Below the pieces are notes generated by a model, which had not been told where the DNA came from, did not search any database, and saw nothing but the letters and a program-made list of their open reading frames with translations. Positions 1-64,000 of a stretch of 64,000 bases of DNA are shown here, in pieces. Source of the DNA: Botryllus schlosseri (taxonomy: Eukaryota); assembly GCA_051294905.1 (NCBI GenBank), contig CM119372.1, positions 20,214,001 through 20,278,000 of the forward strand, in the 5' to 3' direction. Positions within the stretch are counted from its first letter, which is position 1. Each line of letters starts with the position of its first letter. Made by a program: the position numbers and the translations under genes.

Positions 1-17
1 CTTTTCAAGCTTAACAC

Positions 18-268
18 CGATCATCGCCCCCCAAATTTTGTGTATCGAAAATTGGGCATACAAACTATAATCACCGGCGGGTTGACTAGAAAGAAAAAAG
101 GTCAACTTTTCGGCCCGAAGCCTAATAATTTGACACTTTTGTAAATAAATTTCCGTGGGTTGACTAAAAAAAAAATCAGCTGTTTTGACGCGTCATTGCC
201 CCCCTATCGCCCCCTTTGTCCATTTTCGTCCCCCTAGACCGCCAAATCGTCCACGTTGGGAACTACTG
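18..268 (+). mobile_element. 5'-truncated copy of hAT-type MITE (same family as 4872-5170)
   Basis: Colinear with 4872-5170 (ATCGCCCCCCAAAT...CCACGTTGGGAACTACTG); left TIR missing. Confidence 0.85.
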
Positions 269-3200
269 ACCTAATCTTATATCTTGAGAATTCAGGTGTT
301 CAAGACACACCAATCAACTGGATAAAATGATGCATATGATAAAAACAGGCCATATTCTATAGATATGAACCTAAACCATTAAAGTTCTATGAATAAATAA
401 TTATGACCGTGTCGATAACACTGTAGGAGCCTGTAGCGAAGTGGTCACAAGATAGCATAGATACCGTAACTTCGGCAAAATGTTACGACTGTAGTATATC
501 ATGAAGTTACTACTTTTATTAATTTTTGTCTCCCTCCGCGTGAGCAAACCATACATGGATATTATAATTCTTTCGATCATTGTGGATAATTACTAACAAC
601 GAAACACTTAATCATCCCACATTGTACGATTAGGCTACATTGAAGATTTCGCCTTTGACATGATTCAAGAATTTTGGTATATACCGAGCTGGGTTTCCAT
701 ACTTGTTTGTGACACAGGCAATAGGAACACCATTCTCTATATAAAGCAAGCTTTTCTGCAACGTCAAGTTAAGATGGCTCTAGTGCGATTGAAAACAATA
801 CCAAGTAGGACGATTTGGTTTTCAGTTTATGTGGCTTACCTCTCAGCAGCCACACATATCTTATATAACTGACAAGATTACAAAACGGGGAGTTGTTCTG
901 AAACCCCCAGTTTATTGGATAAAAGGTACAGCAATTCCAACTGGGCTGAGGAGCCAAGACAGTGATTCCATGATAACGCATCTATTAATATATCATATGT
1001 ATACTTCTTATGTAATGGTTTGCAAAAAGAAAGGGGATCATGTAAACTTTCCATAAGAACATGCAATATGATGCAAGCTGCTAGGGATTCAGCCATTCTT
1101 ATGTCAGCGTTAAATAATTTCAATGAATGTGTCATGTAGACTAGCTCAGGAATATTAGGTTGGCAATCAATACATTTCCATATATATACACTACTTTTAG
1201 ATTGAAAATATATTCTTTACAAATGTCAAAGCAAGTGCCAGTCGTCAATTTTATCGATGCAACAATGTGATGCGTGATCCGCCATTGGCAAATAGCTTCA
1301 AGCTTCAGGGTGTTTCATCACAGACATGCGTAACTTAAAATCCAAAACAATAGCGCGTGTGTACCCTTCGATGACATGCACGCGTTCCCATAGTACGAGA
1401 CCACATGAAACGGTAGATTTGTTGACAAAGGCATTGCCACACAGCCGCGGATTTCATGATATTTTTCATTATATCAATTGTAGACAACAAATTTGGCGAC
1501 ATATCGGCGATACAGTCATAACATCACATTGCGAGATACGTGCCATGGGGAGCCCGTGACTTGACTACAACACAGCGATCACGTGATTACGGCAAGAGAG
1601 AGGCCACGTACCATAATGGCGGCAGACTACACCCTTCGTATAAAAGCAGCCTTAAAAACTTACCAAATGAAGTTGAATCGTTCTTTCTGTATTCCTCGTG
1701 TACTAATATCAATATCTCCACGAAAATAGTGCCCCGTATTTGAAATAACAGTGGAATTTGAGAAGCTTTCTAAGCAGCAGAAGTCGTATTTGTCAGGCGA
1801 GTCAACACGCACGATAACCGATGATTTTTTTGTTGATGCGGATGGTCGACTCTCGGCGCGCTATGTATTGCCTCCTCGTGACCGACCTTCTGCTCGTCGC
1901 TGATTGGTCAATATAATCTGCAGTTACAAAACATAATTTCACTCCCGCTCTGCGCCATTATATATGTGAATTTGGGTCAGCTTGCAGCGAAAGTATCGCT
2001 ACTACATTCAATCTGCGTCATATTGCCGGTATTTCATTTCAATTGATGTTTAACCCAACGGGTCTATGACTATGAATATGGGTAAATCCATGCACCGCTT
2101 TATTATCACCGGGCGTGAAATGCTTCACTGAATAGGGAAATTTGCTGGGCATCCAGCTTTCTTATTCTGGGATTACCGTAAACCGTGATCATATAAAACT
2201 ACGACAACGGCATGATTTATGTATTAATTCACATCCCTGGAACTGATGAATCAATGTACCCTGACCATAAAGTTAGCTATTGTTAAATCTATTTTTGACG
2301 CAGCGTGTATCCTGTTCGTGAGTATCATTCAGTAAACCAAAAATTTTTGGCTCCAACGCTTCTCATCAGATCATTTGCGTTGTAATTTTGACTACCGCAA
2401 TCAAACCCAACGATCTAAAATATACAGTTAATTATCAAACAACATCTGTTATCTGTTCTAGTGGAAGACTAGATATTGTAATCTTAGAATACCCTCATCG
2501 TTTTAATGAGATCACAAATTTATCTACAGACACAGGAATTGAAACAATTCAGCGAATCCCATTAATTGAACAGTAAGAACAGCCAATTTGGAATAATTTA
2601 AAAAATAGACATGTTCACCGAATAAAAGATTACACGAATATTCACATTAAATGAGTCAGGCAAGAATTCATCTAGACGACAGAAGTTCTGATGTCTTTTA
2701 GTTCTTCCATTTATATTTCATAAATTTCTGTTCATTGGACAATAAAAGATTGCTAAAACACAAAAGTGGCAGGATTCGTGGAGACAAAGCAATAAGAAGC
2801 ATACATTTTGTTAAATTGGTTATAATGATGAGTAGTCAACTATAAACACTAATAATATAACCCTATAACATTAATTGAAGCTGTGCTATTTTATGTAATT
2901 ATGGCATTTGAAAAGGGTCCCTGAAATCCTCCATTATATATAGAAAATAAATATTGTATTATTTTTTTGGAAAATCATCAAAAACATGATAGAACTATTG
3001 GTAGCTGCAGCACACACATTAGGATTAGCAATTTAATCCTAGTTTGGCATGAATGCAGTCATATCCAATGATGCAATCTTGAATTGGTCGTGTCCCTTAG
3101 TTAGCAATACTTTGTGAAGACCGCCCAACCGAAAAAGTAGAAATATACTCTACGTTATATGTCCTTGGCACATAATCATCCAATGAATCAAGTTGCCTAC

Positions 3201-4479
3201 ATTATGAACAGACCAAACCCCAACCAATTTAACATGACATTCATGTTACAAAAATATATGTTTCATCATCATTTAATAATATTTTTATCAAATAAATACA
3301 CCACACGATTGCAATATAGAAAATTCCGATAAAAAGAGAAATACTTGGTTGATGATGAGACCTAATAATGCTGATAACGTTCAGAATAGAGCCCAGACAA
3401 CTTGATCATTATTGGCGATACTACGCATGAGTCATGACTCAAATCGATTTCCTCCAGCTCTTGTGATATATTCCAAAGAACTGCTAGAACACGACCCCAT
3501 CTCACTTTTTCTCTTCTCCATAATTGAGGAAACACATTACCTGATCAATAAATTGCACTTCAAACTAATTTTTAGTAGACTATTTTCATATAGTCAAAAC
3601 ACATATAAGTGGCACCCTGAGGCTGTCTTCTTACTTTGCTGGACCTCCAGGGAAAATCAGTAACATTACGGATCTTAACAGCATCTTGGGTTTTCTTCAT
3701 ACAAGTACGGTGATTCAAGTTAACGCTTGAAGTCAGAGGTGTATTTATTATCAATCCATAATATAGAAATAGCAGGTAAATTGCATGTAACAGATCACCA
3801 GACAAAACCAGACACACGTAGAAGTTAGATGATGCAAATTTACGGAATCATTTACTCAAGGGACGACTTTAATATCCAAACTAGCCACGGATTAACGCAG
3901 TTTTATCCCATACGAAACCTATGCAAGCAAAACGACTATAATTTCCAACCAGTTGAACAAGGCACTACTACAAGGTTTTCTTCGCCCAGGCACTCTACAT
4001 TTCGGGCTTTAAGGAAGCCAAATAGAAGCAATGGTGGAGCCTGTCATCATGAAATATCAGGTAAATTTAACCAATAATATTGAAGCTACGGACACATACA
4101 TTGTACTGTCATCCTCAATTGCTGTGCTTCTCCATTAGCTGTGTTCATGCGGATGAATGGCGAAAGAAATATGAATACCAAATCGAATAGATTAAAACAA
4201 TACTGATACTTTTCCAGCCTGTCACACGAAAATGATAACCACAAACTGACTAAGATATAAAGATGAAGTTTCATTTCTAAGCACCAATAGAACGGAGTTG
4301 ATGCAGGAATATGTGTCCTTGTCAAAATATAAATTGACTGCACTTGTTACTATAGCAAGTGGCTTAAAATCTTCAGACATAAGTTTATCATGTAATGCAC
4401 AAAAAATATGAAACGTCTGTAATGTAGGTGCGTACTGGAGAAATGGTCATATTGTATAAGAATTCATCATAAGCTATCA

Positions 4480-6463
4480 TCACTCTTGATCCGCAATAGC
4501 TTTATCATCAATATAAAGTGCATGAATGATCCCATCTCTCCGCCTTCCACTAGTGACTGCCCTTATGAAAGCAGAATGATTTCCAAATTCAAAATGAGTC
4601 TCTGTTCCTTCATCAGTGAATTCACCCTATGTACATGATCATTGATCATTGGCATGTGGGCCCAATTTACAAATGCTCAATACTTACTGCAGTCTCCATC
4701 TTCTCACCATTCACCCATATGTCCAGAGTGTCTTTTTCTGTATTAAATGACTGATAAGAAAATGATTGTTTTATAACAGGGATGCGGTTGATTCATTTTT
4801 TAATATATGCCAATACCAGAATTCAAATTACCATCCACTTTGACAGTACGCGTTAGCCCTACGCTCTAGGCCAGTGGTTCCCAACCTTTTTCGACCCATC
4901 GCCCCCCAAATCTTGTGTACCGGTACCGAAAATTGGGCATACAAACTGTAATCACTGGTGGATTGACTAAAAAAAAAAAAAAGGTCAACTTCACGACTCA
5001 CTGCCTAATTTTACACACTTTTGTAACTAAATTTCCGTGGGTTGACTAAAAAAAAAGGTCAGCTGTTTTGACGCTTCATCGCCCCCCTATCGCCCCCTTT
5101 GTCCATTTTCGCCCCCATTCGTCATTTTCGCCCCCCTAGGACGCCAAATCGCCCACGTTGGGAACCACTGCTCTAGGCTTTTCTATTATATCAATCGTAA
5201 TAGCAAAGGTAAAAGTTCATAGCACTAAAAGCCATCGGTTAGTAGTCATTAGCAATTCATTGAATGCAGTAGGTTGTAGATTTACCTACTTACAGAATAG
5301 ACGTGGATCAATGCATCAACCTAATAGGATAGGAATTTTCATGTGGAGTTGGAGGCAAAACTGGATTGTACATTGCAGCCAGAGTCACCAACTGTTTTGA
5401 AGGTGCGGTGTAATAAACATACATACTAATTTCAATTATTCAATTATTTCAGAACTAAAATCACCATAACTAGAAATATATGCATAACATGAAGATTGAA
5501 TGTGTATTTTTAAAGTTTTAAATATGAATAGTGTCACCCACCAAATACAATCCTAGTTTCCGTTCCATTTATTTTCAAGGCCCACGCCTTTGAAGTCTTG
5601 CTCTTGTTTTCAAGAAATTTTTTCAAGCTTTTACCATCAATGGACAATGTGTACTCATATGCAAAACCGGTACATGCGTCAATACTGATTCTTGCTAAAC
5701 AGAAATAAAACGACAAATTCAAGTTTGAAGTAATAATATCCATTACTTGGATAAGGCAAGTTTATCAACCAATAGTGTAGAGCAGCGGTAACGCATTTGA
5801 GGGAAGATAGGCTATGTCACAGGCATACGTAGCAATACCAGAGCGAAACTATGACTTTCAGGCATATGGAGGCAGGCATCTTTCCTAATGCGTACGGACT
5901 GAAAAATAACTATTCAGCATGACAGCTCTTGTCAGTGTGTGAATTCTGTCGCAATTGTGCAAAATTTGGATTGACGGGGCTAGGTTGCGCTTCCCCATTT
6001 CATACTTGTTCGCCTTGTCCCATCATATTCAGAACACAATACATACTAATGCCTAGTGACAATATCATCACTTGTGATGACTTGAGGCTCCCTGAGGCTG
6101 GCCAGCCCCGCACTACACAGTACTGCTATGAAAAGAATGAGTGATACCAGAGTTAAAATAGAATTGACACGGTGGATACAAACCTTTAACATTTTGCTTC
6201 CCTACAGTGAAATCTTGGAACCCAACAAGTTTGAACATCCAGTCTTTCCTATAAATTTCCTGGAAGAATGGTGCAGCATGAGAACAACTTTATGCTAGAT
6301 CGATATCAGGTACTGTACGCCGTATACTGCTTACCTTTCCATCAACGTATACCACTCTTTTTCCTGATGTTGTCCCATGTTCAAATTCAATTTTGTGAAC
6401 ACCGTCACTAAGAGCTATCTCCCAATGCGCCACAAGGTCACTAAGGCCTTTGGTACTTGGCAT
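4480..6463 (-). CDS. FAIM: Fas apoptotic inhibitory molecule, 5 exons, 184 aa
   Basis: Exons 6463-6335, 6259-6184, 5694-5542, 4737-4688, 4626-4480; all GT-AG, phases consistent, 555 nt. Translation MPSTKGLSDLVAHWEIALSDGVHKIEFEHGTTSGKRVVYVDGK|EIYRKDWMFKLVG...FAYEYTLSIDGKSLKKF...EKDTLDIWVNGEKMETA|GEFTDEGTETHF...GIIHALYIDDKAIADQE* matches the FAIM1 family throughout. Exact start codon is less certain. Confidence 0.95.
4872..5170 (+). mobile_element. hAT-type MITE in FAIM intron 3
   Basis: TIR CAGTGGTTCCCAAC/GTTGGGAACCACTG; perfect 8-bp TSD CTCTAGGC (4864-4871, 5171-5178). Confidence 0.95.
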
Positions 6464-6811
6464 TACATTCAGTCATATGTTGCGAAATGTCGAAACTCAC
6501 AGAATCCTACACGCTGCACCTAGCTTGCCATGGCAATTGAACGTCGGCCAGGGTTCTCCGCTTATACCTCAGTTACCGTACTTTGGTGATTACTGGATTA
6601 CTATGGACGCCAGTCAACAGAACTCATTAGCGCCTCCTATACATGATAGGGGATATCCACTGGGACATCTCACCACTGAGCTAAATAAACACTCACCCAT
6701 CCAATGATCAATATTTCTTCACTATTTCTGAAACATCATTCACAATATTCAATGATTGCACTACGGTTTCAAGTTCGTGCTATACCCAGGAGCGTGTGTG
6801 AAAGCTGTCAG

Positions 6812-6930
6812 TCAGGGACGCCACTGATATATTTGGGAAAACCCATATGTGGACTCTAAAAATACACTGAAAACCCATATACTATATTTCACTCAAATTT
6901 CTCTGAGTTAGCAGTGAAATTGGAAACGGA
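6812..6930 (+). mobile_element. Left-end fragment of the 17735-21362 element family
   Basis: CAGGGACGCCACTGATATATTTGGGAAAACCCA... aligns to CAGAGATGCCACTGGGATATTTCGGAAAAACCCA... at 17735. Confidence 0.65.
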
Positions 6931-6935
6931 ATGTC

Positions 6936-7350
6936 CAGAGGTGGTCAATAACGTAGTAATTCCACTATTTCAAAGTACCTAAGTTATTCAAGTAGTTTTC
7001 CGCTACTTGTGGTACTTACTCAAGTAAATCCGATTTCCCGCTACTTCTATTTCTTCTTCGTAATATTTTGTGATCCACTTACTTGCTTTTCGCTATTTTC
7101 AGTTTGTCAAGTAAAAGTAGTTTGATCCGCCAATCACAAAGATAGCCTGATGATTTTCGGGGCTGTTTTCACGGAGTACCAACATTTAATTTTTATAAAA
7201 AACCATAATTTTCGTTTCGCTTATTGCCCAGTAGGAGTGACAACTATGTTTTTACGAAAGTATCGGCGATCTAATTTAGGTAGCGGGTTGTGTGGTTCCG
7301 TTCACACCGCATTGTCGCATGAAATATTTCATCACAGAAAACATGACCCA
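6936..7350 (+). mobile_element. Non-autonomous hAT-like element, CAGAGGTGGTCA family, copy 1 (3'-truncated)
   Basis: Starts CAGAGGTGGTCA; colinear with 7605-8010 and 8879-9295; CTACTT/AAGTAG subterminal repeats. Confidence 0.85.
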
Positions 7351-7604
7351 TCACAGGGGCGGCTCATTCTATATAGGGCAACTGGGACATTGCCCTGCCT
7401 AAAATTTTGTTCCATAACAATGATTTACCATTTATAGACGCATAGCAATCAATGTATACGGAAATCGCGTCGAAAATTGCATTCTTTTTGTGCTTTCGCT
7501 AGTAAATGCCCAAACATAGCGATGTCTCAAGGAAAATCGAATTATCTTCTGTGTTTTCGGTTTGTAAATACCTAGCCGGCGCATGCCACGGCAGCTCTCA
7601 TAAC

Positions 7605-8877
7605 CAGAGGTGGTCAGTAGTTTTCCGCTACTTGGGTTCTTACTCTTGTAGATCTAATTTCCCGTTACTTCTACTTTTACCTAGTAATATTTTGTGATCT
7701 ACTTACTTACTTTTCGCTATTTTCAGTTTGTCAAGTAGAAGTAGCTTAATTCTCCAATTAGGAAGATAGCCTGATGAATTTCGGCGCTGTTTTCACAGAG
7801 TATCAACATTGAATTTTCATAAAAGTTGAGTAAAGCCCAGAATTTTCGTCGCGCTTTGCGTACAGTGGATGTGGAGTGACCAATATGATTTCACGAAAGT
7901 ATCGGTGAATATAATTTAGGTAGCGGGTTGCGTGGGAATGCGTGGTTCCGTTCACACTGCATTGTCGCTCATATGAAATATTTCATCACAGTATATATGG
8001 CCCACCATAACGTTTGGAACTGATGTCTCGCGATATCACATTTAGGCTACATTATCATATTCCAATCTAGCACTATAGACCAGTTCGTGGCGTGTCCTAA
8101 TCTGGAAAAGTGGACTCTGACTTTCTTTTTTTAGCGTTAGACCAGTTTTAGCATATACTACTTTTGAAACTCTCTGGACTAAAGACATGAAATACATTTT
8201 CCGCTTTCAGAAGTAGTATATATATTTCTCTTTCAATTACCAGTATCATACTTCGAGTTCAAAATAGTTTCAGTTCTTATGTCTGGAGAACATACATGTT
8301 GAAGTGTAAAAGCAAGTATGGTAATGCCTTCAATTTCCGTAAATAAAGCTACAAAATACGGCATTTTTACGATCCACCTTATTTTTTATCAATGTTTACT
8401 AATCGCGCAAAGTGTTTACACCAAATCCGATACAACTTCTCCGAATTGCTCTTCGACTAAACTACGGCCTTATAATATGGGGGAGGGCGCCATACGATGA
8501 TATTTTCTAAAACGGGCTGTTCGAGTAAACAGAGGATTAGTATCGCATTTCCATATCAATACTATCATTTTCATCCCATGATGTGGATGAAACTTATGCT
8601 GTCGAAAATTGGATACCTCCTGGTATGCATCAATATGAATCAAGCTCTGCACCTTTCGCATAGCTCAATTTGCAGCTTTTGGCAATCCATGCGAACGAAT
8701 TACGATCGTTTTCACGACTACTTACTTACTAGAGTAGATTTAAAGTCAGTCAATTTTACTTCAAGTAGTTTCAAGTTGCTCATGGACGAAGTACTTCTTC
8801 TCGTACTTGAGTAGATTTTTTCGTAGCTACTTCTACTTCTACTTGAGTAGCTTTCTTGACTACTTTGACCACCTCTG
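7605..8877 (+). mobile_element. Non-autonomous hAT-like element, CAGAGGTGGTCA family, copy 2 (both ends)
   Basis: TIR CAGAGGTGGTCA...TGACCACCTCTG; no transposase ORF; dense CTACTT subterminal repeats. Confidence 0.9.
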
Positions 8878-8878
8878 T

Positions 8879-10083
8879 CAGAGGTGGTCAGTAACGAAGT
8901 ACTTCTACTTTTTGGAAGTATTCAAGTAGTTTTCACCACTTCTGGTACTTACTCGAGTATATCTGATTTTCTCTACTTCTACTTCGCAATATTTTGTGAT
9001 CTACTTACTTACTTTTCGCTATTTTCAGTTTGTCAAGTAGAAGTAGTTTAATCCCCCAATATGAATATAGCGTGAGGAATTTCGGGACTATTTTCATGGA
9101 CCACCAACATTTAATATTCATAAAAGTCAAGTAAAGCCCAGAGATTTTGTTGCGCTTCGCGCACAGTAGTTATGGAGCGAAAAATATGTATTCAGGAAAG
9201 CATCAGTGAATGCTATTTAGGTACCGGATTACTTGATTCCGCTCACACCGCATTGTCGCCCATATCAAATATTTCATCACAGTAAATATGGCTCACCTAA
9301 GATTTGAAATTACCGTTTCGCAATCTAGCAATTACCTATCATATCGTAAACTAGCAGCCCGTGGGGTGTCCTGCTAATCTGGAAAATGCCTGTTTTTTGA
9401 ACGTTACACCTGTTTTAGCAGATCACCATTGAAGCTTTATGGACAAAAGACATGAAATATATTTCCCGCTGTTTAGAAGTGGTATTAATATTTCACTTTC
9501 AATTCCGAGTATCATACTTCGAGTTCTAATTACTTTCAGTTCTCTTGTCTGCAGAACATAGATGTTGAAGGACAAAAGCAAGTGTAGTAATGCCTCTATT
9601 TTCCGAAAATAAAGCTACACTAAATATAAATTTTACGATCCACAATATTTGTTGTTAACGTATACTAATCGCGCAAAGTGTTGATACCGTATCCGATACA
9701 ACTTCTCCGTATTGCTCTTCGCCTAAACTTGGGACCTTATAATATGGGGTAGGGCGTCATGTCATGATATTGTCTAATACGGGATTTTCTAGGAAACAAA
9801 GAGTTAGTATCGCATTTTCATATCAATGCTATAATTTGCATCCCATGATGCGACAGAATGCATATTCTGTCGAAAATTGATACCTCCTGGGATATGCATC
9901 AATGCGAATCAAGCTCTCTGCACCTTCCGCATAGCTCAATTTGCAGCTTTTGACAGTCCATGCGAACGAATTATTACTTTCAAAACTATACTTACTTACT
10001 TGAATAGATTTAAGGTCAGTCAATTCTACTTCAAGTATTTTTAGGTGGCTTACGGAAGAAATACTTCTACTCGTACTTGAGTA
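8879..10083 (+). mobile_element. Non-autonomous hAT-like element, CAGAGGTGGTCA family, copy 3 (interrupted by LTR element, right TIR lost)
   Basis: Begins 1 nt after copy 2; colinear with it up to GAGTA at 10083. Confidence 0.9.
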
Positions 10084-10259
10084 TGTTACGTGGGTTATTG
10101 TATGTATTATGATGATGCTTCCCTGTAAAGTAGCAAGGTATGACGTCATGCCTTACCCAACTGTGCATGACCGCATCACTCGTGCTTGACCGCTTCATCT
10201 CTTATCTCATCTCTGGTTGATGGCACATGGAAGCCATAATAAATGTACAGCAAGAAACA

Positions 10260-10271
10260 TGGTGTCAGAAG
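10260..10271 (+). promoter_or_regulatory. Primer-binding site, probably tRNA-Leu primed
   Basis: TGGTGTCAGAAG directly after the 5' LTR; complementary to ...CTTCTGACACCA, the 3' end of metazoan tRNA-Leu(CAG/CAA type, from memory). Confidence 0.75.
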
Positions 10272-10309
10272 ATAACTGAACTCGCGAGCTCTAAATCTGC
10301 ATCATAAAA

Positions 10310-12268
10310 ATGCCCCCTCCAACGGATAAGCAGGGCGTCCAGAGAATTTTAGCGATGACAAATTTTCTGCAACGTTTTGCCCCTAAGCTTTCAGATATAA
10401 CCGCTCCCATCCGCGAACTCCTAAAAAAAGACAACGCGTTCATATGGGATCCAATCCTACATGGGACATGCTTTGAGAAAATAAAACAAACCTTGATCAA
10501 CGCACCAGTTTTACAATACTTCGACAAAAACGCACCTATGGTACTGCAATGTGATGCCAGTTCAAAGGGGCTAGGATGCTGTGTATTGCAAAACTCTCAC
10601 CCTGTTGCCTATGCTTCACGGGCGTTGACAACAACGGAGTGCAACTATGCGCAAATCGAAAAAGAATTGCTTGCTATTCTCTTTGCCATGGAAAAATTTG
10701 AGTTATATGTCTATGGCAGATTTGTAACAGTAGAAAGCGATCACAAACCTCTGGAAGTGATCACGAAGAAAAGTCTGGTTAATGCACCAAAACGGTTACA
10801 GCGCATGTTACTTCAGCTCCAAAAGTATGACTTCGAGGTGATATACAAGCCTGGATCACAATTATTTGTGGCGGATACGTTGAGTCGTGCGTACATTCAG
10901 AAGTCACCCAAAGACGCAGAAACTGCTGATGTGTTTGATATCTTTCAACAGATTGAACATATCGACATGTTGAATGATATATCGGTATCAAACTCCACGC
11001 TCGGCATGGTCAGCCAAGCAACAATCTCTGATTCTGTCATGAACACGTTAATCTCATTTATAAAACATGGGTGGCCGAATGAAGCCAAGCTGGTACCCCA
11101 ATCAATTCGAAATTTCTACTGTTTTAAAGAGCAGTTGACATTTCAGGATCAAATCGTTCTGAAGGGTGATCGTATTGTCATACCGTCGTCCATAAAAGGC
11201 ACTATTCTCAAGCGACTTCATGCCAGTCATGTTGGAATTCAAGGTTGTGTACGCCGGGCTCGTGAATGTTTGTATTGGCCCAACATGGTTAACGATATTA
11301 CGGACTTCGTATCAAGCTGTCCCACATGTGGCTTACACCAACCCAACCAACAGAAGGAAAGTCTGATTTCACATCCGGTACCAGGACGTCCTTGGCAAAT
11401 AATCAGTAGCGATTTATGTGAATTTGACGGACAACATTATTTGATTATAGTTGATCACTACTCGGATTATTTTGAGGTAGATCGACTAACCTCACAGACT
11501 TCTACAGCAGTTATTCGCCGCTTAAAATCACATATGGCACGTCATGGAATCTGCGAGAAATTGATTACTGACAATGGTCCATGCTATGCTGCTCATGACT
11601 TCGAGGTATTTGCAAAGGAATATGAGTTTGAACATGTGACCAGCTCTCCAGGACACAGCCAATCGAATGGAAAGGCGGAATCAGCTGTCAAAATCTTCAA
11701 ATCGGTACTTCGTAAAGCGACAACTGACAAAAAAGACATAAATATTGTACTGTTGGATTGGAGGAACACTCCAGGCGAGACTGTTCCTGGCTCTCCAGCA
11801 CAGAGGCTATTTGGAAGACGCACCAAGACCTTGTTGCCAATAGCAACTAAACTGCTTGAGCCGAAAATTGTTTCTGATGTCATTCCATTGCTTATGGATC
11901 GGAAAAGAAAACAGGCAACGTATTACAATCGTGGTGCAAAAGACCTCGCCCTGTTGAGTCCTGGTCAACAGGTTCGATTCAAAAGGACAGAAAATGGCTT
12001 GTGGCTCGAAGCGGTAGTGATTAAGCAACTGAATGATCGATCGTACATTGTTAAGGCGACAGATGGAACGATCTACCGACGCAACAGAAAGTTTATTCGA
12101 ACTACTGTAACTCGCCCGCATGTTGCATTTGACTTTGACGACATTTCGATTGCCAGACCAGCAGTAGTGAACAGCGACACTAATGGGTCGTTATCTGGTT
12201 CCAGTAGCAGCAGGCCAAGCCGTACAGTAATTCGACCAGCATACTTGCAAGACTATGTTACAACTTGA
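10310..12268 (+). CDS. Truncated Gypsy pol: RT thumb/connection, RNase H, integrase (652 aa)
   Basis: RNase H motifs QCDASSKGLG, EKELLA, ESDHKPL, ADTLSR; integrase HHCC (HASH...CPTC) and D,D(35)E core (SSDLC, TDNG, NGKAESAV); RH-before-IN order indicates Gypsy. Confidence 0.95.
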   Translation: MPPPTDKQGVQRILAMTNFLQRFAPKLSDITAPIRELLKKDNAFIWDPILHGTCFEKIKQTLINAPVLQYFDKNAPMVLQCDASSKGLGCCVLQNSHPVAYASRALTTTECNYAQIEKELLAILFAMEKFELYVYGRFVTVESDHKPLEVITKKSLVNAPKRLQRMLLQLQKYDFEVIYKPGSQLFVADTLSRAYIQKSPKDAETADVFDIFQQIEHIDMLNDISVSNSTLGMVSQATISDSVMNTLISFIKHGWPNEAKLVPQSIRNFYCFKEQLTFQDQIVLKGDRIVIPSSIKGTILKRLHASHVGIQGCVRRARECLYWPNMVNDITDFVSSCPTCGLHQPNQQKESLISHPVPGRPWQIISSDLCEFDGQHYLIIVDHYSDYFEVDRLTSQTSTAVIRRLKSHMARHGICEKLITDNGPCYAAHDFEVFAKEYEFEHVTSSPGHSQSNGKAESAVKIFKSVLRKATTDKKDINIVLLDWRNTPGETVPGSPAQRLFGRRTKTLLPIATKLLEPKIVSDVIPLLMDRKRKQATYYNRGAKDLALLSPGQQVRFKRTENGLWLEAVVIKQLNDRSYIVKATDGTIYRRNRKFIRTTVTRPHVAFDFDDISIARPAVVNSDTNGSLSGSSSSRPSRTVIRPAYLQDYVTT

Positions 12269-13518
12269 TTCGTTGCTGTAATTTATATCCTAATTCGGTT
12301 CGCTTCGTTTTCTATTATTTTGTGATGTTTTGAGAAGGGGATGTTACGTGGGTTATTGTATGTATTATGATGATGCTTCCCTGTAAAGTAGCAAGGTATG
12401 ACGTCATGCCTTACCCAACTGTGCATGACCGCATCACTCGTGCTTGACCGCTTCATCTCTTATCTCATCTCTGGTTGATGGCACATGGAAGCCATAATAA
12501 ATGTACAGCAAGAAACAGAGTAGATCTCCATCCGGGTCAGAACAAAGACCTGATCGTATACCCTTGCTAAGCATGGGTTATAAGCGCAATGCTATAATTC
12601 CAACCATATCCCTCACCAATATACGTTCGATAGTCGTATGATTAAGTGACCCCATAATAGGGGTGGGCAAACTACGGCCCGCGGACACCGTTTCGAGCGG
12701 CCCTCGAAAGGCTCAAGAATCGTATTTGAAATATTGAAAAAATGCGCAGTAAAAATCTAATCTCTGCAAGGACTCGATTAAACTTTTTCTCATTCTATTT
12801 CACCATGATAATCATAAGTTATGTTCTGACTAATATATTTTTATTTCATTGCTGGTGCGGTAGCCAGACCTCAAGGCACACACAGTTTAAAATGTTTCAA
12901 TTGCTAAACATTACAGAAAGTAAAAATGGGAATGACTTTCGGATTACGAGTGTAATTTGACATATGGCCACTCCAATGCTGTTCTTGGAAAAACCGTTTC
13001 GCGCGTGTTGTAGGTAGATTCGTTCTCTGTAATTATAAAATTTATAGCATATTTGAAGCTAACATTGTATATGACGCTGTCAGCATTGTGTGTCCTGAAG
13101 TTGAACCAACAGTAAAATCAGCAAATCTATAAACAGATCACTGCTCACAGATTCAAATCTCCACCCTGTTCTAAGAATCGGGACAAACTGACTTTCATCC
13201 CTACTTTTGAAAATTGGTTATATATTGAGGTTGACCAGCAGCTTATGAAATCTCGCCAATGTTTCTGTCGATTGTACCATATTCTCGAATCAATGGTTGG
13301 TTGGTTTGAATGAAAATATATTTAATTTTCACATCCTCACCATATAATGAAATACCAATTTTGCTTTTTAGTTTATAATCCCAATTCTATATAGTGCTGC
13401 AGGCGAATTGATTTAGATGTTGAATGCTCGGTCCACGAGTGATTTTTTTTACAAACTGGTTACTAATAAGGACGATCAACTTATATATTATCTCCAAATT
13501 TGTTAGGTCCATATATGA

Positions 13519-14635
13519 CAGTGGTTCTCAGACTGGGGGGCGTGGAGAGAGAGAGAGAGAGAATCTTTATTCGTATATACATTACATATCAACAAAATGT
13601 GACAGTGAAATGCGACATGCAAGGTAGACGGGAGGCTCGATATGACAAAGTCTTCAGAGCCGAGCCACCCAGGACAGGAGCAATTTTCACAGTCGATAAC
13701 TAATGAATAAAAAATAAAATAAAATTAACGAACGAAAGGAAAAATAAGACACAGTATCATGGACCAGTTCGAATTACAACGCAAATACAATTTAGCGGTA
13801 GTTAGAGATAAGAGAATGAAAACATTGTTTTTATAAAGCACAAGAGTCTAAATTGCGCAGATTAGGTGGCAGCTTATTTCAAACATTGACACCAATAAAA
13901 CTGATTGAATTTTGTACTAGACTGGTAGAGTGGTGTTACACAGACAGAGACAAGTTAGAAGAAAATCTGGTATGATGTTGATGGGCATCTGAAGGTATCT
14001 TGAACAGATTATCACAATATAGCGGCAGTTCACCCTGATGATAGCTATGCATAAATTTCATTAGGCTACCTCAAATTTGAAAATGTCTTCCACTTTCAAT
14101 ATTCCAACGCTTCGATACATGCTATTACAATTTTCATATCTAGATTTCCGACAGAGAATTCGTATGGCTCGGTTTTGTAAGACTTGCAATTTCTGCAGAT
14201 GTTTTTTCGCAGCAGGTCCCCAAACTAGGATCCCATAAATGAGATAGCAATGAATTAAGGCATAGTAGACTGATCTGAGAGTTTGATGAGGAATTAAATT
14301 TTTAAGGCGATAGAGAGCCCCGACACCACGCGAGATTTTAGTTTTTATATTGTTGATATGATCAGACCATCCGAGTATATCATCAGTGATAATGCCAAGA
14401 TATTTAACAGTTTTATATGTATCAAGATGTGCATTATTTACTATAATTTCATTGCGATTCACTTGTGCATGAAACACGAGAGTTTTGGCCTAGGAGGCAT
14501 TGAGCTGAAGTTGGTTAGATGCCATCCATTTTGACACTGTCGATAGCTTAGTGTTAATGTCGTCATTATAAAGGGGGCGCGAAACTTTTCACTATCATAA
14601 TGGGAGGCCTGTTTAATAAAGTTTAAGAACTACTG
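13519..14635 (+). mobile_element. hAT-type MITE split by a LINE insertion
   Basis: TIR CAGTGGTTCTCAGACT/AGTTTAAGAACTACTG; degenerate TSD ATATATGA/CCATATGA. Confidence 0.7.
13544..14568 (-). pseudogene. 5'-truncated non-LTR retrotransposon (L2/CR1-like) with RT C-terminal region and 3' end
   Basis: Minus-strand translation ...KWMASNQLQLNAS*AKT...VKYLGIITDDILGWSDHI...YYALIHCYLIYGILVWG...LQVLQNRAIRI..., continuing with stops to ~13795; 3' end AATAAA followed by a (TC)n tail at 13544-13570. Confidence 0.85.
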
Positions 14636-16882
14636 CCATATGATTAAATAACAATATTGCCTTATGGCTAATAATCTTAATTTAATATAGTGCGGCCCGC
14701 GAATGGAGTTAGATGTGAAATCCGGCCCGCGAGCCCAAAAAGTTTGCCCACGCCTACCGTAGACACACAGGCAAATGTAAGTTTTTTTGGGTAGATTTAT
14801 CCAAACTGAAAATTTTATTCGAGCTTGGCGTGATTAACTTTTGCTGGATGTCTTGATCTGGTCTTGATTCTGTAGTGGGCAGTGTGAGCATCCCTAAAAT
14901 AAAATACGCATCATTTATAGAGATAGGCATTTCGGAACCCGTCATTACCGCGCTACGACGCACCAAGGCATATGACGTTTCCACCAACATGCGACTCTGC
15001 GAAGTATATGGTACCAAAAAGATCGGCGGTGAGAAAACCTCGGCCAGAAACGACTGCCTTATGTAGGCCGAAAACTTCGATATTTATGTGTCCAAATGTT
15101 CATTTATCCGTAGACAACAAAATGACCGGAGCCTTGGAATCTGAGCTACGGTGCAAATGCAGAAGGAAATGATGCGCCCTGCGAAGCAAAGCAATGGCAA
15201 TTAAGAATCGTGTGCAAGATGACGAAATATTTGTTTCTTTCTGTTTAGTCTTGGTACATTTGGAAAATCCCAATATCTTTTGACTACAGCAGACGGGAGG
15301 TCATATGTAGCAATAAAGTCATTAACGATATCTCTACCGGTAAATCTGTTGGATGAAAGAGGTCCAAAATACATAATAAAAAATGCAATAACCAATAATT
15401 TCGACTACGTTTTTTAGCGCTTCGCGCGAACAGGCCGCAAATCCTGAACTCACATAACATTGAAGCTCGCGATTAAGAGTAGCGGAACAAAGGCCCGTCG
15501 TATAAATGGGGGGGGGGGGGATCTGCAGAGTGGAGTCCCCAATATTTAGGTTTTGCTAATCATCTCATAGAGGTGCGCAAGGCCAACGTTTTGGCCGGGT
15601 GCCAAACGAAGTGCTGTTTGGGTCCTATGTTAGAGTGTCGCGTACTCATTGCTCAAATGTCTGACAAGACTATCGTAATGAACAGATAGGATGATGTCGA
15701 ATTAAGGACCATGTGCCCATGTGCGGTCATTCAATCAATTCAATATCGACCTTGATCCATGGATCATATCATCCATGACCGTGTTCATGGCCTCAATGCT
15801 CTTCGATGTTTCCTGGGTCTCTCATTAGCTTACTTTTGTGTGGTACACTTGTGCCATTCTGCTTCCCCTTTCTCTGGGCATTTCTCTTTATCGTTGTGCC
15901 AATATCGACACCGGTGATAGGTAGACCAGGTAAACAGCCAAAACTTTAAGAGATTCTTAAGCAATTACATGTCCTCTAGAGTCTAGACTGAATTTCATTT
16001 GTTTATTTATATAGCTTTATGGTATATAACTAATGTTCATGTTGCATCTTAATGCCTATATATGTCGGACCATATATTATGTTATTAAGCTGCAATGTAA
16101 TCAGTTCATGTCTGTCGGAGTTTATCAACAAAACGAAAAAATAGTTGCTTATTGTACGATTCTACCGATAGTAGCCTAAGCGACATGAAAACATTTTACT
16201 TATTACAAAATTCATCAGAGCTGATATCAAGCTCTGCTTCCCTTGGATATGCAGGCTCCTGCTCACTGTGCAGTTGACCACGCAAGCACAAGAACTATGG
16301 TGCGAACCAATGTTCCCTCTAATTTTTCACGAGTCTGCGCAAACACGCTAACTTACTGCGCAGGCCCTTGGATAACTGTGCGCAACCAGGCCCCACATAG
16401 GGCGATAAATCAAACTTCTGGGGGGTTTCGCTCCCCAGACCCCCTCGGTCTATGCGCTTTTTACCGCTGTTTATAATCTAAATTGGATGTCCGTTTAATG
16501 GGTGTGTTGCCCGAACGTGCGAAAAATTTCTATAATTCATGATTGAGTCGGTATATTGCTATCAATTTTTATGCTCGCTCTGCTCATGTAATCAGATTTA
16601 CCGGTTGAACAGATCGAATCAGGTGTGTTGGAAAAGGTAGGACTCCTAAATAATAATTAAACGTCTTCGGGCGTACCTAGTTTTGTCTTCCGTTTGTACA
16701 TGCTCCGACAACCAGTCCATGTTAAACGGATCGCACTTCTTTGTTAATTTGGCTTAGTGAGGGGATGAGCATGAGAAAGTACCCATTCGTTTTGTCTTCA
16801 TTAAAAGCGATCAGTATGAACAGCGACAAGCAGAATCAGCGAGTATTCACTCAACGTTGGCCACACAGGCAAGCAGCTAGCC

Positions 16883-17718
16883 TAGGGTTGCCATACGTCC
16901 GGAATTTCCCGGACATGTCCGGAATTTCGCTGTTAAAACTGCGTCCGCGAGGAACTTCTAAAATCTGTCTAAATGTCCGGAATTTTTTAGGCTTGAAGTA
17001 ATAACAGCTCATATTATTTTCGTAAATCAACACAATATTAACTTTGGGCAGATTTTTGAGCAAATTTTTCATCGCGCTGCGCGCGATTTAGTATCATATA
17101 TATTGGCTTTAATATGGGGTCTACTACCCTCGCAAAAAATTGCGATCAAAAATATATAAAAATAACATTAATTTACCAAAATAAGTCTAATTGTAATGGC
17201 AATTACAAGATAGCGGTATATTCATAGAGTCGGTTTACCCCGTTTGGAAGCTTTATTCAAAGATAGTGATTCTAAACCAGGGGTTATTTTGCCTATATAT
17301 TTTGGAGTTGCGAAGAAGCAGAACGTAATCACTAATCACCTTCAAAAATAGGCCGCGAGTAAGTTTGGGCAAATGTGCCGACCTTAAATTAGTAATCAAC
17401 TCATCAAATTTTGAGCTGGGCCACGGACCAGATGCATATAGTAAGCCCTGGAAGTTGCATCGATTACCCTACGGTGGGCCCAAGATCAGTGTTTATTTGG
17501 GCGGGAGGGGACTGAAAAAATGTGACTTCGGGGCTGGTTACAACTCATAACACACAACCACATACTCCTGAACCGGATCGTGACCTGGTGACCACCTTTA
17601 GTCGATAGACAAAGCTTTGCTGGGGTGACGTCATATTGATCGACAATGTGCTCATAGCTCATTTTGAAACCCGCTAGTGGGCGTCCGGAATTTGTCCCAC
17701 TAAAATATGGTAACCCTA
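16883..17718 (+). mobile_element. hAT-like non-autonomous element, TAGGGTTGCCATA family, copy 1
   Basis: TIR TAGGGTTGCCATA/TATGGTAACCCTA; TSD AGCTAGCC (16875-16882, 17719-17726); GTCCGGAA subterminal repeats. Confidence 0.92.
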
Positions 17719-18230
17719 AGCTAGCCAAACACTTCAGAGATGCCACTGGGATATTTCGGAAAAACCCAGATGTGGAGGCGAAATAAACCCAGAAAAACCA
17801 AGATCCTATATTTCACTCAAAAGACACGAGATAGCTGTGAAAGTGGAGCCTGATAGTCGCCGAATACACTCATACAGTCATTGAAGCCTTTGATATTGAA
17901 TTTACAACAGTTCATAATACACATTTTGCTTGTTTGACACTGCGAATCGCACAAAAAACGTTGTTTTCCTCTCGACACAAAGCGATGAAACAATTGGGGC
18001 GCAGCGTGAATACTTAATAGTGTACCGGTAGGTAATTATATCATCGCGCTGCGAAAGTTCAATGCAATGTCATCCATTCCCTATTTCTAAGGATGATTTC
18101 ATGTATTTTCAGCGACCTGAACAGATTCAAAGTAGCTTTCGATTGATTAATCCTACGAGAATCACTTTTATTTGGAATAATCACAGACTAATGTATAGTG
18201 GAAACAAATAACTGCCAAATCATGAAATTC

Positions 18231-18262
18231 AGGGTTAGGGTTAGGGACTTAGGGTTAGGGTT
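18231..18262 (+). repeat. Short interstitial TTAGGG run
   Basis: AGGGTTAGGGTTAGGGACTTAGGGTTAGGGTT. Confidence 0.8.
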
Positions 18263-18452
18263 CGAATGTGCTGATAACCAATGCCTCTGATTAACTTGCT
18301 AGGGGTGTCCAACTAACTAACCCTCCCTCTCTCTCTCTCTCGCTCTGAGTGTCCCTGTCGGAACTATAAATATACTCAGATAACAATAGGATTATATTAG
18401 TCGGATCATCACCTGGTCTGTTCATGTGCTTGTGCATGTCATACAGTTACAT

Positions 18453-20012
18453 CAGAGGTCTCAAACACGCGGCCCGCGACACCATTTTGTGCGGCCCGCG
18501 ACGGCATTTTGGAATTTCATGTATTCACCAATATATTCAAGTGCCGTATATCTTTTTTAGATATATAAACTTAAAGTTCACGTGCAGCTACTATAAAATA
18601 ACCCAAATCTCAACAAACTTCACTATCACATCACTTTTAAAAGCTACCATGCTGTGGAAGATCGACTATTACGTCTCATTTCTAGTTTATAATGATACAA
18701 CATGACCCGTTGATGATTCGTGACTGATAATTGTGATTTGGTTTGATGCGACCTTTTCGTTATTCGATTTTGGATTGACTGGGTGATTAAATTAAAATGA
18801 CTCGAGTTGAGTCGAGTCAAACGTCAAAATCAAAGAAGGACTTGCGACTCGGATCGGTGACTTGGTTGGTAAGCCTATGGACGCAAGAATCTGTGATACT
18901 GTCATGGGGAATAGTAATATATATAAAAAGGATGTAGCATGAATTGCGTGGGGTAGGCCTATATAGCTATCTAATCAGGTCAGTATGGCAGCCATTGGTA
19001 TTCTGTGACCCCTGTGACGTATAGTTGAATATATGCTATGTGTTGTTTGTTCTCTTTATCCATGTTATTATCGTTGGCGAGTAAGATAGTAGTACGCTCT
19101 ACAGCTGTAACACCAATGAATTCTTCGCCGATTGGACATTTCGATTCCATGGGTTCTTAACCAGGGTCCGTAGACTCCATCGGGGTACGAAGCACCACAT
19201 CAGGGTGTACGAGATGCATTGTGGAATTAGGCCTATATTCTGTGGAATATATTCTGGGCCAATTGATTCAGCTGGAAAATAGTCCCCGCGCTGCGCGCGA
19301 TTTCATGTGAATGGGCTTTCTGATTTTAATATAGGTACCATCAGAAACTGTGGTGTAAATGGACAGGGGCTACTAGAAATCTTATCGGAAGCACAAGGGG
19401 TACGATCGCTAAAAAGGTTAAGAAGCAATGCTATTACTATGGCTCAATAATTATTATATTTAGGTTGTTATTGGTTATTGATATATTCCAATATTAATCG
19501 AAGGCAAAATCGAACGCTGATTTAAGTTTGACTTTGGCAATGACAGTAACAACAGCCGATACTTATCATCGACTTTATCAAAACCAGGATTATGCTGCAC
19601 CGCTAAAATGCTCTGATATCAGATCAATCTTCAGTAGATTTTAAAATATTTTACATAGAATTGTGGCACGTTAAATGTCCACTAGCTGCAATATTATAGC
19701 CCGATAGTTTTACAATGTCATGAGGCATGCTCTCGTATGATGTCTATAACTCATTAATTAAAAAAATTATGCCCGACACAAAATCAATTTTATTGAAATA
19801 TTTGAAAATGTTTTTTTTTCGTGTCAAGAGTGAATAATGCAATAGCAAATTACATTGCCACGATGTTTGTGGAATGCCTGTCTGCAAGGTCCCGTCAAAT
19901 AAGGCCTACTTTGAAATTATACATTGAATATCCCTAAGATTGGTGCTGCGGCCCGCGGCGTCATCAAAAACTGGGAAATGGCCCGCGAGCACATTTGAGT
20001 TTGAGACCTCTG
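18453..20012 (+). mobile_element. hAT (Charlie/Buster-like) non-autonomous element nested in 17735-21362
   Basis: TIR CAGAGGTCTCAAAC/GTTTGAGACCTCTG; TSD AGTTACAT (18445-18452, 20013-20020); GGCCCGCG motifs. Confidence 0.93.
19148..19430 (+). mobile_element. Degenerate MITE nested in 18453-20012
   Basis: Imperfect TIR CATGGGTTCTTAACC/GGTTAAGAAGCAATG; no TSD recognised. Confidence 0.6.
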
Positions 20013-20274
20013 AGTTACATGATATTTATCGATACATGCCGAATTGTTCACCAAGTTCATCAAGTGCCGAGTTCGCTACTGGCAATCGTCCTATATGAAC
20101 ATGACTTTCTGCGATCTGGAAGTTACCATTGAATGAAGCGCCATCGCATCAAGCCGAAGACTCTAATTTTAGTAGTGAAATATAGATTATCAGCACTCTG
20201 TCGTTACAATAACAGCAAAATAAATTAACAATGGCGAACTGAAGCGCGTGCATTTTACGATATTGCGACCTTAC

Positions 20275-21205
20275 CAGGGATGGTGTGAACGTGAGGTTCA
20301 CGTTCGCGTTCTGTGTGTGAACCTCAGAAATTTAGAGGTTCACGTTCACATACGAACCTTGGTAGGTTCTGCACTGTGAACCTTGTCCACATATTACAAT
20401 TTTCGCGTCAATTTAGCATCTTTGGTTGACATTTACTGGATTTCAACTCCACGCATGGTGATGGCAGCCTAAAAAATCAACACTAAGCGAGCATGCACCT
20501 TGACAATCTTAAAAATTTTACTTGCTTTGTTACAAAAGTCTGCTCAAAATATCCCGCTTTTCGTTTATGAAGATTTAGTGATTCTCTGCTGTGAGCTTGA
20601 CCCGCAATCACGCAACATCAAGAGCGAAATACCCTACATGTAATCAGCGAATGATGCTTTTTCAACCAATCAATGTAATTGGTATAGTTGTATGATGTAA
20701 AAATTCTAGCAGGCGTACGGGGTTAATCTCGACTTTATATGTTTATTGTATCATGAAAACCAAATCCGTGCGATTGGGGTGTTGGCTACTGCCGTATAAC
20801 TTGTTAATGGGGTAATATCGGTAGCAAGTATAGAAACCCGTTTCACACTCTGCTCAATATCAACGTAGCAATACTCAGACGCCGAATACATTGTCCGGTC
20901 TGGCCTAGACCGTTAAGGCGTAATGGTATATTCCCTTGCAGGTCCTCGTCGAAATTGTTGGCAAAGCGACGGAAGATATTGATTTTATGGGATTATTATA
21001 TCAGTTGGTACATTTGACGACGTTTAGAACATCAATATGACCGTGCACATTAATATAGGCTATCACTTCCCTGACATGTAGGATTAGAATTAGCAATATG
21101 ACGTCACGTGACGTCATGAGGTTCACATTCACGTTCACACAGAACCTTTCAAAAAGGTTCACGTTCACACGAACCTGAACCTTTCAGAGGTTCACACCAT
21201 CCCTA
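20275..21205 (+). mobile_element. hAT-like non-autonomous element nested in 17735-21362
   Basis: TIR CAGGGATGGTGTGAAC/GTTCACACCATCCCTA; TSD GACCTTAC (20267-20274, 21206-21213); GTTCAC/GTGAAC subterminal repeats. Confidence 0.93.
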
Positions 21206-21390
21206 GACCTTACTAATGCAATAATTAATTTTTGAGCGTAAAACTGACCTGGCGAACTGGATGTTGAAAATAAAGCCAGATTTCAAGGATAAAAACCCAG
21301 AAACCCAGGTGATGCTAAAAAAAACCAGATCTGGGTGGAAAAACCCAGGAGTCGCATCTCTGAAACACTTGTAGCGAGTAGCTACTAGCG

Positions 21391-22515
21391 TAGGGTTGCC
21401 ATACGTCCGGAATTTCCCGGACGTGTCCGGAATTTCACTGTTCAAACTAGCGTCCGGGAGGAATTTCTAAAATATGCTAAATGTCCGGAATTTTGAAAAT
21501 TTGACGACGTAGGCTCATAATTTTTTCGTAAATCAACATAAAAACATTATTTTTGGGAATATTTATGTTGATGCATGATATTTTTCTTCGCGCTGCGCGC
21601 GATTTACCATCACATTTGTTGATTTTAGTATGAAGACTACCACACCCTCGCAAAAACTGCAATAAAATATCAATAAAAACAACCTTCATTTACTGGAATA
21701 AGCCTAATTGTAGTCGCAATTATGGGAGAACGGTATATTCCTAGAGATGGTTAAGGCCGTTTAAATGCTTTATTCAAAGATAGTGGTTCCAAACGTGGGG
21801 GTCGTTTGCCTTTATTCTGGGGTTCGCGAATATGTCTAACGTAATCAGCTTCCAATATAGCCCGTGAGTAAGTCCGGGCAAAGGTGCTAACTTCTTTTAG
21901 TAATCAGCTCGTTAAATTTTGATCTGGGCCACGGAGCATTTTCAAATTGGAGATGGAGTTGCGACCATAAAAGGTTGGAAACCACTGGATGTGGGGTGTT
22001 TATAAAGCTCCGTGGTGCGCACCGGTATAAGACTGATAAACGATCTTATCGGACTTAACGATGTACAATTACGCTCCCTGTATTTTCATCATCATCCTCC
22101 ACCACCAGCTCTACCGCTAACTCATGTGGGCGGAGAGTATAGTAACTATCTATAGTAATATATGGAACAAGCGAACAACCAATATTATTGACAGAATTCA
22201 TTCAAAAAATTTACCGACATGATGCACATAGAAACCAGATTCATATAGCAAGCCACCCCCCCTCAGAAGTTGCATCGATTATCCTATGGTGGGCTCAAAA
22301 TCATGGTTGATTTGGGCGGGAAAGGACTGAAAACATGTGCTTTCGGTCCCGGTTACACAACACACAGCCACATAGGCCTACTCCTGAACCGGATCGTGAC
22401 CACCTCTGGTCTATCAGCAAAGCTTTGCTAGTGTGACGTCATAGCTCATTTTTAAATCCGCTAGTGGGCGCTAAAGGGTGTCCGGAATATGTATCACAGA
22501 AATATGGTAACCCTA
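21391..22515 (+). mobile_element. hAT-like non-autonomous element, TAGGGTTGCCATA family, copy 2
   Basis: Same TIRs as 16883-17718; TSD TACTAGCG (21383-21390, 22516-22523). Confidence 0.92.
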
Positions 22516-22567
22516 TACTAGCGACACAAATGGACGCTTGTAACCGCGATCCGAAAATACTATAGAG

Positions 22568-23780
22568 CAGGGGTTCTCAACCCGCGGCCCGCAGACGATT
22601 ATTTTGCGGCCCGCGACATCTTTCAGTAGGAACGCAATTACAACTGGCACGGTGTTGTTATGGATGACCGATGTGTCACATGTGTCGAAGAACAGTTGTT
22701 ATAATGAAGCGTAGAACCTTAAAATGGTACCACGATAGTTTCTTCTCGAGTTGTACTGCCTGATCTGGGAGAAAACGTTGCTAGCTAGGTTTCAAGCCCA
22801 CCAATCCATGTTTCGAGGCATTGTTAAAATTGCCGAATACGTTACAGACGCATTGCTCATAATTGCTTGGTATATCGCTAAACCAAAGAATCTGTTAGAG
22901 AAGGTGTGACTTCAATAAAACTTTAACGTACTGTGCGAATATTCGCTGTTTCCGGAACTTTGCAGCAAGTCCAACATCACCTGACAAATTTCGAAGCTAA
23001 ATTGTCTGATTCAACAGTCACCAGAAGAGTAATAGCAAAGTCAGTCGATCTTTTATCGCATGTTCTGAAACACGTTTCCACGTAAACTACTTTAGCCTAG
23101 CATTGGACGAATCCACCGACTGCACACACGTGGCATAGCAAATTATCCAAGTGCGTTTTATCAGACTGGACATATTTCCAGAGGAAATGCAGACGGGCAA
23201 ACGTGGGGAGGGGACCAGTAAAAAAACATCAACTTTACAAAGCTGACTTCTGTAACTATTGGTGTAGGGCTCCAGCCATAGAAGGAAAGGAGAAGAGTTG
23301 ATTGGTTTGCTCAGAAATGTCCCCGAACGCCTGACTTCTTCTGCTATCACTGCGAGCTCAAAGGGCTATTGACTTCTGTTACGAAACAGTTACCGTAATT
23401 TTATACTTGCTCGCTCACGCATTGAAACAGAGAGTTCGGTTCTCTTGTGGAAGGGTGTGAAGCAGGGATATCTAGAACTAGGAGTTCTAGATATCCCTGG
23501 GTTGAAGGTGCAGACACCGACTTGGCAACGTATGCAATGTACGCTCCATGAAGGGATTTACTTGCGCCACTGGAAGTTAGATATTCTCACAAAAAACAGT
23601 AACTGCAATGTTTCATAATGCATAAAAATGTACTAAATGCCCGTATAAGACTGGTAAAGGGGCTATAGTAGCCTAAATTGAATAGTAGCCCGCAAATACA
23701 TGGTGATCATGTTCTGCGGCCCGCAGCCTCTTTCGCTGTTAAAATGTGGCCCGTTATACGAGGGAAGTTGAGAACCCCTG
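22568..23780 (+). mobile_element. hAT (Charlie/Buster-like) element with decayed transposase
   Basis: TIR CAGGGGTTCTCAAC/GTTGAGAACCCCTG; TSD CTATAGAG (22560-22567, 23781-23788); remnants KLSDSTVTRRV (~23000) and YFSLALDESTDCTHVA*QIIQVRFI (~23087). Confidence 0.92.
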
Positions 23781-24599
23781 CTATAGAGGGTGAATCGTAA
23801 TTTTGTGCGACCATCTGTGACGTCACAATGAATGGTGACATGTAGAATATTAGTTATATACGTAGCCTACACGAACGAGAACGCACTTCAAATCAATACA
23901 TGCGATCGATGTAGGCCTACCGCATTAAAACACTGATGTGACGTCTTAATACCGGCAATGCACTCATTACTGTCAAGACAAACAGCCATATATAATGATA
24001 CGAATATTCAAGTCTGGCTGAAGCAAGAACAATATTAGCGTATGACCTCATCGACAGAAGATTCCCGTTCAAACGAATCGAATAAAATCAAAATTTGTGC
24101 TGCTGAGAAGCTGATGTAATTGAAAGCCTTACAGTGCGCAGTTGAAGCATTTCTCGATCAACGTTTGCGAGGGGATGAATTTTTTAAACAATATTGGTGC
24201 TTGTACAATGTACATGCATGCATATTCTGCATATTATCCTATCTCACCATACGTGATCAGACTTGCCTGATGTCAGTAATGACTTCGAAAATTCACGTCA
24301 TGTAATTGTACAGTAAATCTTTTGAAATGTTCATGCCACGCAGAGAATACTATTCGTCAGTTTCTCGCAGATTAACTTCGAGCTAGCCCATTGTTATTTA
24401 TAACTTTGCTAAACCATGCGCCATTGACATGATACCAGTATCGCTCACGCGTACGACACCATATACTGAAAGGAAAATCTCATTCGTGAGGCGCCTGTCA
24501 TTGCAAATTATTATTTCTTCACAGAGGGCAATATTTACCTTTACGGGCCGCACTTACACCTTGGTTTCATACTTTAGCGATAACCCTATTTGCCCCTGG

Positions 24600-24778
24600 C
24601 AATGTTCCCTCTAATTTTTCACGGGTCTGCGCGCTTGCGCAGTCACTTGGAGAACAGTGCGCAGCGACTAAAAAAAGTCGTCACTTCAGATTTTTTGTGC
24701 GCAGCTTAGATTTTCTGTGCGCAGAGACCATTTCAGCGCTGCGCATTTGCGCACGTGCGTAGCTTAGAGGGAACACTG
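24600..24778 (+). mobile_element. MITE, CAATGTTCCCTCTAA family; forms the right end of the 16308-24778 segment
   Basis: TIR CAATGTTCCCTCTAA/TTAGAGGGAACACTG; TGCGCA repeats; its own left flank lacks the GTGCGAAC duplication. Confidence 0.9.
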
Positions 24779-25871
24779 GTGCGAACCCCTGAAAGTTTAT
24801 GGTTCTTGTGAACGCGAACCTTTTTGAAAGGTTCTGTGTGAACGCGAACGTGAACCTATGACGTCACGTGACGTCATATTGCTAATTCCATCCTTACATT
24901 TCAATATATTTATGTGCATGATAACTAGCAACGACTCAGGCCATAGGCCAGGCTGCTGAAGTACATGGTTTTAAACTTTTAAATGTCACCTAATGTATCA
25001 ATTGGAACAACCAAATGCTATAATAATTCCGTAAAATCAATATCTTCCGTCATTTTGCCAAGAATTTCTACGAGGACTCAGCTAGACCGGACTTATGACG
25101 GAAACACCCGGTTTTTATGATACAACAAGGATATCAAATCAAGATGGATCCCGTACGCCGGATAGATTTTTTACATTAGAAATCGATGCATTCTTTATAT
25201 CAATTTTGGTGATGTAAATAGCCTATAATTGATTGGTTGACCGCAATTCGCTGACTTCTTACATGATAGTGCCTGTTTCGTTCTTGCTATTGTGTGATTG
25301 CGGGCAAAGCTCACAGCACAGAGTCACTAATGATTCAATAACGGAAAGCTGAATATCCCGAGCAAACCTTCGGGCAAATAATTTTTGAAATTGGCAATTG
25401 CGTGCTCGTTTAGAGCTGAATTCCTTTTCATGCTGCCAGAGCCATGCGAATAGTGTTGCGAATTTCAAATGCAAAGAATTTGAACCATAGACTTTACAAT
25501 GATACGAAAACTGCTCACACAGCGAGCGAGTTAGTGTAATGGTGATGCGTCCGGCTTCTTAACCGGTAGGTTGCGGGCTCGATTCCTAGCCGGGTCAGAC
25601 CAAAGACTCGAAAACTGGTATCCGCAGCTATCCTGCTATGGGCGCATGGATAGCAAGGAGGAGAATAAAAACGGGTTGCAGACTAGGTGACCTTACGGTC
25701 GTATCGCATCTCCGTCTTCAAAGCATCTTGATGGAGCTGGAGAAAAAGAATGTCATATCTCTCTCTATCACATACACAGTGTTTGACCTACCAATGTTCG
25801 TCTGTGAACGCGAACCTCAAATTTCGGGGGTTCACACACGGAACGCGAATCTCACGTTCACATCATCCTTA
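24779..25871 (-). mobile_element. Second, inverted copy of the 20275-21205 family; its terminal bases lie at ~16296-16307
   Basis: Reverse-complement colinear with 20275-21205 (GTGAAC repeats, ATGACGTCACGTGACGTCAT palindrome); ends GTTCACATCATCCTTA. Confidence 0.85.
25522..25768 (+). mobile_element. tRNA-derived SINE
   Basis: A-box-like TAGTGTAATGG, B-box-like GGCTCGATTCC, followed by CGGGTCAGACCAAAGAC shared with the copy at 42772-42990 and a fragment near 12532. Confidence 0.7.
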
Positions 25872-26662
25872 CAAAAAAGAGTACACGAATGACTCGCTGT
25901 AGAATTTTTTCTTCCAATTTCACTGAATACCCGATGAAATTGGTAATGAGAGTAGTGAGAAACGCTGCACAGCTACCTCGATTCTACTGGTTGGATTGAG
26001 CCGTTGAGCCGAATTTGGAGTGCACTATTTTTAGTCAACCTAACTATATTTCATCAGATAGGCTATTCAGTGAAATTTGGTGGATATTCTCAGCTTGTTG
26101 AGAATTCCATATTTTCCCGCAGTCTATGTGCCCCCCCCCTGTTTCGGCCAAGGTTAACCTTGAGAGATTTTGCCGCGAGCAATTTCATCAATCAGGAAAT
26201 CATGCATGTAAGTATTTCAATATATTTTTCAGCAATTCATAAATAATAAAGGATAACGATTATAACTCGTACATATGCTAGTGTGAAGTATAATATCGGT
26301 CTGCGCAGATTTTGACGGTACCAGAATGATATCGCATACATAAATAAATGCATCAGCACATTCATCGTACATTCTAGCTTCAGTTGAAACTCAGTCACAG
26401 GCATAAATTACGAGGAAAATTACATCGAGGAGTGAAAGTTAACGCTAAAAGACAAATCAAATAGCACATCGGCTCAGCAAATCCGATAGCACATACAGCA
26501 GTACGAGATTTTTCTGTGTGAGACTCGTCTATATTGAACATGCAGCCTTTGAAACTGGCTCATATATCTGTCAAATTCAATTCATTTGGCAGCATTTCTT
26601 CTTCGTCGATTTTATATAGAAAAGGTTGTATGATAGCTAATCTGAACGAAACATCTTCATAT

Positions 26663-29600
26663 TCAGTTGCCGGGTCGCGAATTCGGAGGATACTGATCCA
26701 TGGCGAGTCCGGATCTTGTGATGAGTTCTGACAGTTGGGCCACGTTGCTCGGTTGTACAGTATAAGTACCATCTTCACGAGTGTAGCATCTAGCCAGTTG
26801 GGGGTAATTTTTCTCCACCTCATCATCAATATCATAGCAACATCCTGCAATATGATATATAGTTATAGGCTATTGTGGAATCATACCACTGTCACAATAA
26901 GATGTGAATAGGGGGGCTGACCAATTACGCATGAATTAGATGCTGCGCACCTAAAGATTATGGTGTGGGAAATCTTCACTACGACCGAGAACACGATTAT
27001 ACAGACACATTTTCTTATTAGATCGAACACCGGAATAGGATTTAGACATGTGATGTTTACAAACCATGAATTCTCATAGGCATTTTCACGACTTTTGGTC
27101 TTTAGATTAGCGCCTATTTGCGCGGACGTGACAGCAAATCGTTACGTAATTTAGATGTGATAATGCGATAACGCGAGACCTAAAAATTCTGATCCCTTTC
27201 AGACACACACAAAAAAAGCTTGATATCTAACCGAGGCTGTATATACATTCGTCTGCGTCTGGTATCTTGAGAGGGTGCATTCCCTGTTTCATGTGCGCAT
27301 CCATTGTCACCGAGCATCCACCTCGGCGATAGTAAAGCGACGGCGATTGATAGTAATTGGTATCGCAGGTGTGGTTTCCTGTGAAATTGGTCATTTCAAT
27401 ATGCTCAAAGAAACTCAGCCTATAAAGCGATCGAGCCTGCTTCAATCACAGGCATCATTCTCACTGGGCAAGTAAGCGACTGGGATGCTGTTCAAGTCGT
27501 AGTTGAATGACGTAACTCCGTTTGCGTAAAAGCACTGTGGTATGTTGAACGGAGCGCTTTTGTCCCAGCAGCATCCACGGATAGCCACGCAGTGAAATTC
27601 TGTGATTCCAGGAAATCCACATTCTGTTCTCTGGAAGTCAATATGGTTGTTACGACATCAGTCAACAATTTTCGGTAGATGCGACGTACCAAATTGACCA
27701 TATTGCCGAGAAGACTCGATTTTTGGGCGTACGTATAGTATACAGTAGGGTCGAGATTGAGACCGTACTTGAAGAGAGGAAGGCATGAAGGCGGACTTGC
27801 GAATCCTCCAGCTCGTTTCACAGTTAGGGCGACTGAGAGAGAGAGAAGTTTGGATTTATACAGATGAATGTAAACACACCATTATACTAATATTATAGCA
27901 CTCCATAAATGCCGTTACATCTATGAATCAACAATATCAACTTACAACTGTCGTAATAGATGAAGAACACGTTGTAGTAGCACCATGGGACTGCATTCGC
28001 CGTCTTGATTTGTCCTCCGGTCATGTTACTGACTTGGTCGTCCGTGAGAAATATTGGCTAGAGCGTATTCGAAATGAGCTCTGTTAGTTTTTGTCAAGTC
28101 ACAAGGACGACTTTACCATACATCGTACTCACATTGTAGCAACAATATGGACGCATCTCACACTGTGCAGCGGTTATTCCGGTAAAGCCGCATTCAAACC
28201 TGTTGCGTAAGTCGTGCAATGAGCATGTATTGATTCCGAGGGTTTCAAAATGTATGAAGTATAGTTTGCTCCCCGGAAAAATTCCGCGGGGAAGGTCTGG
28301 TATGTATGGCTTTACGATCCCGTCCAAATTAACCGTTTTGCCGATTACTAAAGACGAAAACAGTAAATCACAAATTGGAGAAATATATAATGTGAAACTG
28401 CGAATTGTGTATGCTATTTCTACTTACGAATTTGCGTGATCAATTGGAATACATCGCTTTGACTGCTACCGGTCTGCTTTGAAAGCAACAGAAGTCCAAC
28501 AACTGGATCGATTGCACCAGAATGGATCATAGACTGGATGAAAAAGTTTGAACCTTTGTCGACGCCTAATATGAATGGTACTGCGTCGGCAGCAACTAGT
28601 CCCTTGTTGGCCAAGTAGTTGATCATCGATACTTTGTTTTGATCACTACCGAATCCACCATTGAGAATGAGCTGCGTGGTTGTGGAATCCAATCCTATAG
28701 AGACGCGAAATATGCTGCATCTATTATTTTCAGCCAATAACGAATGATTTAAAAATGAAATGCTCACCTCTTCCGGCTAGTATAATTTGCATGAGCTTGT
28801 CCGTTAATGATGCTCCATTGTTTGTCAATATTGGGATTAAAGACGGGTTGATATTACTGTTCGATTGTGCAAGAAGCATTTGTTCCAATGATTGAGAGCG
28901 CGCACTTGGTTCCCGAGAGAACTCTTTCAATTTTTCTTTTGCTAGAGCTGTAAGTTTTACGGATGGATAGCGATAAATTACGCAGCACTGGACATGAATT
29001 GTACCCTACATGCAGTATGACATCACTCACTGCACAGGACTTCAGAAACACAACCGACGTAACATGCCATTCGTTTTCAAAAAGAGAACTAAGATATGAT
29101 GACTAAATATGCCTTGAAAATGAAAGGAAAAAATGAATACGAATGCTCTCAATGCAAAGCGTGTTTATTTAATGTCTTTCTTTATTAATTGCACAATGCT
29201 GTAACAATGTTTTTTTGTTTCCAGGTTTTAATCAATTTTTCCCTATTGTTTAGGACCAGTTAGTGTCAAAAATCAACTTTATTCCATATAAACTCTGCTT
29301 TTGCGGTTTAGAAAATGAACTTCTAAAATCGCACTATTTTTGAGAAAAGAAATCAAAAATATGGCTAAACAGCATCCAAGATAGATGTTAATCACTTTTA
29401 AATGTTAGTATGCTCTGCAATATTGGCCGTTTTATAGATATTTCTGTTTGCAGGTTTGATTTTTGAGGTTTTGATATTTTTTGATTTGCAATTGATAATT
29501 TTTTAATATTTTTTAATATAACTGGGAAGTAATTGGGGTCTTGAAAATGGTAGCTTTTTTGATGGGTATGCAAGGGGGGGGGAGGGGGGGTGTTCACCAA

Positions 29601-32600
29601 GTATCCGTGGCACTCTTGCCTTTGGGATAGTACGGCTAACACAGAACGCTACAAAAAGCAAATATGGCCAAAACGAAACGAGTTTGTTGTTGGAGAGAAA
29701 AACGTAAAGCAAACCCGGTTGATTGACCCAAACAAAGGTTTTAATCAATTTTTCCCTATTGTTTAGGACCGGTTAGTGTCAAAAATCAACTTTATTCCAT
29801 ATAGTATTCATAAACTCTGCTTTTGTGGTTTAGATAATGAACTTCTAAAATCGCACTATTTTTGAGAAAAGAAATCAAAAATATGGCTAAACAGCATCCA
29901 AGATAGATGTTAATCACTTTTAAATGTTAGTATGCTCTGCAATATTGGCCATTTTATAGATATTTCTGTTTGCAGGGTTGATTTTTGAGGTTTTGATATT
30001 TTTTGATTTGCAATTGATAATTTTTTAATATTTTTTAATATAACTGGGAAGTAATTGGGGTCTTGAAAATGGTAGCGTTTTTGATGGGATGCAAGGGGGG
30101 GGGGGGTTCACCAAGCATCCGTGGCACTCTTGCCTTTGGGATAGTACGGCTAACACAGAACGCTACAAAAAGCAAATATGGCCAAAACGAAACGAGTTTG
30201 TTGTTGGAGAGAAAAACGTAAAGCAAACCCGGTTGATTGACCCAAACAAAGTGTTTAAGCCTCCCCTTCAGATAAAACTTCGCCTTGTAAAGCAATTTAT
30301 GAACGCATTCGATAAAAGTGGTGACGCATTCCAGTTTCTCCAGAACTTGTTTCCTGAACTATCAGAAGCTAAAGTAAAAGCTGGTGTATTTATTGCCCCA
30401 CAAATAAAAAAGATTCTCAAGTCGAATGATTTTATCCAAATGCTTAATGATGTCGAAAAGAAGGTTGGGATGGCTTTGCAGATGTGGTGAATGGGTTCTT
30501 GGGCAATAACAAGGAAGATAACTATGCCGAACTTGTTGCCAATTTGTTAAAGTCGTATGGAAACATGGGGTGCAAAATGCCCATGAAACTACATATGCTT
30601 TATGCTCACTTGGACGAGTTTAAAGATAATACGGGAGCTTATTCAGAAGAACAAGGGGAGCGATTGCATCAAGACATACAAGATTTTGAAAGGTGATACC
30701 AAGGGCAATATTATGAAAGCATGATGGGAGATTACGTCTGGGCCTTAATGCGGGAAAGTGATGTAGCGTACAAAAGAAAATCCCGCAAAACATCCCATTT
30801 TTAATGATTTTATACTCGAACTGTTTTAGCCTGAAATATTTATTTAGATTTACATTTAACAATTAACGATGGTATTGATTCGGATTCAGTTAAGATATTT
30901 ATGTGCAAATTTCCATGTACCAAATGCCTGTGCGTTGTGGTTTGATTTAAATCCTAATTCGTTGCCTATTATTATGCCATCTCATAATTAACCCTATGCC
31001 AAAGAGAAAAATAGCCAAAAGTCGGCTGTAATTTGCTGTGCGAAAAAGCAATCGATAGCCTACAACTAAGGCGTCAGAATATTTAGTAAATACATTTACA
31101 GAATATAACTTCTTAATCGATGCCAAGAGACTTCACAGCCATCAAAGGCAGTTTGGTAAATATCCATTTCCTATAGGGTTAAGCAGTATAACCATGCACA
31201 ATATTGCACATACTATAGTAAATTCAAAAAAGTACTCTCCTAACCATAAAATCAATGCTTGGAATGAACTATATTGATTTTTGGAAGTTTGTAGGTGAGA
31301 ATGATCAGGAAATATCAATTAAAAACCTGGGAGCAAAAATCGTGTGTCACGGTGAAATCCATTAAAACATCCCAATTTTAACTGATCTTATACTTGAACT
31401 ATTTTAGCCTGAAATATTTATTTAGTTTTGCATTTAACATTGATTCGGATACAGTTAATACAGTTATGAGCAAATTCCCGTGTACCGTGTGCCAGCGATC
31501 AAAGACAGTTTGGTAAATATCAATTTGCTATAGTGTAAATCAGTATAACCATGAACAATATTGCACATACTAGCAAATTCAAAAAATACTCTCTTAACCA
31601 CAAAAAAAATTGGAATGAACTATATTAATTTTTGGAAGTTTCAAGGTGAGAGCGATCAAGAAATATCAATTAGAACCCGGAAACAAAAATTGTGTTACAC
31701 GGTGTTATTTGTGGTCCATAGTGAAAGAAGATATCTCATTTCACAGATGCCTATATTTGCCTATATTATCCTTTTCATTAGCGTTTTCTTACATCCAATA
31801 AAGAATTATTGTGATATTTTGGTAATTAGTTTGGAATACTAAAACAAAATACATCAAAATTTTTAGCCAACTAAAAGTTTTGCAAAATTTTGTTACATGG
31901 TGTTATTTGTCGGGGTGACCACTCCAGCGACTGATATACAAGTTGAGAATCACATATTTAGCCTATAGTTGGCGGAATTTCCATGTACCATAATCAACAA
32001 GTTTGTCCTGTCCCAAATCTCGATTATTGGTAACAGGTAGCAAACTCGTGAATTACAATCCAATATATTACATTGTAGGCCTACGTCGTATATCCACAAT
32101 ATATGCTTACGATCAATAACATCCTTGGTGTCGGGTTCACTGGCGACCATTTGCATAAGCAACCCTTCATTTCCTTCCGTCACCACTTTGCATTTGCAGC
32201 TCGTTCCACTGCTACGAAATTTCCCGTCACATGGTGTCGTCGTCAATGCCATCATCATTAGAATGGGCATCTGATCCGGTATATCCGCATTCGTGGAGGT
32301 GTGGTTGATAGATCCTGAACAGGAATCAGCTGTACATGACCAACGTTTTCCGGTACCTGCACACTATACGACTTTACCAGTCTGCGATTCTTTTTTCAAG
32401 TTATTCAAAAGGGAAATCCAGAAGAAAACATTATCTTGCTCATTGCAAACGCATTCATCGTCGCTGCTGATAGGTGTGGTGTGCATTATATTCTCGACTA
32501 AACATCCGCGTTCGCTACTCATGGTCATGTAAGGGATGGCGTCCTCACTGACTTGATTCGCAACGAACAACAGGGCTAACAGTTGTTCATGCGTCGATTT

Positions 32601-33143
32601 TCCTTCTGCCGCCATGGCCGGTAATACTTCCGTGAGCATTCTGGTCGCTTGCGCTTTGAAAATAGAATTTGATAATATTCGAGTGGGGTGGAATTACCAG
32701 TTAAAACATTCAGACTGAATGTTATTTGATTATATCTACCCGTACGAATTTTGAGTGATTAGAAAACAACGCTTACCTGAAGTCAGGCCACCGGAGGTGA
32801 GGAACAATTTCCTAACTTCGTCGGTCATAGGATTCTCGCTCCTTTCGAAAGACATCACGCTCGCTAATATCGCCGTTGGATTTCCTAAAAAGTTCCATGA
32901 TCCTTATTGACTATTAACGTTTGCATAGGAGCATTATTCAATTCTTGTATACTCGCCTCCTTTTCTCTGTACCGAAAGCAAAGGGAAGATCGTGATTGCT
33001 TCATCGCTATCATGACCTGAATAGGGACAAAATATTACAATGTCGTTCTCTGCAACAAGTGTTACTGTGAAAATGGGCTTACCGAGATCCGTGGCTGAAA
33101 TTATTGCTACCGCAACTAACAGCAGGAGAATTGCTGAATGCAT
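26663..33143 (-). CDS. Secreted protein with three C-terminal trefoil (P-type) domains, 13 exons, 706 aa
   Basis: Exons 33143-33083, 33016-32957, 32884-32777, 32653-32378, 32314-32111, 28947-28768, 28694-28428, 28347-28133, 28057-27946, 27832-27690, 27630-27465, 27378-27232, 26844-26663 (2121 nt, open frame). Signal peptide MHSAILLLLVAVAIISA; trefoil motifs RFECGFTGITAAQCEMRPYCCYN...VPWCYY, RTECGFPGITEFHCVAIRGCCWDKSAPFNIPQCFY, and divergent RGGC...DECIYSLGCCYD...ARCY. Confidence 0.88.
29223..30250 (+). repeat. Tandem duplication, 2 x ~513 bp
   Basis: Units start AGGTTTTAATCAATTTTTCCC at ~29223 and ~29736; near-identical. Confidence 0.9.
30089..30760 (+). pseudogene. Chapaev3-type transposase C-terminal fragment with frameshift and stop
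   Basis: CLWDS...PPLQIKLRLVKQF...FPELSEAKVKAGVFIAPQIKK; frameshift ~30465; MGCKMPMKLHMLYAHLDEF...SEEQGERLHQDIQDFER*YQG...MMGDYVW. Family recognised from memory of these motifs. Confidence 0.8.
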
Positions 33144-36100
33144 CCCGATAATCAGGGTCTGTAAGCAAATTTCATGAGCAATTTATTAAAATAGAGATTC
33201 ATTAAATCCGACGCAGTTAGATGTCAGTTAACAGGTGGTCTGATCTTATTACTAGAAAAAGATCCAATCATGGAAGCAAGCTATGGAATTATAGTAAGTT
33301 TTTTAAAAATAGATATAAATATATATGTTAACGCAATTGAAGAAAGCAGATGCTGAGAGCGATTCAACTAAACAAACGACGATTTGGTAAAGAATAGTCC
33401 TACATACAAGCACACACATATGAAATAAACGACAAATTCCAGAGTCATTTCCATGCCAGCTCTGTGTACACCGGACTCTACCTCAACTCTCAACCAATAC
33501 GAGTCATGGAAGTTATCAATCTGAGTATGGATCAGGTTCTCTGTTATCACAGCATCACAATCTCCATATACATATTTCCGCAATCACACCGTGAAAGGCC
33601 CGTGACATCGATTTGTCGCGTGTGCACGATACCTTGTATTTTGCTGTTGTTATGAATTGATTGAAATTGGGATATGCGAATGCATTAAATATGAAGTTAC
33701 ACGTTGCCGTATTATTTCTCATATATATGTACCGGACGAAGCTCAATGATAACAATTATGTCGTGATACCAAGACGGCTTTTCCTGGCAATGTGAGGCTC
33801 AAAGAGTCATACCATCCCGGTAGCGATGACAAATATATATACAATATTATTACAATTCCTACACAAAGAGACAACGATACAGAACGACATCTTGTAGTTA
33901 GACTAACCAATGAGTGGATCTGAACCTTATGCAATGCGCTGTAATATAGCAAGCTTGAACACCAGATGACAAACAAGACAATAGTGGTCCTCCCGGTGGG
34001 TCTAATGTATTTGTGAATTGAAGTATAATTACACTTGGAGCTATTTCTCGGATCTATTCCAAAGAAATTTCAATTGCTATCGGCAGAATTCCACAACTCG
34101 AACTACTATTATTCAGTTGGCTTTCCTTCCGAAAAGTAGCCTAACGCATGTGAATTTCGGCATGATCAATGTGCGATTCATCGTATTGCACATGCACAGT
34201 TTGTCTTCGTCCTAACCGAGTTGGACGAATCAAGTCGGAAAAATCTTACGTATGTATTTACCTCAGTACGTATAGGAATCTACGTCTCTATCGAGATTTC
34301 ACCTTTACGCTGGCAACTTCAGGTCTGGTATGGACTGCCTTACTCTGAGAAAACAAGAGCCGTCAATATGCTAATGCCTTTTATTCTGAGTGATGGTTGG
34401 CGTTTTTCCCTTTTCCCACCTCGCTCTCCGTGTCTCCAGAATGAATACTTCTAAACGGAGACACCGAAATGGGATTTGAGTGCTGTAATCCGAGAACGCA
34501 TGACTATTCCGTATGACCAACGATGGTCACGGTTTATTAGGAGGGACGTATGAGATAATTGCTGGTTGCTGTATAAAGCAATAAAATATATTCCCGGAAT
34601 GACGAGAAATATCTGTGACTCGCCAATTCTATATTTGGCTAAGTGTTGAATTCGGATTGAGTTTCAATAGACTGTTGCAGGAACAAGACTAAATCGTAAG
34701 TACGACGTAAAGGTGTAATTTGATAGTGTCCTTTTCTGATAAATTAATTTTGAAGGAAGGACATGAAATTCAATAATTATTATTTTTCATCTAAACGCTA
34801 ACGGGAAACCGAATCCAGTGGTCCAGTTTCTGATCCAAATTTACTCTCGTGAATGAGAAGTGCGATTTGGTCTGATCCAATTTCACGTGGAACAATGATT
34901 AGCCTTGAATATTTCCATACCATACAATACAAGTATATTCTCAAGACTGACTATTTTCGTTGAACAGAGAAAAAGAAACATAATAAACAAGGCATTTTAT
35001 TAATGTGAATTACACACGACAAAGATTCGCCCAAAGTAATTTAATTTTGGAAATCTGGCTCGCACTTGACAAATCGAATTCCAAGAAAGTTCAAAGGTCC
35101 ATAGAAAGCTGCCCGAGTTTACGCATCAAATTATAGCCCGCAGAATATAAGAGAACGAAGAGGCAACATCACGCTTATAATATTTCGATTTTGAGATGAA
35201 ACCTTGACGCGCTGTAGACATCATCCAACCGTACAGCGGATGTGTAATTTGGAAAAAATCAGCAACGAAATGATGTCGGAGTGACTATATCTGTAGTGAT
35301 ATACCCACCCTCGTTACCAATCATTACTTGATGACTCAGCCTCCCAGACATCAAAGTGTGCCGCAGACATCTGAATGGTTTTATCGTATACGCCAGGAGC
35401 TGCGACGTAACACCTTGACTTTGATTTAATGGTGATCTAAAATGTTGGGCTTCATCGATTGACTGTTGACTGACTGACTGTTTTTGTTTCCACGAACGGG
35501 GAGGGAACGTGTAATTAGGATTCGCTATTGACACATACCAACTCCGTCCGATGGCGAGTTTCGTAGTGGTTCATTTCACAGCTGCAACACCAGAGTCCCA
35601 TTTTAAGCGATGAAAGTTGTACTAGGCTAGTGCACAGCACATGTTCGTTCAATGCACGTAAGCGTTTCCACGTCATATTGCCTCAGTCAAACTGAATTTT
35701 GATTTTTGGCGAAAAATCTAATTTTGAGCGTCTATGTGTGTCGGTTATGTCATTCATGCTGTTAATTTACCAGGCGTCAAACAGTACTTTCACCCTTGGA
35801 TAGCGGCCACGATGCTCTGTGGAGTTTGGAGTAGCATTTTTATGCTGAGCCGTACTGGAATCGTGCCACTCGATTGCACGCTTGTGACCGTTTTAGGTCG
35901 AATGTTAAGATGACTGACTCTGTGATAAAACCGTCTATTCGGAAACTTGAATTTCCAGTATTCCTTACACAGAGGAATCGCTGCTTTATTTTGATTTATG
36001 ACGTCCTTCTATAAATGTCACTCGTTCCCGTATTTTCCGTAATACACAACCTGAATGTTGACGAACGTGATAGTTACGGGGTGCTAAATGCTTTGTTTCC

Positions 36101-37532
36101 ATTTTGACGTGTAATAATTAACTACGTCGAGTGGTCGTGACTATTTTTAGATAACTGCAGTTACGTCACGAGACCGTGTGAATGTTTGCAATTGTTCTAA
36201 ACCGGTGATGTATCAAACAAGGCCGGAATGATAGTTCAGCCTATGACTCTTGATCGCGTGACTTTATGACACCTAAACTAACCCTAGTCCCAACCCGAAC
36301 GCCGAAATTAACCCACATGCTCAAGTGTCGCATGATGTTATGTCGCGTGCTCAGATGTCCACGGACCAAGGAATAGAATAGACTCATATGTAACATCAAT
36401 ATCTACAACACTCGCTCACTACGCCAGATATTTGCGTGTTGCGCAGCCGTAGAAACATTTGTTGCTTGGTGGATGGTCATTGGTCATTGGTCACTTGATC
36501 ATATAATGTGCGCTGCAAATGAAATTGGAAACGATTCTGGGTCGATTCCAACTGGGAGATATGAAACCAAGAGCGTTAGCATTCCTGTGAAGCGTGGGAC
36601 GACGAGCAAATTTCGGCTCTAACATAAAATTCCTACACACCAAGACTGGAGGTTGTACTTATGGTAAACCAATTCATGGCAAAATTTTCAGCATTATCAA
36701 TTCATCAGTCTCAACATCTGACATCGGATGCATACAGGCTTACGGAACATACTACCCCTTCACAGTCTAGCTACGAGTTCGCCCGTTATGTCATTAGACT
36801 CGCATGCCGAGCATATAAAGGTTTATTCCGAAGACGTGGCTAATTAACTGAATACATGCTTGGACTCATGTGTATGATTCAGGGCTGCTTGTTGTAGCGC
36901 GATGATCTCCATTCCATATAATTGCTGGTGTCTGGAGTGTTTCATTGAACAATAATCCGTGTCATTAATTGGATCGGAATATTGCACGAACTCTCCGCAG
37001 ACATTAGATTTAGAAAGTTAGGTAGGGACTAATTCCGTGTGATCAATCCACAGACCGTGACAATTGACGCGACACGTACTTGATGGGATGTCGTTCATGG
37101 CGTAGCACATTGTCGTAAAGTTGCTGACGAATAGGATTTGTACCACTGACGGCATATATTCGAGCCGGATTAACCATTGAGCAATCACGGCACTCGCCGC
37201 AGGGCTTGCAGACCATAGACGAATCAAGCCCATTTTTTTCAAATTTACTATAGTGACAAAAAACTTGACCTTAATTCATTCCATCATAATTGCGACGATA
37301 TACACGGTATAGACAATTTATAATAGTACAATATACCTTTCGTTACCCTGGGTATGCCTCCGGTAACAACCATGGGTCAGGAACAGTGGTTCTTGAACAT
37401 TTGATCTGTCAGAGTCGTTTAGTTCAGTTTATTGTTAATTATATCCTTTCAAAAACACTACAAGATTGCGATACAAAGACAAGATAGGAAGGTGTCGAAA
37501 CGACTAGAATGATCTCATGATATATGTACCTT

Positions 37533-37817
37533 TAGAGCTACCATATTTTTGAAATCCGAAAAGAGGACACTATTTCAAAAATTTCAGACTTACAATACCG
37601 GAGTAAAATCTTGAAAAATTGTAAATTTCCCGACTTCATAGTCGGTTGACTAAAATAATGAAAAAAAGTCGTTTTTCCGGCTCAGCTCCCGAAATAGCCT
37701 CATGAGCTTTACTTCAGTGCTGAGTTACTGAATCTCAGTCGAATTTTGCCCGATATCTAACCAAAATTTTCAAAAAAGAGGACGAATTCTCAAAAGAGAG
37801 GACGTATGGTAACGCTA
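37533..37817 (+). mobile_element. hAT-like MITE
   Basis: TIR TAGAGCTACCATA/TATGGTAACGCTA; TSD TGTACCTT (37525-37532, 37818-37825); AGAGGAC subterminal motifs. Confidence 0.88.
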
Positions 37818-38221
37818 TGTACCTTGAATTCGAATTTTATCAAAATCTGCCAACAGATCTGAAAATAGTACATAGAGCTTCAATATTCGTCAGATTATAT
37901 TTTCATCTGCCCAAGACATACACACAATATACAATGCGATGCACAAGACACACAATGCACATGAACAGATAAGAGGATGCTGAATGACCATTTGCGGTCT
38001 TTTAGACATACATCCACCTCGACTTAGTGCCCGATGTCACAATCACAGTCACAGACGCTCACCACTAGACGCTAACTCCCCCAGCTTCAACGATCTGCTC
38101 ACCTCGATTGCACGAATTTCCATATAGGCAACTTCAAATTGGGTGATGAGACCGTCGATATACACAATACATATACAATATCATTCTCAATGCTGACGAT
38201 TACCTCCGACGAGTGTCAACC

Positions 38222-39384
38222 TATAGATAACTAACCTACGGATAGAAGGGCAACACGTGACTCACGGTCGAGTGATGCGACAACGGCAGATTTGTTGTCG
38301 CTTCGTAGCATGAAACGGGAGCGTAATTGCTAAGCCCATAGATGACGACCCGTCCGCTCAAATTAAATAAAGTTAATATTATTTGAAAGCTACAGTCGCG
38401 CTGATTCTGATGATACACATTAAGCTTTCATCTAGGCAATAGAACCACCCCGAAATAGCCTTCAAAGCCTGAAAATCGGCGTTGTTCTAAACAATTGCAA
38501 CGGCGCAGCACAATGACCATAACAACGGTCCGTGCGTGGTTGCGATTGTTTAGAACAGTGGTTCTTAACCTTGCCCCCAGCGCACCCCAGGGGGCGCTGG
38601 CGATTTTGAAGGGGGGCGGAAACGCTCAGGGGGCGATATGGGGGGCGCTGAGCTCAGGGGGGCGGTATGGGGGGCGCTGGAGAAAAATGGCTTCGCAGTA
38701 GATGATGTGGTGATAGGACATATCCTTGATGAGTATTCAGAGCAAACTAACACCGAAAACTTCGTTGCATATAGCCTTCAAAATGCATATAGGTTTAATT
38801 GTCCACGGGTGCCTAAATGACTGACACCGAATGTTCCTGTACCTAGGGCGACCAGGCCACACAAACTTTGCTGACCATCGAAATCACGATAGGGGGTTCG
38901 TGGGTGCGAAGCCCTCAGAAGTTCGGTTTATCACGCTATGGGTGCGCAAGGCAATCGTTTTTAGGGGGTAGACGAAGTGCTGTTACGGCCCTACCTCTTA
39001 CTCATTGTCTTTATTACATTCCTTACATTATGAAGTTGAGGGGGGGGGGGGGGCGCTGGAGCACGATAATTTTTGAAAGGGGGCGCTGGAGGAAAAAAGG
39101 TTAAGAACCACTGGTTTAGAACAATGCCGATTTTCATATTTTGAAGGCTATTTCGGGGTGGTTCCATTGCCTTGATGAAAATTTAATGTATATTATCAGA
39201 ATCAGTGCGACTGTAGCTTTCAAATAAGATCAACTTTATTTAATTTGAGCGCTCGGGTCGTCATCTATGGGCTTAGCAATTACGCTCCCGTTTCATGCTA
39301 TGAAGCGACAACAAATCTGCCGTTGTCGCATCACTCGACCGTGAGTCACGTGTTGCCCATCTATCCGTAGGTTAGTTATCTATA
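38222..39384. mobile_element. Foldback-type non-autonomous DNA transposon with ~270-bp TIRs
   Basis: 38222-~38492 is the reverse complement of ~39114-39384 (TATAGATAACTAACCTACGGATAGA...); flanking direct repeat GTCAACC (38215-38221, 39385-39391). Confidence 0.92.
38556..39113 (+). mobile_element. hAT-type MITE nested in the foldback element
   Basis: TIR CAGTGGTTCTTAACC/GGTTAAGAACCACTG; TSD GTTTAGAA (38548-38555, 39114-39121); GGGGGCG motifs. Confidence 0.93.
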
Positions 39385-39418
39385 GTCAACCTTATCTTCA
39401 TCTAAAAATCCATTCTAA

Positions 39419-39553
<135 letters not shown>

Positions 39554-40346
39554 TAAATAATTAGACCTCGGCATAGGTTCTCCAACAACAAGATTATGAA
39601 TTTCGAGCACAATATTTCAATATCACAAGAGGAACTGTAGCGCTACCTACATGATTCTAGGTAAATGCCTTTTGAAATATTTACCGTATAATACGTGTTA
39701 TAACGTGACGATCAATTTGAGTTATTCATTGCTCACAAGGACCATCGACAGCCGTCGACACAAAGCAATCTATAAAAGTAATCGCGATAGGTTCTCTCAG
39801 GCCTATCGGATCAAATGATCACAAAATTGCAGAGTTGTGTAATCGGGCGACGGGTCGCTCAAAGGACTAAATTTGTTACCAGTGCGATGGCCGCCCTTTC
39901 TCAGTAGTTGTTACGACGTACATTGAGCACTTGTGTCTTACGCCAACTATGTAAACTGGCGTGGTTCGTAAGAAACAGTTCCTTCAAAATATCGGCGGAC
40001 AACAATCTCTCTGTCTTGCTCGCGTCGGAAAGCGCAACGGTGAAGCGGATAGGGTTAGTAAGGTATGTCGTGCGACCTCGATACCAAGAGATTGCTATAT
40101 TGGAATGGTAGCATTCATGGAAATCGTTCAGTTATAGTTGGAATACCGTGGCTTTCTGACGAAAATGGCTGTTGCCTAAATATTTTTCGCGTTTCAACTT
40201 TAATTTGAGACCCCATCATATTTAGAGCGCAGTGCCCCTTTAACCTGCCGAACCCATCTCTCATCTCTCACCCAGCTCTCGTCTAACCCAAATTCGTTGG
40301 GTAACAAAAACAACAATATACCACATTCAATAGTAATACGTTACTG

Positions 40347-40995
40347 CAGGGGCGGGCAACTTCTCCAGTCGGCGGGCCGGATATAGGAAAATTAAGTAAT
40401 AGGCGGCCGGATTGCTGAATCAATACATTATTCGCCCATTTATCCATATATACAAGGAATGAATCGTATTAATGAATGCATTTTAACGACAGCAATGTCA
40501 CTTCAAATCCATTTCTCGTTGTTAATAACGAAGACAAAGTGGATTAGAGAACAGTATTGTCAAACGGGCGCCGCTATGTCTGCTACTCTCTGATCAATCA
40601 ACACACGGTGTAATCCTTAATTCAGATTTCAAGGCGTTCGACAAACCCGGCACCCCAAATTTACCAAGATATCAATTCATTTAGGGTTGAGTACATCGTA
40701 AATGCCCATAATGCAAGTCTTCTCGCTTCGACGAACTTACGCATAAGCTCCACTCTCGCACTCTGCGCACACACGTATATAATAACATACAGTCACTAAA
40801 ATTTGACGTAGTAAGCAAGCAGTGGGGAATGTCGACAGACTAGGGCCACAGGCAACATAATCATGTAAGACGGGAAACTGTCAGCGACCGGACAAAATCC
40901 CTTTGCGGGTCGGATCCAGCCCGCGGGCCGTATGTTGCCCCCGCTTGGTTTACAGACACCGTTAAAGTAGACAGTCCGTATGTTGCCCGTCCCTG
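40347..40995 (+). mobile_element. hAT (Charlie-like) MITE
   Basis: TIR CAGGGGCGGGCAAC/GTTGCCCGTCCCTG; decayed TSD CGTTACTG/CATTGCTA; second internal right end at ~40928-40947. Confidence 0.75.
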
Positions 40996-41195
40996 CATTG
41001 CTATATCGATGAGACTACTGTTCTTTGTTTTTTTTGGAGACCAATAACGAGATTCGAGGCTTTGTCTCGGAAACAGCAATTCTCATGTCATTTTCCTATA
41101 CAAACAGGTTTCGTTTTCTTCCCCCCCCCCCCCCGAATAGAAAACGTATGCTCACGTGGGCCTAAGTGGTGGGTAATATCATTACAACTTCAAGG

Positions 41196-41390
41196 CAATG
41201 TTCCCTTTAAGCTGCGCACGTGCGCAATTGCGCAGTGCTGAAACGGTCTCTGCGCACAGAAAATTTAGGTTGCGCACAAAAAATCATAAGTGATGACCTT
41301 TTTTATTAGTCGTTACACACTGTTCTCCTAGGGACCGCGCAGTGAGTTAGTGAGTGCGCGCAGGCTCGTCAAAAACTAGAGGGAACATCG
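41196..41390 (-). mobile_element. MITE, same family as 24600-24778, inverted
   Basis: TIR CAATGTTCCCTTTAA/CTAGAGGGAACATCG; TSD CTTCAAGG/CTTTCAAGG (1-nt indel). Confidence 0.85.
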
Positions 41391-41945
41391 CTTTCAAGGG
41401 CAACTTTTGGAATAAGAGGATAACTTTCCAAAATTTGGCAGAAAAAATTATGGAGATTTGTTTTGTATCTGGTTTGCACGTCGCAAGTTGAAGCTCGATA
41501 ATCTCATTGAGTATTGTTTACATCTGCTGTTGTAGTATTTTACGAAAGTGTTTGACGTAGGCCAATATAATCCGCGCCAGATATTGCGTTTGTTCAGGAA
41601 AGTCGTTTTGAAATGAGTCTTGTGAGCTTCGTCAACTTCGCCATTATTTGCTGCATCGGACCTATTTCCTTAGCACTATAGTTTACCCTATACCGTTACG
41701 TAAGCTGAAATCAAGTTTTTGAAGGACAACACTTTCCAAAAATATTCGTTGGTATATCAGTAGGATGCGTGTTAATATTTCAGAGGACGCTCGCGCCGCA
41801 CCCTCGAAATCGCTTCTTCGAACCCTATGTGCTCGACCGAAAGCTAGTTAAGAACCACTGCCTTATACAGTCTTTCGCAATAGTATACTAGTATACTTCC
41901 TGTGATAGCGAATGTATATTGTATATGTAGTTCCATCCAGAAGCT

Positions 41946-41947
<2 letters not shown>

Positions 41948-41980
<33 letters not shown>

Positions 41981-41987
41981 AACAAAC
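41948..41987 (+). repeat. (AC)n microsatellite followed by (AAAC)n
   Basis: Direct reading. Confidence 0.95.
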
Positions 41988-42331
41988 ACTATATCCGCAT
42001 GACAAGTCCACATACATTACGCGATTTACGTGATCGCGAGCATAGAAAATTCAGAAAATACAGTCGGACTTATTTCTGCAAATTATGCATATTTTTGCTC
42101 TTTTTTGGTATCTATATTTAAATTGAGAAATGTAGCTACTTTGCAGTCACATTGACTTACAGACTATCGCGAAAACAACATCTAACGCAAGCGTCGCTAA
42201 TAGCATTCAGACAATGTGTTCCAGTAATGCGTTCATTGGTATCATTCTCTGTAGATCCATCATTTTCTTCATCTTCCCGAAAAACCATTATACATCGGTC
42301 GGGCAGTTGTAGACGCACTCCTTCGAGACAT

Positions 42332-45300
42332 TCATTGACCATCGCTATCAGGTGCCGATCTCGCAACTTCTGTCGATACCTTTGCGTACAGTGCCGATTG
42401 CTTCGTGCCCTCGTTGTATTCCGATAATTCCTGGATATTATCATCATAGTTTTATTCAGCAGATCACCACCAATCACGGATAATCCGAGAATTATCAAGG
42501 GAAATCTCAAATAACTCCGCTTCTATTAATTGAAATTGAGTCAAACTTGTTTTGCATCGTCATTGAAGACAACTCGACAACTTCATGGGGTTGACACAAT
42601 TTTTTTTTTTAATTTTCACTAATAAATTGAAAATTTTAATTGGCTCTGCGGCGCCTTATACTAGTTAGAATTGAACCAAATTTGGTGTGCAACGTTTTTT
42701 AGGATAACCTGACAATTTAATCAGTGAATGGCTGGAATCCGGAAAAAAAAGTTATTTTTGAACAGCCCTAATGTGCATATGCCGCTGGACAAGGAAGGTG
42801 CAGATACAGCCTTGTACGGCTTTGTAAGTCTTGTACCACATCTCCATGCTCAGTAATGTATGAGCGTCAGGGAGGAAGTCATGGATACCAGCGTTACTAA
42901 TCAGGTCTTTGGTCTGACCCGACCGGGGATCGAGCATACGACCTACCGATCAAGGAGCCGGACTCTTCACCATTACGCTATCTTGTCGGCAAGCATGAGA
43001 TCAAGTACAGCAATATACTATGGTCACCAAGATAATGAATAGCATCTTTTATCATTATATTCTGGTGGCTTTAGTAACGTACCAATACTACTTCTACATG
43101 GCTAAAAATTAAGGATGGGCAATGCGGAATCACTGATTCGAAATCGAATGAAATCTTTTTGGTGCCGTAGGATTCGAGTCAGGCATTTGGAATACAACCG
43201 AGCCTATAGAATCATATAATTCTTAGAAAAAACGGAATCAGCGTAGTCAGGGATATCCAGATCCAGATCTGAAGTTTGATTCGGAACTCGCAAAGGAAAT
43301 TAATTCTGTCATTGGCAAGCATTTGTTGGATATTCCTGTTTGTGCGAAAAATTTATCGAGACGACTGACTTCGCGTCGTTAGGAGGGGCCGTTCACTTCA
43401 CACTTTCATTTGGGCGCCTTGGAGTCGATCAAAATGCGCCAACCAAGTCTGTGTCAACAGAAGTAGTTCGTGTACCATCTGAAGTAGTGCACCATCTGAA
43501 GTAGTGCATTGAGCTTGAGCGCTCTCTTCCCCACGGCTATTCGAAATTTCATACCGATGACGTCATATTTTGTGATAAGATTGTTGATATAATGTTATTT
43601 CCAATCAGAAACAATACATTATGTAAAAAAGAACGTAAAAGACTTGCAGAACTTTTCTACAACTTAATTGCCAATGTCGATCCAGTAACACATGTACGCA
43701 ATGAACGAAGTAAGCATAAACAAGGTTTTCACTTACAATCGTTTCTTCTGCGTTTTGCGTTTTGGCAACGCAAGTACACTCGCTATCAGTGTTCACCAGC
43801 TTCGCACCGCACTTTGAACATTCATTCCGGAGACCAAGTGCTTTCGCCAAACAATGTATTGGATAAAGCCACTGCAAAATTGATATATCGTGCGATCAAA
43901 AGCACTTTTCAGGATATCTATACATATATTCCTAGCAAGAATAAAAGTTTAGGACGGACACTTGAACGGATGAAAACAACGCCTTCAGCATCAATGCTCA
44001 TTAGGGCAAGTTTTTGCAACTTTTCAATTTTTTTTACAACTTGCAGCAGCTTCCTACATACTTAGAATCGATATACTATACTATACTATACTATACTATA
44101 CTATACTATACTATACTATACTATACTATACTATACTATTCTCTTTGATTTGCATAACAAAGAGATATATGATGGGTTAGCTGCATCTCACTGTTATCTG
44201 TGACACAATGGCTTGTAAGCAAGCAGTTCAACTACCCAAGCACGACCGTGTTCGAACAATATATAAATAGATCGCTTTATTAATTCTATCGCTTCAATTT
44301 GAAATAGTTTCCCATTTCACGAACGCCCAGGCGAGACCGCCGAAAATTACATTTTCACTGGTTCACCTTTTTCAGGCTATTGCCAAGAGTGCTGACTGAC
44401 TGACTGACTGCTCAGTTTCCAGTGAAAATCTTGCTAAACCCACTTTTATAACTATGTTTGGCGATATCAAATGGTTTACATTATAAGATACTAATTTTCC
44501 TCACTTTAAGAAGTTTCTGGTCGCATTTCCAAGTACTAGTACCAATAGACGAAGTGCTAATAGGGTGGTTACGTTAATATTCTTCGAAATTACAATGAAA
44601 TGTCGGTCTCGGCCGTCTGAGTCTCGAGTCATATGACTTGGTTCGAGTCATGTGCAATGACTCGAGTCCAAGTCAAGTCAATACACAGATTGACTCGAGT
44701 CGAGTCGAGTCATTTCCGTATTTTGAGAAAATGACCCGAGTCAAGTCGAGTCATCAGAAAATCGTGACTCGAGTCGGACTCGAGTCGAGTCATGACTCGA
44801 GTCATTACAACCCTGCGTTATTCCCGCATAGCGTAATTTTCTTGCTGTGTGTCGGGAAAAATGTAATTTTTAGCGGTTTCGTCCAACCGTGAAATGATGA
44901 AGTAACAAATTTGACAGCTCCGAAGGAACTATAGGTTGTACAACGGAACCTTTCGAGTAGCTCATACCCTAATAATTTCAACAAAAATTATAAATGCAAC
45001 TTTTGTTAAAATTAAATGCAACTTTCTCGCGATTTTAGTGCAACAAAAACTTGCCCTACTGATCATTCAAGCAATCGACATTATATATTCAAATTTCGTC
45101 ATGTCAAACGATAAGAATATTGCGGCTGAATATAAAAGCGACTGAGAAACGAGCTAGTTATTTTAAGATTCGCTGAGGAATCGTGAACGGTTTCGTTTCA
45201 AAACTCCTCGAGGTTGCCACTTTCGACGGAAACAATTTCCTTGCTTTTCGTTGAATATTCGAAGCTAGCAACAACTAAACCACCCCCACCGTCTCAGCGG

Positions 45301-48300
45301 GAGTCCTTGAATGTTATTAGCCGACGCCCAAAATGCAGATGTGTGGACTCGCACAAATGGTGTTCCGTTATCATGACCAGACCATGCTCACAGGTCGATT
45401 GATTCGCAAGGAAATATTAGCCTCCCGAGCGATTCATGCACAGAATTTCCCAATAAGTCATCTCCAGATATCAGCTCCTCGATCCCTGGTGATGTCTTAT
45501 GACAATTATTGATTCGTGGGTGGAGCGATATGGTTGTTATATGGGGCAGGGGTGCAAAGAATTTTCGAGAATGAATACATAGCTGGTATATATAACGTAG
45601 TCGTAGGGTTACCATATTTTGAAACTTGAAAAAAAGAGGACACTTCTCAAAAATTCTGAAAGTTCCGGCGGAACCAGAAAAGAAAAGTGGTGATTTTGCA
45701 AAATACAATTTATTGAAAACAGAGGACAAATCATCTTAAAAGAGGGCGTATGGTAACCCTATATAAAGCTATCTCATAATAATATTGTGACTTTACTTCC
45801 CTGATGACATCATAATGGCCGAAATTAGGAATTTCACGCTTCTGGCGGGTGCTCTAACTTACGCCTATTTGGTACCGTACGAACAGGACTACATCAAAGC
45901 ATTCAGCCGGCAGTGTCTTCCATTTTAATTGCACATGCATAGCTGAAAGGCAATTTGTTCCTATGCGAACATATTCCAGACTTCACTGCTCTTCCAGGAG
46001 AGCTCCCATCACTTGAATCTGTACAACCGCAACCGGCATGATCAGTAGCTCCCAACCTTTTTGGATGTCAGAGTCGCATTTCAAACTTCAGAGTAGGCCT
46101 ACGTATGGAGCCGCATGAAAACACTAGAGTACTCTACTTATAAGGAAAATTTAAAGGTAGCTAGCCTACCTCTGGATCTCTCCATCCAATTAATTCAAAA
46201 GCATCCCTATAGAATCTCGTATATTCTAACGGTTATTTTAGCATTGATAGACGCAGATTGGCGAGTGCTATGCATTGAAACAAACTCGAAATACATATCA
46301 TTACTACAACATACTATTATGTCGTTATGTGATAGCTCTTCCTACATTCCAGCACTTAATTCACAAGTTTGCGGGGGATTATAGCTCCTTACGCTGAGTA
46401 ATATCGGACTTATTGCAATTTATAGTTGACAATAAGCTGTTATTCTGATGTTAGTAAAATTGTGTCGAAATTTACTCTTCACAAAAACGATATATAAAGA
46501 CAATATATCCTTGTCTGACGGGCATTCTTCCATGCGTTTGACACTATAGTTTGCAGGAATTCACTTGGACGGCGTTAGACATCACTAATATCCTTGATTT
46601 TAGCATTAGTGTATAGAAATTGACTATAAGTACTCATATAAACAAACAACAACTGTCGTCTATTATATTTTCTGGCATATTTAGAGGTCAATCAGAGCCG
46701 CAAGAAGGCTGCCTTCGAGCCGCCTGCTGCTCTGAGAGCCGCGGTTGGGAATCACTGGGTATGATGATGCAGCGGCAACATGATGGCCAGCCATTACCGG
46801 TGTCGCTGACGCTTCTCGTATACGTGGACGTATCCTGCATCGAGTAGTGATTGAGTAATTACTAGGCGCACATAAATAATTACTAGGACTGGGCACAATG
46901 ATCCGAGAACTCGAATTTTAATCGAATATTAGTTCTAATCAATCTAATGATTCGAGTCGAGTAGTGAGAGATGAATTTTTCTATTATTAAAATTACACTC
47001 CCCTAGACCCCTATAGTCGGTTTATCATGATAATTATAGTTTCGATACTATTTTCCAATGTGGACACCTTCAAATGGTCGTATCAAGGGACACATTTAAA
47101 ACAAACGGGGTTTTAAAAACAGGCCTTTAAAAAAATTTTTTTTCTTTTAAGTTGTAAAATTATGCCATAATTGTGTCAATACTTTACAAAAACATGTTGT
47201 ATGAGCCTACGTACAATTACCACCAGATATTGCTGACGTAATATCGATACTGGCTGTAACCTGCAAAATAGTCGGTTCAACGGCAATAGTACATATATTT
47301 CGTCAAAGGAGCTATTTTTACCCTATATTTTCAATTGTCAATGTCAATCCACTATGACGTCACAATTGAATATTAGTGACGTCATGGCTTAAAAAAACAA
47401 TAAAAAACATGTTTTAAATTAGATCCTTGTTTTAATCATGTTTGTTTTAAATTGATTTTTGTTTTAAACGCAACCCTAGTCGTATCGAAGCATACGAAAC
47501 ATACGGTAGAAAGCTACGCGGACATGGACATACGTACGATCAACTCGATGAGTTTTCACGATATTTGTGACTTATCTTCCGCATCGAGATAATGGACTTG
47601 TAAATTCGCGTAGTTGGTTAGTTTACCTCAATACGCTCTTTCTTCAAAAGTATAGCGTCTTTTCCCTCCCGCTTCAAGTACAGCCGCGACTCCTCCAAAG
47701 CGCCCATTCGAGATCCGACAAAGATTGACACTACACTGACAACGGCCGATATCGAGGATACAACGACACACGCGAAGTATCTGCAACTCGTGACATGCAG
47801 TATCGTCAGAGAAGTGTACTGCGGCACACGAAAGCACTCCCCATGATTGGCCAGGTCACGTTAGGCAAATTAGAAATATCAAGACTATGGCAGGATGATA
47901 CTGATACAAATCTTCACTCTACAGTGACGTGCTGTGAGTCAGATTTACAAATATATAACTCCGAACCCGTAATAGAGTAATAATGGCCATAGTCAATTAA
48001 AAAGGCGTTCACTATGGATTTTATATGGTGCAGTTTCAAGCATACGTAATTCTGATTACATCCATTCAGAATGCAGGCGGATACTCACAGTCGATATCTG
48101 AGGGAGCCGTGAAACTTCTGATTTTGTGGTGAAGGATTCATTGCCAAACGATCGTATTCAACGCAAAGAATTGACGCCACGAACGTAAGAGTCGACATCA
48201 ATATTTGCATAATTATCTGTCGAGCAAACGTGCATCATAATGTCTCATTATAGTATATATGGCAAAATCCTTGGTAGAGATGTAAATATAAAAGCATCCT

Positions 48301-51300
48301 CAACAAACACGTGCTTGCTGATTTGACACGGAGTTAACGTAACAGCCATGACACGAAAGATGGACGGGTGGATGAGGTCGAAGATAGGCGTTTACTTTAC
48401 TGGTGAGATGGTAGCCGTACTCCCCGTGTTATCTCCGAGGATTATATTCTGCAAATGCTGTCGAATAGGCCTATATGTTTTACGAAGCCAACGTATAGCG
48501 TATTTGGAGTGTGTTAATCATATGACACAGTTCAAGCATAATCAATGACAAAGTTGGGTGTTGTTAGAGTCGAATCATTGCAAGCGACTATCTTATTTGT
48601 CATCTTCCTGTAAAACTTGGTCGCAGCAACCTTATGTTATAACAGTGGTTCCTAATTTTCACTCAACGGTCGTACCATTGCTTACGCTATAATTCGCTAG
48701 CCTTGGGCGAACTCAATATTTGTTTTGCTGGATCTCAAAAGCAAACGCCTAAGTAGAAGTAACGCCGGAATTTCTACTCAAGTAGAAGTAGTAGTGCTGG
48801 TTCACAAGTAAGTAAGAAAGTAGGCATTCTACACCTATTTTTGCCTATAAAACTGAAAACTGTCAAGTAGAAGTAGAAGTAGTCTAAAATCATAACTACT
48901 TGATAAGTAGTGCGAATAGGCAAAATCTACTTCAAGTACTTCAAAAAGTAGAAGTACTTCGTTACTGACCACCTCTGATTGTACTACTTATCTTCATTTC
49001 TGGTTGAAACTGTCTCTCCTTACGAAGCAGGTTGGTCTCGAAAAACTTTTTTGACTTTAAAACTGACAATTTTTTACACGAAAAAAATATATTTTAACGA
49101 CATCTGGACGTGTGAAGAGTTCCAGTATAGTTCCATCACGCATTATGAAAGAAATAATTGAAATTTATTGTAGTACAACGAAAGATACTTTCCTACATTT
49201 TCGGGTAGAAAGTGTCTGTCCTTATACTTGCCAAGAATGGAGAAAGAACGTTCAACAGCAGCAGTTGTTGTCTGGCAACACCGTGTTGCTTCATTCTGAC
49301 GATGTTGTCTACATCACAATTTTTCATCATGCGCTTCAAACACCAAACAACACAACACCATGTCAAACTATTTGTTTCATTTGACCGTTTATGATTCACA
49401 ATGAGTAGAAAATGTGCCATCTACTACGGTAGGCCTATAAAGTAAGCTACAAGCTGTAAAATGTCAAATGATAAGTTCACCGACATCTAACACCCAAGAT
49501 ACCAACGAAATGCAGGTTGCATTTTTTTATTACTTTGTAAACAATTTTGACAAATTTTTGACCTAACGCTACAATTTTGACAAAATTTTGACTTATTTTG
49601 ACATGTCAAAAAAAAATTCGCCTTAGTTATGAGGAATAGATTTTGATGGATTTACGTATGAGAGAGCCGTTTCGTAAGCTCTGATCAAATCAACACGTCA
49701 TCGGTAGATAGATAGATACCATGACGAAAAATAGTTCGGATACAGATACCACTGCTATACCATACGTAAGAAAAAACGACCTATAGGGCATAAATCCAAA
49801 GTTGCCCTACGTACCACCAATTTCGCTGAGTAAGATAAATATAGAACTTAAATCGCGGATTTCTTTATTGTGAGCGCCTATGGGAGATTGGATCACTCAA
49901 ACTGCGCTGAGTCACTGGCTAGGCATTTACAACAGAAAACACAAAAATAACGCAAGTCATTGATCGTTATCTATCAATAATATATTGCTGGTAACATTGT
50001 TGTTACAAGGAATCATTGAAGAGCTTCTTGGAGGCACAGAACTTCAATATACAATTGAATGGTATATTCATATTGAAATAGGCTAAACCCGAATATTTTC
50101 GGCAGACACTCGTCAGGGGTAATCGTCAGCAACTAGTAGAGAATTGGAAAGAACATTGTATATCAACAATCGTACCCCAAAATATGATGTCACCACCATG
50201 AAATTTCAAACGAGAGAGCGTTCAATGTACTATTTTCAGGTGGTACACGAACTCCTTTTGTTGACAGGGTTTGGGTTGGTTTATTTTGATAAAAGTCGAC
50301 TCCAGGGCACATAAATAGAAGTGTGAACGGCCCCTCTCAACGCCGCGAAATCTGTCGCCTCGATAATTATTCGCTCAAGTCGGAATTATTGCTGGTACAA
50401 TGTTCCAGTTGCCCGAAGGGACGAGCCGCAACTGTAGAAGCATCACCGTATCTGATATGAAGACTGCTTACCGTTTTTGAACGACGATGACACGCAGCAA
50501 TGAAGTCCATAGCAGTAGAAATCGTCAACTAGAATACAATGATATCGATTATATTTCAATTGCGCCCTAATGGACAAACGACGGCCATATGGCCTACTCT
50601 CATACATGTACGAGTTTATGACTATTATTGATAAGGAAATGATGATAATTATGAAGCTATACGTCGGCCCACTTGTGTATGCGATAGATGTTTAAATTCC
50701 CTCACCCCTCCTAGTGTCGACTTGCAACTCACCAAGACACCAGTCCATATGGGAGTATAACTTTCGTTCCCGATTTCTGTGCGCTTTGGATATCTCGGAT
50801 CTTCAGTAAATCTACATTTAGGGAATGGTAGCATGAATTAATGCTGTTTACAATTTACGTCTTTTGTATGGTTATGGCCCACTTTATCTATGCGACTAAG
50901 CCGTACTCGGACACACATCTATCCGTCTGCGTTGATAGCTGCTGAATTTGCACCGAGTATTTACAGGAACAAACCCCGATCCGAAAATCGCTGGTATCGG
51001 GCAATACTACTAATAGTGCGGAGCTTGGACCTGAGCTGGATTGGATATCCGGCCGGATTTTTTCCATTTTTGCAGAAGCCGGATCAGTACTTTTTCTGAT
51101 ACGGCCGGACCAGTGAATTGAAAAATGGGATCGGAGTTGGACCATAGAATTTGTCGATCCGCTCCGCACTAGCTACAAACGCTATTCCCATATCATGTGG
51201 TTATTTTGAAGCTATGTGTGACAGTACAATGCTACAATCCACACCAACAGCTAATTGCAATTCTCTAAAACAAGGCTATTCATCAGTAGTTAAATGAATA

Positions 51301-53290
51301 ACATGAAGATGCTGATGTATATGCAGAGGTGGTCAAAGTAGTCAAGAAAGCTACTCAAGCAGAAGTAGAAGTAGCGACGAAAAAACCTACTCAAGTACGA
51401 GTAGAAGTACTTCTTCCATAAGCAACCTAAAACTACTTGAAGTAGAAGTAGAATTGACTGACTTTAAAAGTACTCAAGTAAGTAAGTAGTTGTGAAAACG
51501 ATCCTAATTCGTTCACATGGATTGTAAAAAGGTGCAAATTGAGCTATATACGAAAGGTGACGAGCTTGATTCATATTGATGCATACCAACAGGTATCCAA
51601 TTTTCGATATATTTTCCGGAAATTAACGGCATTACTACACTTGCTTTTATACTTCAACATGCATGTTATCCAGAAAAAAAGAACTGATATTAATTATAAC
51701 TCAAAGTATATGATACTGGGAATTAAAAGTAAAATGTAAATACTACTTGTAAAAGTGGAACATGTATTTCATGCCTCTAGTCAGAGTTGTAATGACTCGA
51801 GTCACGATTTTTTGGTGACTCTACTTGACTCGAGTCATTTTCTTAAAAATGAAAAATGACTCGACTCGACTCGAGTCAATTTGTGTATTGACTCGACTTG
51901 TACTCGAGTCATTGCGCATGACTCGGAGTCCGAGTCTCGGACCAAGTCAAGAAGTCATATGACTCTAGACCGGGTCTACCAAGACAGGCATTTCATTGTA
52001 ATTTCGAAGAATAGTAAAGTTATCACACTATAATTATTTTGTCTATCAGTACTAACACTTGAAAATGCTACGAGAAACTGATATAAGTGAGGAAAATTAA
52101 AATATTGTAAATGCGAACCAATCGATATCACCAGAAAGAGTAATCAAAAATGGGCTTAACAAGACTTTAACTGGAAACAGAGCAGTCAACACAATGACTT
52201 GGACTCGGACTCGAGTCAAAACACTATGACTCGGACTCGACACTCTACTTCGTGACTTGGACTCGGACTTGACTCGCTACTGAATTGAAAATGACTCGAC
52301 TTGACTCGAGTCAAAACTATATAAGTGAGATTGACTTGTGACTCGGAACCTTGTGACTTGGTTACAACCCTGCCTTTAGTCCAAATAGTTGCAAAGGTGA
52401 TATGCTAAAGCAGCTCTAAAACTAAAAAAAAAGTCAGAGTCCACTTTTCCAGATTAGGACACGCCATGGACATGCTAGATTACGAAACATTAGTTTCAAA
52501 CGTCATAATGAGCCATATATACTGTAATGAATTATTTCATATGGGCGAAGGGCGACATTGTGGTGTAAACGGAATCACGCCATACCGCGACCTAAATTAT
52601 ATTCACCGATACTTTCGTGAAATCATACTGGTTACTCGGTATATACTTCGCGCGAAGCTCGACGAAAATTCTTCGCTTTACTCAACTTTGATGAAAATTA
52701 AATGTTGATACTCCGTGAAAACAGCCCCGAAATTTCTCAGGTTGTCTTCCTGATTGGAAGATTGAACTACTTCTACTTGACAAACTGAAAATAGCGAAAA
52801 GTAAGTAAGTAGATCACCAAATATTACGAAGTAGAAATAGCGAAAACCAGATCTACTTGAGTAAGTACCAGAAGTAGAGGAAAACTACTTGGGTACTTCG
52901 AAAAAGTAGAAGTACTTCGTTACTGACCAACTCTGTGTATGCGTAAATAATAACGGTAGATATGTCTTACGCGGTTACAGTAATCTCCGCTGCCATGTCT
53001 TCATGAAGCTGACTTTGCCTGAGTTCCGTAGAATTGATGCTTACCAGCATAACCCCAATGACAAGCAACGGAACCAGCAGGATAATCTACAAATACATGC
53101 GAATGAACTGATGATTCCATTACATGATTAGTGACGAAGATTCCTTGTTAGATTTCATTAAGATCTTGGTTGCTTTCACACCTTATTTAGCGTCCACTTG
53201 CAACGTCATAATTTTATTTATCACACGAGCTTTCGGAGCTCCGCTCCTTCGTCATAATTCTGCACGTTTTGCTCTCACATTATTGTTCAT
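42332..53290 (-). CDS. Four-transmembrane MS4A/CD20-like protein, ~259 aa
   Basis: Exons 53086-52971, 50811-50733, 50528-50472, 48216-48089, 47780-47627, 43871-43737, 42430-42332 join in frame with GT-AG introns (768 nt); tentative first exon 53290-53279 (MNNN). Hydrophobic segments IILLVPLLVIGVMLVSI, YTPIWTGVLLTISTAMDFIAAC, IIMQILMSTLTFVASILCV, LYFACVVVSSISAVVSVVSIFVG; YxPxWxG resembles the MS4A TM2 motif. The family call is inference. Confidence 0.75.
42772..42990 (-). mobile_element. tRNA-derived SINE (related to 25522 copy)
   Basis: Minus strand GCCGACAAGATAGCGTAATGGTG...TGCTCGATCCCCGGTCGGGTCAGACCAAAGAC. Confidence 0.7.
44074..44139 (+). repeat. (ACTAT)n microsatellite, ~13 units
   Basis: Direct reading. 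Confidence 0.95.
44405..44815 (-). mobile_element. Partial GACTCGAGTC-rich MITE (family of 51782-52372)
   Basis: Ends CATTACAACCCTG; reverse-complement colinear with 51782-52190. Confidence 0.85.
45604..45761 (+). mobile_element. MITE, family of 37533-37817
   Basis: TIR TAGGGTTACCATA/TATGGTAACCCTA; no TSD recognised. Confidence 0.8.
46043..46757 (+). mobile_element. hAT-type MITE
   Basis: TIR CAGTAGCTCCCAACC/GGTTGGGAATCACTG; TSD GGCATGAT/GGTATGAT; GAGCCGC motifs. Confidence 0.85.
47085..47478 (+). mobile_element. hAT-like MITE
   Basis: Imperfect TIR AAGGGACACATTTAAAACAAA/TTTGTTTTAAACGCAACCCTA; TSD GTCGTATC (47077-47084, 47479-47486). Confidence 0.8.
48750..48977 (-). mobile_element. Terminal fragment of CAGAGGTGGTCA family
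   Basis: Ends GTACTTCGTTACTGACCACCTCTG, the reverse complement of the 8879 start. Confidence 0.8.
51014..51171. mobile_element. Small MITE
   Basis: TIR TAGTGCGGAGC/GCTCCGCACTA; degenerate TSD ACTACTAA/GCTACAAA; CCGGA motifs. Confidence 0.65.
51324..52935 (-). mobile_element. CAGAGGTGGTCA-family element, inverted copy with nested MITE
   Basis: Both TIRs; degenerate 8-bp TSD TGTATATG/TGTATGCG; reverse-complement colinear with 7605-8877. Confidence 0.9.
51782..52372 (+). mobile_element. GACTCGAGTC-rich hAT-like MITE
   Basis: TIR CAGAGTTGTAA/TTACAACCCTG; TSD CCTCTAGT/CCTTTAGT. Confidence 0.9.
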
Positions 53291-53482
53291 TTTGAAGTAT
53301 GGACGCTAACCCTATAATTGAAATATAGATGGACAGAAAATAAAAATATGAAGGGACACATATTAATTTTTCCTTTTTACAACCACACAACAATAAGGTG
53401 ACGTTCACGCTGATCTCGTTGCGTAGAAACGTTGGACTGTGCTCCACACGGCGAAAAAGGGATGTTTGGTATCATCGCAGCC

Positions 53483-53963
53483 CAGGGTTTTAATGACTGG
53501 AATTATAAATCGACTCGAGTCCCGACTTGACTCGCAATATTTTGGGGAATTGACTTGGCTCGAGTCATTTTCTTAAATATGGAAAATGACACGATCATAG
53601 TCTTGAGTCACTTTGTGTATCGACTCAGCTTGTACTCGAGACGTTGTACATGACTCGACCAAGTTATGTTGGTGATGTATCAAACGGCCAATACAGGAAT
53701 TTCATTGCAACTTTCACGAATAGTCAAGTAACCACAGAGCAGTATCTCGTCTATCATTACTGATACTTGATAATGAAAGACAATTTTTTTTAAATCTGTT
53801 TGAATAAACATGGGAAGAGTGACAAAAATTAGTAGGCTATACATTCGATATCACTCAAGCATTGTAAAAAATTGTATGTGTGCATGACATGAACTAGTGA
53901 CTGAACACTGAGCCTTGTGACTAGAATTCAGCCCTTTGCACCGTGACTTGGACTCGGACTTGA
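53483..53963 (+). mobile_element. GACTCGAGTC-rich MITE, cut off where the large element begins
   Basis: Starts CAGGGTTTTAATGACT; colinear with the 51782 copy until GACTTGGACTCGGACTTGACTCG; right TIR absent. Confidence 0.75.
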
Positions 53964-54014
53964 CTCGGAGGTGAGTAGTATAGTAGATCTCTCATGATGT
54001 GCCTGGGGCTCTTA

Positions 54015-54332
54015 TGGGCGGGGTGGTGACCTGCCTGAAAACCCGGGGTGATGACCCCACCCTTTTAGACCCCCCTTGTGGTGGTGACCTGCCATTGTTT
54101 CTTATGGGTGCGGTGATGACCCCACCCTTTCAGGTATAGGCTGCGGTGATGATATACCTTGAAAACTCGTGTTGGTGACCCCACCCTTTCGGTATAGGCT
54201 GCGGCGATGACCTGCCATGGAATGTCTGGTAGTGAACTAACGTTGTGGGTATAGGCTGCGGCGATGACCTGCCATGGCTTGTTTGGTAGTGAACTAACGT
54301 TGTGGATATAGACGGCGGCGATGACCTGCCTG
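54015..54332 (+). repeat. GC-rich subterminal repeats, ~57-bp unit, core GG(T/C)GATGACC(T/C)
   Basis: GGTATAGGCTGCGG(T/C)GATGA at 54133, 54191, 54248; GATGACCCCACCCTTT-like at ~54050, 54115, 54174. Confidence 0.85.
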
Positions 54333-54673
54333 TCATGTATTCTTACGCGGTCTCTGGTGACTCTCCATGTGTTCTTATGGGTGCGGCCGTGATTCGTACT
54401 TTTTGGTATAGGCATCTCTCGCGCTGTGTTGAATATGTATTAGGTATAGTAAATAGTCACGTGATTGACTCTTAGTTAATGTGTATACCTCAAATTATTA
54501 TATATGACCAATTTGAAGTAATTCCAGCGTTTACGGTGAATGTGACTTTAATATATCGTTATTCTTATGGGCGCGGCGATGATTCGTACTTTCGTTGATA
54601 GAATGCTAGCGGCATGTCGTACTTTCACCAAAAAGGGTGTGAAATAGTTTGCTAAATCTAGGAATCAGTCGCT

Positions 54674-55080
54674 TGGTAATTAGTTTACCACGGAGCTGGC
54701 GTAGACGGCGATTCGAATAGCAACAATAGCCGCGTTCACAAACTAACACTCCAAAAAGGTGTGAAATATTGGTAAAATCCCGCGATCGCTCACAAGATAA
54801 TACCTAAGACATAACCATCGCTCGCGACTCGCTGTTACATACATGCCGATCGTTGACAATGTAATATTTTGGTAATTAGTTTACCACAGAACCCGCGTAG
54901 ACGGCGATACCAACAATAGCCGCGTTCACAAACTAACACTTCAAAAAGGTGCGAAATAGGTTGCAAATCCCACGATCACTCACGAGATAACACCTAAGAC
55001 ATAGCCACCCCTCACCAACTTGTTGTTACATACATTCCAATCGCCACAATGTAATATTTTGATAATCGGTATGTCACAGG
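54674..55080 (+). repeat. Tandem repeat, ~195-bp unit, 2 copies plus degenerate flanks
   Basis: TGGTAATTAGTTTACCAC...CAACAATAGCCGCGTTCACAAACTAACACT at 54674 and 54870; AAAGGTG(T/C)GAAATA-like motif recurs at ~54632, 54755, 54944, 55212. Confidence 0.85.
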
Positions 55081-58000
55081 AACTGGATTTCACTGGTAAA
55101 ATTTAATAAGTAACGGATAACAGAGCCGTCACAGACGATGATTCGAATACCGACAAATTCTCACTTATTTGTGATCCCACCCTAATCCTTTGCGAAGTTG
55201 ACGCTTATTCGAAAAGGTGTGAAATAATTGTAAAACCCTACGTCGCTGACGGGATAATGCATCAGATATAGCGATCTAGTTATAGCATGGGTCGGAATCC
55301 ATTCGCGGGATGTACTAGGTAAATTGAGATAATCCGAAACGAAATATTTTGACTTTGGTGTAGTGTGAATTGAAATAGGATTGACAAACATGGCTATCAA
55401 CTTTCCCACAGTCCCATATTGATATTATACACACATTGATTCGAAACAAGTAATGGAACATTGCAACTCTATTCGCGACCCGACTTTTCGTTTGTCAAAG
55501 CGACATTTTTAACATCTTACCATACTCAAAAGAATTATTTACAACATTAACAAGTGTTCAAAATCTAGTTTTCACTTACTTGATTATACCACTGCAACTC
55601 ACAAATTTGAATTAATTCATTCTGGTTGTATTCATATGATCGGTCTTTTTATTCAATTGTAAAGGTCGTTACTATTCTGAAGACAAAGTAAGCTATTTAC
55701 TAATCGACACATAAATGACTTGACATAAACATATTATATTTTGAGTATACGAGATTTGAATGTCTGAACAATAACTGAGAAATAATTTATCACAATAAAA
55801 TACGTATATTACAGCGTAAAAGATGTTTGAATGTCAGCAACTCTGTACGGTCATAGTTACTACCACTAATTTACCCGACCAACTCGTCATGATCATTCCT
55901 GAAATCAACACAAATATGACCACTGACTTGAGTTAACCACAAAACAGCATCAAGTTTTAAATCCACTTGTAGCTTACGGATTATTTGAATGCTGGTTATG
56001 TTTTGTTGTAATTGAGTTAACGGAAATAGTATTACGTCTCGACATCTGACCATCTTACCATATTCAAAGAATCAACCACGAAAACATTGTCAAGTAAATC
56101 CGTTAACCGACCAACTCAACAGTATCAATATGAAAAACAGCCAAACATACACGAATCCATACAAGCACTAAAACCTAAAATCCATAACAAGCCTGGTTGT
56201 ATTCATATCCCTACGCATCTTTTTTATTCAACTTGAAAAGTCGTTACTATTCTGTAAGACAAAGAAATTACTATGCGGTATATTTTGTAAGATAAAAGTA
56301 ATTACTTCTCGGTGCCCGCGACTTGAGATTAACATAATATGTTTGAGTATGCGAGATTTGAAAGTCTGCCCAACATGTTGAGAATTCATTTCTTACAATC
56401 GAACGCAGGTGTTATATTGAAAATTATCATGATGTAAACATAAGGATTGACACATTGATTTGACATATGTAATAGTTGATCATGACTTGACTATTAAATA
56501 ATTTGCGTTAATTAGACCCGGCGTTGTGGTAAAGATTATTGTGACAGCAACAAACTTTTCAGTACCATTGTTATTAACATATTGAGTTGTAAACTATGTG
56601 TGTCTAAAATGTTCTCGATTGGAAAATTATTCAGCCTTGGTACAAACCACGCAGAGTATTGTGGATATCAGGAAATATTTTACAAATGTCTGCATTAAAC
56701 AAGACTAAAGATGAAACAACAATTCCCTTTGTTGAACAATAACCGGGGCAATACTTTATTGTCGGTGAGAATTGAAACACTTTCGCGCATTACCTGGTGT
56801 CAAGATATCACACTAGGTGAATTGACATACCACCATTTGATTAATGCTTAATCCGTTCGCATCATTTCACACTCACTTTGATCATTACAAAAGTAAATTG
56901 GAATATGTTTGCTAGGCACCACCTATTCAACTATACTTGAGTAATACAGAAACCTCTCAGCATTAATAAAATCGAAATGTGCGCTACACTGAAATCTACA
57001 AAAATGTGTTTGTATTGCTGTTCGTAGTAGCGATATCGATTTGAACCTCCATCATCCAACCAAACTACTGAGAGTCGTTGTCAATTTACATGACGTTCAC
57101 TGATTACATACTAGAACTATTTGTGCAACGCACACGATCAGAGAAATTGGACAATTTTCCATTGCCATTCGTCAAAGTAAATGTCGTCACAATAATCAGT
57201 CACTAAAAGACCATATACTTGTATGTGATTGAATCACCGACAATTAACTCGGTAAATCAAACCCCTGAGAAATTTCACTCAGTCATTGGATAGGAAACAG
57301 TGTCGCTTAATCGGTGTGAGTCGTTTTTTCTAAATACTAATCATATCTGTCCAGCCAAGAACAATTTTCACTCACTTGGGTAACGAAACCAGTGTCCAAT
57401 ATCAATACAAGATATTTTCGTCACACAAAAATAATCAACTTCACTCGATATTCCCGTACTACGAAACTGTACAAAGGTTACATGTTTTTGTATGACATGG
57501 AATTAATACCGATCGAAGTAACCGTATTGGAGATAACTTTTAAACAAACACACTCTACGTGGTTAACATTCTCGTCGATTCTATTGTGATTAATGCATAC
57601 TTCATGTGATCTGGATTCATTTCGAAATGGCTAAACATTCAACCTCGACGGATACGAATTGTCACACACTCAGGTAATATCATACCAAATAGTTCTTTAC
57701 AAGACACAGAAATTTGTTTTGGTCGTTTCGACTTTATTACTGGAGATACTCATCACTTCGCTTAATACAATCTAGATTTAAACTCCATCGAACCTTTGGT
57801 GTCTATCGTTTTGCTGGATACGAATTATGTTAGTCTAAGAGTACACAATTTTCACTATCTTGGGTTATGAACTCAGTGTGTTAGCGATCATTCAATATTT
57901 TGTGGGATACGAATGATCATCGTCACAACTGTTACAAAAGTACGAAGGTTATTTACATCACACAAAGTAGTCGACCTTACTCGGTATTTTTGATACTACA

Positions 58001-59134
58001 AAACTGAAGAATGATTGCCTACGCTTTCTAAGTAAAGAATGCTTGGTTATACTCTACAAACTGTTTTGACGTCGCAAGTGTTTTTGACATGAATGGTCAC
58101 GCATCTAAATATTCAAATAATCCAACACACGACTATAGCACTTACAGAAATATCATAGTTCTTGTAACAAAGTTGTATAAGTATAATGTTTATCGTAAGT
58201 CCCACATAGCCATGATATCCGTCCGAGTTTGACTTTTAGAAAACATTATACCGACATCGCGACATCTTTCAAAATTAAAATCGCGGTGACTGCTTCAGAG
58301 ACCTACCAATGATATTGCAGTAATACAGTTACTTCCACAAAAGAGTATGTATTCGACTTACTTACCACAAATCTAACGCACAAAACAATTTACTTTACTA
58401 ACGAGAAGCACCGAGCCTCACATCAAAACAACTAGAAAGTGGAACTATATTAAAAAACGTCGCTAACCTTTGTGCACCAGCTGTAAATCACACAAGCAAC
58501 ATGTTTCAAGATTCTGGTTATTGAAAAACGTTAAAGTGTTTCTCCTGCACCAAGTCGTTATGTTGACGAAAGCGTATATTGTAATGCCATGATCGATTTG
58601 CATTCGTTGGTCACAAACTGTCACTACTCTAAATAATTATTTTTCACTCAAACACAAAAGCATACTTGTCGCCAATCGTTTTCATCAAGCACGAGTTCAA
58701 GAAGCTTACTTACTACGACATGAATTGTTATTTTGATGTTGTGTAAATAGGTAATAATTTATTTTAGTAACACTACATCAACATCATCGAGTTGTGCGAA
58801 TAGATTTACATGTGGTTTTAATCGAAGTACACAGCACGGTCTAATGTAGATTCATCTCTATTGTACAGCAACTCGGTAATCGAAATGCATTAACATTTAA
58901 ACAACGATCTTGGTTCGTCACGCGAAAAATATCTTTACTGTCGCAACACTCTGATACTCTGCACAAGATGTGTAAATCCTTTTCACACTCATAATAATAC
59001 ACTAACGGGATACCGATGTCAAGCAACAACGTTTAACAACATCACTGACACTGAACATACGATACCTACCCAAGTAAAAATATCATTTTCACCAGGAGGT
59101 CAGTCGTTACTTGTGTACAATTACCATTTTCCCT

Positions 59135-60315
59135 TGGGAGTTTAGCGTTACCCGAGTAACAAAACCATTTTCACTTGGAAATATATGTTTTCCCTCAACA
59201 ACAAACGTTTTTCACTTGGAAATATATTTTTTCCCTGGGTAACAAACCCCTTTTCACTTGGAAATATATTTTTGCCCGGGATAACAAACCTTTTTCACTT
59301 GGAAATATATTTTTTCTCTTGGTAACAAACCTTTTTCACTTGGAAATATATTTTTTCTCTGGGTAACAAACCTTTTTCACTTGGGAATATATTTTTTCCC
59401 CGATCAACAAACCTTTTTCACTTGGAAATATATTTTTTTCCCCGATCAACAAACCTTTTTCACTGAGCAACAAACCATTTTCACTTGGAAATATATTTTC
59501 CCCAGGCAACAAACCCTTTTCGTTTGGAAAACTATCATTTACCTGAGTACCAATACCATTTTCGTTTTGAAAACTGACAACTACACCGGTCAATTTGATA
59601 TTTTTTTTGTATATTGTTACAGCAGACAGTGACAAAATATACACCAACAACGACTCCGATACATTTGTGTAATCAAATATTCACTTGCTCTGATGCATCC
59701 CATCAAAATCATTGGTTACTCACATACAATAACAATGTGCTGTTGTACATCGACATGTATGTTTTCGGAATTGGTGAATAAAGGGGTTTCTGATATGTCC
59801 GTGATGTCCGGGTTCATGCTTTGGATTTTCCAGAGTCAAAATGTCTGAATAAAACACCTCCTTGACTATGGTTGGTATGTGGATAACGGTGTTCGGAAAA
59901 CGGTTGGATTTATGTCACCCATCGCGATAACAACTCCAGGTCGAGTTTTCCTCCCGCATGTTTACTATATTGTGTCTTTATTGGTCAATGTATGTCTCGA
60001 CATTCAGTTTGAAATCGGAAACCCTGATAAAGTACGTAACCGGATCCGGATATCAACTCTGAATCGATAAACCAATGAACAATATTCAAAGTAAACATGT
60101 TACACCCTGTGTTTCCACGAAAAAATACCATCCAGACATACGTCGCGCTTGTTTGCCCACACCAGTATACGCGCAAATGGAGGTGTGTGACATTGCATGC
60201 AATGTGTTGGTATACAAACATCGATCCACAGACATTATCATAACCGGTAGTTTTGATGTAGATCGAATGTCACTCGATAACAATACCAATAAGCCACATT
60301 GCAATGACTCTGAGT
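59135..60315 (+). repeat. Left arm of long inverted repeat (at least 1181 bp)
   Basis: Reverse complement of 62820-64000; paired coordinates sum to 123135 at both ends (no net indel); one mismatch noticed (60243/62892); mirrored ORFs in the ORF track. Confidence 0.97.
59168..59530 (+). repeat. ~41-bp tandem minisatellite, ~9 units
   Basis: Unit TTTTCACTTGGAAATATATTTTTTCCCTGGGTAACAAACC; mirrored at ~63605-63967. Confidence 0.95.
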
Positions 60316-61058
60316 CAATCTGAAGCATGACATACAGACACACAAACATGGAACCGTAACATGGGTTATTCGCACGACGGTGAAAGTGAACTGTACAACA
60401 TATACCAATTGGGCGTTCACAGTCAAATATGCGAACCATGCACAATCATATACCCAGATTTTTGTTGGATATGTACGAAACCGATAAATCGATACATTTC
60501 TTTTCCTTCAACGTCAATAATACAAAGGTCATTCAAATGCATCACTCGAATGTGAGGTTCGTCTGGTGTAAAATCCATGTCAAATAACACCAAAGTGTGC
60601 CTTCCGTGTTTTATTATTTCCACCGTCGCATCTTGTCTGTGTCGTAACACTATGGTGTGGGGAGTTGAAAAACGGTGGATTCTAAAACGGATTGACATGA
60701 CCAACTGAAACCAACGTCAATAGACTTGTGACGATGTCGTTTCAAAATGTTACCGATATGACGAGCGCAGCCTCGATCTCTTGTGGCGATGACCGTTTCG
60801 AAATGTCACCGGACGAACTGGACCCATACGAAGGTGTGTTTTATGATTGCGTGTGAAATCACGAGGTAGCGTTCTATTGTGGTGTACGATTGCAGTCTTC
60901 ATTCCACAGAAACACACCTTATTGGATCACAGTATCAGTCCGACATTTGCACGATATTTACCCGGAGTCGTTATGTGGGAGTAGCGACGTCCATGCATCG
61001 TGACTGAAAGACTGATCGCAATCATTTCGAGCACCGTACTTCGATAGTTCACCTAGAT

Positions 61059-62626
61059 CAAGGGTCGGCAACCTACGGCCCGCGGGCCGGATCCGGCCCG
61101 CCAAGCGAAATCGTCCGGCCCGCGACGAAATAACTAGTTCCCACGAGAATACGGCCCGCCGTTTCGTAATGAGTTCCAATCTGCAGTGCAGCGCTGCTTG
61201 GAAAGAATGCGGCATTGCTCCGATATAAAGTATCCCACGCCGTATTAGTCTATTGTTACGCCATAAAACTGGTGCGAAGGCGGTCGACTAGTAGCCTAGC
61301 CTATCTCGTACTGAAATTAGGAGATGGAGAATGTTTGTGGAGTAGACTAGACCAGTGCTTATCAAGCAGGTGTATTGCGCAACCGAGGGTATACCATACT
61401 TTTTTAAGGGTTTTTGCCTCTCATATAGGGTGCGACAATAAAGGTGCCGTTCCTCTGCTCAGACGCAATGACAAAATCTCAAACTTTCCCTGTTTCATCA
61501 TGGATAACTAACATCCGTAGGTTAGTCATCTGTAGTTTAATTCACCAGAAGACATTTTACGCTAAGACAACAAACCTGAATAATAGTGTTTTGGACACAA
61601 TGGTGAAAGCTGATTTTGTCTCACAAACTGAATGACCGACAGAAGCAGAGCATCAATATGGCGATGTCTTGTATATCTGCCATGTTCGCGCATTAAGTCG
61701 AGAAGCTATGCTTGCACGAGTGTATGAACTGAGAAATGAAATAGCAACTTTCCTTGAAAATACAAACATCGCCAACTCATAATCTTGTCATCGAAAATGG
61801 GTATCTAATCTAGATTTCGTAGTACATTTAACGTCACATCTAAACAAATTGAATTTGCAACTTCTGGGGGAAACAACTAAATAGCCTACATGAGATGTTG
61901 AGACGCATTCGAAACAAAACTGCGACTCTGGGAATGTCAACAGTACAAAGAAAATTATGCTCACTTTCCTCTGGAGGAGAGTAAACCTAGTACCAGCACT
62001 ATACATTTGTAACTGTGATATACGAAATTTAATTACTGAATTTCCACCCGCTTTTTCGACATTCGTCCTGTACAAAATATATTCTGACTACTCAGTACTC
62101 CGTTTAATGTGGACGCCAAAACATTTGCCAGAAAATTTCAAATAGGCCCATTTGAAATGAGATGCAGTTGAATTGAATGACAAATTTCATACAATGAGGA
62201 TATCGCTGAATGACTTTGACAAAGAGTACGTTCTTGAAATGGGTCTTCATCCTAACTTGAACAACAATGCAAAAGAAATGGCATCGACTTTTGTTTTCAA
62301 CAATGAAATTCACGAAGAGCAAGCTAAGATCACGTATCCCAACGCCTATTTAGAATATGGTCTGATTCTTACTTCATCTGACTTGTTAGCAGAAGTAAAA
62401 AACCTTTCACAAAACAAGCTGCGCCAAGTGTCACATTTATCCTGCGTTGTTGAAGTGTAAATACGTGTGTTTTGCTCTTTTTGTGATTTGTATGATTGAG
62501 ATTGCAGCATTGTAGGGTAATATACCGACGTGATCGATAAATATAGTATTAAGAAAAAATCCGGCCCGCCAAAATGTTGTGCACTCGAAATTTGGCCCGT
62601 GACTAGCAAAAGGTTGCCGACCCCTG
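61059..62626 (+). mobile_element. hAT (Charlie/Buster, GTF2IRD2-like) element with decayed transposase, in the spacer of the inverted repeat
   Basis: TIR CAAGGGTCGGCAACCT/AGGTTGCCGACCCCTG; perfect TSD ACCTAGAT (61051-61058, 62627-62634); remnants ICSLIHQKTFYAK, YGDVLYICHVRALSREAMLARVYELRNEI, WVSNLDFVVHLTSHLNKLNLQLLG. Confidence 0.93.
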
Positions 62627-62819
62627 ACCTAGATCAAACGCTGTAGTCTCAGCAGAAAACTTCGGTGACGACAACACGATGGATATTGACCGATGTATCC
62701 AATTGGTCTGGGTGGTCCGTCTACAGATAGGGTCATGACTATCTTGTAATGTTACAACACGATACCACCATCGACTAAATCAGAGAACGATGTCGAAATA
62801 TCGATGTAATAGCGCGGAC

Positions 62820-64000
62820 ACTCAGAGTCATTGCAATGTGGCTTATTGGTATTGTTATCGAGTGACATTCGATCTACATCAAAACTACCGGCTATGATAA
62901 TGTCTGTGGATCGATGTTTGTATACCAACACATTGCATGCAATGTCACACACCTCCATTTGCGCGTATACTGGTGTGGGCAAACAAGCGCGACGTATGTC
63001 TGGATGGTATTTTTTCGTGGAAACACAGGGTGTAACATGTTTACTTTGAATATTGTTCATTGGTTTATCGATTCAGAGTTGATATCCGGATCCGGTTACG
63101 TACTTTATCAGGGTTTCCGATTTCAAACTGAATGTCGAGACATACATTGACCAATAAAGACACAATATAGTAAACATGCGGGAGGAAAACTCGACCTGGA
63201 GTTGTTATCGCGATGGGTGACATAAATCCAACCGTTTTCCGAACACCGTTATCCACATACCAACCATAGTCAAGGAGGTGTTTTATTCAGACATTTTGAC
63301 TCTGGAAAATCCAAAGCATGAACCCGGACATCACGGACATATCAGAAACCCCTTTATTCACCAATTCCGAAAACATACATGTCGATGTACAACAGCACAT
63401 TGTTATTGTATGTGAGTAACCAATGATTTTGATGGGATGCATCAGAGCAAGTGAATATTTGATTACACAAATGTATCGGAGTCGTTGTTGGTGTATATTT
63501 TGTCACTGTCTGCTGTAACAATATACAAAAAAAATATCAAATTGACCGGTGTAGTTGTCAGTTTTCAAAACGAAAATGGTATTGGTACTCAGGTAAATGA
63601 TAGTTTTCCAAACGAAAAGGGTTTGTTGCCTGGGGAAAATATATTTCCAAGTGAAAATGGTTTGTTGCTCAGTGAAAAAGGTTTGTTGATCGGGGAAAAA
63701 AATATATTTCCAAGTGAAAAAGGTTTGTTGATCGGGGAAAAAATATATTCCCAAGTGAAAAAGGTTTGTTACCCAGAGAAAAAATATATTTCCAAGTGAA
63801 AAAGGTTTGTTACCAAGAGAAAAAATATATTTCCAAGTGAAAAAGGTTTGTTATCCCGGGCAAAAATATATTTCCAAGTGAAAAGGGGTTTGTTACCCAG
63901 GGAAAAAATATATTTCCAAGTGAAAAACGTTTGTTGTTGAGGGAAAACATATATTTCCAAGTGAAAATGGTTTTGTTACTCGGGTAACGCTAAACTCCCA
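62820..64000 (-). repeat. Right arm of long inverted repeat, continues beyond window
   Basis: Match to the left arm is unbroken at the last base (64000 pairs with 59135). Confidence 0.97.

Follow-up and report, generated by a model that had tools for sequence, protein, structure and literature searches.

A family of almost wholly palindromic, non-autonomous elements with Polinton ends and a likely Polinton helper in Botryllus schlosseri

The window, by which we mean the whole 64,000-nucleotide stretch of the Botryllus schlosseri genome analysed here, ends within a palindrome: the blocks at 59135-60315 and 62820-64000 are reverse complements of one another, with 2504 bp between them. The locus raises the questions of what kind of element possesses such a structure, and of how its arms are kept alike. 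The initial annotation had seen in it a non-autonomous foldback derivative of a Polinton, about 15 kb long with arms of about 6.3 kb. This proposal is supported, in that a coding Polinton with a common terminus is present in the same genome, and the element is likely a helper-dependent foldback Polinton that replicates through a hairpin.

The mirror, which had been predicted to run to about 69161, was found in the adjoining stretch of the contig and ends there with the reverse complement of the left end. The focal element occupies window positions 53974-69161, with its right terminus at C2:20283161, and measures 15,188 bp. Each arm is 6,342 bp long, counted inward from the termini; the left arm (53974-60315, plus strand) is non-coding, while the right arm (minus strand) has its inner 1,181 bp at 62820-64000 and runs past the window edge to 69161. 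The arms differ at four sites (left-arm positions 54120, 54121, 55479 and 60243), the last of which is the sole mismatch of the inner blocks and the one that had been noticed in the 1181-bp near-perfect inverted repeat. The left end begins with AGTAGT (53974-53979, plus strand) and the right end finishes with ACTACT, in keeping with the (AGT)2//(ACT)2 or (AG)3//(CT)3 end motifs described for Polintons, or Mavericks (PMC8097293). At 6,342 bp, the terminal repeat lies outside the range of roughly 50-1,500 bp that characterises autonomous Polintons. The flanking target site duplication, GAGGTG, has the 6-bp length of Polinton duplications; it is located at 53968-53973 (plus strand) and, as foreseen, directly after the right terminus (C2:20283162-20283167). 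The insertion splits a MITE whose left part, at 53481-53973, matches other MITE copies of the window at 70-73%. Its right part resumes behind the second GAGGTG, again as anticipated, and has the same length, base for base, as in an intact copy at about 52250-52370 of the window.

The left arm contains a subterminal tandem array of 57-bp units (2.5 copies, 54191-54330) and a 190-bp array (2 copies, 54673-55066); a 41-bp array of about 7.5 copies is located further in at 59151-59464, with its mirror image at 63671-63978. The central loop, or spacer (60316-62819), consists of family sequence and a degenerate hAT-type element (61059-62626), which is bounded by the 8-bp duplication ACCTAGAT at 61051-61058 and 62627-62634. 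This hAT element is absent from the other copies examined, and is an insertion later than the foldback element itself. On recomputation, removal of the hAT element and one ACCTAGAT duplication from the 2504 bp leaves 928 bp, the figure first given.

A genome search for other copies, as had been recommended, revealed some 800 members of one family. Genome-wide, the terminus pattern matches 940 times in forward and 939 times in reverse orientation, compared to 1 and 3 times for the reversed control, and hence its frequency is not due to chance. Copies are usually 13.2-14.4 kb long with arms of 6.1-6.8 kb, and 93% of the element is palindromic. Together they make up roughly 2% of the 495.5-Mb genome (820 x 13.7 kb), which is an upper-side estimate. 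Subfamilies align with one another over only about 56% of their length, although the arms inside one copy are 99.8% alike.

The expectation of almost no coding core overlooked one gene. A conserved 91-codon orphan frame, ORF91, is located in the loop (60423-60698, minus strand) and is under purifying selection across the family; it was the sole frame flagged in a window scan for selection. One subfamily, with a loop of 339 bp, lacks ORF91. The arms gave no coding signal: 21 further ORF clusters from arm and loop have dN/dS values of 0.36-1.66, mostly near 0.8, and the cluster at 0.36 (48 codons, 15 close copies, pS 0.06) contains too few changes to judge. Searches of 5.8 billion proteins and of 1.84 billion representatives each returned one ORF91 hit, and both hits are full-length with scores like those of members of the same family. 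No outside homologue was found in Pfam above noise, among PDB sequences, in the Atlas via P0003 or in viral contigs, and an Rfam search gave no match at E 1. Three metagenome hits were set aside, since they reflect a bacterial repeat protein that agrees with ORF91 over eight residues by chance, as seen at one of the three loci. The ORF91 protein may be all-beta, with low confidence, the AlphaFold model being poor (pLDDT 48.5) and resembling even its best structural match only weakly (Z 4.5, rmsd 4.2), such that no fold is assigned. Coverage of ORF91 by raw RNA reads is thin in three runs and defines no transcript.

An autonomous partner with the same terminus, which the initial annotation had suggested seeking, was found as a coding Polinton family of about 80-95 copies, here called the helper, and is outnumbered about ninefold by the foldback copies. 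It encodes a polymerase, an integrase and an ATPase, and likely a capsid protein as well. Copies F2 and F6 and two more in the C1 census have the same end motif, 6-bp duplications and terminal repeats of 0.5-0.8 kb. The integrase is of the rve type with a chromodomain (E 3e-16), and the polymerase matches DNA_pol_B_2 just under the cut-off (E 2e-5). Genome searches with Pfam PF03175 and PF21738 gave no match, which is attributable to insensitivity given that a later search with PF04665 yielded one hit that led to 118 polymerase matches. The candidate capsid frame of 423-432 aa is open in most of about 80 copies. It has 138 homologues, the named ones being 'F54H12.2-like' proteins, which we take to be linked to the Polinton capsid, and two weak Pfam capsid hits only among 80 aligned members. 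A protease-like frame has no Pfam or PDB sequence match.

Common to the foldback family and the helper are the end motif, patches of the terminal repeat and the target preference. In the focal copy the homologous part is at 53974-54507 (plus strand), where arm positions 1-146 match the helper terminal repeat at 68% and positions 400-534 at 81% (E 5e-32). Helper homology is limited to the outer 0.5-0.8 kb of each arm; the remaining 5.7 kb has no detectable likeness to helper DNA or proteins, and the foldback element therefore did not arise simply by loss of the helper's inside. Patches with 85% identity or more to the helper ends over 100 bp or more are present in 22 of 32 foldback copies, at differing places, the best being 98% over 126 bp; copy E1 contains 846 bp of the helper right end at 91% identity, and the focal copy, whose best patch is 81%, belongs to the ten without such a patch. 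The homology is specific to this one coding family: two other Polinton families (19.6 and 17.9 kb) have AGTAGT alone in common and no arm hit, and a third, the ends of which were not found, likewise has no arm hit. Of 43 foldback target duplications, 35 have a pyrimidine-purine center (background 25%, p 1e-14) and 19 have CG there (background 4%); the center is likewise pyrimidine-purine in all four coding copies. The many dispersed insertions bear the helper's integration footprint. Helper proteins have no match at E 1e-6 in 32 non-coding census copies and none below E 0.06 in the focal copy, which is thus without detectable Polinton core genes, those for the protein-primed polymerase, integrase, ATPase, protease and capsid proteins of autonomous Polintons.

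The common ends and target preference suggest that helper enzymes likely mobilise the family. We consider it probable that the element is non-autonomous and almost wholly palindromic, with Polinton ends and one small gene, and that it is copied and inserted by the helper's polymerase and integrase, likely via a folded-back single strand that keeps the arms alike. By analogy with what is known of Polintons and adenoviruses, the protein-primed polymerase of the helper would initiate at both ends and displace a single strand, which could fold into a 6.3-kb stem with a 0.9-kb loop. One arm would then be repaired or re-synthesised on the other, with loss of differences between them, and the product would be inserted by the helper integrase. 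Sequence exchanged with the helper or with a sister subfamily would accordingly appear in both arms. Mosaic structure is seen among four copies whose loops are 94-95% identical to the focal loop: the arms are 96% alike in two of them and 74-89% in the other two. Whole insertions were copied from arm to arm in three cases; in copy E11 a 3,991-bp hAT element with its 8-bp duplication is at the same site in both arms, and copy E10 is re-centred on a nested copy. Arm-arm divergence has a median of 0.21% in 38 copies, while the nearest of 32 sampled copies differ by 0.5-13%. The divergence rises with large one-sided indels (rho 0.51, p 0.001, n=38), which indicates that the arms grow apart in place and are for the most part made alike again when the element spreads. 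It is a weaker proposal that the non-coding arms may be stuffer, keeping the element at about 13.7 kb to suit a capsid, and that ORF91 may serve the element's own spread.

An extension of this model, which we regard as possible but somewhat doubtful, is that the element is a naturally occurring satellite virus of a polintovirus of animals. Its hairpin genome of 13.7 kb would then have helper ends only, self-mirroring stuffer arms sized to the capsid, and a single orphan gene through which it gains an advantage over the helper. The length of 24 selected copies (13,677 +/- 323 bp) is held at 79-89% of that of the helper (15.3-17.3 kb), and this conservation hints at packaging. The seawater run X12 was rejected as a source of particle DNA; the host hAT and the loop are at similar depth in it, and its signal thus reads as host DNA. 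According to two 2021 papers (PMC8097293, PMC7805220), animal Polinton particles had not been observed. The model of Polinton replication is itself inferential. If the satellite reading is correct, the constraint on size would provide evidence from the genome for particle formation by animal Polintons, and the element would be an abundant marker with which to find the particles.

A rather less probable scenario retains the dependence on the helper, but has the arms kept alike mainly by chromosomal gene conversion after insertion, as in the palindromes of Y chromosomes; arm identity would then understate the age of many copies. Copying between arms in place, on the chromosome, does occur. The junction of the hAT element mirrored in E11 was found at that locus only (a third match proved to be an independent hAT site). 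At C1:16.77-16.81 Mb the mirror reaches 3.1 kb into flanking DNA at 99.8% identity. No near-identical sister of the focal copy was found in the assembly, the best of 40 scored candidates matching at 93-95%, and the low arm divergence of the focal copy could thus also stem from conversion in place. Mismatches are patchy, with a variance/mean above 2 in 13 of the 18 copies having at least 15 mismatches; however, the patchiness falls largely in the tandem arrays, where alignment is poor. Also against conversion as the main process, at least one large one-sided indel persists in 14 of 38 copies, and divergence climbs with these indels; mismatch density is not reduced beside the loop, where the inner deciles have 0.52-0.77% compared to 0.23-0.33% mid-arm; and the helper's own terminal repeats differ to a similar degree (0.16-0.63%).

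It is improbable that the family consists of Foldback-type cut-and-paste elements, mobilised either by a DDE transposase or by the integrase of the Polinton acting without the polymerase, with Polinton-like ends that are borrowed or convergent. Long, internally repetitive inverted arms with tandem arrays do recall Foldback elements, and the greater part of the arm has no relationship to the helper. Nevertheless, the (AGT)2 ends, the patches up to 98% identical to a coding Polinton and the same target preference are contrary to this idea, as is the duplication length, since 32 of the 36 terminus pairs have 6 bp rather than the 7-9 bp that accompany the DDE transposase of FB and Galileo; all four coding elements with these ends in the C1 census are Polintons, and cut-and-paste movement would leave unexplained both the resetting of the arms to identity and the fixed length of 13-14 kb. 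Finally, the idea that the palindrome is an assembly artefact of folded-back long reads, to which the near-identity of the arms and a possibly artefactual, 100% identical 7.5-kb internal duplication in copy E12 might point, is largely refuted and retains a negligible probability, because 32 of 36 terminus pairs (census of C1:1-33 Mb) have their own perfect 6-bp duplication and the strand-switch joint from loop end into arm recurs in short-read contigs from four runs (X1, X3, X6 and X12), and further because the MITE resumes at the focal copy, four mismatches separate its arms, sister copies carry one-sided insertions, and the 0.9-kb loop is conserved with a gene under selection.

The helper-dependent foldback Polinton represents a class of mobile DNA that is invisible to protein-based Polinton surveys, and repeat filters such as that of a coral survey, capped at 2,500 bp, would miss it. 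As a gene-poor dependant whose inside turns over at a kept length, it makes Polinton particles and replication testable on natural material. Several hundred near-perfect 6-kb palindromes are in addition a source of rearrangement, one having already copied 3.1 kb of flanking DNA.

No palindromic non-autonomous Polinton is reported in the titles and abstract openings of the literature searched; Repbase, Dfam, subscription journals and supplements may hold one. Non-autonomous Polintons in Repbase, such as the zebrafish N-families, resemble the foldback family in being gene-poor, having Polinton ends and relying on a coding partner. To our knowledge none is palindromic throughout, and the foldback family differs from them also in having an inside that did not arise by deletion from the helper, and a length held close to that of the helper. 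Drosophila FB and Galileo likewise have a central loop between long inverted arms that contain tandem repeats, but their ends are different, their duplications are 7-9 bp, their arms vary in length and they move by a cut-and-paste transposase. The hairpin or palindromic F1/F2 derivatives of the yeast linear plasmid pGKL1 and snap-back defective viral genomes also have an end region doubled around a short loop and need a helper's protein-primed polymerase. These are short-lived, unintegrated by-products, whereas the foldback family is integrated, diversified and equipped with its own selected gene. In helper-dependent adenovirus vectors the ends alone are viral and stuffer is needed, since genomes below about 27 kb are packaged poorly (PMC3186006); the foldback element similarly combines its likely helper's ends with non-coding arms that may be filler, although the vectors are engineered and not palindromic. 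With Polintons/Mavericks the family shares (AGT)2//(ACT)2 ends and 6-bp duplications (Barreat and Katzourakis 2021, PMC8097293; Jeong et al., 10.1101/2023.08.22.554363), a size inside the reported range of 12.7-24.6 kb, and a terminal repeat homologous to that of a coding Polinton in the same genome. It departs from them in its 93% palindromic structure, in its lack of core genes and single orphan loop gene, in repeats of 6.1-6.8 kb compared to the 46-1,447 bp reported for vertebrates and the 100-1,500 bp reported for Polintons in general, and in its roughly 800 copies, compared to a reported median of 8 and maximum of 287 for vertebrate Polintons.

The foldback element at window 53974-69161 is not an autonomous Polinton; it probably functions as a dependant of one. 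The inverted arms described in the initial annotation are present in the window sequence (G000:C2:20214001-20278000; G000 is the 495.5-Mb assembly of this animal, and C1, C2 and C11 are its contigs), and the mirror predicted beyond the window edge extends to window 69161: counted from the two ends, 6,342 bp pair without gaps and with 4 mismatches. The expected target duplication, GAGGTG, lies on either side of the element, past which the interrupted MITE resumes in register with an intact MITE copy in the window. As had been proposed, the 2,504-bp loop reduces to 928 bp once its hAT insertion (1,568 bp, flanked by an 8-bp duplication) is discounted together with one duplication. The whole element measures 15,188 bp, and 13,612 bp after the same subtraction. 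Elsewhere in the window, a pair of 277-bp inverted repeats (38221-38497 and 39109-39385; 93% identity, 611 bp spacing) is probably another small DNA transposon.

The element belongs to a large family. A 20-base terminus pattern gave 940 forward and 939 reverse matches genome-wide (control, 1 and 3), and a loop-gene motif with one mismatch allowed gave 820 (control, 0). A census of all 36 forward-reverse terminus pairs no more than ~42 kb apart among the first 100 matches listed (C1, 0-33 Mb) comprised 4 coding Polintons, 27 foldback copies (arm at least 4.8 kb) and 5 deleted copies. Most loops of foldback copies fall into two size classes, 897-989 bp and 339-341 bp. The 6-bp duplication is perfect in 32 of the 36 pairs and off by one base in another; of the 3 non-matching pairs, one is wrongly paired (its true outer pair matches), one has a mirrored flank and one is probably two elements. 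In short-read contigs, a joint from loop end to arm on the opposite strand was found in sequencing run X1 (3 contigs, shorter side 32 bases), and the same strand switch from the loop's far end in runs X3, X6 (2 contigs, 50 bases) and X12, from seawater (1 contig, 30 bases); these joints are family-level and not specific to the focal locus. From the duplications, one-sided insertions and short-read joints, the foldback structure is real and almost certainly not an assembly artefact. Run X15, labelled organism B, contains arm and loop at high identity and little of the hAT, which may reflect either the family in a second species or a differing label for the same species.

The autonomous partner foreseen in the annotation is represented by the census's coding Polintons (the helper family). 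Copies F2 (17.3 kb), F6 (15.8 kb) and two others (15.4 and 15.3 kb) share the end motif of the foldback family and have terminal repeats of 0.5-0.8 kb. Among their frames are an rve integrase bearing a chromodomain, an ATPase, a DNA_pol_B_2 domain at E 2e-5, slightly under the cut-off, and a 167-aa frame that resembles an adenovirus-type protease by eye, with no Pfam or PDB match. We take a 423-432-aa frame as a candidate major capsid protein because of its position, its 138 homologues and two weak capsid matches among 80 aligned members (Polinton capsid homology is treated in PMC4028283). With 99 of 307 candidates scored, matches to this frame comprise 80 over the full length at 96% or more, 3 that are near-full or at 88%, 11 at ~80% and 6 partial; ~80-95 helpers thus stand against ~800 foldback dependants. 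Genome-wide, a single PF04665 match led to 118 polymerase-like matches, many within open frames of 1,200-1,300 codons, and the genome's Polintons fall into at least four families. One Polinton of another kind (G000:C11:4506703-4526063), partly broken, has as its cargo a Death domain, a caspase-family domain and a ubiquitin-conjugating enzyme.

The helper repeat aligns with the focal arm at arm positions 1-146 (68%) and 400-534 (81%, E 5e-32), with no match deeper in the arm. In 22 of 32 foldback copies, the focal copy not among them, a patch of at least 100 bp at an end is 85-98% identical to one or another of four helper copies. Two other Polinton families have AGTAGT alone in common with the family and no match to the arm. 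A pyrimidine-purine step occupies the centre of 35 of the 43 foldback duplications and of all 4 coding ones, against a background of 25%. A mosaic copy without a loop (G000:C2:20084093-20096295), flanked by a matching 6-bp duplication, joins arms of two subfamilies (76-87% alike). It also holds 846 bp from the right end of the helper, in which lies a 214-aa frame; the helper's homologue of that frame matches an OB-fold faintly (E 0.08).

The arms lack coding signal; contrary to the suggestion of almost no coding core, the loop contains a conserved 91-codon frame (ORF91; window 60698-60423, minus strand). In a sliding scan of diverged copies against the focal arm, every arm window had frameshifting indels, with stops in the best frame; the single window flagged lies in the loop. 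Of 32 copies, 23 have ORF91 intact at 91-97 codons, among them a subfamily in which the remainder of the loop scarcely aligns. The 150 best matches in the genome, a set biased to close copies, include 146 that are free of stops. Across copy pairs, which are not independent, dN/dS averages 0.35, and third positions account for 46% of the changes. Between subfamilies, among 25 copies chosen as stop-free in this frame, pN/pS is 0.40 versus 0.53-1.35 in the other five frames, every one with stops; one pair by itself gives p 3e-9. Protein, Pfam, PDB and viral-contig searches found no homologue outside the family or in the helper, structure prediction with structural search gave no usable fold, and RNA coverage in raw-read runs is thin. 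A short-loop subfamily (3 of 32 copies; G000:C1:2651067, 27084649 and 31635425) is without ORF91, and combines loops of 339-341 bp with longer arms (6.6-6.8 kb) at a total still of 13.6-14.0 kb.

Twice the shorter arm plus loop equals 13,677 +/- 323 bp (13,193-14,400) in 24 copies, a set that leaves out 8 of 32 copies in which both arms carry deletions or insertions, the 32 containing no short or compound copies. Arms of 16 representatives align over a median of 56%, with summed indels of median 1.6 kb and a net of only 217 bp; net over root-mean-square indel is 0.43 versus ~0.8 for random signs (120 non-independent pairs, in which repeat misalignment can mimic compensation). Foldback length is 79-89% of that of four helpers. 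Although the element likely needs less than 1 kb of ends, it keeps 12 kb of non-coding arm, which a capsid limit would explain; adenovirus vectors below ~27 kb package poorly (PMC3186006). Arm length could instead be held by unknown cis elements or replication limits. The sequencing runs examined yielded no particle evidence for the family, and two sources describe animal Polinton particles as unobserved as of 2021 (PMC8097293, PMC7805220). That the family is a packaged satellite of a Polinton is a tentative idea, which we consider rather unlikely.

The arms of a copy differ by a median of 0.21% (0.02-2.45%, 38 copies), and the nearest sampled copy lies at 0.5-13%. Copies are mosaics, the nearest relative of a loop differing from that of the arm segments, and every mosaic is identical in composition across both arms. 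Copy E11 has a 3,991-bp hAT and its duplication in both arms, an arrangement found at that locus only, and copy E10 is a 27-kb palindrome now centred on a nested copy, its outer duplication retained. Constant conversion of the arms in place, within the chromosome, would draw on G000:C1:16765283-16813392, where three nested members occupy 41.8 kb and the mirror runs 3.1 kb into the flank (99.8%); an inverted copy of one flank therefore stands where the other used to be, which points to in-chromosome copying. However, large one-sided indels are kept in 14 of 38 copies, arm divergence increases with one-sided indels (rho 0.51, p 0.001) and mismatches near the loop are not rarer, all of which argue against constant conversion. 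In our reading, resetting of the arms takes place chiefly as the element spreads, and copying in place is occasional. Protein-primed polymerases replicate by strand displacement, and such replication would provide a hairpin intermediate. Spread driven by the helper, with hairpin-type resetting of the arms, is in our judgement quite probable. Two further copies are noted. One (G000:C11:19810176-19831040) has two loops, and 7.5 kb of it is duplicated internally at 100% identity, through either accordion-like replication or misassembly. The other (G000:C1:3275001-3303317) holds in its right arm a 15.6-kb insertion that appears to be a large inverted repeat in its own right and shows little resemblance to the family references.

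Non-autonomous Polintons as such exist in Repbase. At the level of titles and abstracts, no report of a palindromic element of this kind was found; the word 'nonautonomous' is absent from the available text of a vertebrate Maverick survey (PMC8097293), and non-autonomous copies go unmentioned in that of an anole study (PMC3014272). Polinton repeats of 100-1,500 bp are given in a nematode study (10.1101/2023.08.22.554363). The foldback family has the same (AGT)2//(ACT)2 ends and 6-bp duplications as vertebrate Mavericks, as described in PMC8097293, but its arms, where uninterrupted, measure 6.1-6.8 kb compared with repeats of 46-1,447 bp, and its ~800 copies compare with a median of 8.
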